From Glaucostegus cemiculus (Eukaryota): a DNA stretch of 64,000 nt. Shown piece by piece: positions 1-64,000 of the stretch. Made by a program: the position numbers and the translations under genes. Position 1 is the first letter of the stretch. Each line of letters starts with the position of its first letter. The notes beneath the pieces were generated by a model, which was given only the letters and a program-made list of their open reading frames with translations, searched no databases and was not told where the DNA came from. The DNA lies in the NCBI GenBank assembly GCA_976551045.1, contig CDPCPM010000285.1, positions 1,364,001 to 1,428,000 of the forward strand, in the 5' to 3' direction.

Positions 1-730
1 AGGTTCTTGGCAGTGTAGAGGAGCAGAGGGATCTGGGGGTTCATATCCACAGTTCACTCAAAGTTGCCTCGCAAGTGGATAGGGCTGTTAAGAAGGCATA
101 TGGGATGTTGGCTTTTATAAATAAAGGAATTGAGTTCAAGAGCAGAGAGGTGATGATGCTGCTTTACAAAACTCTAGTTAGGCCGCACTTGGAATATTGT
201 GTTCAGTTCTGGTCGCCGCATTATAGGAAGGATGTGGAGGCGTTGGAGAGGGTGCAGAGGCGTTTTACCAGGATGATGCCTGGATTGGAGGGTATGGAAT
301 ATAAAGAGAGGCTGAAGGTGCTAGGGCTCTACTCATTAGAGAGGAGGAGGATGAGAGGGGACTTGATAGAGGTGTTTAAGATATTGAGAGGAATAGATAG
401 AGTTAATAGTCAGCGCCTCTTTCCCAGAGCGCAGATGCTAAAGACGAGAGGGCATGCCTTTAAGATAATTGGTGGAAAGTATAGGGGAGATGTCAGAGGG
501 AAGTTTTTCACCCAGAGAGTGGTTGGTGCATGGAATGCACTGCCTGGGGTGGTAGTGGAGGCAGATACGTTGGACAGGTTTAAGAGATTGTTAGATAAGC
601 ACATGGAAGAATGTGGAATAGTAGGATATGAGGGTGGAAAGAGTTAGTTTGGGAGATGTTTGTAGGATGGCACAGCTTGATGGGCCGAAGGGCCTGTTCT
701 GTGCTGTATTGTTCTATTGTTCTTGTTCTA
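1..730 (+). mobile_element. Young CR1 LINE, 3' end (ORF2 C-terminus, 3' UTR and microsatellite tail); continues off the window start
   Basis: ORF 75-647 has CR1 ORF2 motifs [42 protein letters not shown] and FFTQRVVGAWNALP; tail GGGCCGAAGGGCCTG...TATTGTTC repeats. Confidence 0.95.
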
Positions 731-863
731 AATGCCATTGACTTGAAAATTGCTGTGCATATTATATGATTGGGAGCAATCTGCTCAAATCACATGCCTG
801 GTTTGATTTCATTCTGTGTGTAATATGAAATTATCTATTAATAATTTGCCCTTTCCTTTCTAG

Positions 864-1012
864 ACAATATCCTTGACGAAAGGCCTGAAACCAAACCTTC
901 AAGTGATAAATTCCAGTTTGAGTACACAGAAGAAACTCCACGCAGAATTAAGAAAATATCGTCTGATGCAATGTTGCTTAGCAAAGAAAAGACAAAGCAA
1001 AAAAGATTTATT
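864..1012 (+). CDS. PLCE1: PLCE1 coding exon (X-Y linker): [31 protein letters not shown]...
   Basis: Acceptor tttctag at 863; resembles human [31 protein letters not shown]; in-frame donor ATT|gtgaga at 1013 (3' boundary less certain). Confidence 0.8.
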
Positions 1013-1107
1013 GTGAGAAATGGCACATTTACGCTACACTTATAATCATATTTAATTGTTATTATTCTGGAAGACTTTGCATAATAATGTCATAAAATAG
1101 TAACTCT

Positions 1108-2130
1108 ACCTTTTTATAAGGTATATTAGAAGCAAGAGCATAGCTAAGGAAAGGGTAGGTCTCGGGGTTTAGAGTAGGGTTATGACCAGGTCTGGAATGA
1201 ATACTTCTCATCAGTATTCACCAGGGAGAAGGATGTGGCGGCTGGAGATTTATGGAAGGGGCACATTGGTATTCTGGAGCATGTCTGACATCAGGAAGGA
1301 GTAAGTTTTGGGTATGTTGGTACATGTTAGGGTGGATAAATCTCCAGGACCTGAGAGGATCTATCCCAGGATACTAAGGGAAGCAAGAGATGAATTTGCT
1401 GGGGCTCTGACACAGATTTTTTGCAGCTTCATTAGTGAGGTGCTAGAAGACTGTAGGATAGCTAATGTTGTCCCCTTGTTCAAAAAGAGCAATAGTAATA
1501 AGTCTGGAAATTACAGGCCAGTGAGCCTCACATTGGTGGTTGGAAGTTGTTGGAAAGATCCTGAGGGACAGGAGTTATGTTCATTTGGAAAAGCAGGGAC
1601 TGATCAAGAGGAGCCAGCCAAGTGATGTGGGTAATAGATTCACCTGCATGCTGCCTGGAACGGAGGGCTGCAGCTATAAGGAGAGATTGGATGGGCTGCA
1701 GTTTATAAGGAGAGATTGGATGGGCTGCAGTTTATAAGGAGAGATTGGATGGGCTGCAGTTTATAAGGAGAGATTGGATGGGCTGCAGTTTATAAGGAGA
1801 GATTGGATGGGCTGGGTTTATTCTCACTGAAATGTAGAAGACTGAGGAGTGATCTTATTGAGGTTTATAAAATTGAGGGGCATAGATAGTCTTTTTCCCA
1901 GGGCAGGAAGGAGATCTGAGCAGTGTATTTTTCACACAAAGGATGCTGATTATCTGGAGTGATCTGCCAGAGGAAATGGCGCGGGTGGATACTGTTTAAA
2001 AGGCATTTAGAGAGGAGAGGTGTAGAGGAATACAGGCCTAATGCCGGCAGATGGGATTAGCATAGATAGTCATCGCAGTCGGTATGGATGAGTGGGCTGA
2101 AAGAGCTTGTTTTTCTGCTGTATTATTCTG
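1108..2130 (+). mobile_element. Degenerate, internally deleted CR1 LINE
   Basis: ORF 1308-1625 contains DKSPGP..IYPRILRE..ANVVPLFKK..GNYRPVSLT; CR1-type 3' tail near 2090-2130. Confidence 0.85.
1665..1814 (+). repeat. 29-bp tandem repeat, about 5 copies (GGGCTGCAGTTTATAAGGAGAGATTGGAT), inside the CR1
   Basis: Four perfect 29-bp units at 1693-1808 plus a 28-bp variant at 1665; the array begins and ends with GGGCTG. Confidence 0.95.
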
Positions 2131-3294
2131 TGATACTGGGTGTCATTGTCCAGGAGTAGCTGGCCAATGCTGACATTTAACAGCATATAGCAAATAAAAC
2201 TTAAGGTTAGAAATTTCTGTTGGTGGATAGTGCCCAAAGCCTTTGTGTGAATAACTCTGTCTGGTATTTTAAAACTGTGTTTGTTTTCTAATAACAAAAC
2301 TTGGAGGAATACCAAGGGGAGAACTTCTGTCGTCCCAGACTTGCTGTCCACTTACCTTGCCTACACTGTCTTTTCCAGACTTGCCCTGGCATGGCCCACT
2401 GACCTTGGTATGGCAAAAATGGACGCAGATGCACGAAATCACTTTAACAGCCAGGGAGCAACCCTACACACAACCCCCCACCCCCCCCCCCCACCAAACT
2501 CCTCAATCCGGGGCTGTCAAATCTGTCGGTGGTTGGGAACGTTGAATATTTGCCAATGTTTTTGACACTCAAACATTTGACATCACTGGGAACACATAAA
2601 ATCATTAAAATAATGTTTAAAAACTTGTTTAAAATTTTAAAAACATCATTTGCAATTAAAAGCTAAAACCACATTCACACACTAGAATTAATCCAAACTT
2701 AAAAAAAATAATAAAAGAGTCAGCTACTATGTTTCCCAGGAGCTGATCTCTCATCCATTCAAACATGATGGTACCAGGTTTTACCCCAGCACTGGCTCAG
2801 AGGCAGATTTTCAAACCTAGGAGTTCGTAAATCTGTGGAAGATCTACCCCCCATTGAACTCCATTAGGGATCCATTGAAATAGCACATGGCAGGGTGGAA
2901 CATGCCAAACCAGTGTTGAAAATCTGAAATTTCACATGGTTATGCAAGTCCCAATTCTAGCATAGTTGTCAGGATGAAGATATCGTGAGTCTTGACTTCA
3001 TACTCTCACCTTTGAGCAAAAAGTCCCAGAATGGACCACCACATGTATATTTCAGACTGATTGTCCCAGTACAGAGAAATGGTGCTCCAACCCAGGTATA
3101 GTCTTTAAGGTGAGACCTTAAACCTCGACTGTTCTGCCCAGGAGAGTGGATATAACAATTACCCTTTATTTCTTGCTATTATTTATCTCTCATTTAACAC
3201 TACTAAAGAAACAAATCATTTGGTTATTTTCCCATTGCTGTGTCTATGAAATCACAAATTAATTGATTCATTTCCTATGTTACAACTATAGCTA

Positions 3295-3395
3295 TTGTTC
3301 CTTTCCTCCCACAGATGCTGCTCAACCCGCTGAGTTCCTCTAGTAGATTGTTTGTTGCCCTTGATTCCAGCATCTGCAATCTCTTGTGTCTCCTC
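3295..3395 (+). mobile_element. Short Penelope-type terminal remnant without a ribozyme core
   Basis: ACAGATGCTGCTCAACCCGCTGAGTTCCTCTAG...TTCCAGCATCTGCAATCTCTTGTGTCTC, homologous to 15044-15456 and 48850-48976. Confidence 0.6.
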
Positions 3396-3499
3396 AAAAG
3401 TACTTAATTGGTTATAAAATACATTGGTACATCCTACCGTGAGAAGCATGATATTAATTCTTACTCTTGCAGAATGAATTTTGCCAAATCACCAAGTGA

Positions 3500-3709
<210 letters not shown>

Positions 3710-4268
3710 TGAGACAGCAAGTTATGGATTTCTGCCTCTCTGGTCCCCCTTTGTAGTTGATGGTTTTATTTAGAGATTAGCACAGTATGAAGACGAGGCA
3801 AATATAGAACTGCGAGTCATTGGAATTCTGATCAAGGAAGGTCTTCAGTACAGCGCATGAAACCAGAGAGGAAGTATGAATGAAGCAGTAAATGAGTGAC
3901 TGGCTGAACATCTCTAAACTTCCTCCACCATAGAGGAACATCAAGGGAATTCTGCTCCATGCATGTTTTTCATTGAAATGTATCCCTGTTGTGTACTGAG
4001 AATCTTACTAGGTAAAGCTTAGTTTTAAAGATAAAAAGATAAATTAGAACCCTGCATATGCATCAGGGGAAATGATTTGGCTGCTCTTGCCATTTTCCTG
4101 TGGCAATCGATGGTCTAACTGTGTTACATAAAGAAACCCAGCAGAAAGCAATGTTTTCACATAGGAAGGGCAAGGATGTAAGTTGCTTAAAATATAAACT
4201 AAGTTAATGTCTTTTGGAAAAATATGAACCCTCTAGTTTTGACCCTTTCCTCTTTACAATGGGAACAG

Positions 4269-4382
4269 GCCTTTCGACTTTAAATGCCACAGGATCAAAC
4301 AGAGGCAAAGTGAAACCCAACAGGAAGTCCAACAGAATGAGCCCTGGGGAATCGATGACATCAATTAAGATATCTGGAAGAG
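4269..4382 (+). CDS. PLCE1: PLCE1 coding exon: GLSTLNATGSNRGK...RMSPGE...
   Basis: cag acceptor and G|gtaagt donor, phase 1-1; matches the PLC-epsilon-specific Y-box insert. Confidence 0.93.
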
Positions 4383-5164
4383 GTAAGTGGCTCATTTAGC
4401 TGCTTCCCACACCAGATTTAAATTTGGTTACAAAATGATTGATTCAAAGTTAATTGATTTGATTTAAAGTGCATGAAATAAAATCATTATTGGTGAATTA
4501 GCATTCTTTAATCTGTTGCTTTAATTCTAAAACCAGAAAGAAATTAGTGTTATACTTTAATTATCATGCTTTAATCTTGCATCTGCCTAACAATTGGAGG
4601 AATTTTGTTTGGTAGCTAATGTAGTAACTAATATTTGCATTATCAAATTTGAATTTCCTTAAGTGAAAATATTCTCTACTGCACTAAGAAATGCAGTATT
4701 AAGCTGGTTACATGTATATAAGGCTTTTTGAGTGCAGAAACTTGGATGGGTCTTTTCTCACAAGTACTGAAATAGAACAGGAGTGATAATTATGTACTAC
4801 TCCTTTCGCAGTAAACTACTGGATAATTTCCTTTTGCTTCCAGGCAGGTGACAAAATGGACACTCTGACCAGTGTCCAACTTAACCAAGATACTCAAAAC
4901 AAATAGAAACTCCAGAATTATTTCATAGTCTGTTGGTTGATGCCCTGGGTAATCTCCTGGAGGGGCTATTTTATTTATTTTTCCAGATGTTTTGGGATTT
5001 ATGAAGTTGTACCTCCAGAAATGGGCTTAATATTTTGTGATTGGTGAAGTAGCAGTGTATTATTTAATTATAATACAAATAATTGACAGAATTATATTTA
5101 ATAATCTGTGATAGAAAGGCTTGTTTGTAAACAAATGTAATAACTATGTCATTCATGATCATGC

Positions 5165-5380
5165 TTTAACTTGCTAGAGCCTTAAATTCTGGAATTTCCC
5201 TCCCTAAACCTTTCTACCTCTCCACCTTTCTTTTCTCCTCTGAGATTTTCCTTAATCTACCTTTTGGTCAGCAGTCCTAAAATCTCTTTGTGTTATATCA
5301 ATCTTTGATAATGCTTCTGTGAAGGCTTTGGACTATTCATTAACTATGTTGGATGAATTCAAGTTGATGCTGCTGTTCAA
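5165..5380 (+). mobile_element. Old L2-like LINE 3' remnant
   Basis: CTGGAATTTCCCTCCCTAAACC...CTGTGAAGGCTTTGG resembles L2 3' ends; a similar piece lies at about 15745-15910. Confidence 0.45.
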
Positions 5381-5454
5381 ATCTTTATTATTTTAAGATT
5401 TGAATATTGGGTATTTTTGGTTTTAATAAACCTAGAGATTTTCTTTGCACACAG

Positions 5455-5751
5455 CAACGTCTTTTGAAGCTATAAGAAAGAACTGTGATGAACCACCTTC
5501 TCCTCCATTTAATCCAACCACTTCTCTCAGCGCTATCATCAGAACACCCAAGTGTTACCACATATCGTCAGTGAATGAGAACACTGCCAAGAGACTATGC
5601 AGGCGCTATTCCCAGGAATTGATCCAACATACAGTGTGCCAGCTACTCCGAACATATCCAGCTGCAACCCGGATTGACTCCTCGAACCCATCACCTCTCA
5701 TGTTCTGGCTCCATGGGATACAGTTGGTTGCTCTCAATTATCAAACAGATG
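5455..5751 (+). CDS. PLCE1: PLCE1 coding exon, catalytic Y box: ...CYHISSVNE...[37 protein letters not shown]
   Basis: PI-PLC Y-box signature [19 protein letters not shown]; cag/gtgagt sites, phase 1-1. Confidence 0.98.
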
Positions 5752-6406
5752 GTGAGTGGCCGGTTTTCTAAGCCTTGTTCGAAGACTTAATTTGCAAGAG
5801 CGTGTAGACTGGAGATTTCATCAATTAAGTCTCCAGGATTTAAGGGTCAACAATTGTTTGTGGCTTTCAGAACACTGGGATCTGACTTCCAACTGCCTTT
5901 CAGTCTCAATATCAGAATTATTAAACCTGTTTGAAAGTCCTATTACATTTTGTATAATTCAACTACAAGCATTAGGCAGGGAGTAGTTGGGAAGGTGCCT
6001 GTTACTAACCCAAATCTCCACAATACTGGCTTGGGTTCATTTTTGTTCCTCCACCACTGCTTGTGTTTTTTTTTGTGTGGGCTTTATTCTAGTCTGTATT
6101 TGCCAGCAAAACAGTAGGACTTGAGAATGTAATAATGAAACTCCCATAACATGTTGACTGGAGCTCAGTCTTAAAGGACATGTTTTCCTTTCATCCCTCC
6201 AGTGGATGACTGTACTGATACTCAGTGAGGTTTGTCTGCTTTATAAAGATTTCTTTGACTTGGTTTATAAATTGTTTTATTCCAAGAGGTTTTGATGTGA
6301 GATACTTGATGCAATCAATACAAGCTCTGTTCACATGTTGTTACAAAACAAACTCCTGTTACTCTACCACCTTTAGATCAATCATTTTGTAATGTCTGCC
6401 CAATAC

Positions 6407-6710
6407 AGGGTGACAAAGTGGTGCTTCATAGCTCTAGTGACCTGGGTTAAAACAGGACCTTCGATGGTCTGTGTGGAGTTTGCGTGGACTTCTTCCCCCA
6501 GGGTACTCCAGTTCCCTCAAAGACATTTGGGTTGGTAGGTTAATTAGCCGCTGTAAATTGCCCCTAGTGTGTAGATGAGTGGTAGGGGCTGGTAGGAGTT
6601 GATGGCAGTGGGAGCAAAATAAAATGGTATTAGTGAATGATCTGTGTAAAATGGGTTTTTGACGGTTGGTGTGCCCTCAGTGGGCCAAAGGACTGTTTCT
6701 GTGCAGTATG
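6407..6710 (+). mobile_element. Old V-SINE-type tRNA SINE with a CR1-type tail
   Basis: GACCTGGGTT B-box remnant, TGTGTGGAGTTTGC body, TAAATTGCCCCTAGTGTG, tail GGGCCAAAGGGACTGTTTCTGTGC. Confidence 0.7.
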
Positions 6711-6755
6711 GCTAATCTTTCCAAACAACTTAACAACAATTGCTTCCTCTCCCGG

Positions 6756-7057
6756 TTTATTTTTATAAGATCTTTATTAGTCACATGTACATCGAAACAC
6801 ACAGTGAAATGCATTTTTTGCGTAGTGTTCTGGGGGGCAGCCCGCAAGTATTGCCATGCTTCCGGCACCAACATAACATGTCCACAACGTCCTAACCCGT
6901 ACGTCTTTGGAATGTGGGAGGAAACGGGAGCACCCGGAGGAAACCCACGCAGACACGGGGAGAACGTACAAACTCCTTACAGACAGCAGCGGGAATTGAA
7001 CCTGGGTCGCTGGCGCTGTAAAGTGTTATTCTAGCCACTACACTACTGTGCTGGCCC
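6756..7057 (-). mobile_element. tRNA-derived V-SINE-type SINE with a Rex-Babar-like tail
   Basis: Minus strand has A box TAGTGTAGTGG, B box GGTTCAATTCC and body GGAGTTTGTACGTTCTCCCCGTG...GGTTTCCTCCGGGTGCTCC; tail ATTTCACTGTGTGTTTCGATGTACATGTGACTAATAAA. Confidence 0.88.
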
Positions 7058-8349
7058 TATTTCTGTGACCTGACCTGACCTGAATTTATAGTTTCTATAT
7101 TGATTTTTAAATAAGACAGCATACAGTAATGCTGTAAGTCCTAATCCTAACTCCTGACAGTATGTAACTGGGATTGATTCTGCTCACATAATTACATAAC
7201 CATCTTCCATTCCCTGCATTTTGGTGGAGAATTCTAATGTACCCTGGAGACTCTGCTGTAGTTTGGGTCATTAGTCTCAGCTATAGTAGCTTCAGTCTGT
7301 TCTTAAAAAAAGCCACTCTTTGATACCCAACGCAGTAGATATCAAAGCAATTTACCAGCAACTAGGTATAACATGTCACCGGGGTAATCAGAAAGTCCCA
7401 TGCAGTGGTCATAGTTTGGAAACTCTCTAAAAACTAAGAATATCCCATGATTAGTGTTCCTGTCAGTCATCACCAGATTAATAATTTGACATCCTAGACA
7501 ATTAACCACTTCAGGCAGGGTTCTGCTTGAAATACATTTAAAAACATTTCACGTACCTTGAGCCTTATTTGTAGTGGAAATGGGGATAGAATACCGAATT
7601 GTGACAGTGCACAAAATGTCAAGGATAGGTGGTTGTATAGTACATTTAAACAATAATGGAAAATTTGATGCCTCAGCTAAGCATCTATTCTCTATCATGA
7701 CCATTAATGCTCTTTCAATTCCAATTCTGAAGGTTATTACAGTTTTGCAATCACTAGAAGTATCTGCAATTAATACAACAATCCACTTTCAAGTAATTAC
7801 TAGTGAAAGTGCTGACACAGTTGGGCTAACTGGTTTACTGAAGCGCTCTGTTCCTATGTTTACAACACACATATACTGTGAGGCAACATCACATTTTAGA
7901 ATTTGAAATACAAGGTGAAGGAATCAGCTGCAAAGGCCAGGTCGACTGCAGAGTTTGGTTAATGTTAACTGTTTCAGTGACAATAGATACCAATAATTTT
8001 TTTTTAAATCTGAGTATTGTCACAAAATAAGCTAAGTTAGATTGCTCAGTTATTTGGAGTTTTTATCATGGTTTAAATAATTTATAACTGGGCATCAGTG
8101 CAAAAATTTTTGAAGTAATGAACTTTATTTCCATGGTGGATTTCATTTGATAATTGCATATTAAATAAAGAGTTACCCACACAGTGAAGCACCAAGTTCA
8201 TAAATGCATGCAAGATACAGACTTTTAATAAGCTAAGCTTTAAATTGTTTTACCTACTCTTGAGTTATCCACAATGTGCACTTTAATCAGAATGGCAAAA
8301 ATTGCCAAGCAATAGGTCACTTTTTACAGCACTCTCTCTCACCCCTTAG

Positions 8350-8510
8350 ATCTCCCAATGCATCTGAACACAGCCATGTTTGAAGCCAACGGTGGATGCG
8401 GTTACGTGCTAAAATCGCCGGTTTTGTGGGACAGAAACTGCCGCATGAACAATCAGTTTTCTCCTCTAGAACGAATAGAGAATATGAGTCCATCCTTACA
8501 TTCCTTAACA
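8350..8510 (+). CDS. PLCE1: PLCE1 coding exon: [28 protein letters not shown]...
   Basis: Y-box end motif NGGCGYVLK; tag/gtaagt sites. Confidence 0.97.
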
Positions 8511-8781
8511 GTAAGTGGAAAGAAAAGTTTTCACATTGTTCCAGCAGTACCAAGGCAAGAGCTGAGTTGATTTACTGGGTTTGCAATGTAGAGAGGGAGA
8601 CACCATCTGCCTTCCAGTTGTATCTTTGTTAGCTGTTTTATATATGTATTGAAGCTTCTTATTTCATATTAAGTTGCTTCAGCTTATATAGTATCACTAA
8701 CTTCTCTTAAATTTATCAACTACTTGTCTCCTTCCTTATTTATACTAATCAAATCTATCCACACTCTTTAGCAAACTTTGT

Positions 8782-9460
8782 TCAGAATCAGAATCAGTTT
8801 ATTGTCACTTTCATGTACACATACCTAGCATACATGAAGGCGAGATATCGTACTCCACAGGCCAATGTGCAAAGACATTACAGACAGTAAAAGACAACAG
8901 GACAAAAACATCAAAACATTGGTACATCAACCAGCCCCAGCCTCACCCCGCACCAATGACCACCTCCAGCCTTGCAGTCCTACAACCTCCGCGCCCACAG
9001 TCCGAACCGATGACCACCTCCGGCCCTGCAGTCCGACTACCTCCGGCCCCACAGGCCGATCCGATGCCCACCGGCCCCGCAGTCCGAACCGATGACCACC
9101 TCCGGCCCCGCAGTCCAGGCCCCGCAGTCTGACGGCCTCCGGCCCCGCAGTCCAGGCACCGCAGCCCGACGACCTCCGGCCCCGCAGCCCGACGACCTCC
9201 GGCCCGGGCAGCCCCCTTCCCGCCCGCAGCCCGAGGCCACCATGAGGCTCCAGGGCCCTCGACACGTTGGGCTCCGACAAGCTGTCGGTGCCGTCAGCAC
9301 AAACAACGAATCCATAGAACGAACATCAAGCACGCAGACATCAAGAACAAAGAACACAAGAAAAAAAAACAGCACAAGACACTAAAAGACTAACAAAAAA
9401 CATAAAGCACTACTGACCCGGGAGAGGCCGCTGCAACCATGTGCGCCGCCATCTTGGGTC
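8782..9460 (-). mobile_element. Non-autonomous retroelement with a YY1-motif head, GC-rich VNTR body and Rex-Babar-type 3' tail
   Basis: Minus strand starts CAAGATGGCGGCG and ends CTGTGGAGTACGATATCTCGCC...GTGACAATAAACTGATTCTGATTCTGA, matching the Rex-Babar tail at 63342-63415; no RT coding sequence. Confidence 0.75.
8930..9245. repeat. GC-rich degenerate VNTR (about 18-28 bp units built on ACCTCCGGCCCCGCAGTCC)
   Basis: Repeated CCTCCGGCCC and CGCAGTCC motifs; CpG-rich against an AT-rich background. Confidence 0.85.
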
Positions 9461-9579
9461 ATGCAGCGATATTAAGTGAATATGCTTTGACTTCCTATGC
9501 AACACTGTTAATTGTGGATATCTTTTCAGAAGCTGTTTTTGCTTGACATGGGGGAAAATGGGTTAACAATTTTACAAGC

Positions 9580-11500
9580 TCCTGGGACCTCAATGCATGG
9601 ATTTGTTGTGGGATTGTCATGTCTAATGAATTTTTTGAGGAGGTTGAAAGGAAGGTCATATATTTAAATTTGGCAAGCTTTTGATAAGGCCCCATTTGGC
9701 AGACTGACTTGAAAAATAAAAACCCATGGGACACAAGGGAATGTAGCATTTTTGGATTCAAAACTGAAGCAAAGGGCAATGGTTGATGAGTGTTTTTTGT
9801 GAATGGAAAGTTATCTCCAGCAAGTATATGGAAGGTTCAGTTTCTGCAGGGTTTAGTACTAAGTCCCTTGATTTTGGGCATATATATATTTTTGGTAATG
9901 AGGATGACAAGGAGGAAGAAAGCAATAGACTAGAGAAGGTTGATTAGATAGAAAAGGTTGAGAATTGTGAGGTTATGCATTTAGTGAGGCAAAGTAGGCA
10001 AGGCAATACACCATGAATGCTGGAATACTGAGAGATGTATGGATTCAGAGGGAGTATGGAGAGACTGGTGCGTAGTTAAGGTGTCCTAATGTAGATTTTT
10101 CCTTTATTAACTAAGGCATAGAATATAAAAGTAGGAAGGCTATGCTAGAAAATAATAAAACATTGGTTAGACCATTGCTCCATTTTACGTTCAGTTCTGG
10201 ATACCATATAAGAAGGATATAATTGCACTGAGGAGAACAGAGAAGATCAGTAAGGATGTTAGCAGGACTTGAGATTTTAGCTGCAAGGAAAGATTGGATG
10301 TTAGAGTAACTTTCATTGAAACAGTGAAGGCTGAGGAGAGATAATGTCGAGGTGTTTAAAGATATAGAAGGTCCAGATAGAGAGGTAGGAGGAGTTATTT
10401 GCTTTAACAGATGAATTAATGATGAGGGACATAGCTTTAAGGGAAGTGGTAAAAGGATAAGAGGTAAGCTAAGGAAAAATGCTTTCACTCAAAGAGTGGA
10501 GATGGTCTGGAGGCAGGAATGTTTTTTTTCCCAAAAGTGTTTGGCCAAATGTGTAACCTACAAGGCTGCAAACCAAAAACTGGGAAGTAGAATAGAGTAG
10601 ATAGCTCCATTTTGACCGGTGCAGACACGATGTACTGAAAGACTACCTCCTCTTCTATGAAATTCTGCTTTGAGAGTTATCACTTAGTTTAGTTATTTGA
10701 ACAAACATAACTATCTTGCTACTACAGAATGTAACTTTGAGCTGTGGATCAGTTTAATTAAATGCGAGAACCTATTTCAGTTGTGTCCTGGCACACATTT
10801 CTCTATAACCTCCCCCAGTCCAACCATCCTCCTCTAAATGCGTGTGGCCTTGATGTTCATTAGCACCAATTCCTTAAATTGGTTTAAAAAAAAGCTTCTG
10901 CATTAGTGGAGTTTATGAATGGTTACAGAGTATATATAAAAGACAATCTTGTTAGAACTGCATGAATATTTGATTAGGCCTCAGCTAGAGGAAAATGGAC
11001 AATTCTGGCCACCACTCTTGGAAAAGATGAGGGGTTAGAAAATCTATGCAGCAAGTTTACCAGGATGTTATTTTGGATAAGGGACTTCAGTTACGAGGAC
11101 AGGTTAGAAAAACCAGGCCTAGTCTCTTGAAAGCCTCCCTTGAGTCATCTTTTAACATGTTGCAAGGGTTTTGTTAGAGAAATGTCGTTCCCTCTATTGG
11201 ATAGGTCACTATCAAGAAGGACATAAATTTAATATTATTGGTAAGCAATCTGAAAGGAAGATAAGCAGGAATTATTTTAGGTCAAAGAATTGATGGGAGC
11301 TGGAACACTCTATCTGAAATGATGGCAGAGGTTAATTCCTCAACTCCTTTTAAAGTGGGTTGGACAAAAACTTGAAAATGAGAAGCTTAAGGGGTTACAA
11401 ATAAAAAGCATGAATGTGGGACTAAAATATCATCTCCTTCAAACAGCCTGCATGCCTACACATGTTGATTGGCCATCTCCTTTTCTTCAAGTTTCTATGA
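9580..11500 (+). mobile_element. Two old, highly degenerate CR1 fragments (about 9580-10650 and 10870-11500)
   Basis: Eroded motifs for AFDK, LVRP, VQFW, RLRGD and FTQRVV, plus CR1-like tails. Confidence 0.7.
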
Positions 11501-11689
11501 TTCAATGAATTGTAGCAAATCAATGAAGTTTAATACACCCAGAAATTAGAATCTTCTCTCCCTGTTTCACCACTACTCATCAGAAATTCAGGCCCAGCTA
11601 GTTAACAATGATTTTTTTTGAGTAACATAACGTGCTGCTTTTGCAATTTGGCATTTACTTACATTTTGTAAGTAAACCAAAGTAAAACA

Positions 11690-13332
11690 AAACGAAGTGG
11701 ATTGACATTAGGAAAGAAATGGTGATGGGTAGACAAATGGGGCTGAAGGCTGACAAATCCCCAGGTCCGGATGGTCTGCATCCCAGAGTACTGAAGGAGG
11801 TGGCTCTAGAAATTGTGGATGCATTGGTGATCATTTTCCGATGTTCCCTAGATTCTGGGTCAGTTCCTGAGGATTGGAGAATGGCCAATGTTATCCCACT
11901 TCTTAAGAAAGGAGGGAGGGAGAAAACGGGGAACTATCACCCGGTTAGCCTGACGTCTGTGGTGGGGAAGATGCTAGAGTCCATTATTAAGGATGAAATA
12001 GCGGCATATTTGGATAGCAATGATAGGATTGGGTTGAGTCAACATGGATTTACCAAGGGCAAATCGTGCTTGACTTATCTACTGGAGTTTTTTGAGGATG
12101 TAACCAGGAAAATAGATGAGGGAGATTTGGTGGATGTTGTGTACCTCGGTTTTCAGAAGGCATTTGATAAGGTGCCTCACAGGAGATTGGTGGGTAAAAT
12201 GAGGGCTCACGGAATTGGGGGGAGGGTATTAACTTGGATAGAAAACTGGTTGGCAGATAGGAAACAAAGGGTAGGGGTGAATGGATGTTTCTCAGAATGG
12301 CAGGCCGTGACTAGTGGGGTGCCGCAGGGCTCGGTGCTGGGACCGCAGCTGTTTATGATCTATGTTAATGATTTAGATGAAGGCATTGAGAATAACATTA
12401 GCAAGTTTGCTGATGATACAAAGTTGGGTGGCAGTGCGACATGTGTAGAGGAAGTTAGGAGGATTCAAGGTGACTTGGATAGGTTGGGTGAGTGGGCAGA
12501 TACTTGGCAGATGAAGTTTAATGTGGATAAGTGTGAGGTTATCCACTTTGGGAGCAGGAACAGGAAGGCAGATTATTATCTGAATGGTGTGGAGTTAGGT
12601 AAAGGGGAGGTACAAAGGGATCTCGGAGTCCTTGTTCATCAGTCGCTGAAAGTGAATGAGCAAGTGCAGCAGGCGGTGAAGAAGGCTAATGGAATGTTGG
12701 CCTGTATTACGAGGGGAATTGAGTACAAGAGCAAAGAGATTCTTTTGCATTTGTACAGGGCCCTGGTGAGACCGCTCCTGGAGTATTGTGTACAGTTTTG
12801 GTCTCCGGGGTTAAGGAAGGATATCCTGGCTATAGAGGGTGTGCAGCGTAGGTTTATGAGGTTAATTCCGGGGATGTTGGGACTGTCTTATGCAGAGAGG
12901 TTGGATAGACTGGGATTGTACACGCTGGAATTGAGAAGATTGAGAGGGGATCTGATTGAAACATACAAGATTGTTAAGGAATTGGACAAGATAGAGACAG
13001 GAAATATGTTCCAGATGTTGGGGAAGTCCAGGACCAGAGGGCATGATTTAAGAATAAGGGGTAGGCCAGTTAGGACAGAGGTGAGGAAAAACTTCTTCTC
13101 CCAGAGGGTTGTGAGTTTGTGGAACGCACTGCCTCAGAGGGCAGTGGAGGCCAATTCTCTGGGCACTTTCAAGAAGGATCTAGATAGGTTTCTTATAGAT
13201 AGGGGAATCTATAAGGGATATGGGGACAAGGCAGGAACGGGATATTGAATGTTGAGGATCAGCCATGATCTCAAAATGGCGGAGCAGACTCGAAGGGCCG
13301 AATGGTCTACTTCTGCTCCTATTGTCTATTGT
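11690..13332 (+). mobile_element. 5'-truncated CR1 LINE with an uninterrupted 509-codon ORF2 fragment (RT domain)
   Basis: ORF 11719-13248 has KSPGPDG, GNYHPVSLTS, QHGF, AFDKVPH, SGVPQGSVLGP and KFADD; 3' tail CGAAGGGCCGAATGGTCTACTTCTGCTCC. Confidence 0.97.
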
Positions 13333-13863
13333 TTTTTACTTAAAAATCACCTAAAAGATCACTTTTGAGTGACATTCAGATACAGTATTTGGATAAAATT
13401 ATCAGACATTTCTTGAATAGGCAGATGGTTTGTGGTCTATTATATAATTCTGTTAGCTACTGAGCCAGACATTTTAAAAACCACTAGCCTCTCCTTGACT
13501 CAGAAATATTCCCAACTTCAGCACATACACAATTTCACCATATTTTAACAAATCCCACCGATTGTGTCAGAATACATCGACTATTAATTAAGACAACACA
13601 AAAGCAACTACAATCTGCACGTTTTTTTTCCAAAGCCAAATGATTTTCTTCTTTTGCCAATCTGGCAAAATGGACTGAGAGGAATTTGATAGAACCAAGA
13701 TAAAGCATATTTTATACAAATCCAAATTAGGATGAGGACTCATAGTGAGCTTAGTTTTAACTATTTTTGTTTTTCCCACTAAACTGGAGTTAATTATGAA
13801 AAAAACAATTTTTTCCATAAGAAGGAAGCTAATATTCTTTACCTTTTAACATTTTTTTTCTAG

Positions 13864-14125
13864 ATTATTTCTGGGCAGTATGTCTGCCCTAGCAACACAT
13901 CAGGGAGTCCGTGTATTGAAATTGACATGCTTGGTATGCCACAGGACAGCAGCCACTTTCGCACTAAACCCATTCATCGTAACACTCTGAACCCCATGTG
14001 GAATGAGCAATTCTTCTTCCACGTTTACTTTGAAGACCTCGTTTTCTTACGTTTTGCAGTAGTGGAAAATAACAGCTCCACTGTAACAGCGCAAAGAGTG
14101 ATCCAGTTAAAAGCACTTAAAGGAG
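13864..14125 (+). CDS. PLCE1: PLCE1 coding exon, C2 domain: IISGQYVCP...[19 protein letters not shown]...
   Basis: C2 motif [17 protein letters not shown]; tag/gtaaaa sites. Confidence 0.98.
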
Positions 14126-14289
14126 GTAAAAACTCTTTTATTTATGGCACTGCTCTTTTGCTTTGAGAAGTTTGATCATGCTGGGAGCAAAGTGATTGCT
14201 GGATACCATGGAAAATAAGGAATGGGGCATTTAAAACTGCAGGAATTTATGAAAATGAGAATTATTGTAATTGACAGCTGTACATTCCA

Positions 14290-14605
14290 TATAGAACATG
14301 GAACATCGAACACTACAGCACAGTACAGGCCCTTCGGCCCACAATGTTGTGCCGACATTTTATCCTGCTCTAAGATCTATTTAACCCTTCCCTCCCACAT
14401 AGCCCCCCATTTCGCTATCATTCATGTGTCTGTCTAAGAGTCTCTTAAATGTCCCTAATGTATCTGCCCCCACAACCTCTGCCAGCAGTGCGTTCCACAC
14501 ACCCACCACTCTCTGTGTAAGGAAAAAAAAAACTTACTCCTGACATCCCCCTTATATCTTCCTCCAGTCACCTTCAAATTATGACACCTCATGTTAACCA
14601 TTTAA
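14290..14605 (-). mobile_element. CR1 LINE 3' end
   Basis: Reverse complement of the tail (ACAGCACAGTACAGGCCCTTCGGCCCAC); same subfamily as 60650-61130. Confidence 0.85.
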
Positions 14606-15043
14606 TTTTATGTCCCTGTTCACTTCTCTCTCTTGTTATCCTCCTAAGAAGATAAACAGCATTTTAACTTTTATTGAGAAAGGGTTGGAGTTTAAGAATT
14701 GGGAAGCTTTATTACAGTTGAGCAGAGTTTTGGTGAGGCCACACCTGGAATACTATGTGCAGTTTTCACCCCCTTACCTTAAAAAAAAGGATTGGAGGAT
14801 TGGTAATAAGAATAATTAATAAGTAGTATTGGAGGCAGTCCTAAGGAGATTCATCAGACTAATTCCTGGGATGAGAGCCGTGCCCTATTGAGAGGGGCTA
14901 GACAGTTTGGGTCCGTATTCTTTGGGGGTGGGGGGGGTTCAGAAAATGAGGGGTGACCTTATTCAAACATATAAGATCCTACTGGGTGTTGACAGGGTAG
15001 ATGTTGAAATATTTTCTCAAGTGAGAGGATCATGAAAAAGGGG

Positions 15044-15456
15044 CAACATACACAAAGTGCTGGAGGAACTCAGCAGATCAGTTGGAATCTATGGAGGGAA
15101 ATAAACTGTCAACGTTTCAGGTCAAGACCCTTCATCAGGACTGGAAAGGAAGAGAGCTTCCAGATTTCTCCTCCTTCAGTCCTTTGCTTCTTCTCCCTAT
15201 TACATTCTCCCTTCTTGCATCACTCCCTTTCATCCCCTCCCCCCCCCCCCACAGCTGGACTCACCTATAACCTGCCAGCTGGTGCTCCTTCCCCTCCCCC
15301 GACCTTCTTGTTCTGGCTTCTGCTCTCTTCCTTTCCAGTCAGAACTTAATAAATTTTTGATTAGGCCTCAGCTGGAGGAAAGTGGACAATTCTGGCCACC
15401 ACTCTTGGAAAAAATAGCTCCAGATTCCAGCATCTGTAGAATCTCTTGTGTCTGTG
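15044..15456. mobile_element. Penelope-type (pseudo-LTR) insertion with an inverted arrangement
   Basis: Inverted arm 15046-15150, then forward arm about 15155-15340 ending TCCTTTCCAGTC; flanked by imperfect direct repeats TCATGAAAAAGGGG (15030) and TCATGAATAAGGGG (15457). Confidence 0.7.
15106..15145 (-). ncRNA. Minimal type I hammerhead ribozyme motif
   Basis: Minus strand reads tccaGTC-CTGATGA-a-GGGT(cttg)ACCT-GAAAC-GTT-GACag, giving the conserved CUGAUGA and GAAA cores, helix II, helix I GUC/GAC and an NUH triplet GUU. Confidence 0.7.
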
Positions 15457-18404
15457 TCATGAATAAGGGGATATAATTGTAAAATAAGGGACCAGTCATT
15501 TAAAACTGAGATTTGTAGAAATGTCTTCTCTCAGATGGTAGTGAACCTCTGGAATTATCTGCCCCAGACGGTGGTGGAGGCCAAATCATCCATCTTCACC
15601 TGAAATATATCAAATAAGTACTTGAAAGTTCAAGGAATTGAAGGTTATGGGGAACCAGCACAGGAGCTGATGCCAGCATAGATCAGTTGTGATCATGGTA
15701 AATTGCTTGGAGGCCCACTCTTGCTTTTATCTTCTTGTGTTCTTCTTTAAGATACCCTTTGGAACCCCACCACTTTGACCTATCTTTTGGTCATCTGTCC
15801 TAATATCTCCTTGTGTGGCTTGCTACCATATCTTATTTGATAACACTCCTGTGAAGTTCTAGGGATATGTTGCTGGGTTAAAAACACTAAATGATTAGGT
15901 GCTCCTGTTACAGGAAATTGGTGGATGGTCAGGTGTTGTCAATTTCTGCCACAGTTCAATGTTTTTCAAATTGTATTTGGTAACATAGAGTAACATCTGG
16001 TAACATAAATTCCACTTAAAAGTGGGAAATGCAAGATAAAGAGATAATATAATTAGTAACCAGCCAAGCCAGCTATCTCTTTGTCAAAGAGGAGAATGCA
16101 AGTTACCAGGTGAAAGCCATGTTTCTGGGAACAACAAAGGAGAAGGAGCTTGATGAAAGCCTATCAAAAGGAGAACTTTTCATTAACGAGTCATTCAGTA
16201 GATGCATTTGTAATTGTGGAAGCTGCCCATTACTCTTTTGTTAATAACTGCACTGCAACAAATTCTTGAGAATTGGAAAGTAGCTAACAACATTTTTTTA
16301 AGGTGAGGGTCAAAGATCATTTTCTTTTAACTAAAGACAGCTATATTTATATTTAACAGCTGTTGCACTGAAAAGTCTTTGAAGCATTTTTGATAGATCT
16401 GATAAATGAACATGTTGAAAAGTAGATCTTGTTAAAAAGAGAGTTGCTGTGTATTGGGAGAAGGAGGTTATTTAAGTAACCTGCTACTACTTTACAAAGG
16501 GTTGGTGCATAGGGAATGCAGCTAATACTATACACATTATATTTATAAGCTTTTGACAAGGTTCTTTGTCAGCAACTAATAAGAAAATTAATGAGCCTCT
16601 TCATAAGAGGTTGGATAGAAAATTAATTTAGGGAAAGGAAACATCAGCTAATCAGAAATAAGAACTTTCAAGATGGAAAGAGATCAGAAGGAAGGTTCTC
16701 CAAGGATTGTTATTAGGAACATTACTACTATTAACATGTAGTAATGATTTGGATGAGGGCTTAATTATACAATAAATATGATGTTCAGGTTTGCAGATTT
16801 TACTAAAATGAGGTCAGAGCAAACAAGGAAGTCAATGATCTTTTCCATAATTGAGCCAACTACTAATCAAAGCTGATAATTATAAAATAATTAGACTGGG
16901 ATCGAGGCATATGAAGTGGCAGTATGTTCTGAATGGAACAATGGTATGCCATTCTGATCAGGAAAGGGATTGAGGGCTTATAATTCATAAATCTATGAAA
17001 TGATTAGCATGCCACTTAATCTGAGCTGGAATGTCATGAAGACATGGCTGGATTGAATTACTATAATTTGCAAGGTCACAAATTGAAACCACTGCCTGTT
17101 AATTTTAACACAGCCTTTAGCATTACAAATATAAACTAAAGCACTGGGTTCACCTGTAGCACGAGGTATTGGCTTTGAACCCAGTCTGCAGCTGTAAGAT
17201 TTTGAAGTATGGGCTGTATTTGAGTATCTAATACATCACAACATGCTGACAGTCCAGGTAATTCTGATGCTTGGATCTGACTGCTGGAGAAGTGAAGCGA
17301 TTTTTTTTCTATCAGTGATCATGATACCCTTAGCCTTCAGGTTTTACTGGTTTCATTGAATTAATAAAACATCTCAGGCTGAAGTAATTTTCCCTCACCA
17401 CCTCATACCCTCTGATGATTGAGGGCCAATCTCCACTTTTTCCTTGAACTGTTGTCAGATATCTTATGCTGGGACATGGCAGATTGCAAACCCAAACCAC
17501 AGCCACAAGCTTGGTTCACAAATCTAAAGACAAACAGAAACAGGAACATTTGCTTTAGTGCCTTGGTAAAGAAAAAAAAATTGAAAGCTCTTCTTATAAA
17601 CAGATATTTTTGGAGACCTTTGAAAGTAATTGATGGGACTTCTGGATACCTCTAACCCAAGATATATTAATAGAGAGATGAGCCTTCATTGTTCTCAGAG
17701 TGTCAGTATTCCCTGCCTTCGGTCAGAGGACCAGTCTCTATGCAATAGTCCAGGTGCAGTCTGACCAGTCCCTTGCATTATATGTTTGGTACCTTCTCTC
17801 AAGTCATTTTGCAACAAAGGCCAACATAACATCTGCCTTCCCAAATGCTGGAAATCGGTACACCTCTTTATTTTGATAGATACAAACTCCAATGCAACTA
17901 AAGAGCTTGAGTCTCTTTATCCAATATCTCCTGCCATGGCTGAAGCAATATTCAAAAGCAATTATTCTACTATGTTGCATTAGAGAAAAGTAATAATGTG
18001 CTCTGTTAACGGAGGTAATCAGGTAAAATGCAGTCTGAATCAGACTGTTCAAAATTTCTAATTCTCAATGCTCCTCTCTTGAAACAGAAAAAGATTTCAT
18101 CCCCTTTGCATGGATAATTAGTTAACTGTGCATGATTCCCTATTTACAGTGACCTGAAGGGCCATCCAGGACTATCTCTCCAGTATCTGGTTTCAGAGCA
18201 GCCTTAGCCAAGGGCTCCCAACTGTGTACCTACTCTGTTTGCTTAATGGATGAGCTTATCAAGGAAATGCATAAAAAAGTGAAAAGCGCAAAAAATGAAT
18301 TAGTTATTAGTATAAGGAAGGTCTGATTATCTTTGAAGTATAATGATGACATAGACAGAATTTGATGCTCAAGGTATTTAACTTTGTCACTTTTTTCTGC
18401 TTAG

Positions 18405-18523
18405 GATACAGACATCTACAGCTAAGAAACTCTCATAATGAACCTCTGGAGATATCCAGTCTCTTCATTTACAGTCGACGAATGGAAGAAAACAACTCTG
18501 GAAATCTACCATTGGCATCAATG
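18405..18523 (+). CDS. PLCE1: PLCE1 coding exon: [30 protein letters not shown]...
   Basis: C2-end motif GYRH; tag/gtaatc sites; in frame with its neighbours. Confidence 0.97.
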
Positions 18524-18934
18524 GTAATCTGAGTGAACCTGTTCATCCACAACTTTCATTTCATGAATTACAGATTTTAATTGGAATTTATTTGAACATA
18601 TTTCTTTACATAAATGTTTTGGGATCTGGACATCCCTGGTGAAGCCAGCATTTATTACTCAATCTAATTGTCCTCAAAGTTGATTGACACTCATCTCCAT
18701 AAACCAACTGGGACAACTGAATGGCTTACTAGGTCACTTCAGTGGCAACTAAAACTCAATCATGTAGGGTGGGTTAGTAGTCACACACGGCCTGGAGCGG
18801 GTAAGGATAACCGATTTCTCTCCCGAATGACATCAGTGAATAACAATCCAGTAGGTTTATCTGTGGTCATCATTATCAAGACCAGTTGTTGTTATTTTTC
18901 AAGGCAGAACTAATACTATTTTTATTCCAAACAG

Positions 18935-19063
18935 CTGTTTAACACAGAAGACCAAAGATCTGCTATCAGTTACCATGTTACAGTTTATGGAGTTCCGGGT
19001 CCTGAACCATTCAGCGTTTATGTTGTCCATGAGAAGACCACGGCCAGGCAGTTAATATACAAA
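18935..19063 (+). CDS. PLCE1: PLCE1 coding exon, RA1 domain: LFNTEDQR...VTVYGVPGPEPFSV...
   Basis: Matches human VTVHGVPGPEPFTV; cag/gtgagt sites. Confidence 0.96.
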
Positions 19064-19549
19064 GTGAGTCACTAGATAGTCAGGTTACTCAGAAGGTCAA
19101 GGGAACCCATGGAAAGTTGTGCCTTCTAACAAAAAAAAGCTTGGAAACTTTACTGGGCAGCCATGTGTGTTTTCTCTAATTTGTTTAGGAATTTTTAAAA
19201 AAACAAGTCTGAAATGGAATCCAGATTTTGTGCTTGTGCTCCTTAAGAATTGATCTCTGCCTTGTTTGTAGATCGATCAAACAGATTTTTTGGTTCAGGG
19301 ATATTGTGGCATACAGCAGAAAGAGATGAACTTGAGGTTATATTTTTATATTATTTTGGTCTCAAGTGGGATATCATTGCTGGAATATAGAATATGTCAG
19401 CTTTCCAGTTCAGAGAACAACCACTCTATTGTCAGAAGTAGCAGGAACAGACAATGATTAAAGTATCCCCTTCTCTGACCCAAGTGTATGTTAACTCCTG
19501 TCTCAGAGCGGGGTCTCCTGCTTCAGGTGTAAGGGGCATTGATGAGACC

Positions 19550-21880
19550 AGACATGGAGTCCTTTAGTTATGTAAGGTATTAATAAGGCCACATCTCAAA
19601 TGCTTCATTTATACAGAAAACTGGGTAAAGAAATGGTCTCCTTGTTTAATGAAGGATGCTATTGCATTGAAAGCAGTTCAGAGAAAGTTTACTAGACTGA
19701 TACCTAGAAATGGTGGATTGTCTCATGAAGGAAGGTAGAATAGACTCTGCTTGTATCTACTGGAGTTTAGAAGACTGAGACATTTTATCGTGAAAGATAT
19801 TGGATCTTGAAGAGCCTTGACAAAGACTGTTCCCGAAGACTAGAAGGTGGCTAGAGTTGTTCCGTTGTTTAAGAAGGGTAGCAAGGACAAGCCATGGAAC
19901 TACGGGACCGTCAGCCTGACATCAGTAGTGGGGAAGTTACTGGAGGGAATTCTGAGAGACAGGATCTATGAGCATTTAGATAGAGTCTGATTAGGAGGAG
20001 TCAGCATGGCTTTGTGCATGGAAAGTCTTGCTTGATGAACTTTTTAGAGTTTTCTGAAGAGGTAACCAAAAAAGGTAGATGAAGGTAGGGCAGTGGATGT
20101 TGTCTATTTGGACTTTAGCAAAGCCTTCAACAAGATCCTGAGTGGCAGGCTGGTTTGGAAGGTTAGGTCCCATAGAATCCAGGGAGAGCTAGTAGGGTGG
20201 ATTCAAAGTTGGCTCTGAGTTAGGAAGTAGAGGGTAGTGGTTGAAGGTTGTTTCTCAGAATGTTTCCCAGTGACTAGTGGTGTGCCGCCGGGGTTGGTGT
20301 TGGGACTCTTGTTATTCATTATTTATATAAATGATTTGGATGCAAATGCACGAGGCTTGATCAGTAAGTTTGCGGATGATGTGAAACTAGGAAGTACTGT
20401 TGATAGTGAAGAAGATCATCATAGAGTACAGGGGGATCTTGATCAGTTAGGGAAGTGAGCCAAGGAGTGGCAAATTGATTTCAGTACTAATAAGTGTGAG
20501 GTCATGCATTTTGGAAAGTCAAACCACCATAGGACTCGTACTATAAATGGTAAGGCATTAAGGAGTGTAATGGAACTGAGGGACCCTGGAGTACAAGTGC
20601 ATGGTTCGCTGAAAGTGGCTTTGCAGGTAGGCAGGGTGGTGAAAAAGGCATTTAGCACGCTGGTCTTCATCAGTCAGGGCAATGAGTATAGGAGTTGCGA
20701 CATCATGTTGCAGTTGTATAAGTCATTGGTGAGGCAGCACTTGCGAGTAGTGTGTACGGTTTTGGTCACCCTGTTATAGGAAAGACATGGTTAAATGGAA
20801 GGAGTGCAGAAAAGAATTACGGGAATGTTGCCAGGACTAGAGGGCCTGAGTTATGGGGAGAGGTTGGCCAGGCTGGGTCTTTATTCCTTGGAGTGTAGGA
20901 GAATGAGGGGGCGACCTTATAGAAATGTTTAAAATTATGAGAGGCACAGATGAGGTGAATGGTAACAGTCTTTTCCCCAGGGTAGGGGAGTCCAAAGCTA
21001 GGGGGGCATAGATTTAGGGTGGGAGGGGAAAGATTTAAAAGGGAAACTGAGGGGCAACTTTTTCACATAGAAGGTGATGGGTATATGGAACGTGGGGCCA
21101 GAGGAACGTGGGGCGGCATGGTAGCATAGTGGTTAGCGCAACGCTACTACAGCGCCAGTGACCTGGGTTCGATTCCCGTCGCTGTCTGTAAGGAGTTTGT
21201 ACGTTCTCCCGTGTCTGCGTGGGTTTCCTCCGGGTGCTCCGGTTTCCTCCCACATTCCAAAGACGTACGGGTTGGTTAATTTGGGTTTAAAATGGGCGAC
21301 GTGGACTCATTGGGCCAGAAGGGCCTGTTACCACGCTGTAAATAAAATAAAAAAAATAAGAAGGAAGTAGTTGAGGCAGGTACAATAGTATTATTTACGA
21401 AGGACTTGGATGGACACTGACAGGGCTCAGGGATGTGGGCCAAATGCAGGAAATTGGGACTAGCTGGTCGGGCACTGTGGTAGGCATGGACTGGCTGGGC
21501 CCTCGGCCTATCTCCATGCTGTATTGCTCTATGACTCAATGACAGAGTGGATGGAAAAGTTGTTTCCTCTTGCTGGAGAATGTAGAAGTAGACATCACTG
21601 CTTAAAACTGGAGGTTGCCAGTTTAAGATAAGAATGAGAATTTATTTACCCTTAGCTGTAAGTTTTTTTTAAATTCTCTTCTGCAAAGGGCACTGGAAAC
21701 AGTTGTAGAGTGGTTTTAAGGCAGATTAACTAGAATGTTGATAATCAAGGAGGTGAAAGGTTACCTGGAGTAGATGGAAATGCAGAGTTAAGCTGATAGT
21801 CAGGTCAGCTGTGATCTTATTAAATAGTGGAGCAGGTACAAAGGGCTAAGTTCTCTCCAACTGCTCCCTGTTTTTATTAT
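19550..21880 (+). mobile_element. Nested CR1 LINEs: an older CR1 (19550-19830 and 21540-21880) interrupted by a younger RT-region CR1 (about 19830-21540)
   Basis: ORFs with [17 protein letters not shown] (20237) and VHGSLKVALQV (20504); inner tail near 21520-21540; the outer element resumes after it. Confidence 0.8.
21110..21360 (+). mobile_element. tRNA-derived V-SINE-type SINE with a CR1-type tail, inserted into the CR1
   Basis: GGGCGGCATGGTAGCATAGTGG (A box), GGTTCGATTCC (B box), shared body, tail GGGCCAGAAGGGCCTGTTACCACGCTGTAAATAAAATAA; AGGAA on both flanks. Confidence 0.92.
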
Positions 21881-22816
21881 GTACACATCATGAACTGCCC
21901 GCCCTACACTCCCTCTGGGATTGTGAACGTATTCTGTTAGGAAATATCCCAAAGTTCATTCCGCAGAAATCCCTTATAGCTGACAGGAGGAGAAAAGCTT
22001 CCCAGCAGCCTGTGCTATATTCAAACCCTGAGAAGGATGGGCATTGGTGTCTCCGACTCCACTTCTGTTATTTCTTGAAAATTCACAGATGTTCAGATAA
22101 CTGGACGAGAATTTGAAGGTGTCAGTTAAGCAAAGATATACAGCAGTGGCTCAGTGGATCTGATTTATAAAATGTCAAAACTAACAATGCCACAAGACAA
22201 CTGTGATTTTAAATTCCTGAGATGTGTAAAAATTGCATTAGCTACAACTTTCTGTGAGCACTGGACAAATACAAGAACCATTTCTAAGAAACTATGTTGG
22301 TTTAGGATTGGGATTTTATTGTAAAGGACTAGCAGATGCGAATCAATGTTAGAAATAATCCCATGGGAAGAAAAACTCTTTGCAAGTTATCCAACAGGTC
22401 CATAGTGAGAGCCATGGAGTAAGTAATAAAGCATTAGCAGTGAAACTTTCCCAAATACATTTAGAAACTTGAACATTTATAGAAACATGAAGCAAATATT
22501 TACTGTAAACTCCTGAGCCACATTTTGCTTCACAGAACCCATCACACTGCTTATTTTTATACTGCTCAGAGCTATGGCCAATTGGGAACAAATTAACAAT
22601 TACACCTAGGACATTAAAGAAGATTGAAAGACAAACAAGATTTGAGTATAACAATGATTTTCACCTGAAGGGCATTTAAACAGGAAACTAGCTGAAATGG
22701 ACATTGGTTTATAGAAGTGAGACGTATTTATTTGAAAACTAAAACTGAATTAAGATTTTTTTTAGTGAGATTCATTTCTCTGCAGGAGGTTGAATGACTC
22801 TAATTGATCTTTGCAG

Positions 22817-23026
22817 ATTGTAGGCTCAGCAGGTGGCTCAGAGACAGACATTGCTGACTACTTTCTTCTGGAAGAGAAAACCTCCCTTTCTAAAGAAAAG
22901 AGTGAACACAAGAAACAGCCATTCCAGAGGGTTATTAGCCCAGAGGAGGAAATCCTAAAAATTCCACAATGTTGGCTTCTAGAGGAAGGATTTATTGGAA
23001 AAATTATCTTTAAAACCAAAGAAGAG
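22817..23026 (+). CDS. PLCE1: PLCE1 coding exon, RA1: ...DYFLLEEK...KQPFQRVISPEEEIL...
   Basis: Matches human DYFLMEEK..KQPFQRAIGPEEEI; cag/gtatgt sites. Confidence 0.96.
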
Positions 23027-24281
23027 GTATGTTGATTTCTTTTGCACAAGACCATCTTCTACAACACATTTATTAATAATTCTGCAGTGCATAAGACATT
23101 TTTCATATCCCATGTACCAACTCAATCTGGCAATGGAAGGGTTCTAATTTTGATTGACAAATGGCCTTTTGTATCCAGATGACTTGGGTAATTTTGAATA
23201 TCCACTCACTGTCATGATCATTGCCTATCACTTATCAGGATGCATTCAGTGCCACCTCTCGCAGTTGTGCTGGGGAAGCAGGAATGTAACTGAGGTTGAC
23301 GCTTGCACATCCAATTTGAAGATAGTTGTTTCATGCTTGAATATTGTAGGGGATCAGGAGGAAAGCCTGTCAAGCAAAGGATGAAACTAACAGAGGCCAC
23401 TGGAACGCTTCAAACCAAATAAAACTGAATCATCCAATCCAAAGAATGATCCAGTACTAAGAGATTAGAAATGACAGAAGTAGAAGGACCAATTCACACA
23501 AAAAGGCAGCTGAGACAGTTTTAGTATTATTTGCTGGCACAGAGTGCTAGAGGCCTAATACATCAATAGTTGTGTGCCAAGCCAAATAAATGCTATACTG
23601 GTACCTGTGCACTGGCACTGCAAGCTCCTGTGATCCTAGTTTAGCCTCGTAAGGACACTGGGTGCAACTGGCAATCTAATGCACTGACTCTGATGCCAGA
23701 GTTCCACTCCCTTTTGATGCATGCCTATGTCACTGGCACCAAAGGTGGAATTTTATCCCATTGTTGTAATTTCAGGAACCACAAACTAGTGCCAGTAGGA
23801 GAGGTGGCCATTGGTTCAGAATGAAAACACCTTATGGAAACATTGAGAAGTCAGAACTTGAAAATTCATACTTAAAACACAAGTAGCTTTGTTGAACAGA
23901 ACCATTGCATGGAGGATAGGTAGCCAAGGGAACATGCTTCTTTCCCACAGCTTGAATAGGTGCATGAAAAGGGTAAGCAAGAAGAAACGATAACCTAGTG
24001 ATAAAAGTGTTTGGAATCTTGTATGTACGTGCACATACTCTCACACACATGTAACACAATGCACAGAAATACAGACGTACCTGCACTCTCCTATTCACTC
24101 ATCCAGATACAGACATGCTGGAGAATGCATGCAGCTACTGACCTCAGAATAACATACTGGGGACCAATTGTGAAGATTATCAATGAAAGTTGCTATGGAA
24201 ACTTGCTTATTGAGCATGATTAGTAGAATTGCCAAGTAACAGCACGTAATGGAAAGCCTATTGACTCTAAATGTTCAGCAG

Positions 24282-24452
24282 GAGCTAAGTCAAAGGAACT
24301 CCACGAATGAAAAACAAGATGATGTGAGTTACAACAGCAGCCCAACGGAGGATGATAGCTTCTTGGTTCAGGTGCACGATGTCTCCCCAGAACAGCCTCG
24401 TACAGTCATCAGGGCTTCAAAGTTCAGTACAGCCCAAGACATTATTCTGCAG
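24282..24452 (+). CDS. PLCE1: PLCE1 coding exon, RA2 start: ...[32 protein letters not shown]
   Basis: RA2 motif [15 protein letters not shown]; CAGCAG acceptor (alternative start 24279); donor gttggt. Confidence 0.95.
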
Positions 24453-25393
24453 GTTGGTCACAATTTGAGAACAAAGACTGTGCAAAGTGAGTTCAAAGAA
24501 TGTGCGTGCAATTGCTGAGTTAACCTTGAGCCAGCTGTAAGCAAGATTAAAATCTGCATTTTTGTAAAATATCCACAGTTAACTAATATGCTGCAGACAT
24601 TAGACTTGGTTTTACACTTTTTATGGAGGCAGGGGATGAGTGGGAGGGGAATTGCTCTTGTTCAGGTCAAGAGTACAGAACTACTCTTTTGCCAATAATC
24701 TTACATTAATTTTAAAATAATTTTACCAGTCTTATTGTAATTCAAATGGTCTCCCTCATACCCAGCTAGTTGCAGTATCATTATAGATTTGCTCACTTTA
24801 CAGAATTTTGTTCAGCACAGATCCCGTTTTATCAGCCCATTAATTTGGAAACAAAAGCTCCACCAACTGTTAATGGAAGTATAATGTTTAAAATATATTG
24901 AGCAAACCACTGTGGCAGTTGGGAAGCAGAATAGACCAAGGAGCTAGGAAATGTAAAACTTATCTACCACAACACTGGCACTGGTGAGAGGGTGTAATTA
25001 CCAAATGTTGTTTGTGAAGAGTTGTGGTAGAAAAGTTTCACACAAATGTTTAGAGTGAAAATAAAGATAGGAAGACAAAGTTTGCAGATAGGCAGTGTGC
25101 ACAGGCAATAAGAGTTATAATAATAATATGCATTTTCAAATGTAAATTACCAGTAAAACTCAGTATTAAAAATATTGGTTGGTAGTAAATTAATTCATAG
25201 CACATTTTAATAAGTTTATATAATTGTGGTACTTCCAAAAAAAGTTAAATACAGGTAATGTCATCCATAATGTGTCAAAATTACATTTCTTTTGAAGTTC
25301 TGCTAGGAACTGGCATAGACTTGATGGGTGGGACGGCCTCTTTCTGCACCAGTAACAAGTCTTTGGTGTTTAATTTGTTAATTTATTCCACAG

Positions 25394-25612
25394 GCATTGA
25401 GTAAAGCCAAATATTCTTATAGCATCCTGAGTAACCCAAATCCCAGTGACTACGTCCTTGTGGAGGAAGTCACAAAAGAGCCATTAAACAAGAAATCGTC
25501 CATGGCAAAGCCGGTTCTTCGAATTCTTTCTGAGAATGAGTGTGTGTTTGTAGCCCAGAACAGGTGGAAAGGAGCAGGAAAATTCATCCTTAAGCTGAAA
25601 GAACAAGTACAG
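25394..25612 (+). CDS. PLCE1: PLCE1 coding exon, RA2: [22 protein letters not shown]...[16 protein letters not shown]
   Basis: Near-identical to mammalian RA2; cag/gtgagc sites. Confidence 0.98.
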
Positions 25613-26691
25613 GTGAGCAGCCAGAAATTCAGGATGTCAAAAGGGGGTGGATGGGATCGTTTCAGAGGAGCTGTTACCCCAGATCCAATGAAATTTTAGA
25701 GTAGTCAATACTGCAAGTTAAGAATACTGGGTGCGTAGCAAGGTCTCGCAAACAATGTACTACATGTCCATGTTGTCTCTTTTACATTGGTTCAGTGATA
25801 AACATGGTTAAGAACACCAGGAGAACGCTGTTTTCCTTTGTAGTGTCCTTCACTTAGACTAAGAAGTCAGATTTAACATTGCATCTGCACCTCTGAAACC
25901 TCAGCACTCATTACTGTATTGAAGTGTCCACCTGTATTATATGCTCAGGTATCTGGAGCAATCTTGAACTTGAAGCTTCTTATAAATGTAGTGTATTTAC
26001 CTTTGTTTCTCTTTGGCAATGTACTTTATACAGAAGTGTATTTAAATCATCTTCTCTATTGACTTGGTGTATATTTACATTTAGCAATATTTTATCTGTA
26101 CTGTCACCAAACTATGCAGTTTGATCAATATAGTAGAGTTCAGCAATATCCTGGAAACTAAACCCAATGTTACCAGAGAGTAGTATAAGGAACTGAAGCA
26201 ATTTAAGAAAACCCTACTCCACACCACAGGGCAACTAGGCACTGGCAATAAGTGTGACCTTGAAAGCATCACCCAAACAAAAGAAACTTGGTAGTATGTT
26301 GGGAGAGAAAGGAATTAATGTACCAGAAAGAAATCCAGAAGATCTTAGCGAATTTCCATTTCAGAATGTGGGATTATGGTATCCTATATACATAGAACAA
26401 TGCACATGTTTAGCATTATGTGTAATACTTTCCCAATAAACTGCAGTATGCTAAATCTCATTGTATAACATGTTAAGATAGTTCAGAAATGGTACCATCT
26501 GTGGGCAAGGCCTGGAGAATTTTATTTCTTTGTTTCTGAGCCAAAAAAGCAAGAAGTCTGTCTTGCTTTTATTGAAATGAGACAATGATTGACCTGCTCC
26601 AGATGTCATTGTATATTTATAATACTAATTTCTTGCCTGTACTGTTTGTGATTGCTTGGTTTGATCAATAAATTTTGGAATGTGTCAGCAG

Positions 26692-26868
26692 GCTGCGCAG
26701 GAGAAGAAGAAAGGCCTTTCTTTTGCTAACGAACTGAAGAGATTAACAAAATCAAGCAAACCAAGTCGGAGTTTCTCAGTCCCACTTCAGACAACCTCCC
26801 CTGAGAGCAGCCAGAGTAAGGATGAAAAAGCTGCATGTAGTGTGTCATTTGCTGAGATCACTGAATAA
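26692..26868 (+). CDS. PLCE1: PLCE1 last coding exon: AAQEKKKGLSFANELKRLTK...EITE*
   Basis: Matches human KKKGISFASELKKLTK; CAGCAG acceptor (alternative start 26689); TAA at 26866-26868; donor CAG|gtatgg at 26905. Confidence 0.93.
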   Translation, partial: AAQEKKKGLSFANELKRLTKSSKPSRSFSVPLQTTSPESSQSKDEKAACSVSFAEITE

Positions 26869-29800
26869 AAACCTCTGACATGATTGCAGCATGTGACTAC
26901 CCAGGTATGGCTTAGCATTTAACTCCTTATTGACTTTGCCAACATCAGTTTGTTGAGTAGTTTCAGTTGCCAAAATAATGAGTAGTTGAAGTTAATTCTC
27001 TAATCAAGTTATGGAACAGAGACATTTTTTACTTGGGTGGTGTGGTGGATGAGATAGAAAGCAGAGTCGAGAGCAAGCATAGGTTTCCTCTATGCCCCAC
27101 GACTTTCCAATGTACAGATTTTGGGGATCAATAGCAAGCTTTGCAAAAATCTTGTAATTTGTATTCTTACTGTATTTGGAGAACTCTTGTACTTGTCACC
27201 ACTCATTGACCCAGTTTATATGCGGAAGAAAGCAACAGGTTTGTAAAGGCTAATTTGTGGTACAGTTCAGAGCCTGACACAGGGAAGTGCTTGAACCCTA
27301 TAGCCAGTTCAGCAGTGTGTAGAACTATCGGGTGTGGTGTGCTTTAGAAATTAACCTTGGCAGTTTTAACTCAGTAGCATTTTATTGTAAGGGACTGTTA
27401 CAGTGTTAATTAGAACACTACTGGTGTTGGATGAAAACATCATAATTTGTTTTGGTTCTAGTAAATAACAAGTTTTAAAAAAATCATTAATTAACAATGA
27501 TCACAAGATACAGTGGAAATTGGATGAGACTATTTTGCTAAAAAAGTTTTTACTTTTCAAAGTGGCGCACTAAATTCAGGTAACACATTATGGCATGCAT
27601 ACCATTTAGCAGAATCATTATTGACTTTAGCCAGTGATGCTGTCTTGCCTGCTGTGTGTTACATGATTGTTGTACTGCTCCTTCACTGCTGACGGTAACC
27701 CTGACTAAGTGGCCTGCCAATGGAGGAAGAAGGTTGTGATTCTTTGACTGCCAGCTAATGGTGAAGTGGAGGCCTGGTAGATGATCACAGATTCATTGGC
27801 ATTAGCTGCACTTGATTTGTCAGCTGAAGAGTCAGTTGTGTGCTATAAACAAAGCTGCTCTACAACAATAGGAGCTGGAGATAAACGGCAAAACCAATTT
27901 CACAATTTTAAAGTGGTATCTGTCCTGGTAATTGCTTTAGTCTTGGTGAGAACCCCGAGATATCTTGGTTCCTGTGGTGGATAGAAATGGAAATTTTATC
28001 CATTGTATGATTTTAAAAAGGTTTTTGTTGGTATTTATTAAAAACATCCTTTCAGTTTCTTTTTGTTCCATTCATTGAGAGGAAAGGTGTTCTTTCAAAG
28101 TTTTCTTCATGTGATATAGATTATTTGTATTATGGAGTTATAGTGTGTGGCATAAAATCAATCAAAATAGCAAAATAAAATTAACTTCGCACCATCATGA
28201 AGAAAGTAATTGACAGCATGTGGTCATGAGTCGGCCCCTACTACACTATCATCTCTGACATGCCGATTACAGCCAAAGGCAAAACCAAGATATTTCTGAG
28301 GAAATGACATCTTGCTTCTGGCTATTTCTCATGACTATTCTTTCACTGTATATTCCTGATCCCAGAGGGAAAGACGGTGTGAAATTTAATTTGTAATTGG
28401 GGCAATGACCCTGCATTGTTTCCATCGATAACTTATCTCCCATCATTCTATTTTGCAACACAGTAAGAAAAGCAACATTTTCCATTAACCTCAGCTATTT
28501 TGAACTACTGTGTGAAAGAACGACAGAACTTCTTCTGATATTACATGGCTATTTAGATTCCTGCTTGTCATTGGTCCTCAGAACCATTGAGATTTGGAGC
28601 ACAAAGGAGGCAGTTTGCCCCTTAATATCACTGCCAATTAATTGCTGGAGCACACCAACACTGTTGGATCATGGCATTGTCTTATTTTAAAAAAGAATTT
28701 CTTTACTCTTCACTGCCAGGTGCCAAAGTGATTTTTACTGCCTACATCTTGCTGGCCCAAAATACATCAATTTGTAAACTTAAATCAACTTCCTGTAAGG
28801 CTTTACTTTATTCTAAATCAGTCATTAGAAACTTTCTTTCTCCTGTGAAAAAGCAGATTATTTTTGAATGAATTGATGGTTTTGGGTGATTTCAGTTGCA
28901 TTTTAATGGTTGTCTCAAAATAAAATGCAAATTATAAATGTAACTTAAATTCAACTTTACATGTGGTTTTTAAAAATGTTATTTTTAAGAGATTTCTGTA
29001 TTATTATTTTATTTGAAGGCTTTATTTTTAGATTTTATTTTGGATTCAGTCTCAATGTGTCTCTTATTCACTCTCTGGGATGCAAGAAATAGCCAGTAAT
29101 TTGAGCTATTAATCAAGATAATGCGTGAAACAACTTACAGAGCACAGGCAGCCTTACAGTTGCTTTCTTTCCAACAGCCTCCTTCAAGAGCTTTCTGTTC
29201 CCAAACACTGTCAGTTAGTCACATGAAACAAACCTTAAAAGGGGTAACAGTAATAAAGGAACAAGTGTTGTCCACGGTCCGATATTACATATGACAATTA
29301 TTTCACAGCCGCCTCTTTGAGGTAAGGATGATCTCCTTAGTGTGAATACATTAACTGACCTTATTTGAGCCTCCAGTCATTTCCCTTGCATATTTGCCCA
29401 AATGGAACAAAAATGTAACCAGCAATTAAATTACACTTCTGATATCTCCCCCAGGAAAATGAATCAACAGCCCAAGAATCAACATCTCCTGGATTCCTAA
29501 TCCCTTCGGTGCTGTAGATTCATAGTCCAAGACCAAGGGTCTGCAACCAAAGATCAAGAGCTTTTCTGTCATGAATTTGACCAAAAAAGCCAATATCTTA
29601 AGAGTAAAGTATGTGACCCCCCCACCCCATTTCAGTGAGTGATAGGAGAGAGGGGTGGTGCTTTATTGATCAGTGGCACATGACATTTTTGCAGGTGGGA
29701 TCAGATTTACAAGCCAAACCACTACCAGTGACTGCTCACATTTTACCTTAACCATGTACTTTCTTCAGTGTTGTCTAAATACACCTATATCATAGCGCTG

Positions 29801-30469
29801 ATAGCTCAGCTAACTGCTCACCACACCGCTACTGCATCTCCCATAAACCTGAAAATTCTGTAAAGGTGCAGTAATTCAGGCACTATTGATGGGGATTGAA
29901 ACAGTTAACATTTCTCTCTCCCATGATGCTGCCTGACTTGTTGGGTTGTTGTTCAGATTTCCAGCATCTGTCATATTTTGCTGGGTTTTTTGTTCCTCCT
30001 GATTGATGCAGAGAGAGGAATTTTAGTGGAATGTTCCTGTAAAAGTCCACTCTGACTAGGGTTGAGTGGAGTCCCCTGAGGCAGAGGTAAACCACATTTG
30101 GGGGTAACTTCTAAAGGCAACACTCCAAGCCATTCAAAAATACATAAAAAGGGCTATAGAACTCTCACACCACCTCCTTCCTCCTCAGAGGGTAAATATT
30201 ACCCACACTCCTAAGTCAGAAAGCTGGATAAAATTTCTTCTTGACCACCCTCAGAAACCACTGAGTTTTGCAGCATCTGCTTAATTGAGAGTCCCTTAAG
30301 TTCACATACACTTGCCTGCCTCTAACAAAAGTAGAATCTGAGAGTAGGGCTGTAACAGGGGCAGTAATTCACAGAATCTTACTCTCCATCAAACCTATAA
30401 AAAAAAGCTCTTTGAGATGAGAGAGCCAGAGAAATCTGTATCTACCAATTACAGAACCTGAATGTAATA

Positions 30470-30790
30470 GGTTACGTGTGCCCCCATTAGTGTACCCATT
30501 GGTTCAGGCATGTAACCACCAGTGCTGTACCAGTGTTAATTACACATCTGTGCCCAATACAATACACCTGTTATACAGTGACCTCTGTGTCCAGTATTGC
30601 ATCCTAGTATACTCAGTGACAAATCTGTGCCCCTTGTAATGCATCCCAGTGAAATAGTGACAGACCTCGACTTCCAGTACTGCACCCCAGTGTTATACAG
30701 TGACAGACTGATGCTCCCACAACTGTACCTCTGTGTTAAATAGTGACAGACCTGTGCCCACCAATATAGTCCACTTATGTCCAGGGCTGT
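30470..30790. repeat. Degenerate minisatellite of about 40-45 bp units (CCAGTACTGCACCCCAGTGTTATACAGTGACAGAC...)
   Basis: Recurring CAGTG..ATACAGTGAC and TGTGCCC motifs. Confidence 0.7.
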
Positions 30791-31804
30791 ATATAGACCA
30801 GGATTGTGATCAGACAAAAATTATCCATTAAGTTCTGGACCCTTGATGCTTTACCCCTGGGTACCTTGTTCCAGGTCCAGTATTGGGTCAGCCAATGGAT
30901 CAGGCCTGGAACCAACCAGGTCTTGGATGGACAGTGGAGTTGGGGCAAATGGGAAAGAATCAAGTTCTATCCTATCTGGTCCCCATACACTTCTCCCTGA
31001 AGACATCATTGGCTTTATGTTTTAAGAAGTCAGGCTGTCCTGGGGAATTCCTGGGAACTGTTGGCAAGTGGAGATGGGGCTGGTCAGAGGTGACACAAGG
31101 ATCCTTAAAGGGTCTTGTGTGCTTCTGGATTTGAAAACTGCTCCCAGGCTGTAATTGTAGTTTAAGCTATGAAATATCTTTTGATATAACTCATTGCCTT
31201 TGTGTGTCAGAGGACCCAGATTAAGTGGACATTTAATCTTTTGCCAACTTGTTTGTTGCAATACTATATTAATTTTTGTATAAATTGACCTTTTGTTAGT
31301 TTTCCATGGTATGGTTGCTATGTATATGCTGCAAACTTTGAACTGAAATTTATGTAATAGACCACTATTAACAAAGTTTTTGAGGCTCAGTGGACCATGC
31401 ATTGGTTTCAGTGCAGCATTTACCCATGCTGGCTTGCTTCTGAGACTCATCGCTCTGCCGCAGTAACAACCATTAATACGTTTTCAGATTTGGAGATTTT
31501 TGATCATTGGTCCCAAAGAAGTGATATGTAAAAGAGGCTTTCGGTGTTTCTCTGGGACTTTCCATCCATCACTAAGACTCACAAGAAGACTTTCCATCCT
31601 ACCACTAAAGCTCACTGAAGAGCCACTTTCTTGACTTGCTGTTTTCCATGTATCAGAGGTCAGGAAAGGTTCCAGAACTGATGCACTCGCAGTGAAGAAA
31701 TATACTTCCATCTTCTATTGTATGATCTGACCAGGTCAAGAGTTTCCCTACTGCTTTCAGTTGTACTGAGAGTACTCAATGTCAAGGGCAGTCAGCCATC
31801 TCAG

Positions 31805-32200
31805 TTCATATAATCATAGAGTAATACTGCATGGAAACAGGCCCTTTGGCCCAACTGGTCCGTGCCAATTAAGATTTCCATCTAAGCTAGTTCCATTTGC
31901 CTGCATTTGGCTCATATCCCTCTAAATCTTTCATATCCATGTACCTGTCCAAGTGCCTTTTAAATGTTGTCAATGTACCTGCCTCACTCGCTCACTCTGG
32001 CAGCTCGTTCCACTTACTGACCACCTGGACAGAAGAAGTTACCCCTCAGGTTCCTATTAAATCTCTCCTCTCTTACCCTCGACTTATGTCCTCTAGTTAT
32101 TAATTCCCTAAGCTTGGGAAAAAGTCTGTGCACATACGCTACCTCTATGCCCCTCATGATTTTGTACACCTCTATAAGATTGCCCCTCTTTCTCCTAGTT
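31805..32200 (-). mobile_element. CR1 LINE 3' end
   Basis: GGAAACAGGCCCTTTGGCCCAAC tail and reverse-strand ORF2 C-terminal remnant. Confidence 0.8.
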
Positions 32201-32553
32201 TATATGCCTGGAAATTAGATCGCATAATGTTGTTTCTTTCAGCAAAAATGGCAACTATCCTGTAATGGATGTCTCAATCTGTTCCCACATAAATTGGATC
32301 TCAACACTCCGTAGGGCAACCACTGTGGAATGGTGCACCATGACTGCATTCTTCATTTAATCATGATTTAAAGGGGGACTTTGCTGACATTGAGGCAGCT
32401 CCAGAACTAACTACTGACAGCTCAGACACTTCCCAGAGCCCACAAGGCATGTTCAAGCTAACGGTGAGCTGCTGACCAACTTATTTCAATGAGTGCCTGA
32501 GATGTCATAAGCACCCATTATTCAGATAAGATATTGAAGGTGGGTCAGGGACC

Positions 32554-33320
32554 TTGAGGCAGGAAGCACACAAAGGCACCTGTGCTAAGGTTCACGATCA
32601 TACTGAGGAGCACTGTGCAGGCAGGCTTAGGTTTTTGAAGACTGCTGTCAATCAGATATGTGATGTTCTGTGGGATGATCTTCAGCCACACTCCCAGGAC
32701 TGGACTGGTCTCAACAAGGTGGTCAAGGTCATTGTACTCTCCATTTCCTAGCTACAGAATCCTTCCATGCAGCTGCTGATCTCTGCCATATATCTCAGTT
32801 TGCTGCTCACAGCACCATTAGACAGGTCACCCAGACCCTCCATTCACTGAGGAATGAGTTCTTTGACTCCAGTGAGGAGTGGGTGGCATCACGTGAACTG
32901 GGAGCTGCCAGCATTGCTGCTACCCCAAGGTACAGCTGCCATCGATCGGACACTCAGCTCTTCCTCAATAGAATTTCCACTCCCTATATGTGCCAGTGTA
33001 ATACGGCCTTATGTTTGGTGCCATGTTTCCTGGCAGCTCCCACCATTCCTTTATTGTTCTAGAGTTCAACTTGTCCGACACCTTCAGCAGACGGCATTGC
33101 CCATGGAGCTAGGGTTACCCACTATTTCCATGGTTTCTGACCTCAATGCACATCCCGACCATTCCAGCTGAGCACTGATACAATAGCAACCATGGAAAAA
33201 CGAGGATAATTGTGGGGGATACAGTCAGACTCCCAAATTTTCATCATTCTGGTCGCACACAGTGTTCCACCCCCAGCTGGGCCAGAGATTCCACTGCAGA
33301 GCCCTGCATGCTGTGTACCT
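32554..33320 (+). pseudogene. Decayed PIF/Harbinger DNA-transposon transposase (HARBI1-like DDE)
   Basis: Across frameshifts the translation gives EEHCAGRLRFLKTAVNQICDVL, HFLATESFHAAADLCHISQFAAHSTIRQVT, AIDRT, FLNR..FHSLYV, FPGSSHHSFI, GYPLFPWFLT and AEH*YNSNHGKTRIIV, colinear with the Harbinger motifs F.SGSFQ, IDCTH, NRKGFHSLNVQ, PGS.HD, GYPL..WLMTP and YN..H..TR. Confidence 0.75.
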
Positions 33321-33798
33321 GACCAACTCTACACAACAGCTGGTACTCCAGGAAGAAGAGCTAGGAAACCCCGAGCTTAAGAACCAGGAAGTGCAACAGG
33401 TGCAGGGGGACCAAGGGGGTTGCAGAGGGGATCCTCCTGTACAATGTTGCCAGCTGGATGATGCCAAGTGCAGGAGAGACCCTTTGGCAATCTAGCAAGG
33501 GATTTGTATGGAGAGAGACAACTCCACTGGACACCCTGCATGTTCATCAAAGCCTTCCTGCAAGATGGCAGTCTCCCTCTCTACATTCTATCCGTAACCA
33601 CTACCACAGTACACCGCTAAACAGCTGCACTTCAATGAGGCACCATGTTCATGTTATGCTAAATATAACACACCAAGGAATTAAATTTCTGTTTATTTAA
33701 ATTTTTACACCACAGCCTCTCTCCATTTCCTGATGAATGATATCTTGCTTAAAGCACTCTGACTTCCTCACAAAATCCACGTTTTTCTTGGAAGAGTT

Positions 33799-34525
33799 CA
33801 ATAGAACAATAGAACAATAGAACAATACAGCACAGAACAGGCCCTTCGGCCCATCAAGCTGTGCCATCCTACAAACATCTTTCCACCCTCATATCCTACT
33901 ATTCCACATTCTTCCATGTGCTTATCTAACAATCTCTTAAACCTGTCCAACGTATCTGCCTCCACTACCACCCCAGGCAGTGCATTCCATGCACCAACCA
34001 CTCTCTGGGTGAAAAACTTCCCTCTGACATCTCCCCTATACTTTCCACCAATTATCTTAAAGGCATGCCCTCTCGTCTTGAGCATCTGCGCTCTGGGAAA
34101 GAGGCGCTGACTATTAACTCTATCTATTCCTCTCAATATCTTAAACACCTCTATCAAGTCCCCTCTCATCCTCCTCCTCTCTAATGAGTAGAGCCCTAGC
34201 ACCTTAAGCCTCTCTTTATATTCCATACCCTCCAATCCAGGCATCATCCTGGTAAATCGCCTCTGCACCCTCTCCAATGCCTCCACATCCTTCCTATAAT
34301 GCGGCGACCAGAACTGAACACAATATTCCAAGTGCGGCCTAACTAGAGTTTTGTAAAGCAGCATCATCACCTCTCTGCTCTTGAACTCAATCCCTTTATT
34401 TATAAAAGCCAACATCCCATAAGCCTCCTTAACAGCCCTATCCACCTGCGAGGCAACTTTGAGTGAACTGTGGATATGAACCCCCAGATCCCTCTGCTCC
34501 TCTACACTGCCAAGAACCTTGCCAT
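33799..34525 (-). mobile_element. Young 5'-truncated CR1, nearly identical to the copy at 1-730 but inverted
   Basis: ORF 33798-34550 encodes almost the same peptide as ORF 75-647; (CAATAGAA)n tail at 33799-33826. Confidence 0.95.
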
Positions 34526-35394
34526 CCTGTTGGCATAGACACTGGCCCAAAGCTTTAAAACTTTGGTCTGCTGATCAGCATGAAAGGTGGACATACACTG
34601 TTGCTGCCAATGCAGCTGAGGCTAGTGGCCATCTGAATATCTTTAGCAGATTGGCAGTCAAGTGTTAAGGAGGTACTTGAAGGATTAACATTTCAAGTCA
34701 TTCAGTGATAAGGAAACCCTTATGGAATGTGTAGAGCCAGGAGGGTCAATTTATGCCATTGAACCAATTGTCACAGTGGGGAAGTATGGTTGAAGTCCCA
34801 AATGAAGAAAACCACGTTAAACTGTTTACACTCATCAAAAATTATCACTGTATTGTCACACTATCCTGCTTGGGATTTGCATCTGAGTAATTGTAGTTCA
34901 CCAGTTCGTGGAGCTTCTAACCATGCCAGAAATCAAAGCTCTCAGAAAAAAACAGAGACACTATCATTGTTTCAACCTCCAGACCAAAAGCTAAGCCAGA
35001 TAAGAGATCCTAAAACATAGTCATCTAGGTGATGCTATGTTCACACCCTTCCACAAAGCCAGTGCTCTGTGCTATCAGAGATTGCTATCCTAAGGAGCAG
35101 AGAGATGGGAGGGGTGAACTCATGCACCCTTGTTATGTACTGTATCATGGAGGAGAGCAAGTTGCTGATGTGCAGCATCGGAAAATTGTCAGTTACTCAC
35201 AGAAAGGTTCCCTCTGCATTGAGAGAGAGAGAGAGGCTTATTCCTGGTGAGGTTCTGCACTCAAGAGTCCCCTCTGCCTGGATAGTCTCCCCACTGTTCC
35301 TTGAGGTTTGAGCCTAAATGGAGATGATGATCATTGATCTGCACTTTATTCTTCTGTATCTGGGGGCCTGATCTGTTTGTTGGGTCTTGAGGGA

Positions 35395-38300
35395 GTTAAA
35401 TGTGTGTACTAGGATAAGGGCAGGGAATTTGGAGGTAGGGTCAGAAGAAGTGGAATTCTTATGAGTGGAGCTAAGAAATGGCAAGGGTAAAAGGACAATA
35501 ATAGGAGTGATATATAGGCCCCCTAACAGCAGCCGGGATGTAGACTATAAGTTACAGCTAGAAATAGAAAAAGTGTGTCAGAGAGGCAACATCAAGATAA
35601 CTATGGAGTATTTTAACATGAAGGGGGATTGGGAAAGCCAGGAAGGCAGGGGATCTCAGGAAAGCGAGTTTATGGACTGTCTACGGGATGGCTTTTTGGA
35701 GCAACTTGTTGATGAGCCCACCAGGGGATCAGCTGTTTTGGATTGGGTGCTGTGTAATGAACCGGAGCTGATTAGGGAACTAAAGGTAAAGGTACCATTA
35801 GGAACTTGTGATCACAATATGGTTGAGTTCAGTTTCAACTTTGAAAAAGAGAAGCTGATATCAGAAGTGTCAAGATTTCAGTGGAACAAAGGAAATTACA
35901 GTAGCATGAGAGAGGAACTGGCCCAAATTGATTGGAAAAGCTAGTTGGAGGAATGACAGAGCAGAAATGGATGGAATATATACAAGGAATAAGGAAAATG
36001 CAGGATAGATGTATTCCAAGACAAAGGGTTATGAATGGAAAAATGGCACAAATGTGGATAATGAGAGAGGTGAAGGCTAAAATACAAGCAAAATTGAGGG
36101 CATACAAGGAAGCAAAAATCAGTGGGAAATTTTTAAAAACTTACAGAAAGAAATTAAGGAGGTCATTAAGAAAGAAAAGATGAATTGTGAAAGGAAGTTG
36201 GTAGATAACATTCACAAAAGTACCAAGAGTTTTTTTAAATATATGATGAGTAAAAGAGAGACACGGATCAATTGAATATAGGACCAATTGAAAACAGTGC
36301 AGGAGAGATTATAATTTATAACAGAGATGACAGAGGAACTAAATGAGTATTTTGCATCAGTCTTCACTGTGGAGGACATCAGCAATATACCTGATAGTCA
36401 GTGGTCTCGGGATAGAACTGAGTTCAGTCAAGATTACTAGAGAGAAGGTGCTCGGGAAGCTAAGTGGACTAAAGATAGATAAGTCTCCCGGACCGGATGA
36501 GGTACATCCCCGGGTTCTGAAGGAGGTGGCTTCAGAGATTGTGGAGGCATTGGTGATAATTTTCCAGGAATCAATAGACTCCGGCGTGGTTCCAGAGGAC
36601 TGGAAGATCGCAAATGTAGTTCCGCTGTATAAGAAGGGTAGAAGGCATCATAAAGGAAATTATAGACCTATTAGTCTGACATCAGTGGTGGGAAAGTTAT
36701 TGGAATCGATCCTCAAGGATGAGGTTATGGAATACCTAGAGGTGCAAGGCAAGATAAGCCCAAGCCAGCATGGTTTCATGAAGGGATGATCCTGCCTGAC
36801 CAACCTATTGGAGTCTTTTTTGAGGAAATCTCATGTAGGGTGGATAAGGGAGAGCCCGTGGATGTTGTGTATTTAGACTTTCAAAAGGCCTTTGACAAGG
36901 TGCCGCACAAGAGGCTAATTAATGAGAGCTCATCGAACTACAGGTAGGATAGTAGAATGGGTGGAGCATTGGCTGGTAGGCAGAAAGCAAAGGGTGGGAA
37001 TAAAGGGATCCTGTTCTGGTTGGCTACCGGTTACTGGTGGTGTTCCACAGGGGTCGGTGTTGGGGCCACTTTTTTTTACTTTGTACATTTATGATTTGGA
37101 TGATGGAGTTGCAGACATATACAAAGACCGTTGTGTGAGGAAGACCAAAAGCATAATGGCCGACCCTTCTCACCCCTCCCACCACCTCTTTACAATTTTG
37201 CCATCAGGGAGGAGGCTTAAATGTATCAGGGCAAGAACGACCAGGCTGAACGATAGCTTCTTTCCGCAAGCCATCAGAACTGCAAACTCTCTCATCCCTC
37301 CATCTTCCTTTGTTAACACTAAGAGATGCTAGGTGCACAGAAATGCACCAGCATTTTAAATGCCCGACACCAGCCCGTTCACTTTAATAACTATTTATTT
37401 ATTTACCAGCCATTTTTAATTTAATCTGCGTACTAATTTAATTTTAACTTCCGTAGTTTTTAATGTTTAATGTTTTTTAATGTTTATTCTGTCAAGTGTG
37501 TATGTGTGTCTCTGTTGGTTGTTATTTTATGGGACGAGCACCTGAGGAGGACGGTATCTCGCTCCTATGCATACTATGTATGTATATGGTTGTGACAATA
37601 AAACTGATTCTGAGTAAGTGGTTTTGTGGCTAAGTTTGCAGACGACACCAAGATAGGTGGAGGAGTATGAAGTATTGAAGGAACAGGAAGGTTGCAGAGA
37701 GACTTAGATAGTTTAGGAGCATGGGCAAAGAAATGGCAGATGAGATTCAATGTTGAGAAATGTGCCGTTGTACGCTTTGGAAAAAGAAATAAACAGGCAG
37801 ATTATTATCTAGATGGAGAGAAAATTCAAAGAACAGAAGTGCAAAGGGACTTGTGGGTACTTATGCAGAATACCCTAAAGGTTAACCACCAGGTCGTATT
37901 GGTGGTAAAGAAAGCAAATGCTATGTTGGCATTCATTTTGAGGGTATAGTGTATAAAAGTAGGGAAGTGTTGATGAGGCTCTGTGGGGCACTGGTGAGGC
38001 CTCATTTGGAATACTGTGTGCAGTTTTGGGCCCCTTATCTTAGGAAGATGTACTGATGTTGGAGAGGGTTCAGAAGAGGTTTCCGAGGATGATTCCCGGA
38101 ATGAAAGGGCTTACTTATGATGAGCGTCTGTCAGCTCTCGGACTGTATTCATTGGAGTACAGAAGAATGAGAGGGGACCTCATAGAAATGTTTAGAATGT
38201 TGAAAGGACTGGACAGAGTAGAGCTGTTTCCCTTGGTGGGTGAGCGCAGGACTAGAGGGCACAACCTCAGAATTAGAGGGTACCGGTTTAAAGCAGAAAA

Positions 38301-38545
38301 GAGGAGAAATTTCTTTAGCCAGTGTGTAGTGAAATTATGGAATTCTTTGCCACGTACACCTGTGGAGGCCCAATCATTGGAGGCATTTAAGGTGGAGATT
38401 GATAGGTATCTAATTAGTCAAGGTATCAAGGGATATGGGGATAAGGCCAGAAATTGGGGCTAGATAGGAATAGTATTAGTTTAGCTCATGGAGCAGACTC
38501 AATAAGCCGAATGGCCTACTTCTGCTCCTTTGTCTTGTCATCTTG
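35395..38545 (+). mobile_element. Long CR1 LINE (endonuclease C-half, RT, 3' tail), frameshifted and interrupted by a Rex-Babar copy
   Basis: Endonuclease motifs GVIYRPPNS, EPTRG..LDWVL and DHNMVEF (35465); RT motifs in ORFs 36343, 36922, 37692 and 38056; tail GCCGAATGGCCTACTTCTGCTCC. Confidence 0.93.
37110..37612 (+). mobile_element. Rex-Babar LINE 3' end inserted into the CR1 RT
   Basis: Encodes IMADPSHPSHHLFTILPSGRR...RTTRLNDSFFPQAIR; tail GTGACAATAAAACTGATTCTGA; GAGT on both flanks. Confidence 0.9.
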
Positions 38546-39164
38546 TATGCGTCCTTCCGTTTGTCTGCCCTCGCCCCCCCCCCCCCCATTTGATCTTTTT
38601 TCTCCTCTATCTCAACCTTCTTTTTGAGGACATACAGTTGGTGGGAGAACTAAAAGTAGCAATGTTTTGGAATACCAGAAAGAATAAACTCTGATTTTTA
38701 AGCAGTGGAATTTTCTGAGACCCTAGTCTCTGATTCTTTAACAGTCATTGTAACATTTTAGGATTTAGTGAAAGGGTTTGAAAGAAAAAAATCCTCCTTT
38801 GTTCTGTTAGGGCAGGAGGTGCCTGACTTCTGCTACTTATGCAGGGCTTCAATGTGCTTCCAATGCATGGACTTGATACCATCCTGAATTGTGGAGGTAA
38901 TATTGCAGTGAGAATGATTGGAAAAAAGTGTTGGGGTAATATCACAGCCTTATTCACACCAGAAACAAAATAGCAGGTAAACAGCTGCATTAAATGTGTA
39001 GTAGTTAATAACCAAAAGTTACACTGCTTTAGTGCCTTATTATGACAATTGATCTGGTTGTGATCATGTAGCATAGTTTAAACTGCTGCACTGTCCTGGA
39101 AGAGAAGATATTGTGGAGACTCTCTGAATTTGCATTATTTGAAAACCAAAACTAAATACATCAA

Positions 39165-39255
39165 GATTAGATTAGATACCTTTACTAGTCGCATGTACAT
39201 CAAAACACACAGTGAAATGCATCTTTGTGTAGAGTGTTCTGGGGACAGCCCGCAA
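39165..39255 (-). mobile_element. 3' fragment of the Rex-tailed SINE family seen at 6756-7057
   Basis: CATGTACATCAAAACACACAGTGAAATGCATC...GTGTTCTGGGGACAGCCCGCAA. Confidence 0.75.
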
Positions 39256-40356
39256 CTTAAATAAACTGTAGTTTGGATTGTGAAGAGTTTAGTGTTAACT
39301 CAACAAAGCATTTCAACTAATTGGACAAAAGATCACGGTGAGCTATATATATAGATGCCAGTCCTACTAAAAGGACATAATAAATCTAATGAAATGAAGT
39401 GCTGTTTGAAGTTGTATTTGTATCTGACAAACCAAAATAGATCCAGAAAGTTATTAAGTTTTCATTTTACTTAGAAAAATGCTCAACCATGCTTGAGAAT
39501 TCCTCACAGTTCAAAATGCATGATTTTTCTCGTATAGTTGTTTTAATACTTCTAGAACTTATCTAGGTGTCAGAAGTAGCTTTCAGATTAACTCAGAATA
39601 GGAGTTTATTTCTTCTTAATGTTACTATTCTTATGGGCTATTTTAATTTATTTCTTCATTTTCACTAATGCCCAGCAGCATTCCACTTTTATTTAATCCT
39701 GTTATTATTGCTCATTAATCCACTGGTTTTGGGTGGTATTTTTAACATAGCTGCCACTAGCAGTTTTCAAATATTTGATTGCAGAAAATTGAACAAAAAG
39801 TATATTTTCAATGATTTAAAATGTTAAAATACTACTGGAAAAAATAGAAGTTACACTTATAAAATTGGAGCTCATGAGAATTTTGTTAAGTGTAATGTAT
39901 TACTTCTTATCTGCATATTACCAGACAGTTAGGGTTAGGGTTATACCTTGTAGGAGGTATGCTAATCAGAAACATTCATTCCTCTCCTGCCATGACCACT
40001 AAGACCATGACTTTCCTTTCAGAGCAGTGGGTGGCTTCCTATGATACGTTTGCACAGATATTCATAACCATAAAATGTTTGACACCTTATGTAGAAGTCA
40101 CTACTGGCTGTATGTATCCTGGGATCTAAAACTGATTGGCGGAGACAGAATTGGAGGATGAGTAAATTTAGAGGGGGGTGGGGGGAAGGCTTGCAGTTGT
40201 AACTGTTAAGTTTTATGCTTTTATAATTGGAATTGAGAACTGAGCGATGGGCAAGGCTAGAAAAAAATTCTATTATACATGTCTTGGTAACCAATCCATT
40301 CAGCCTAAACCTGATGTTATAAATGAGAACCATCAAGAAAGAGATCATAAAAGAAT

Positions 40357-40927
40357 CCGCTGCTGGGCGGAAGTCCCTCCAGAGGATAGTTAGGGCTGCG
40401 GAGTGGATCATAGGTGTCTCGCTTCCATCCCTCGCAGACATATACAAAGACCGTTGTGTGAGGAAGACCAAAAGCATAATGGCCGACCCTTCTCACCCCT
40501 CCCATCACCTCTTTACAATTTTGCCATCAGGGAGGAGGCTTAAATGTATCAGGGCAAGAACAACCAGGCTGAACAATAGCTTCTTTCCGCAAGCCAGCAG
40601 AACTGCAAACTCTCTCATCCCTCCATCTTCCTTGTTAACACTAGGAGATGCTAGGGGCACAGACATGCAGCAGCACTTTAAATGTCCGACACCAGCCCGT
40701 TCACTTCACTTTAATAACTATTTATTTATTTACCGGCCATTTTTAATTTAATCTGCGTACTAATTTAATTTTAACTTCCGTAGTGTTTAATGTTTTTTAA
40801 TGTTTATTCTGTTAAGTGTGTCTGTGTTGGTTGTTATTTTATGGGACGAGCACCTGAGGAGGACGGTATCTCGCTCCTATGCATACTATGTATGTATATG
40901 GTTGTGACAATAAAACTGATTCTGATC
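40357..40927 (+). mobile_element. Rex-Babar LINE 3' end, near-identical to 37110-37612
   Basis: Encodes RKSLQRIVRAAEWIIGVSLPSL..DPSHPSHHLF..SFFPQA; same tail. Confidence 0.9.
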
Positions 40928-43528
40928 ATTCAAAATGCATCTGATAAAACCAAATATCTATGTGGAATTCTTTCATGCTTCAGAACTATTTTTCTTTTTA
41001 TTTACAGGCTGTTTTAAAGTTGACTTGGATAATTTTTTAGTACTGCTATCTCAAGATGAAGCACAGAAACCTTTAACTAATGCTGGAGAAGACCAAAACC
41101 AATGTAATGTTTGTCCCTTCTCTGCTTCCTGTACAGCCCTTTTGAAAAACTGGAAATTACACAAATAACTTTTTTTTTAAGATAACGAAATCCAATCTTT
41201 GGAATGAAACACATCACCCAGTAAGGGTCACACACAGGAGCATGAGTCAGCAACAGGTTTCAAACAAGCGGGCTTGTTTCAATGTATATTGTTCAACCAA
41301 GGAAGATTGTGTATGAGCAAAACAGCCACGACTACTGTTGGATTATTCAGACACTTGAGATGTTGACTTCAAATTATACTGGGTATAAAGACATACAGGT
41401 GCAGAACCTTAAATTGTTTTAATTTGCAAGTGTAATAGTGCACTTTTCAAAACCACTTATTTTATTAGTCATTTGCAGGTTTTAAATGTTCCTATATTAA
41501 ATATGAACCCAGATAATGGTAGAAGGTAGCATTTTAGTAACATTAAGCTGAATTGTCCCATATTGTTCATTTTAGTTGATGTTTACAAAGTATTTACATC
41601 TTGATTTAGGGAATAATTCCTTGTAGAATATGTTGGATTCGTGCATAAAATATGATGAAAAGCAGTGTTAACATAGATGTGGATTATTTTTACTGGAGTA
41701 GAAAATTGTGTAAATTTCTAGGTATATAAAACTGTGCTATGATTGTATTAATATAATTATTAGGTTGAATTATTTATTTAAGCAGAGATTTAACACTGTT
41801 TTCAGTTAATTTGCTACATTCTCTTGTTTCAGTTCCAGGTGGTATAACACAACTTGTATTTTTATTTTCAATTGCTTTACTTTCCTCACGCACAGCTGAT
41901 AATATATTCAGTTTAATTTTTCTTATATTAAAATGAAACCAAACAGTAAATTTTCTTAAGTACTGAGTCAATTTCTTTAATTTTTCATGATGTATTTTCA
42001 TTTCTTGCATCAGTAATGTAATGTATAGAAGTTTTACCTGCCTCACTACATGTAAGTGCTCTAATTGTATGGCTAGGTGATAAGATTGTGATTTTTTGAA
42101 ACAGAAAACATTGAACAGTTATGAATAGAGCTACATCAGTGACTAATCAAAATTAACAACAGGACTGATTGTGGTAAATGAACCAAATACCAGACGACCG
42201 AAGACGACCAAAACAGCAGGAGCAGCAAAACACCCTAAAAAACAAAACATCCCTTTAAAGCTGCAGCTGCCATACTGTAAGTACACCTGACTATGCAATA
42301 ACTAAATATCAACAATGAATCTCCAACAAAGAAAGGCCAACTGTAGAATCATGGATATGACAAAATAAAAAGGTATCATAATTTAGTTATATATTTAATT
42401 GTTGAAATGCTTTAAGAAAAGATTTGAATTGCAATCAGCTACTTCAAAATATGCACGTAAAAGCTAACTCTTAAATACTTATAATGTTGTATCTATCTCA
42501 GCTGTGGATTATCTGTTATTTTTCTTGCACTTTCCATTTTCTTTTCCCTACTTACTCCTTTTTCCTCCTTTTAAAAAAAAGGAGGACAATGTGAGAATTT
42601 TAATTCTTGTTTTTCTCTCTCTCCACTAGAAAATCCAATTAAAACTGGCTGTATAATTTTAATCCACAAGCTAATTAGTCAAACTAGTTTAAACTGAAAC
42701 CTTAAACTAATGGAGGTATACCCCAGTTTCAAGCAGATGGAATATTAGATGCTATGTTAGCTATCTCAGGATGTGGCTTTCTATACCATTTATTTGTAGA
42801 GGTGAAGTTGTAGGTTCTTTCAATATAAACTTTCCCATTTACTTTCTCACAAAACTGATTTCATTTAACATCTTGCTTAATGTGGTTATTTATTCATTTT
42901 CCTATTGATTCCTGTACAAATAAGTTTAAATCTCACTTGGACACTAGCATTACCAATTTTTTTGTTATCTTAACAGGTTAACTCTCTTATAAATGGTGGG
43001 TTGCTGAATTTAATGAATGTTTCCATCTAAGATTTTTCAATGAAGATTTTATTATTTTAAGCTGTGGCTAGTGCTCTGCCACAACATATATTGCCCCTCC
43101 CAAATGTATTAATTGTATATCTTCAGAAAATGTTTTAAATAGTATCAATGAAAATTAAACTAACTTATACCCTTGAACATGCATTCCAGTGAAGACACCT
43201 AATATACAATAAATATTGTGACAGCAATGATTTCAGATTTTATCAGATTACTTTGACTGAACATTTATTATAAAATAACTAATAAGTATGGTCTTAAGTT
43301 TTGTAAATACTACAGTTGAACTGTATAATGTATTTTTCCTTATCTTGTAGTTAACATTATCAGATTGTGCTATTGGGTAACTACTAAAGAGAAATTATTG
43401 TTAGTCACTCTGAAATCCACAACTTTACGTACTTAATTTCTATCAATATGCAAAGGACATATTGTAAAAATACCAACACCTTCAGTAACCACAATGTAAA
43501 CAGTACAAATGCTAAGGGTGGAAACATT

Positions 43529-44086
43529 GGCTCAGAATTTGTGGTTTAAACAAACAAAACTGTCAATACCCTTTACTGTTACACTGCAAAACCAACAGCA
43601 GCTTCTGGTGTACAGAGATTCTCAGTTAAATGTGGCAATCCAAAAGCAGCTGTAAGTGACAAACTGCCCCTCCTTGAACATACAGAATCAAAGATTTGAT
43701 GTGAAATGTAACTTTTCATGCACTATTCTCACTGTAAAAGATTGGAAAAGTTAAGACTTGCTTTGAGCAATGTAACAGTTTTCAATATATAAGCAATACT
43801 TACTGCCTGGCCCTTGAAATATATTATAGTGCACCACCTCCATAAATATTATTTTACCTTCCACAAAGATTGGAGCAGATAGAATTCTATCACTTTTCAT
43901 AGTTAAATTTCATAATGTTTATTACTTAAAATCTATATCTGATTGTTTAACCTGCTGGTGCCAGAGGTGAAAATTTCAGAAGCAGTGGAAACTGACACTA
44001 CAAAACAGGTTATATCATGATGGGCAGTTTTCTTTAAGATCAATGGTGACTGTCATTCCTTCGCTGCCAACCATGAAATCTGGGCC
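43529..44086. mobile_element. Possible old MITE with imperfect terminal inverted repeats
   Basis: GGCTCAGAATTTGTGGTT (43529) versus AACCATGAAATCTGGGCC (44069-44086), 14/18 complementary; no clear target-site duplication. Confidence 0.35.
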
Positions 44087-44200
44087 GCTGTCACAGAGAA
44101 GTCATTTTTTTAATACAAATCATTTGTTTGAAGATTATTTTGAATGTGTTGTTTATCTATAACTGACTGAAAATTAGTATATTAATGTTCAATGGATCAG

Positions 44201-44232
44201 AATAAATATTAGATTGGTTCATCTTTAATAAA
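44201..44232 (+). terminator. Candidate PLCE1 polyadenylation signals (two AATAAA)
   Basis: AATAAA at 44201 and 44227 at the end of the UTR-like tract; repeat fragments follow at about 44340-44640. Confidence 0.4.
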
Positions 44233-44949
44233 AAGTCTGTATTTTATCCACTGCCCATCTCAGTTCAAATGCTGATATGATGCATCTCTGGACTCAATTA
44301 TTTCACACATACTCATTGCTAGTCTCCCTCATCCAGTTTTTATAGAGAGGAACCTACAAAGCACTGTTGCTGTATCCTGACTCTCACTATTACCTCTGGA
44401 TAAACAGTATCTCAAATTTCACTTGATCTTGTTGTTCAGTTACCTCTCTCATCATGATCTCCTGCAAACCCTTAAATATTTGTATTTCTCCAATTCTGGT
44501 CTTTTGATTATCCCCAAATTTAATCACTCTATTACTGGCGATTGAGCCTAATCTGTGGAGTTGAAGCAAAAGATCAGGTCATGCATGAGTTTATTGAAGG
44601 CAGCAGGCTGAGGGTCCATGTGGCCAATTCCTATTATTCAACAAAATACAAAAGAAAGGTCAAGGAAACAAAAAAATGTATTGCTCCATTCAGAGATCAG
44701 GCTGAAATGTTTCAGCTGCATTTTACTGTTTGGCTTCATTTTCTCTCACCAAATTAACACTGCAAATTTCAAGCAATTTAACATATATAATCAGAATAAA
44801 TAAATATCTAGAAAATTTGGGCACTGTGTGTCTATAGCAGTGGAAAGAAACCGTAAAACAATAAAAAGGTCTAAGATAAATAAGATGCTGTTTAAACATG
44901 GTCTATGAGGTACATAGCACCACCAACTGGATAAAATAAATACCCAACA

Positions 44950-44955
44950 TTTATT
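44950..44955 (-). terminator. Candidate NOC3L polyadenylation signal
   Basis: AATAAA on the minus strand about 850 bp past the NOC3L stop, followed by GT/T-rich sequence. Confidence 0.4.
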
Positions 44956-45806
44956 ATTATATTCTAGACAGCAATCAATATAACATGGTAAGTCTGCCTT
45001 TATAGATATATTGTAGCAAAATAATGTGAATTTTTGCAAGAACTCACCCACCAGAAACATACTTACAAATGAGCATTTAATTCATTGCTGTTCATATGCT
45101 TTCACACAAATATTTCTCACAGTTAAACATTAAACAATAAGCACCTAATAGTTCTTAACCAACCTTGTATAAAGTAATCTTTAAAGGCAATATGCTTTTA
45201 ATGATAATGGGAGAATAACTTTCTTATGTGACTGAAATCAGAAAGTTGGAATGGAAGTATTCTAGGTTAGGTAGATAATATTTTCTGAAATTTTGAAGTG
45301 ATTTTTTTCTGTAGGGAAGCATAAAATAACAAGTTTCAGGCAACTAGAAAAGTATTTTTTAGATTCCATGTTAAAGAACAAGTTTGCATTAGTGGTTTTC
45401 AGATCCATAGGATGTCAAAGCACAGAAAATTAATATTAGTCAAGGTTATGCCAGATATTTATTACTTAAAAGTAACATTCTGAATTACTACAAAGTTTGC
45501 ATGTTACTGTCACTTAAGGCAAGAAATTTTATACTAATCCATACAAAATTCAAGAATTTTTTTGTCACAATCTTATCTATCCAATAAAAATAAAACAGGT
45601 TGCCATATAATTTAATTTATACATACAACCTGTTATTCTTGCCATTAAATCTGAATTAACAAGGCTATTCTAGATTCATAAATGTTTACATATTACACAT
45701 TCACCATGGATGCCATGAATAACCTAGAACCGCAGAGCAAACTTAACACTAATAAACCAATCTTCAGCTATTCAAGCTTTGCTTATAATCTTTGTTTGTT
45801 TAGTAA

Positions 45807-45941
45807 TTACCATTCTGTACATGACTGTTTGTGCAAATCTTCAGCAAATTTGAGATCATCGATGTTGGAAGGATTTTCAAGAAGCAGGTTTATTTGATTT
45901 TGTAACTCTGAATCAAGGAATGCACCCTGCATTGCTGACTT
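45807..45941 (-). CDS. NOC3L: NOC3L last coding exon: KSAMQGAFLDSELQNQINLLLENPSNIDDLKFAEDLHKQSCTEW*
   Basis: Acceptor ttttgatttcag; phase 0; resembles the human C-terminus QGDSFLNEDLNQLI..LDF; TAA at 45809-45807. Confidence 0.85.
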   Translation of the reverse strand, partial: KSAMQGAFLDSELQNQINLLLENPSNIDDLKFAEDLHKQSCTEW

Positions 45942-46749
45942 CTGAAATCAAAACAGCACAAATTTTTAGTCTAGAACTGCAAGAACATACTATTAAGCAC
46001 AACAATACAAAACAACAATCTTAATAATGACAAAAACACACATCTTTCTAACCTGAATGAATCAAAGTTGCAATGAAAGGCTTATGGGTCAGGTATATAG
46101 TCTTTGTAAGATTATTTCTTTCCTCAGGCAAGAACTATTAGTGAAATTTCTTGCCATGGTACAAAGTCACTTTAAGATTTTATGTAATCAGATTGTTGGT
46201 CAGTGTTTGATATCACAGATCAGACCTTGCTAAGCCAGGCCTCCTGTCACTATAACCAAGGAGAAGGGCCCATTCTGCTGGCCTAAATTACCTGGACCCC
46301 AGCACCAGATAGCCTGAGCACCAACAGAGCCTCCAATGGTGCAATGAAGCATTGTCTTCAAACCACACTCAACCTAACCCCATCCCCCACCCAAAAAACT
46401 TTGGTAGTTTTTTTTTTAAAAGCCAAGCATTTAAAAACTTTATTTTAATGGGAAAAATAATTACTTAAAACCAAAGTCATTGAAAAGGGAACTACAATTC
46501 TTTGCTTTATAATCTGTAAACTACAGTTCCCATTGGAATGAATGAGATTGTGGAACCTCCTGCACATCAAGCCCAATACAGAATCCAAGAAGTGATTAAC
46601 CAGCATATGTGAATGTAAAACAGAGCTCTGCTTCTACATTCCACAGGTAAATCAACAAATTCGGCATTATAAATCTGCTAGTATAATGAGGACTTCTGTA
46701 CTGACAATACATGAAGAATCTCAAGACTTGCTTCCATTACACTACTAAA

Positions 46750-49700
46750 TACGGAATAGGCCTTCAGCCAATGATATCTGTGCTGACCATGAATCCAATC
46801 TAAACTAATCCCAATTGCCTGCAAAAGGTCTTGCCTCAATGCTTCTTAAACATTGCTGTTGTATCTACTTCTACCACCTCCCCTGGCAACACACTCCAGA
46901 CACGTACTTCCTTCTGTGTGTTAAAAAAAGGCCTTGTAAATCTCCTTTAAACTTTCCCCATCACCTTAAACCCACGCGTCAGAGTGATACAGTAAGGAAA
47001 CAGGCTCTTGGGCCCATGCCGAGGGTGTTGCCCAGTGAACTAATCCCACCTGCCAGCATTTAGCCTTAAGCCCTCTAAATCATCCATGTATTTATCTAGA
47101 TGGCTTTTAAGTGTTGCTAGTGTGCCCACCTCAACCAGTATTTCTGGCAGCTCATTCCAAATACACACCACCCTTTGCATGAAGAAGCTGCCCCTGATGC
47201 CTCCTTTTAAATCTCATGCCTCGGATCTTAAACTTATATCCTCTTTGTTTTTAGCACCTCTCCCTGGGAAAAAGACTCTATGCTTTCACCCTGTCTATGC
47301 CCCTCATGATCTTATATACCTCTATCAGGTTACCCTCAATCTCCTATGTTCCAGGGAATACATTCCACTCTACGCAACCTCTCCTTGTAACTCAGGCCCC
47401 TAAGTCCAGGCAGCATCCTGGTAATTCTTTTTGCACTCTTTCTAATTTAATAACATCTTTCCTATAACAGGATGACGGAAGTGATACACAACATTCCAAG
47501 TGAGGTCTCACTAATGTCTTCTATAACTGCATTAAAACTTCCCAACTCTTATACTCAGTGCCCTGATTGATGAAGGCCAGTGTGCCAAACGTCACCTTCA
47601 CCAACCTACCTACCTGTGACGCCACTTTCAGTGAAATATGCACTTGCACTCCTAGGTCCATTTGTTCCAGAACACTCCCCAGGGCCATACCATTCACAGT
47701 GCAAGTCCAACCCTGGTCTGATCTCCCAAAATGCAATACCTCACATTTATCTGGATTGAAAGCCATTAGCCAATCCTCAACCCACATACCTAGCTGATTA
47801 AGGTTCACCTATAATTTTGCATAACCTTCTACACTGTCTACAAACTATTTTAGTATCATCCACAAACTTACCAACAATGCCTTATACATTCACATCAAAA
47901 TCATTTGTTGTTTGAAGTCCCAGCACCAACCCATGGCACACCACTAGCAACAGGCCTCCAGTCTGAGAAACTATGCCCTCCAGTATTTGACATTTCAATC
48001 CTGGGGAAAAACTCTCAACTGCATCTATGCCTCTCATAATGTTATATATTTCTATCAGATCTCCCCTCAGCCCCCAGCACTTCAGAGAAAATAATCCAAC
48101 TTTGTTCAACCTTTTCTTATAACAAATACTCTCCAATCCAGGCAATATCCTGGTGAACCTCTTCGGCACCCTCTCCAAAGTCTTCACATTTTTATTGTAA
48201 TGCGATGACCAGAACGGCACACAACACTCCAAATGTAGACTAACCAATGTTTTTTTTTTGCACAGCTGCAATATGACTTGCCAACTTTTATACTCAGTAC
48301 CCCAAGAGATGAAGACAAGCATATGCCTAGATGTCCTAGCACTGATCCTTGTGGAACACCACTGGACACAGACCTCCTGTCAGAATAACACCCCTCCTAC
48401 CACTGCCCTCTGTTTTCTATGACCAAGCCATTTTTATATCCTGTTTACCAATTCACTGTGGATCCCGTGTGACTTAATCTTCTGGACCAGCCTATTAAGA
48501 GGGATCTTGGTGAATACTTTACTAAAATTCATACAGACAACATCCACAGCCCTATCCTCAATCATCTTGGTCACCTTCTTAAAAAATTCATTCAAGTTTG
48601 AGAGACATGACCTCCCCTGCACAAAGCCGTGCTGACTGTCCCTAATAAGTCCATGCTTTTCCAAATGCGAGTTAAATCCTGTCCCTAAGAATCTTCTCCA
48701 TTAATTTCTCTGCCACTGATGCAAGGCTCACTGGCCTATAATTTCCTGGATTATCCTGACTGCCCTTCTTAAACAAAGGAACAACACTGGCTATTCTTCA
48801 GTCTTCTGGGAACTCGCCTGTGGCTAGAGAGAATACAACGGTCAAGAATCCACCCTGATGCAGGTTCTCGGCGCGAACTATCAACATTTCCTTTCCCCTA
48901 CAGATGCTGTGCAGCCCGCTGAGTTCCTCTATCAGTTTTTATGCTCAAGATTCCAGCACCTGCAGCCTCTTATGTCGCCGAGGATACAAGGATCTCTTTC
49001 AAGGCCCCAGCAATCTCCTCCCTTGCCTCTGTCAGCATTCTGGGATAGATCCCATCAGACCCTGGGGAGTTATCCGCATTAATGTTCTTCAACAGACACA
49101 ACTCCTCCTCCTTAATCCCAACATGCCCCAGAATATCAACATAACTTTCTCTGATCCTACTATCATCCACATCCTTCTCCTTGGTGAATACTCATTTAGT
49201 ACCTTGCCCACTTCCTCTGGCTCCCAGCATAAAGTCCTTCCTTTGTCTTTGGGTGCACCCTACCCTTTCCCGAGCTACCCTCTTGTTTTCAATCTATGTG
49301 TAAAATGCCTTGAGAGTTTCCCTAATCCTACTTGCCACGGACATTTCATTGCCCTTTATAGCCCTCCTAGTTGCCTGTTTAAATTCTTTTCTGATTCCTT
49401 TATATTCCTCAAGGGCATTGTCTAATTTCATCTTCCTAAACCTTCTGTTTTACTAAACTTGCAACATTTCTTATTATCCAAGGTTGCCAAACTTCCCCAC
49501 CCTTATCTTTCACCTTCATAGAATCATTCATTGCAAGGCACAGAAGCAGGCTCTTCAGCCCAATTAGTCCATGCCGGCCAAGCTGCCTCCGAGCTAGTCC
49601 CAGTTGCTTGCGTTTGGCCCATATCCCTCTATACCTGCCCTATCCAATGTACCTGTCTAAATGTCTTTTAAATATAACAGCACCTGTCTCTACCATTTCC

Positions 49701-50640
49701 TCTAACAGCTCATTCCACATACCTGCCACCTTATGTGTGAAAAACTTGACCTTCAGAACCTCTAAATGTTTCCCTCTCATCTTAAATCTATGCCTTCTAT
49801 TTTTAGATTCTCCTACCTGGGGAAAAAGACAGTGCACATTCACTATATCTATGCTCCCTCATGATTTTATATACCCCTACAAGATCATCCCTCAGCCTCC
49901 TATGCTCAAGGAGAAACAATCCCATCCCACCCAGTCTCTCCTTACAACTCAAGCTCTCCAAGTCCAGGTAACATCCTTGTGAATCCTTTCTGCACCTTTC
50001 CAGCTTAACAACATTCTTCCTAAAGCTAAGTGACCAGAACTGCACACAGTAATCCAGGTGTGGTCTCAGCAACATATTGTACAGCAGTAACATGACATCC
50101 CAACTCTTGCACACAGGGCCCTGGTTGATGAAGGCAAATATACCAAACAGCTTCTTTACCACCCTGTCTACCTGTGTCATCACTTTCAGGGAACAATGTA
50201 CTTATAACACTAGGTCTTTGTTTATCAACACTCCCCAGGGCCCTGCCATTACTGTGCAAGTCCTGCCCTGGTTTAATTTCCCAAAATGCATCGCTTCACA
50301 CTTGCCCAAGTTAAATTCCATCTGCTATTCTTTGTCCCACTTTCCCAGTTGATCTAGATCCTTTTGTAATCTTAGATAACCTTCCTCACTGTCACTGGTG
50401 TCATCCACAAACCTACTAACCATGCCAACTGCATTCTCATTCAAATCGTTAATAAATACAATAAACTACAGTGAACCCAGCACGGACCCCTGCAGCACAC
50501 GACTGGTCACAGGCCTCCAAGCTGAGTAATAATTCTCCACTACCACTCTCTGACTCCCTCTACCAAGCCAAATTTGCATCCAATTGGCTTGCTCACCCTG
50601 GATCTCATGCAATCTAACCTTCTAGACCAGCCTACCATGT
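46750..50640 (-). mobile_element. Cluster of nested, degenerate CR1 fragments
   Basis: Several minus-strand ORFs with FNPDKCEVLHFG, SGVPQGSVLG, DSQHGFVQGRSCL, SPGSDGIYPRML and LLRPHLDYCVQFW; several CR1 tails. Confidence 0.88.
48850..48976 (+). mobile_element. Penelope-type remnant with a degenerate hammerhead core, inserted into a CR1
   Basis: CCTGATGCAGGTTCTCGGCGCGAACTATC then ACAGATGCTGTGCAGCCCGCTGAGTTCCTC; flanks GAGAATACAA and GAGGATACAA. Confidence 0.6.
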
Positions 50641-52108
50641 GGAATTTTCCCCAGGCTACTTCGAGAGGCGAGGGAGGAGATTATTGAATCACTGGTAAAG
50701 ATCTTTGAGTCCTCGCTGTCCACAGGGATGGTACTGGAGGATTGGAGGATGGCAAATGTTGTCCCCTTGTTCAAAAAAGGTAGTAGGGATAGTCCAGGGA
50801 ATTACAGACCAGTGAGTCTCACGTCTGTTAGAAAGGATTCTAAGGGATAGGATCTATGAACACCTACAGAATCACAGACTGATTAGGGACAGCCAGCATG
50901 GCTTTGTGAAGGGAAGATCTTGCCTCACAAGCCTGATAAGAGTTCTTTGAGGACGTAACAAGGAAGATTGATGAGGGCAGTGCGGTGGATGTGGTCTACA
51001 TGGATTTTAGTAAGGCGTTTGATAAGGTTCCTCATGGTAGGCTTCTTCAGAATGTCAGAGGTTAAGGGATTCAGGGAAGATTGGCTGTGTGGATCAGGAA
51101 TTGGCTTGCCTGTAGAAATCAGAGGATTGTGGTGGAGGGTGTACCCTCAGATTGGAGGGCTGTGACTAGTGGTGTCCTGCAGGGATCTTTTCTGGGACCT
51201 CTACTTTTTGTTGCATTTATAGATGACTTAGATGAGGGGGTGGAAGGCTGGTTTAGTAAGTTTGGCAATGACACTAAGATCAGCAGTGTGGTGGATAGTG
51301 TGGAGGGATGTCGGGGTTTACAGAGGGATATTGATAGGATGCAGAGCAGGGCGGACAAGTGGCAGATGGAGTTCAATCTGGAGAAGTGTGAGGTGGTACA
51401 CTTTGAAAGGACAAACTCCAGGGCAGAGTACAAGGTAAATGGCAGGATTCTGGGTAGTGTGGAGGAGCAGAGGGATCTGGGGGTTCATATCCACAGTTCA
51501 CTGAAAGTTGCCTCACAGGTGGATAGGGCAGGTTAAGAAGGCCCACTGGACGTTAGCTTTCATAAGTCATGGGATAGAGTTTAAGAGCTGCAAAGTGATG
51601 ACGCAGCTTTTCAAAACTCTGGTTAGACCACACTTAAAGTACTGTGTTCAGTTCTGGTCACCGCATTATAGGAAGGATGTGGAGGCGTTGGAGAGTGTAC
51701 AGAGGAAATTTACCAGGATGCTGCCTGGATTAGAGAGTATGGAATATTATGAGAGGCTTAACGTGCTAGGGCTTTACTCACTGGAGAGGAGGAGGATGAG
51801 AGGAGACTTGATAGAGGTGTATAAAATATTGAGAGGAATAGATAGACAGCCAGCACCTCTTTCCTAGGAGAGATGTCAGAGGGAGGTTTCTCACCCAGAG
51901 TGGTTGGTGCATGGAATGCACTGCCTGGGGTGGTGGTGGAAGCAGATACGTTGGACAGGTTCAAGAGATTGTTGGATAGGCATATGGAGGAATGTGGGAT
52001 AGAGGGATATGTGGGAGGAAAGGGTTAGATAGTGAGGTGTGGTTTGATGGACAGCACAACATGGTGGGCCAAAGGGCCTGTATTGTGCTGTATAGTTCTA
52101 TGGTTCTA
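50640..52108 (+). mobile_element. CR1 LINE RT and 3' end, frameshifted
   Basis: ORFs 51081 and 51508 with SGVLQGSFLGP and LVRPHLKYCVQFWSP; tail GGGCCAAAGGGCCTGTATTGTGCTG. Confidence 0.93.
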
Positions 52109-52900
52109 ACCAGCTGGACTTAAAACGTTCCCACATCAACTATGGGTTTACTTCCAAACAACCATTCCAATTTACTTTCCCCAGTTCCTGCCTAACACAG
52201 TTGTAATTAGCCCTCTTCCAATTTAACACTTTCCCCCAGGTTCCAGTCTTATCCGTAGGTACCTTAAAACTTACTAAGTTATGATCACTGTTCCCAAAAT
52301 GCTCTCCCAAAGAAACCCCAATCACCTGGCTGGCTCATTTCCTAATACAATATCCAGTATTGCCCCTTCCCTGGTTAGACCATCTACATAATATTTCAAG
52401 AAGCGCTCTTGGATGCACCTAACAAATTCTGCCCCATTTAAGCCACTGGCACAATTGGAGTCCCAATCAATTTTGGGGAAATCACAATTTCCCACTACAA
52501 CAACCCTGCTGCTATTACATGATCTGTCTGTATACCTGCTTGCTTTTGGGAAGCCTTCTATGTAACCCCATCTTAGTGATTGCACCTTTCCTATTCTTGA
52601 GCTCTACCTACATGGCCTCACCGAATGAGCACTCCATGATGCTGCCTGAGTGCAGCTGTGATATTGGTAGTGCAACTCCCCTACCTCCTTTATAGCCCTC
52701 TCTATCACATCTGAAACATGGAACGTTGAGCTGCCAGTCCTGTCCTTCTCTCAACCAAGTTTCTGTATTGGCCACAACATCATAGTTCCATGTACTAATC
52801 CAAGCTCTAAATTCATCTGCCTAACTCATAATACTCCTTGCACTGAAATAAATGTACTTCAGACCATCAGTCCCACCATGTTCATTAACCTGGTCCTGCC
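52108..52900 (-). mobile_element. CR1 endonuclease-region fragment
   Basis: DFPKIDW..TREGAILDIVLGNEP and SDHN motifs in ORFs 52322 and 52140. Confidence 0.8.
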
Positions 52901-52996
52901 TGTCTTCCTGTTAGATTTACTTGACCTTTAGCTGATAATTTAGTTGATAAAACTGAGAAAGGCAAATTAAAAAAAAAATGTTTATGCTTCTGTTAC

Positions 52997-53081
52997 CTTC
53001 TTCTTTGATGTAATAGATGAGATTGGAGGATTGAAGGTCATCGCTTTCATGCTGAACTCTTCAAAAAGCTCAGTAGCATGT
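52997..53081 (-). CDS. NOC3L: NOC3L coding exon: HATELFEEFSMKAMTFNPPISSITSKKK
   Basis: Matches human SATELFEAYSMAEMTFNPP; tag/gtaaca sites, phase 2-0. Confidence 0.93.
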
Positions 53082-53576
53082 CTAAATGAAAGAAATACAC
53101 TTAGCTCTGTTCACATTTTAAAATTTGGTCGACATATGACTCACAGCACAAAGAACAAATATGTAACAGCCACTATGCTGTCAGGGAAATCTAGAATTAT
53201 TTTGCAATCTATGAATTTATTTTGAAGTTAGTGTCATGTAGGCAAAAATGACAAACCATTTCCAAAATGCAAATGAATAATCTTTTGACATTACTGGTTG
53301 GGGAAGGCAAATTTCCGGCTTTAAAATCAGAGCAGATGAACTAACATGTTCAACTGAGCAGATAGATTTGATCCTGATTCAATGTCACAGCCAAAATTGA
53401 CACCCATCACAATGGTCCTCTGTATTATATGCAATGATATCTGGGTCTAGATGCATTTTTAGGAGACACTGCATAAAAATTGTCTTACCATCTTCAAGGA
53501 TTCATGAAGTAGAACAGGACAGAAATCAGTAACCTTGACATTAGTTTAACGTTATGCGAAGAGCAAAATTCCTTAC

Positions 53577-53674
53577 TTTCTGCTAAGTTCAGCTCTCAGG
53601 GCTCCAGAGCCTTCTGATGGTGCGCCCACACTAAGATGCGCTGCAAACCTTTGCACCACAGGATGAAAATGTCT
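53577..53674 (-). CDS. NOC3L: NOC3L coding exon: [32 protein letters not shown]
   Basis: Matches human [25 protein letters not shown]; cag/gtaagg sites. Confidence 0.96.
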
Positions 53675-54906
53675 CTGCAATTAAATAAGAAGTGCAGGGA
53701 AAACAGGGTGTTATGATGAGTCTTGATTCATGTTACAAGAAAAATGTTAAGACTAAGATTGTTTACTGATATTTTTTCCATTTTTGTACACCCAATCCAG
53801 TATTAATCCAAATCATGACATACTTAAATCAAAAGTTCTATCCATAAACTCTCAGATTATCACCATTCAAGCTTAAAGAATTTAACTGATGTGGAATTAA
53901 ACATGAATCATAAAATTATGTGATCAAGGTTGCTTAATTACGTTGTACTGTCAGTTGAGTTGACGGCCAGAACACTGTTACACGATTACCCAACAGCCTG
54001 CAGCCCCCACATTCACACCTGTCCCAGAGACTCCACAATGGCAGTCAGGGGCTGCATGGACAGGAGGCCCTATTGGTTGCCTCTTTTCCTTCCACACAAA
54101 TGGCAATCTTCTAACACTCCAAGCTTGTTACTTAAGATGCGACCCCTTAAAGAATTTGAAAACCCTCTATAATGCAAACGTACAGGAAACCTTATAATGA
54201 GCTATAACTGCTAACGGTCAGCTTCAGCCATTGCATAGAGTGTGCTGGTTGGAAGCGCTAAGAGAATTCCATGCCATTACACTTTAATTCTTTCATTGAT
54301 CCAGTGACCCTGAGATGTTTAGCTTGTTTTTCATCTTGAAGTTATCACCCAAATTTTGCAGTAACAGTGATGAATTCCATTTGCTGTACTGCAGAGGTCC
54401 AGCTGTACTTCCAGCAAAGAGTGAAACATTGTAGGCATGCACAGGGTGGCATACGTGCTTGCTATGTAAGTAGAGAATAGGCTAGAAACTATGGTTGGAG
54501 CTAGACAGGCACTGGAAAATTGCAAGTTTGAGAAGATTTAAAGGAAGTGGAATTAGATTAAAACCAATTTCTCTCTCTTCTCATATTCCCAAGCTTAAAC
54601 AATTACATGAGGATCTGGGTTGGTTTGCACTGGCCCTGTAGTGGGGCACGGTGGTATTGCTGTTGGTGGGAAGGAGGAGTTCTCCTTTTCTACTGCACAG
54701 TCTGGAGAAATACCTTTTACACGATTCATCTATGGAGGATTCAAGGGGAAATTTTACAGACTGTTTCTAAATGCCCCCACAGTGCCTTGTGGACCTATGT
54801 TTGTTCATGCATCCCCACGAAACAACATTGTGGACCACTGGTAAAGAAATACTTCACTTAGGTAAAAGCTGCATTTCAATGTACTTAAGTGCCTGATTAA
54901 AAATGC

Positions 54907-54992
54907 AAAACAAGCATACCTGGAGATAAAACAAGCATACCTGGAGATAAAACAAGCATACCTGGAGATAAAACAAGCATACCTGGAGATAA
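54907..54992 (-). repeat. NOC3L: Perfect 21-bp tandem repeat, 4 copies, spanning a NOC3L exon-intron junction
   Basis: Sense-strand unit TTATCTCCAG|GTATGCTTGTT; on the + strand AAAACAAGCATACCTGGAGAT starts at 54907, 54928, 54949 and 54970. Confidence 0.97.
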
Positions 54993-55111
54993 TGCAGCTC
55001 CCACAAGGCAGTGTTCTGTGCATTGCAGTATTCAGGTTCATCAAGCTCTGGCAGATAAAGTCCACTACCTTGAGATTCACTATCGAGCAAAATATCTGTC
55101 TTCGGAAATGA
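54983..55111 (-). CDS. NOC3L: NOC3L coding exon: [43 protein letters not shown]
   Basis: Near-identical to human [40 protein letters not shown]; alternative identical donors would end the exon at 54962, 54941 or 54920. Confidence 0.96.
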
Positions 55112-55868
55112 CTAGAAGATGATAAATTTTAAATAAGACAAGGTGTAACTTAATTCCTGCAAGGAAATAGCTACATTTAGTAATTAATATGCAATTTCAT
55201 TTCTGAATAAGTTCTCTGTTCCAGTATTATTCAGTTGATTCTTTGTGCACTTTTATTTAAGAAACTTGCTGTTCCAGCAAAGTGCAATATTTTTTACAGG
55301 TAAATGCCAGCACTGACTTTATCTGACATGGGCAAAGGCAACAGCACTAATAGGAAAACCTTCTATTATTCAAATTGTGTAATTCATGTAACTTATGAAT
55401 ATGCAAAACAAAACTTCCTGAAAGATTAGGCCTACAAAGAAAATACAGGTAACACACTCATTACTGGACAATACAAATAAGGTACAAATAACTGCAGCCA
55501 AATTAAGGATTCTACACTACCCTGAACAAGAAAAATAACATAACTATCCAGCAGTTTTAAAGAATGGGAAGAACCAGAGATCTCAGAGTTTAAAGGAGAA
55601 AATAAATACTGACCCAAAGAGGAAAATATTAGGGGTGGGGCAGTGGGTGGTTGACCAAAACCATGCTTGAAGGTTTAAGAAAGATCTTTAAAGAGCAAAT
55701 CAAGGAGATTTGGGTAAATCATCTCCAAAGTCTGTGGATATGCACCTGAAGGTATAGCTGCCCTGGTTGGATGAAAGCAGCACTGGGAGCATATTAAAAG
55801 ATGAAGCTCAGTGAGGTCAGGTTGATGGATCAGTGGTACTTAACTGAAAGCAGTATTTGGATCAATTG

Positions 55869-55910
55869 AAGCTTGTCAAGAGTGAAGGAAAGCTTGTCAA
55901 GAGTGAAGGA
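55869..55910. repeat. Perfect 21-bp tandem duplication (AAGCTTGTCAAGAGTGAAGGA, 2 copies), intronic
   Basis: Read directly from the sequence. Confidence 0.9.
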
Positions 55911-56077
55911 CAAGAGACCAGCTAGGACAGCATTCATCCAGCTATCTGGTCTGTCAAAAACTTGGCAATGTGAGCAGAAGATGGGCTGAAGTATTAAAAA
56001 GAGGTGGATATAGGAACAGAAGCTCAGTTCTGACATAAATGGAAATAGCCAGGTTCTCCTAGAAAGAGTGCACTTAC

Positions 56078-56259
56078 ATTCATTAATACTCTGTTAGCTG
56101 CCAAGATACCAATGGCAGAATTGGGTAGAACGTTAAGAGCCAGAGTAGTCAGACGTTTAATATAAGCCAATGCACGTTGCAGAGAAACTTGCTTCCTGCG
56201 TTTTGTCAGCATCACATCTAGACACTGCAGCAGAATTAAAACTTCTTCATTTGTGTTTC
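56078..56259 (-). CDS. NOC3L: NOC3L coding exon: [37 protein letters not shown]...
   Basis: Matches the human CBF/Mak21 region; cag/gtaagt sites. Confidence 0.97.
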
Positions 56260-56545
56260 CTGAAAAACAGAACCAATAATGTTCAAGTTACACTAATGAT
56301 TAGAAGAAACGGCAAATTGTCCATTTGGCAAGAAAAATTAAAACATTTTTAAATGATTAAAAATGGGCTTCAGTCACCAAGTTAAATTAAGATTTATGGA
56401 CTGTTTTACATCATACTTCTCTTGCAGGGTCGGCAACAGAGAAAAACTGTTTGAGAGCTAACTATATTACCTGATCAAATCCAACTTTACTATGTTAACA
56501 CATTAATGCCAAAAAATCTAAGAGAAACATTTTTAACTTACTTAC

Positions 56546-56617
56546 CAGCATGTAATGCAAACAACATTTTGTAAAGGTGAGTGTAGAATTTCATAGGGTC
56601 AATGTTCAGCACATCAC
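56546..56617 (-). CDS. NOC3L: NOC3L coding exon: [24 protein letters not shown]
   Basis: Matches human [17 protein letters not shown]; cag/gtaagt sites. Confidence 0.96.
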
Positions 56618-56791
56618 CTGAAGTGCAAAATAGCAAGTTAAACTATGTAGACTTGGAATTGCTATTAAATTATGAATAGCTTTGAGGAGGTGAAAACTGC
56701 AAGGATAAAATGTACTTGTGAAATACAGGAGCAAGGACCTCCTTCATAGTTCCATAATACAACTAAAGATCCGCTTGTAAATGCAGCCTAC

Positions 56792-56855
56792 CTTGACCAG
56801 AAAGAATGTGAAAGGCAGCTTGAATGCAGTGAAGGCGCTCTCTGTAACTAAGGCT
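56792..56855 (-). CDS. NOC3L: NOC3L coding exon: SLSYRERLHCIQAAFHILSGQ
   Basis: Matches human LHCVQTAFHILSGQ; cag/gtaggc sites. Confidence 0.95.
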
Positions 56856-56957
56856 CTGTGGTGAAAAGAAATGTTTAGACTAAATATATACAGCAATCAA
56901 AACATTACCGATGTGGAGTAGAGAATCTCGCCGCTTAAATTCAAAACTTGCACTCAC

Positions 56958-57030
56958 CCCAGAGTCAATGAGAGAATATAGTACAACCAGAAGATCGTCA
57001 AAGAATTCCACATTAATGAGATGAGCAAAT
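56958..57030 (-). CDS. NOC3L: NOC3L coding exon: [24 protein letters not shown]
   Basis: Conserved [14 protein letters not shown]; cag/gtgagt sites. Confidence 0.97.
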
Positions 57031-57201
57031 CTGAGAGAAAATATGTAAGGTTACATTCTATGTTTGTAAATAACACTTAAAAACAGACAATTTTAAGTGA
57101 ACACTAAAATCGAATTATACAACTTAAATGCTTAAGTTGGGGTACCAGATTAAACAAATAAATTGTCCACAAAATACACGCAATTAAAAGTACTCCCTTA
57201 C

Positions 57202-57302
57202 TTAGCAAGACCCTCCAGAACTGCTGGGAGAACAATAGATTTTTGTGCTTTCTTCAGGATTCTGAAGTATGTCAGAAAGACAATGTTGAGGATTTCAGTG
57301 TG
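57202..57302 (-). CDS. NOC3L: NOC3L coding exon: [33 protein letters not shown]
   Basis: Conserved [18 protein letters not shown]; cag/gtaagg sites. Confidence 0.97.
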
Positions 57303-57339
57303 CTGTCAATGAGATAGAAAATTCCATTAGTATGAATTA

Positions 57340-58160
57340 GGAACAGGAGTAGGCTACATGGTCCCTCAAATCTATTCTATAATTGAATAAAATCAAGGCT
57401 GAGCTGATTGTAACCTCAGCTTCATTTTCTGCCTACCCTGGTTAACTTCCTTTCCTTGCTTATAAAGAATCTATGTCTGCTTTACAAATATTCAAAGACT
57501 CTGCTTTCACCATACTTTGAGCAAAAGAGCTCCATAGTCTCACCACTCTCAAAGAATTTTCCCTCATCTTTATGTTAAATGGGCAACCCTTTAATTTTAA
57601 AACAGTGACTGCCTGGTTTTTGTTTCTCCCTATATCCATCCTGTCAAGATCCATCGGGATTTCATGTTTCAATCAAGTCGCCTCTCATTGAAAATCCGAA
57701 GGATGCAAACATAACCTGTCCATTCCTGGTAACAGTACAATGAACCCCTTTTCTGCTTTCATCACATTTATATCCTTCCTTAACACAGCTGTACAAAGTA
57801 CTACAGTTAAGACCCCACCATTGCTTCATATAATTCAAACATAAGATCGCTACTTTTATATTCAATTCCTCTCACAATAACTTTCTTGATTATTGCTGAT
57901 ACCTACGTACTTGCCGTTTTCAAATCATGCTCATGGATGCCCAGAACCCTCTGCATCTCAAAGCACTACAACCTTTCATCATTATTTGTGTGGATGGGCA
58001 AAAAAAGTCAGTGTGGACATGGTAGGCCAAAGGGCCTGTTTCTGTGCTAGGTAACTCAATAATCCATTTGCCTGATCTCTACCTATTAACTTAACCTATC
58101 CATATTCTTTTGTAGCCTCCTAATGACCTCTACATAACTTTCCTATTTACCTTTATTTTG
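57340..58160 (-). mobile_element. Degenerate CR1 3' part, with a short + strand CR1 tail at about 57985-58060
   Basis: AGGAACAGGAGTAGGC tail, MRGDLIET motif, GGCCAAAGGGCCTGTTTCTGTGCT. Confidence 0.7.
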
Positions 58161-59013
58161 GACTAATTAAAAATAAACTTGCACAGGAATTCAACATTAT
58201 ATAAATTAATAAAACAACCAAATATAACCACTATTGCTCAAATATACAAAGCAAATAACAAAGACTACACTTAGCAGATCACTAATCAATGAGACATGCT
58301 GCTAACTTGTGGTAATATACACACAAAAAACTTACATCAGGCAAGGGGACACCAGTCCGCAAAGCAAGCAACCTTATAAGTTGATGCTGTCTGCTAATGT
58401 TCTGATTAAACATTTGGCAAAGAACGATGCGCGCTTTCTGTACAACAGGCAAAATGCCATGCCAACAGCACACATTGAGGTGGTTATGTCAAATGAGATC
58501 CAAAAGGCAGTGATGATATGGTACATAAACTATGACACATTTGCAGATTGTCAACAGGCCAGCCAATGTACATCTTTAGTGGTCACTGAGCAAATAAAAA
58601 GTTCCAAAGGTGTATGACATTTAGCATTTTTTGTCTGCCAAAAATGCACATTCCATTTCTACTTATAGCTCACCCCTAATGTTTTACATTTTTTTCTTTC
58701 ACATCATCTCTTAACAGATCCAGCACAAACACTTCAACTTTAGTACAGTATTGTACAATCTGCATTCAGTCATTATTTTAATCACTTAAAATTATTTCAG
58801 CAGCTTTCTTCCCCCATCACAATGGCTGTCACGTAGTCAACAGAACTCTAACTGTGCCAGCTTTGTTTCAGTACCTTTTCAATCTATGGTAGATTTCATT
58901 TTCAGACCTGGTTGGATTGGAAATGTTGGTAAAGTACTTCCAAAAAAGACTACTTAGTAAATTAGATACTTTAGGCATGTTGCACCAAGGAGTGAAATAC
59001 AGAAACCACATAC

Positions 59014-59094
59014 CAATTTTAGTTTTTTGTCTTTACTTTCTGCAGCTTCTGTTTCTAGAAGTTCTTTCTCAAGTTTCTCCTCTGCTTTCTTCCA
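59014..59094 (-). CDS. NOC3L: NOC3L coding exon: WKKAEEKLEKELLETEAAESKDKKLKL
   Basis: Conserved coiled-coil segment; cag/gtatgt sites. Confidence 0.96.
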
Positions 59095-59225
59095 CTGAAA
59101 AACAGATTTTTAAATCAAACTGATGTATTTTCAGAATATTAGCAAAATCATTTCAACAGAGCAAGGGTTTTTTTTCCCCACTTTTGCCTGACGCTGCAGT
59201 GAGAATTAGACAATGGAGACATTAC

Positions 59226-59357
59226 CTTTCTCTGCATCCTGGACAGATTTTTTCTCTTCTCTTTACAAGTCAGAAATCTTTTTTTAGGGGCAATATCTTC
59301 TGAATCTTTTTTAACCTCCACTTCTTTAATCCGCAAAGTAAGGAATGCTTTCAGCAC
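59226..59357 (-). CDS. NOC3L: NOC3L coding exon: [26 protein letters not shown]...LSRMQRK
   Basis: Conserved [18 protein letters not shown]; cag/gtaatg sites. Confidence 0.96.
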
Positions 59358-60649
59358 CTGATAGCAAAGTAATAAATTAGCAGAATGCACCTGACTGGAA
59401 ATTCCAATGGCTATTGCATTATGAATAACCTAACAAATATCATAAAATAACCCACCTCAGATCAGAATCATGTAATCTTACAACACAAGCAGGTAATTTA
59501 TCCTAACATGCTGCAGGGAAAACCACCAAACAACTGCATAAATGAATTGGGCAAGATAAAATAGATTAATGAGGAATACTAAAGGATACATGGGAAGGCA
59601 AGTAGGTGGGTTGGCCGATAAAAGAGGACAGGTTCACACTGCCCAATATCAAATTTGCACACAAGCGCTCATAAGCAAACACAACTATTCATTTTTGTGT
59701 GCCAGTGATCAAGTCCACAAATATCAGAGCTGAGGCAAAATTACAGTGAACATTTCTAATGTTCACTGATGAAATTACAGAAGGTACAAAATAAAGATTA
59801 GAATGTTAATTTTATAACTCATGCATTAAAACTGTGATTAAGATGTCGAATTGTAAAAACTGAAAATGGTAATTGGCTAAAATCAACTACAAAATAATTT
59901 TTGAATATAATCTGATTGTCCTAACGTAAAAGATAGACAATTTGTTCTCATGGGTTCAGGATTATTTCTGTACTGAACAGTAAAACATTCACGTCATTGT
60001 TTGAATTAAGCTTTTAAAAAAGTTGGCAATGTTTTGTATCACAAGGTTTTAAAGGCAATTAGGTTACAACACAATTCTGTAAACTAACAAGATTCATAAT
60101 AAGGCTGAGGAGCCTACTCACAGCCCAACTAGCTCTCACAAGTGGATTTCAGGAATGACTATTCGGCACAGCTTTGTGGGCCGAAGGGCCTGAATTGTGC
60201 TGTAGGTATCTATGTTCTAACATATTTGACTTATTCGGCATCTGTAAATTTTGACTGTCCTCTCTGTAGGCCTGAATTGAGAAGACACTGCATTTGTGGA
60301 ACACAAAGGGTATAAAAATGGGAAAGTAAATTTAAGCAGTCTACAATGGGTCTATGCTACAGGACTCACAAAATGAACTAAAATTCACTGAATTTAGTTA
60401 TGATCAGATAGATCAGTTGAAGGGTAAAGAACTTGTTGTGTCACAGCAATACAAGAGAACTATGTCATAATGTGAACAGAATTTTAACAACAATGCCTAA
60501 TACAAAGATGCCAAAAAAATCTAAAAATTCAAGACAAGCTAGTCAATTCCCCATACAATGGATGGATGAGTTAATTTAATGGATTATAAGGATTCCACTT
60601 ATGTCTACTTCAAACCATAGGTTTGGCTAAACAGGGTCAAACATAGACA

Positions 60650-61130
60650 CACCGAAAGATAGAATATTGCAGCACAGTACAGGCCCTCCGGCCCACGATG
60701 TTGTGCTGACATTTTATCCTGCTCTAATATCTATCTAACCCTTCCCTCCCACATAGCCCTCCATTTTTCTGTCATTCATGTGGCTTTCTAAAATTGTCTT
60801 AAATGTCCCTAATGTATCTGCCCCCACCACCTCTGCCAGTAGTGTGGTGGGGGCAGATACATTAGGGACATTTAAGACACTTTTAGAAGTGTCTTAAATG
60901 TCATCACTGTGTAAAGAAAAACTCACCTCTTGACATCTCCCTTATACCTTCCTCCAATCACTTTAAAATGATGCCCCTCATGTTAGCCATTGTACCCCCT
61001 GGGAAAAAGTCTCTGACTGCCCACTCGATCTAAGCCTCATTATTTTGTACATCTCTATCTAGTCACCTCTCATCTTCCTTCACTCCAAACAGAAAAGCCC
61101 TAGCTCGCTCAACCTATCCTCATAAGACAT
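60650..61130 (-). mobile_element. CR1 3' end containing an internal inverted duplication
   Basis: Same subfamily as 14290-14605; hairpin at 60786-60888. Confidence 0.88.
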
Positions 61131-61377
61131 ATTGGATTTTATTTATAAATTAACACTCAAAGTTAAAACTATGTTTTACAGTCACAAGAAAATAGGTAAG
61201 ACAAAAACTTAAGATCTTTAGATTCAAATTGAATGTAATTCCTTCATATACTATTTTTGGCAACTCTATATAATTTCACTATATAAATCAACGTTTAATT
61301 TTTTTTAATGAACCTTTCTGTTTAGAGCACGATTGAAGTTTAAATTAAATTTTTTATAATTACATTTTTTTAAAATT

Positions 61378-61618
61378 AAATTTTATTTACAGCGTGGTAA
61401 CAGGCCCTCCCAGCCCAACGAGTCCGCACCGCCCATTTTAAACCCAAATTAACCTACCCGTACGTCTTTGGAACATGGGAGGAAACTGGAGCACCCAGAG
61501 GAAACTCACGCAGACACGGGAGAACATACAAACATCTTACAGACAGTAAGGGGAATCGAACCCTGATCGCTGGCACTGTGATAGCATCATGCTAACCACT
61601 ATGCTACCGTGCCACCCC
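61378..61618 (-). mobile_element. tRNA-derived V-SINE-type SINE with a CR1-type tail
   Basis: Same family as 21110-21360 (A and B boxes; tail GGGCCTGTTACCACGCTGTAAATAAAA). Confidence 0.9.
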
Positions 61619-61740
61619 AAATGCACTACACTCAAATGTACCACATGAAATAATACCAATCTAGACCTTTAGAATGGCAGAACTGGTAGGCTTTCTTAAA
61701 ATAATTTCAACTTATAATGACTGAACTTATTAGAACTTAC

Positions 61741-61869
61741 CTCAGGTCTGAGCTCATAGCTTCTGCTTTTGACAAGACCAGAAATTATTTTGACCAAACA
61801 AAGTGAAGCTTGGCCAATTTTGTCCTGCTTAAAAAGAGTTTCCACAGCTTCACAACACATCCGTGAAAC
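61741..61869 (-). CDS. NOC3L: NOC3L coding exon: [43 protein letters not shown] (gene continues beyond the window end)
   Basis: Matches human [20 protein letters not shown]; tag/gtaagt sites. Confidence 0.96.
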
Positions 61870-62351
61870 CTAAAGGGATACAACTATTAAACATGAGAAC
61901 ATAACAACAGTGTATCATCAAAAAAAAAACTCAGTAGAATCACATTATTTTACAACACAAACAGAGCTGTCCTATCTTTGTGCAGGAGGGTGCATGGTTC
62001 TTTTTCCTATATTCTTGAAAAAAAAGATCACTTTAAATATTTTTTCACTTTCATTTTGGAAGCTATAACAAGTATCCAATTTTCAACAGTAATTCCAGTA
62101 GAACATATTATTTCATGATACGGTGTTTTGAAATTATCTGATCTTCCTGACATTTGGATGTTGGTCTTAGAAATATGCCTCTAGTTATCAACTTGTAGAA
62201 GTTCTTCCTCCTTTACCCAGATTAGTGGTAGTAATCTAGCCTATGAATTAAAAGGTTGAAGGTTCAATCTTCATAAATTCCAGACTGATGCTCTGATGTG
62301 ACACCACTGGAGTCATCAGTGGAATGATATATGTTAAAAAGTGTTAAAAAT

Positions 62352-63420
62352 CCATCACACTGAGCACTGGCTCCCCTCAGGGTTGTGTGCTCAGCCTGCT
62401 CCTGTTCACCTTGTTGACTTACGACTGCGTGACCAGATCCAGCTCCAACCACATTGTTAAATTCGCTGATGACATGACAGTGGTGGGTCTCGTCATGAAC
62501 AACGATGAGACGGACTATAGAGAAGAGGTGAGGCAACTGGCCATGTGGTGCAGCAACAACAACCTCTCCCTGAATGTGAAAAAAACCAAGGAGATGGTAG
62601 TGGCTTTCAGGAGACGTCACCGTGTGCACGCCCCGCTGACCATCAACAGGTCTGCGGTGGAACAAGTCAGCAGCACCAAGTTCCTGGGGGTGCACATCGC
62701 TGATGACCTGACCTGGTCCATTAACACCACAGTCCTCACTAAGAAAGCCCAGAAACGCCTCTACTTCCTGCGGAGACTGAGGAAAGTGAACTCCCATCCT
62801 TCGGTAATGAAAACTTTTTATAGAGGGACCATCGAGAGCATCCTAACACACTGCATCACTATCTGGTTTGGGAGCTGCTCAGCTGCTGGTCAGAAGTCCC
62901 TCCAGAGTATAGTGAGAGCGGCGGAGGAGATCATAGGTGTCTCTCTACCCTCTATTGCAGATATATACAAGGATCGATGTGTTAGAAAGGCCACAAATAT
63001 AATGTCAGACCCTTCTCACCCCTCCTACCATCTCTTCACACTCTCGCCGTCTGGAAGAAGGCTCCAGTGCATCCAGGCAAGGACAACTAGACTGTGCAAT
63101 AGCTTCTTCCCACAAGCTATCAGAACTGTGAACTCCCTCATCCCTTCTGCCAACACTAAAGGTTGCTAGGCGTACAGAAACGCACCAGCACTTTAAATAT
63201 CTGCTGCCAGTATGTGCACTTTAAGATTATTTATTTAAGTCGTATAATTTAATTTTGTGGTTCTAATGTTTTTAGTGTCTCTCTGTCTTGGTGTTTCTCA
63301 GTGTCCGTTTCTTTTTTTTTTAATGTGACGAGCACCTTGACCTGTGGAGTACGGTATTTCGCTCCTATGCATACTGTATGTGTATATGGTAGTGACAATA
63401 AAACTGATTCTGATTATTCT
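62352..63420 (+). mobile_element. 5'-truncated Rex-Babar LINE (RT C-half and 3' UTR)
   Basis: TGSPQGCVLS upstream of ORF 62387-63169, which has LFTLLTYDC, KFADDMTVVGL, WCSNNNLSLNVKKTKE, KKAQKRLYFLRRL and DPSHP; tail GTGACAATAAAACTGATTCTGATT. Confidence 0.93.
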
Positions 63421-64000
63421 CAGGTGACAGTAAGAGATGGGTAGGGTAGTTTCTCTGGTCCCTATTTCTCTCTCTAGAAAGATTATTAAAACAGATCAGA
63501 TTAGATTGAGAGAAACTGTTCCCACACTGATGGAGCATTCAAGAACCTAGGACATAATAAAGATGATTGGCTAAAGAAGCAAAAAAAGTGGCATGAGGAA
63601 AATTTTTTTGATAAATAAAACAAACAATTTGTCTGGAGTTCAATGTCCCTACATTTTAGGGATAAAATTATGGTCATTACCCTTGCACAATCTCTTCCAG
63701 AATGCTGCAGGCAAACAATATATTGTGAAGGAATCTATTACCTATAGTATTCTACACATATTTTGAAATTATTTGCATAGTTATGAATGGAATGAAAATA
63801 AACAGGTGAATATAAGTATTTTATTCAAAATAATTGGATATCATAAAGGCTAAAGTTATGCAAAGTATTTAATGAAAATGAGATTGGCTTTCTACCAAAC
63901 ACTTCAAATCTTTCACTAACTGTATAAAGATGCGGTTTTCTCATTTGCCCTTCATAACTTTAATGATGGAACCTCCAGAACATCAAATAAAGTCACTTTC

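What the first reader, a model, noticed from the sequence alone, without database searches (positions are those of the whole stretch)
54907..54992. NOC3L splice donor quadruplicated in frame by a perfect 21-bp tandem repeat
Seen: the unit TTATCTCCAG|GTATGCTTGTT is repeated four times with no mismatch across the exon end. This gives four identical CAG|GTATGC donors (exon end at 54983, 54962, 54941 or 54920). Each step adds 21 nt with no stop codon (VCLFYLQ), so using the downstream donors would insert 7, 14 or 21 hydrophobic residues between the conserved segments ALWELHYLQ and RHFHP. Read from the first donor, each unit is GT...pyrimidine tract...CAG followed at once by GT, so it resembles a tiny intron or a recursive AG|GT site; three units form a 63-nt GT-AG stretch. 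Known: tandem duplication of AGGT-containing sequence is a proposed route to intron gain, and NOC3L is a conserved ribosome-biogenesis factor. Inference: this could be a copy-number-variable splice switch or an early step of intron gain.
Basis: partly seen in the sequence, partly recalled or inferred. Interest (0 to 1): 0.72.

Follow-up and report, generated by a model that had tools for sequence, protein, structure and literature searches.

The report
Repeated splice donor in ray NOC3L
In the NOC3L ribosome-assembly gene of a cartilaginous fish (likely a ray), a 21-base stretch covering one exon end and its splice signal stands four times in a row where three related species have it once; such repeats are known from human and lancelet genes, and the cell likely keeps using the first signal, leaving the protein unchanged.

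Summary
In detail: a perfect 21-bp x4.1 repeat (54907-54992) spans a NOC3L exon/intron boundary, giving four identical in-frame donors. Two runs of one sample hold the 51-base contig that needs at least three units; organisms B, C and D have one unit. It belongs to a known class, minisatellites whose first unit spans a splice donor (human F7, CBS, IFI6, LMNB2, PDGF; amphioxus 'mirages'), where the first donor dominates (PMC1557585, PMC3087553). This scan noted three such arrays elsewhere in this genome (unchecked here). Perfect arrays of three or more copies occur at about 4 per Mb here. The junction takes no insertion above 4 residues in 130 distant homologues, so heavy use of the spare donors would likely harm an essential protein. 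Intron gain is not supported: no new exon results. Open: donor use is untested on RNA; experiments with duplicated donors favour the downstream site beyond 45 nt (PMC3413131; here D1-D4 is 63 nt); and the donors are predicted to pair with each other (12 bp), more tightly at even copy numbers.

The parts
54907..54992 (-). Perfect tandem repeat, period 21, 4.1 copies; 2-nt (TT) overlap at its edges; first unit = last 10 exon bases + first 11 intron bases
54983..55111 (-). NOC3L coding exon (129 nt, 43 aa, phase 0/0), part of the CBF/Mak21 domain; ends at donor D1
   Evidence: (PF03914, E 2.1e-05)
54974..54985 (-). Donor D1 (ancestral, exon end 54983); 12-nt quasi-palindrome predicted to pair with the same 12-mer of another unit
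54953..54964 (-). Spare donor D2 (+21 nt, +7 aa if used)
54932..54943 (-). Spare donor D3 (+42 nt, +14 aa if used)
54911..54922 (-). Spare donor D4 (+63 nt, +21 aa if used; the insert has mean hydropathy 1.76)
54907..54969 (-). The 63 bases gained in this lineage (placement ambiguous over 23 bases); absent from organisms B, C (two samples) and D
   Evidence: joints 54906>54970, skip 63; 54906>54971, skip 64
53675..54982 (-). Intron from D1 (1308 nt; 1245 nt from D4)
53577..53674 (-). Next NOC3L exon, starting RHFHP

Best explanation
A 21-base segment across an existing NOC3L splice donor was copied head to tail in this lineage, likely by chance slippage or break repair, and the spliceosome likely keeps using the first donor, so the three extra copies would be removed as part of the intron and the protein would stay unchanged. 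Shown: the repeat, its presence in reads, the single-unit state of three related species, the fixed length of the protein junction. Inferred: one duplication at a 2-base overlap followed by expansion; choice of D1 because it lies next to the exon, is only of middling strength (so two sites are seldom occupied at once) and has its neighbours 21 nt away, inside the range where no downstream bias is reported; minor leakage to D2 or D3 (as in CBS and IFI6) is allowed and would give a 7- or 14-residue insert, likely degraded. Being a multiple of three is a one-in-three chance and needs no function.
For: Single unit in organisms B, C (two samples, two studies) and D, flanks 92.5-94.2% alike. Natural arrays of this kind use only the first donor (F7, LMNB2, PDGF) or the first plus the next two (CBS, IFI6); in F7 minigenes spare sites up to consensus value 91 did not compete and 1-12 units did not change the choice (PMC1557585); amphioxus mirages did not disturb splicing (PMC3087553). 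Donor strength ranks 5th of 11 NOC3L donors by U1 pairing, -7.2 kcal/mol against -11.6 for the consensus (U1 end recalled). Junction spacing is ancestral in 110 of 110 measurable vertebrate hits, gap-free in 119 of 130 covering distant representatives with the largest insertion 4 residues, gap-free against human, fission-yeast-size and budding-yeast-size chains of solved structures; the inserted peptide is in 0 of 293 fetched proteins. The junction lies in a 5-residue linker between helices 690-694 and 700-710, pLDDT 90-95. NOC3L knockout is embryonic lethal in mice (PMC12450466). Function-blind origin: 3 perfect arrays of 3 or more copies in 790 kb, a second lineage-specific 21-bp duplication inside the upstream intron and a perfect 29-bp x4.8 array inside a decayed LINE-like element of this window.
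Against: [quoted passage not shown] Early tandem-duplication studies also found the proximal copy used, with one opposite result (as cited in PMC1557585). This donor has 7 Watson-Crick pairs to U1 against 5 for F7, so the F7 rule may not carry over. All four donors are predicted to be paired in the four-unit RNA, opening energy 8.5-9.7 against 6.8 kcal/mol for one unit. All splicing precedents are mammalian or lancelet; conservation of the junction shows selection on the protein, not which donor is used in this animal.
Confidence: 0.66

Rival explanations
1. Downstream rule wins: U1 binds D1 and D3/D4 at once and the intron-proximal site is chosen, so much of the mRNA encodes NOC3L with 14 or 21 extra hydrophobic residues; the animal either tolerates this or the allele is a rare, mildly harmful variant.
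For: About 100% proximal use at 45 nt or more for identical donors (PMC3413131); D4 is followed by a U-rich stretch; every step is in frame with no stop, so no nonsense decay would hide it; 7 residues is two helical turns (inference).
Against: No insertion above 4 residues at this spot in 130 distant homologues or 70 aligned ones (64 with 12 residues, 6 with 13); the 21-residue insert is more hydrophobic (19-residue window 1.93) than any stretch of a ray NOC3L (1.51); essential gene; repeat depth fits both chromosomes carrying several units better than a 4/1 heterozygote (2.2-2.3 against 1.33; weak, depth about 3); natural arrays favour the first donor.
Confidence: 0.12
2. Self-masking donors: the 12-mer around each donor is a quasi-palindrome, so copies pair with each other (D1:D2 and D3:D4, or D1:D4 with D2:D3). 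This would slow U1 binding and raise in-frame skipping of the 43-codon exon, more at even than at odd copy numbers.
For: Predicted 12-bp hairpin of -12.3 kcal/mol against -7.2 for the U1 duplex; opening energy of D1 is 6.8, 8.2, 6.2, 8.6, 6.2, 8.6 kcal/mol for 1 to 6 units; region z-score -3.47, 0 of 200 shuffles fold as well; 4.5-5.9% of 3000 shuffled-unit arrays fold as well.
Against: The gain over the single-unit state is only about 1.8 kcal/mol; 4 of the 12 pairs are G-U; 4 of 10 other NOC3L donors fold as well or better when duplicated the same way, so the hairpin is a common by-product; the shuffle z-score is inflated because shuffling destroys the repeat; prediction only, no probing; skipping would remove conserved CBF-domain residues.
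Confidence: 0.12
3. Recursive or micro-intron splicing on the way to intron gain: D1 splices to the AG at the end of unit 3, which rebuilds a donor, or a middle unit becomes a micro-exon.
For: Each unit runs GT...pyrimidines...CAG followed by GT, with a yTnAy-like word at positions 14, 35 and 56; 37-65-nt human introns exist (PMC4463651 abstract); mirage repeats were proposed as a route to new introns (PMC3087553).
Against: No exon is left after the 63-nt cut, so no intron is gained and the mRNA is the same as from D1; 63 nt is below the 65-nt threshold and not G-rich; candidate branch points sit 35 nt from the donor or 7 nt from the AG, too close by textbook spacing (recalled); a micro-exon would need a 21-nt intron; the Hellsten route needs an exonic AGGT.
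Confidence: 0.03
4. Assembly or sequencing artefact: the genome has one or two units.
For: Both supporting runs come from one sample that may be the assembly's source; depth is about 3; no contig spans the array.
Against: Two separate runs each hold the error-free 51-base cycle, which two units cannot give (14 of 21 words only); neither shows the single-unit joint that the relatives show.
Confidence: 0.03

Closest known systems
Human F7 intron 7 37-bp VNTR (Borensztajn et al. 2006, PMC1557585; read parts 1-5 of 6)
   Same: First unit spans the exon/intron boundary, so the true donor is followed by identical spare donors competing for one acceptor.
   Different: Unit 21 bp rather than 37; 4 units rather than 5-9; every step in frame; donor pairs better with U1 (7 against 5 Watson-Crick pairs); polymorphism and donor use are measured for F7 and unknown here.
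CBS intron 13 VNTR, IFI6 (6-16) intron 2, LMNB2 and PDGF minisatellites (seen only as cited in PMC1557585)
   Same: Donor-spanning arrays; CBS and IFI6 use the next two spare donors as well, LMNB2 and PDGF only the true one.
   Different: Those arrays have 10-25 units; this one has four perfect units and looks like an early stage.
Amphioxus 'mirage' minisatellites (Adh3, globins BflGb6 and BflGb9; Ebner et al. 2010, PMC3087553; passages read)
   Same: Tandem copies of an exon/intron boundary, units 10-160 bp, no disturbance of normal splicing reported, intron gain proposed as a model only.
   Different: Here in a jawed vertebrate, with the single-unit ancestral state shown in three relatives; length instability not tested.
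Intron gain by tandem duplication of an exonic AGGT (Rogers model; ATP2A1, Hellsten et al. 2011, PMC3265369; part 1 of 4 read)
   Same: Tandem duplication of an AG|GT word puts a GT upstream of an AG.
   Different: There the AGGT is inside an exon, the unit exceeds about 60 nt and exon lies on both sides; here the AG|GT is an existing donor, the unit is 21 nt and no new exon results.

Membership tests
Donor-spanning minisatellite / 'mirage' | Head-to-tail repeat whose first unit spans a real exon/intron boundary | tested here: met
   the exon is the orthologue of a conserved NOC3L exon.
Donor-spanning minisatellite / 'mirage' | The splice donor is reiterated unchanged in the following intron | tested here: met
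   Four identical -3..+8 contexts.
Donor-spanning minisatellite / 'mirage' | Arose by expansion from a single boundary | tested here: met
   Single unit in organisms B, C, D.
Donor-spanning minisatellite / 'mirage' | Copy number varies among individuals or haplotypes (VNTR in the strict sense) | tested here: inconclusive
   Only one sample of the near-identical organism; depth fits 3-4 units.
Donor-spanning minisatellite / 'mirage' | First donor dominates in mRNA | not testable with these tools
   Needs RNA reads of this species.
Intron gain by tandem duplication (Rogers/Hellsten) | Duplicated AGGT lies inside an exon in the ancestor | tested here: not met
   The AG|GT is an existing donor in the relatives; the intron follows it there too.
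Intron gain by tandem duplication (Rogers/Hellsten) | GT and AG more than about 60 nt apart with exon on both sides of the new intron | tested here: not met
   Longest GT-AG span is 63 nt and is followed at once by intron.
Recursive splice site (AG|GT) | Acceptor immediately followed by a donor | tested here: met
   CAG|GT at each unit end, as any copied donor ending in AG gives.
Recursive splice site (AG|GT) | Lies deep in a very long intron, with a usable branch point and conservation (features recalled) | tested here: not met
   Intron is 1308 nt, sites are 21-63 nt from the donor, absent from three relatives.
Recursive splice site (AG|GT) | Junction reads or lariats at the site | not testable with these tools
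   Needs nascent RNA.

The most novel reading that the evidence does not exclude
A parity-controlled splice rheostat: because the 12 bases around this donor are self-complementary, copies pair off with one another, so alleles with an even number of units hide every donor and alleles with an odd number leave one free. Copy number would then set how much NOC3L mRNA includes the exon or carries a 7-, 14- or 21-residue insert, tuning an essential ribosome-assembly factor, and the locus would be a natural test of the upstream-scanning rule against the proximal-site rule at 21, 42 and 63 nt.
Probability: 0.07. Interest if true: 0.62.

Novelty: new member of a known kind. Interest (0 to 1): 0.25.

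Why it matters
As most likely read, it matters little: one more donor-spanning minisatellite, here caught at four perfect units with the single-unit ancestor visible in three relatives. Its value is as a clean test case. Two published rules predict opposite outcomes (first donor in F7-type arrays; proximal donor at 45 nt or more), the four donors are identical, and all products are in frame, so nonsense decay cannot bias a count of junction reads. If the proximal rule or the hairpin parity effect held, it would show that a short repeat can change or tune an essential protein whose local length has been fixed since yeast.

Tried and rejected
No contig of X1 or X11 spans the array, so holes there prove nothing. 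Genome-wide pattern of three CAGGTAWG words 18-33 nt apart: 156 matches against 219 for the reversed control, no excess; 100 of 156 matches were listed, forming 18 arrays including this one; for the 17 others, 23 open frames of 20 or more residues ending at the first donor (from 15 arrays; 2 had none) gave no Pfam hit except a weak reverse-transcriptase match, E 0.012. This is a weak test for short or untranslated exons, and arrays with units over 33 nt could not match. Hairpin-driven expansion in DNA rejected: both strands fold at only -0.8 and -1.4 kcal/mol. A bias of this genome toward 21-bp duplications rejected: none of 12 perfect arrays in 790 kb has period 21. Dating by unit identity is weak: 0 mismatches in 65 position pairs allows up to 4.5% divergence, and the chance of no change in 86 nt at 3% is 0.07. 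Three papers on donor spacing asked for by id were not held; the spacing data come second-hand from PMC3413131. Searches for a hairpin between repeated donors (1 paper, a drug review by its listing), for clinical donor duplications (2 papers, listings only), for donor-bearing VNTRs (2 papers, listings only) and for recursive-site spacing (0 papers) found no closer case; a NOC3L search (12 of 26 listed) showed nothing on this repeat. No isoform with the insert was folded. No supplementary files were read; those of PMC3087553 hold the mirage alignments.

Full report
OBSERVATION. The repeat is as described. Tandem Repeats Finder gives period 21, 4.1 copies, 100% matches at 54907-54992; the unit occurs four times with no mismatch, against 0 in 100 shuffles. 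The exon 55111-54983 on the minus strand is 129 nt, phase 0 at both ends, and matches the CBF/Mak21 domain. Reading on gives VCLFYLQ three times with no stop. Donors fall after 54983, 54962, 54941 and 54920; the acceptor lies before 53674. A DNA search of the own genome (2.85 Gb) gave this one locus. The exons are closest to stingray and devil-ray NOC3L among the ten cartilaginous-fish proteins compared, so the animal is likely a ray (inference).

IS IT REAL? Eleven runs were listed; seven were laid (X1 and X10 twice; X2, X3, X5, X11 once... six distinct runs in eight layings). X1 and X11 come from one sample whose contigs are 99% or more alike to the window; it may be the assembly's own source. 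Each holds an error-free 51-base contig on the repeat. At word size 31 a 21-base period closes a cycle of 21 words, 51 bases long, and two units supply only 14 of the 21 words, so at least three units are in the reads (the word size is stated by the run-search tool, the cycle argument is my inference). The depth ratio, 1.6-1.75 raw and 2.2-2.3 corrected, lies between three units (1.67) and four (2.67) and above a 4/1 heterozygote (1.33); at depth about 3 this is weak.

ANCESTRAL STATE. Contigs of organism B (X2), organism C (X3, X5; two samples, two studies) and organism D (X10) cross the site and skip 63, 63, 63 and 64 bases, with 200 or more bases on the shorter side. Flanks are 92.5-94.2% alike. 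One unit is therefore ancestral and the three extra units were gained in this lineage. The duplicated piece has a 2-base overlap at its edges. Unit identity dates it only loosely.

BACKGROUND. In 79 own-genome stretches of 10 kb (20 beside the window, 59 spread over other contigs, not drawn at random), 12 perfect non-simple arrays of period 12-60 were found, 3 with three or more copies and 2 with 3.9 or more. With a recalled figure of 200,000 donors per vertebrate genome, chance alone would put some 15-24 donors inside the first unit of such an array; the estimate rests on 2-3 events. The same window shows two function-blind cases: a 21-bp duplication at 55869-55910 inside the upstream intron, bridged without error by an X1 contig and 21 bases shorter in organism C, and a perfect 29-bp x4.8 array in a decayed LINE-like element (the LINE label is my reading of the sequence). 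Earlier notes of this scan report donor-spanning arrays in SPRING1, HIP1R and LZTS2 of this genome; I did not check them, and their units (about 36-47 bp) are too long for my pattern search.

THE PROTEIN JUNCTION. Of 120 homologues returned (the best 120 of 527), 110 junctions could be measured and all 110 keep the ancestral spacing; 9 matches lacked the downstream motif (read-through, skipped or doubled exon) and 2 proteins were not matched. Of 150 representatives at 50% clustering, 130 cover the junction: 119 have no gap and 11 have one, the largest insertion being 4 residues; 13 did not cover it and 7 gave no hit. In a 70-row alignment, 64 rows have 12 residues from W689 to P700 and 6 have 13. 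The three best solved-structure chains shown align without a gap here. An AlphaFold2 model of the Hypanus protein (mean pLDDT 78.8) puts Q695|R696 in the linker between helices 690-694 and 700-710, local pLDDT 90-95. The 21-residue insert has mean hydropathy 1.76, above any 19-residue window of the Hypanus protein (1.51), and is in none of 293 fetched proteins. NOC3L knockout is embryonic lethal in mice (PMC12450466, passages).

WHICH DONOR? Not shown; two bodies of work disagree. For D1: human F7 intron 7 carries a 37-bp VNTR whose first unit spans the boundary; only the first donor is used, spare sites work when it is mutated, do not compete up to consensus value 91, and unit number from 1 to 12 does not change the choice. 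The same paper lists LMNB2 and PDGF (first donor only) and CBS and IFI6 (first plus next two) (PMC1557585, parts 1-5 of 6). Amphioxus 'mirages' do not disturb splicing (PMC3087553, passages). For D3/D4: with two identical globin donors, proximal use rises beyond about 30 nt and reaches about 100% at 45 nt, tied to both sites being bound by U1 (PMC3413131, passages). Here neighbours are 21 nt apart but D1-D4 is 63 nt. The donor is of middle strength, 5th of 11 NOC3L donors by predicted U1 pairing, with 7 Watson-Crick pairs against 5 for F7, 6 for globin and 9 for the consensus (U1 end recalled). I favour D1 because natural arrays match this geometry better than two-site constructs and because the protein constraint is strong, but the contrary rule keeps my confidence at about two in three.

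The 12 bases from -3 to +9 of the donor are self-complementary with four G-U pairs, so two units form a 12-bp hairpin with a 9-base loop, -12.3 kcal/mol, and four units hide all four donors. Opening D1 costs 6.8, 8.2, 6.2, 8.6, 6.2 and 8.6 kcal/mol for one to six units: an odd/even effect of about 2 kcal/mol. Against weight: the single-unit donor is already predicted paired, 4 of 10 other NOC3L donors fold as well when duplicated alike, and 4.5-5.9% of shuffled-unit arrays do. It is a prediction and likely a by-product. As DNA the array does not fold, so a hairpin did not drive the expansion.

INTRON GAIN AND RECURSIVE SPLICING. The Hellsten experiment duplicates an AGGT inside an exon, over more than about 60 nt, leaving exon on both sides (PMC3265369, part 1 of 4). 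Here the AG|GT was already a donor; removing 21, 42 or 63 nt leaves no exon. The 63-nt span is under the 65-nt threshold of human introns and U-rich, while 12 of 15 validated ultra-short introns are G-rich (PMC4463651, abstract). Candidate branch words lie at 14, 35 and 56, too near the donor or the AG by recalled spacing rules. The mirage model of intron gain needs a unit to become an exon, which here needs a 21-nt intron.

VERDICT. Real, lineage-specific, and a new member of a known kind; likely near-silent (0.66). Rivals: proximal donors dominate (0.12), hairpin-driven skipping with a parity effect (0.12), recursive or intron-gain step (0.03), artefact (0.03). Interest 0.25. One RNA data set would settle it.

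Noticed in passing
window 55869-55910: A second perfect 21-bp tandem duplication (2.0 copies, unrelated sequence) inside the upstream NOC3L intron; bridged without error by an X1 contig, and organism C is 21 bases shorter across this stretch. No splice signal involved.
   Followed up: partly
window 1675-1814: Perfect 29-bp x4.8 array inside what reads as a decayed CR1-type LINE.
   Followed up: partly
window 8948-9214: GC-rich degenerate tandem repeats (periods 14-54) inside what looks like a mobile-element end.
   Followed up: no
window 55781-55790: Organism C (X5) has about 130 more bases here than the window, so a deletion in this lineage or an insertion in C (record 22).
   Followed up: no
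G000 C16, C62, C63, C73, C190, C202, C228, C248, C254, C286, C289, C317 (L043-L070, L111-L118): Minisatellites whose units carry a CAGGTAWG donor-like word; none tied to a recognisable exon by Pfam, one lies in a LINE.
   Followed up: partly
P0002 (Microtus ochrogaster NOC3L model, 817 aa): The orthologue of this same 43-codon exon appears more than once in tandem in the predicted protein: an exon duplication or a model error.
   Followed up: no
P0030 (Pelobates cultripes, 1380 aa): NOC3L model fused to a protein with PF00566; likely a gene-model fusion with a neighbour.
   Followed up: no
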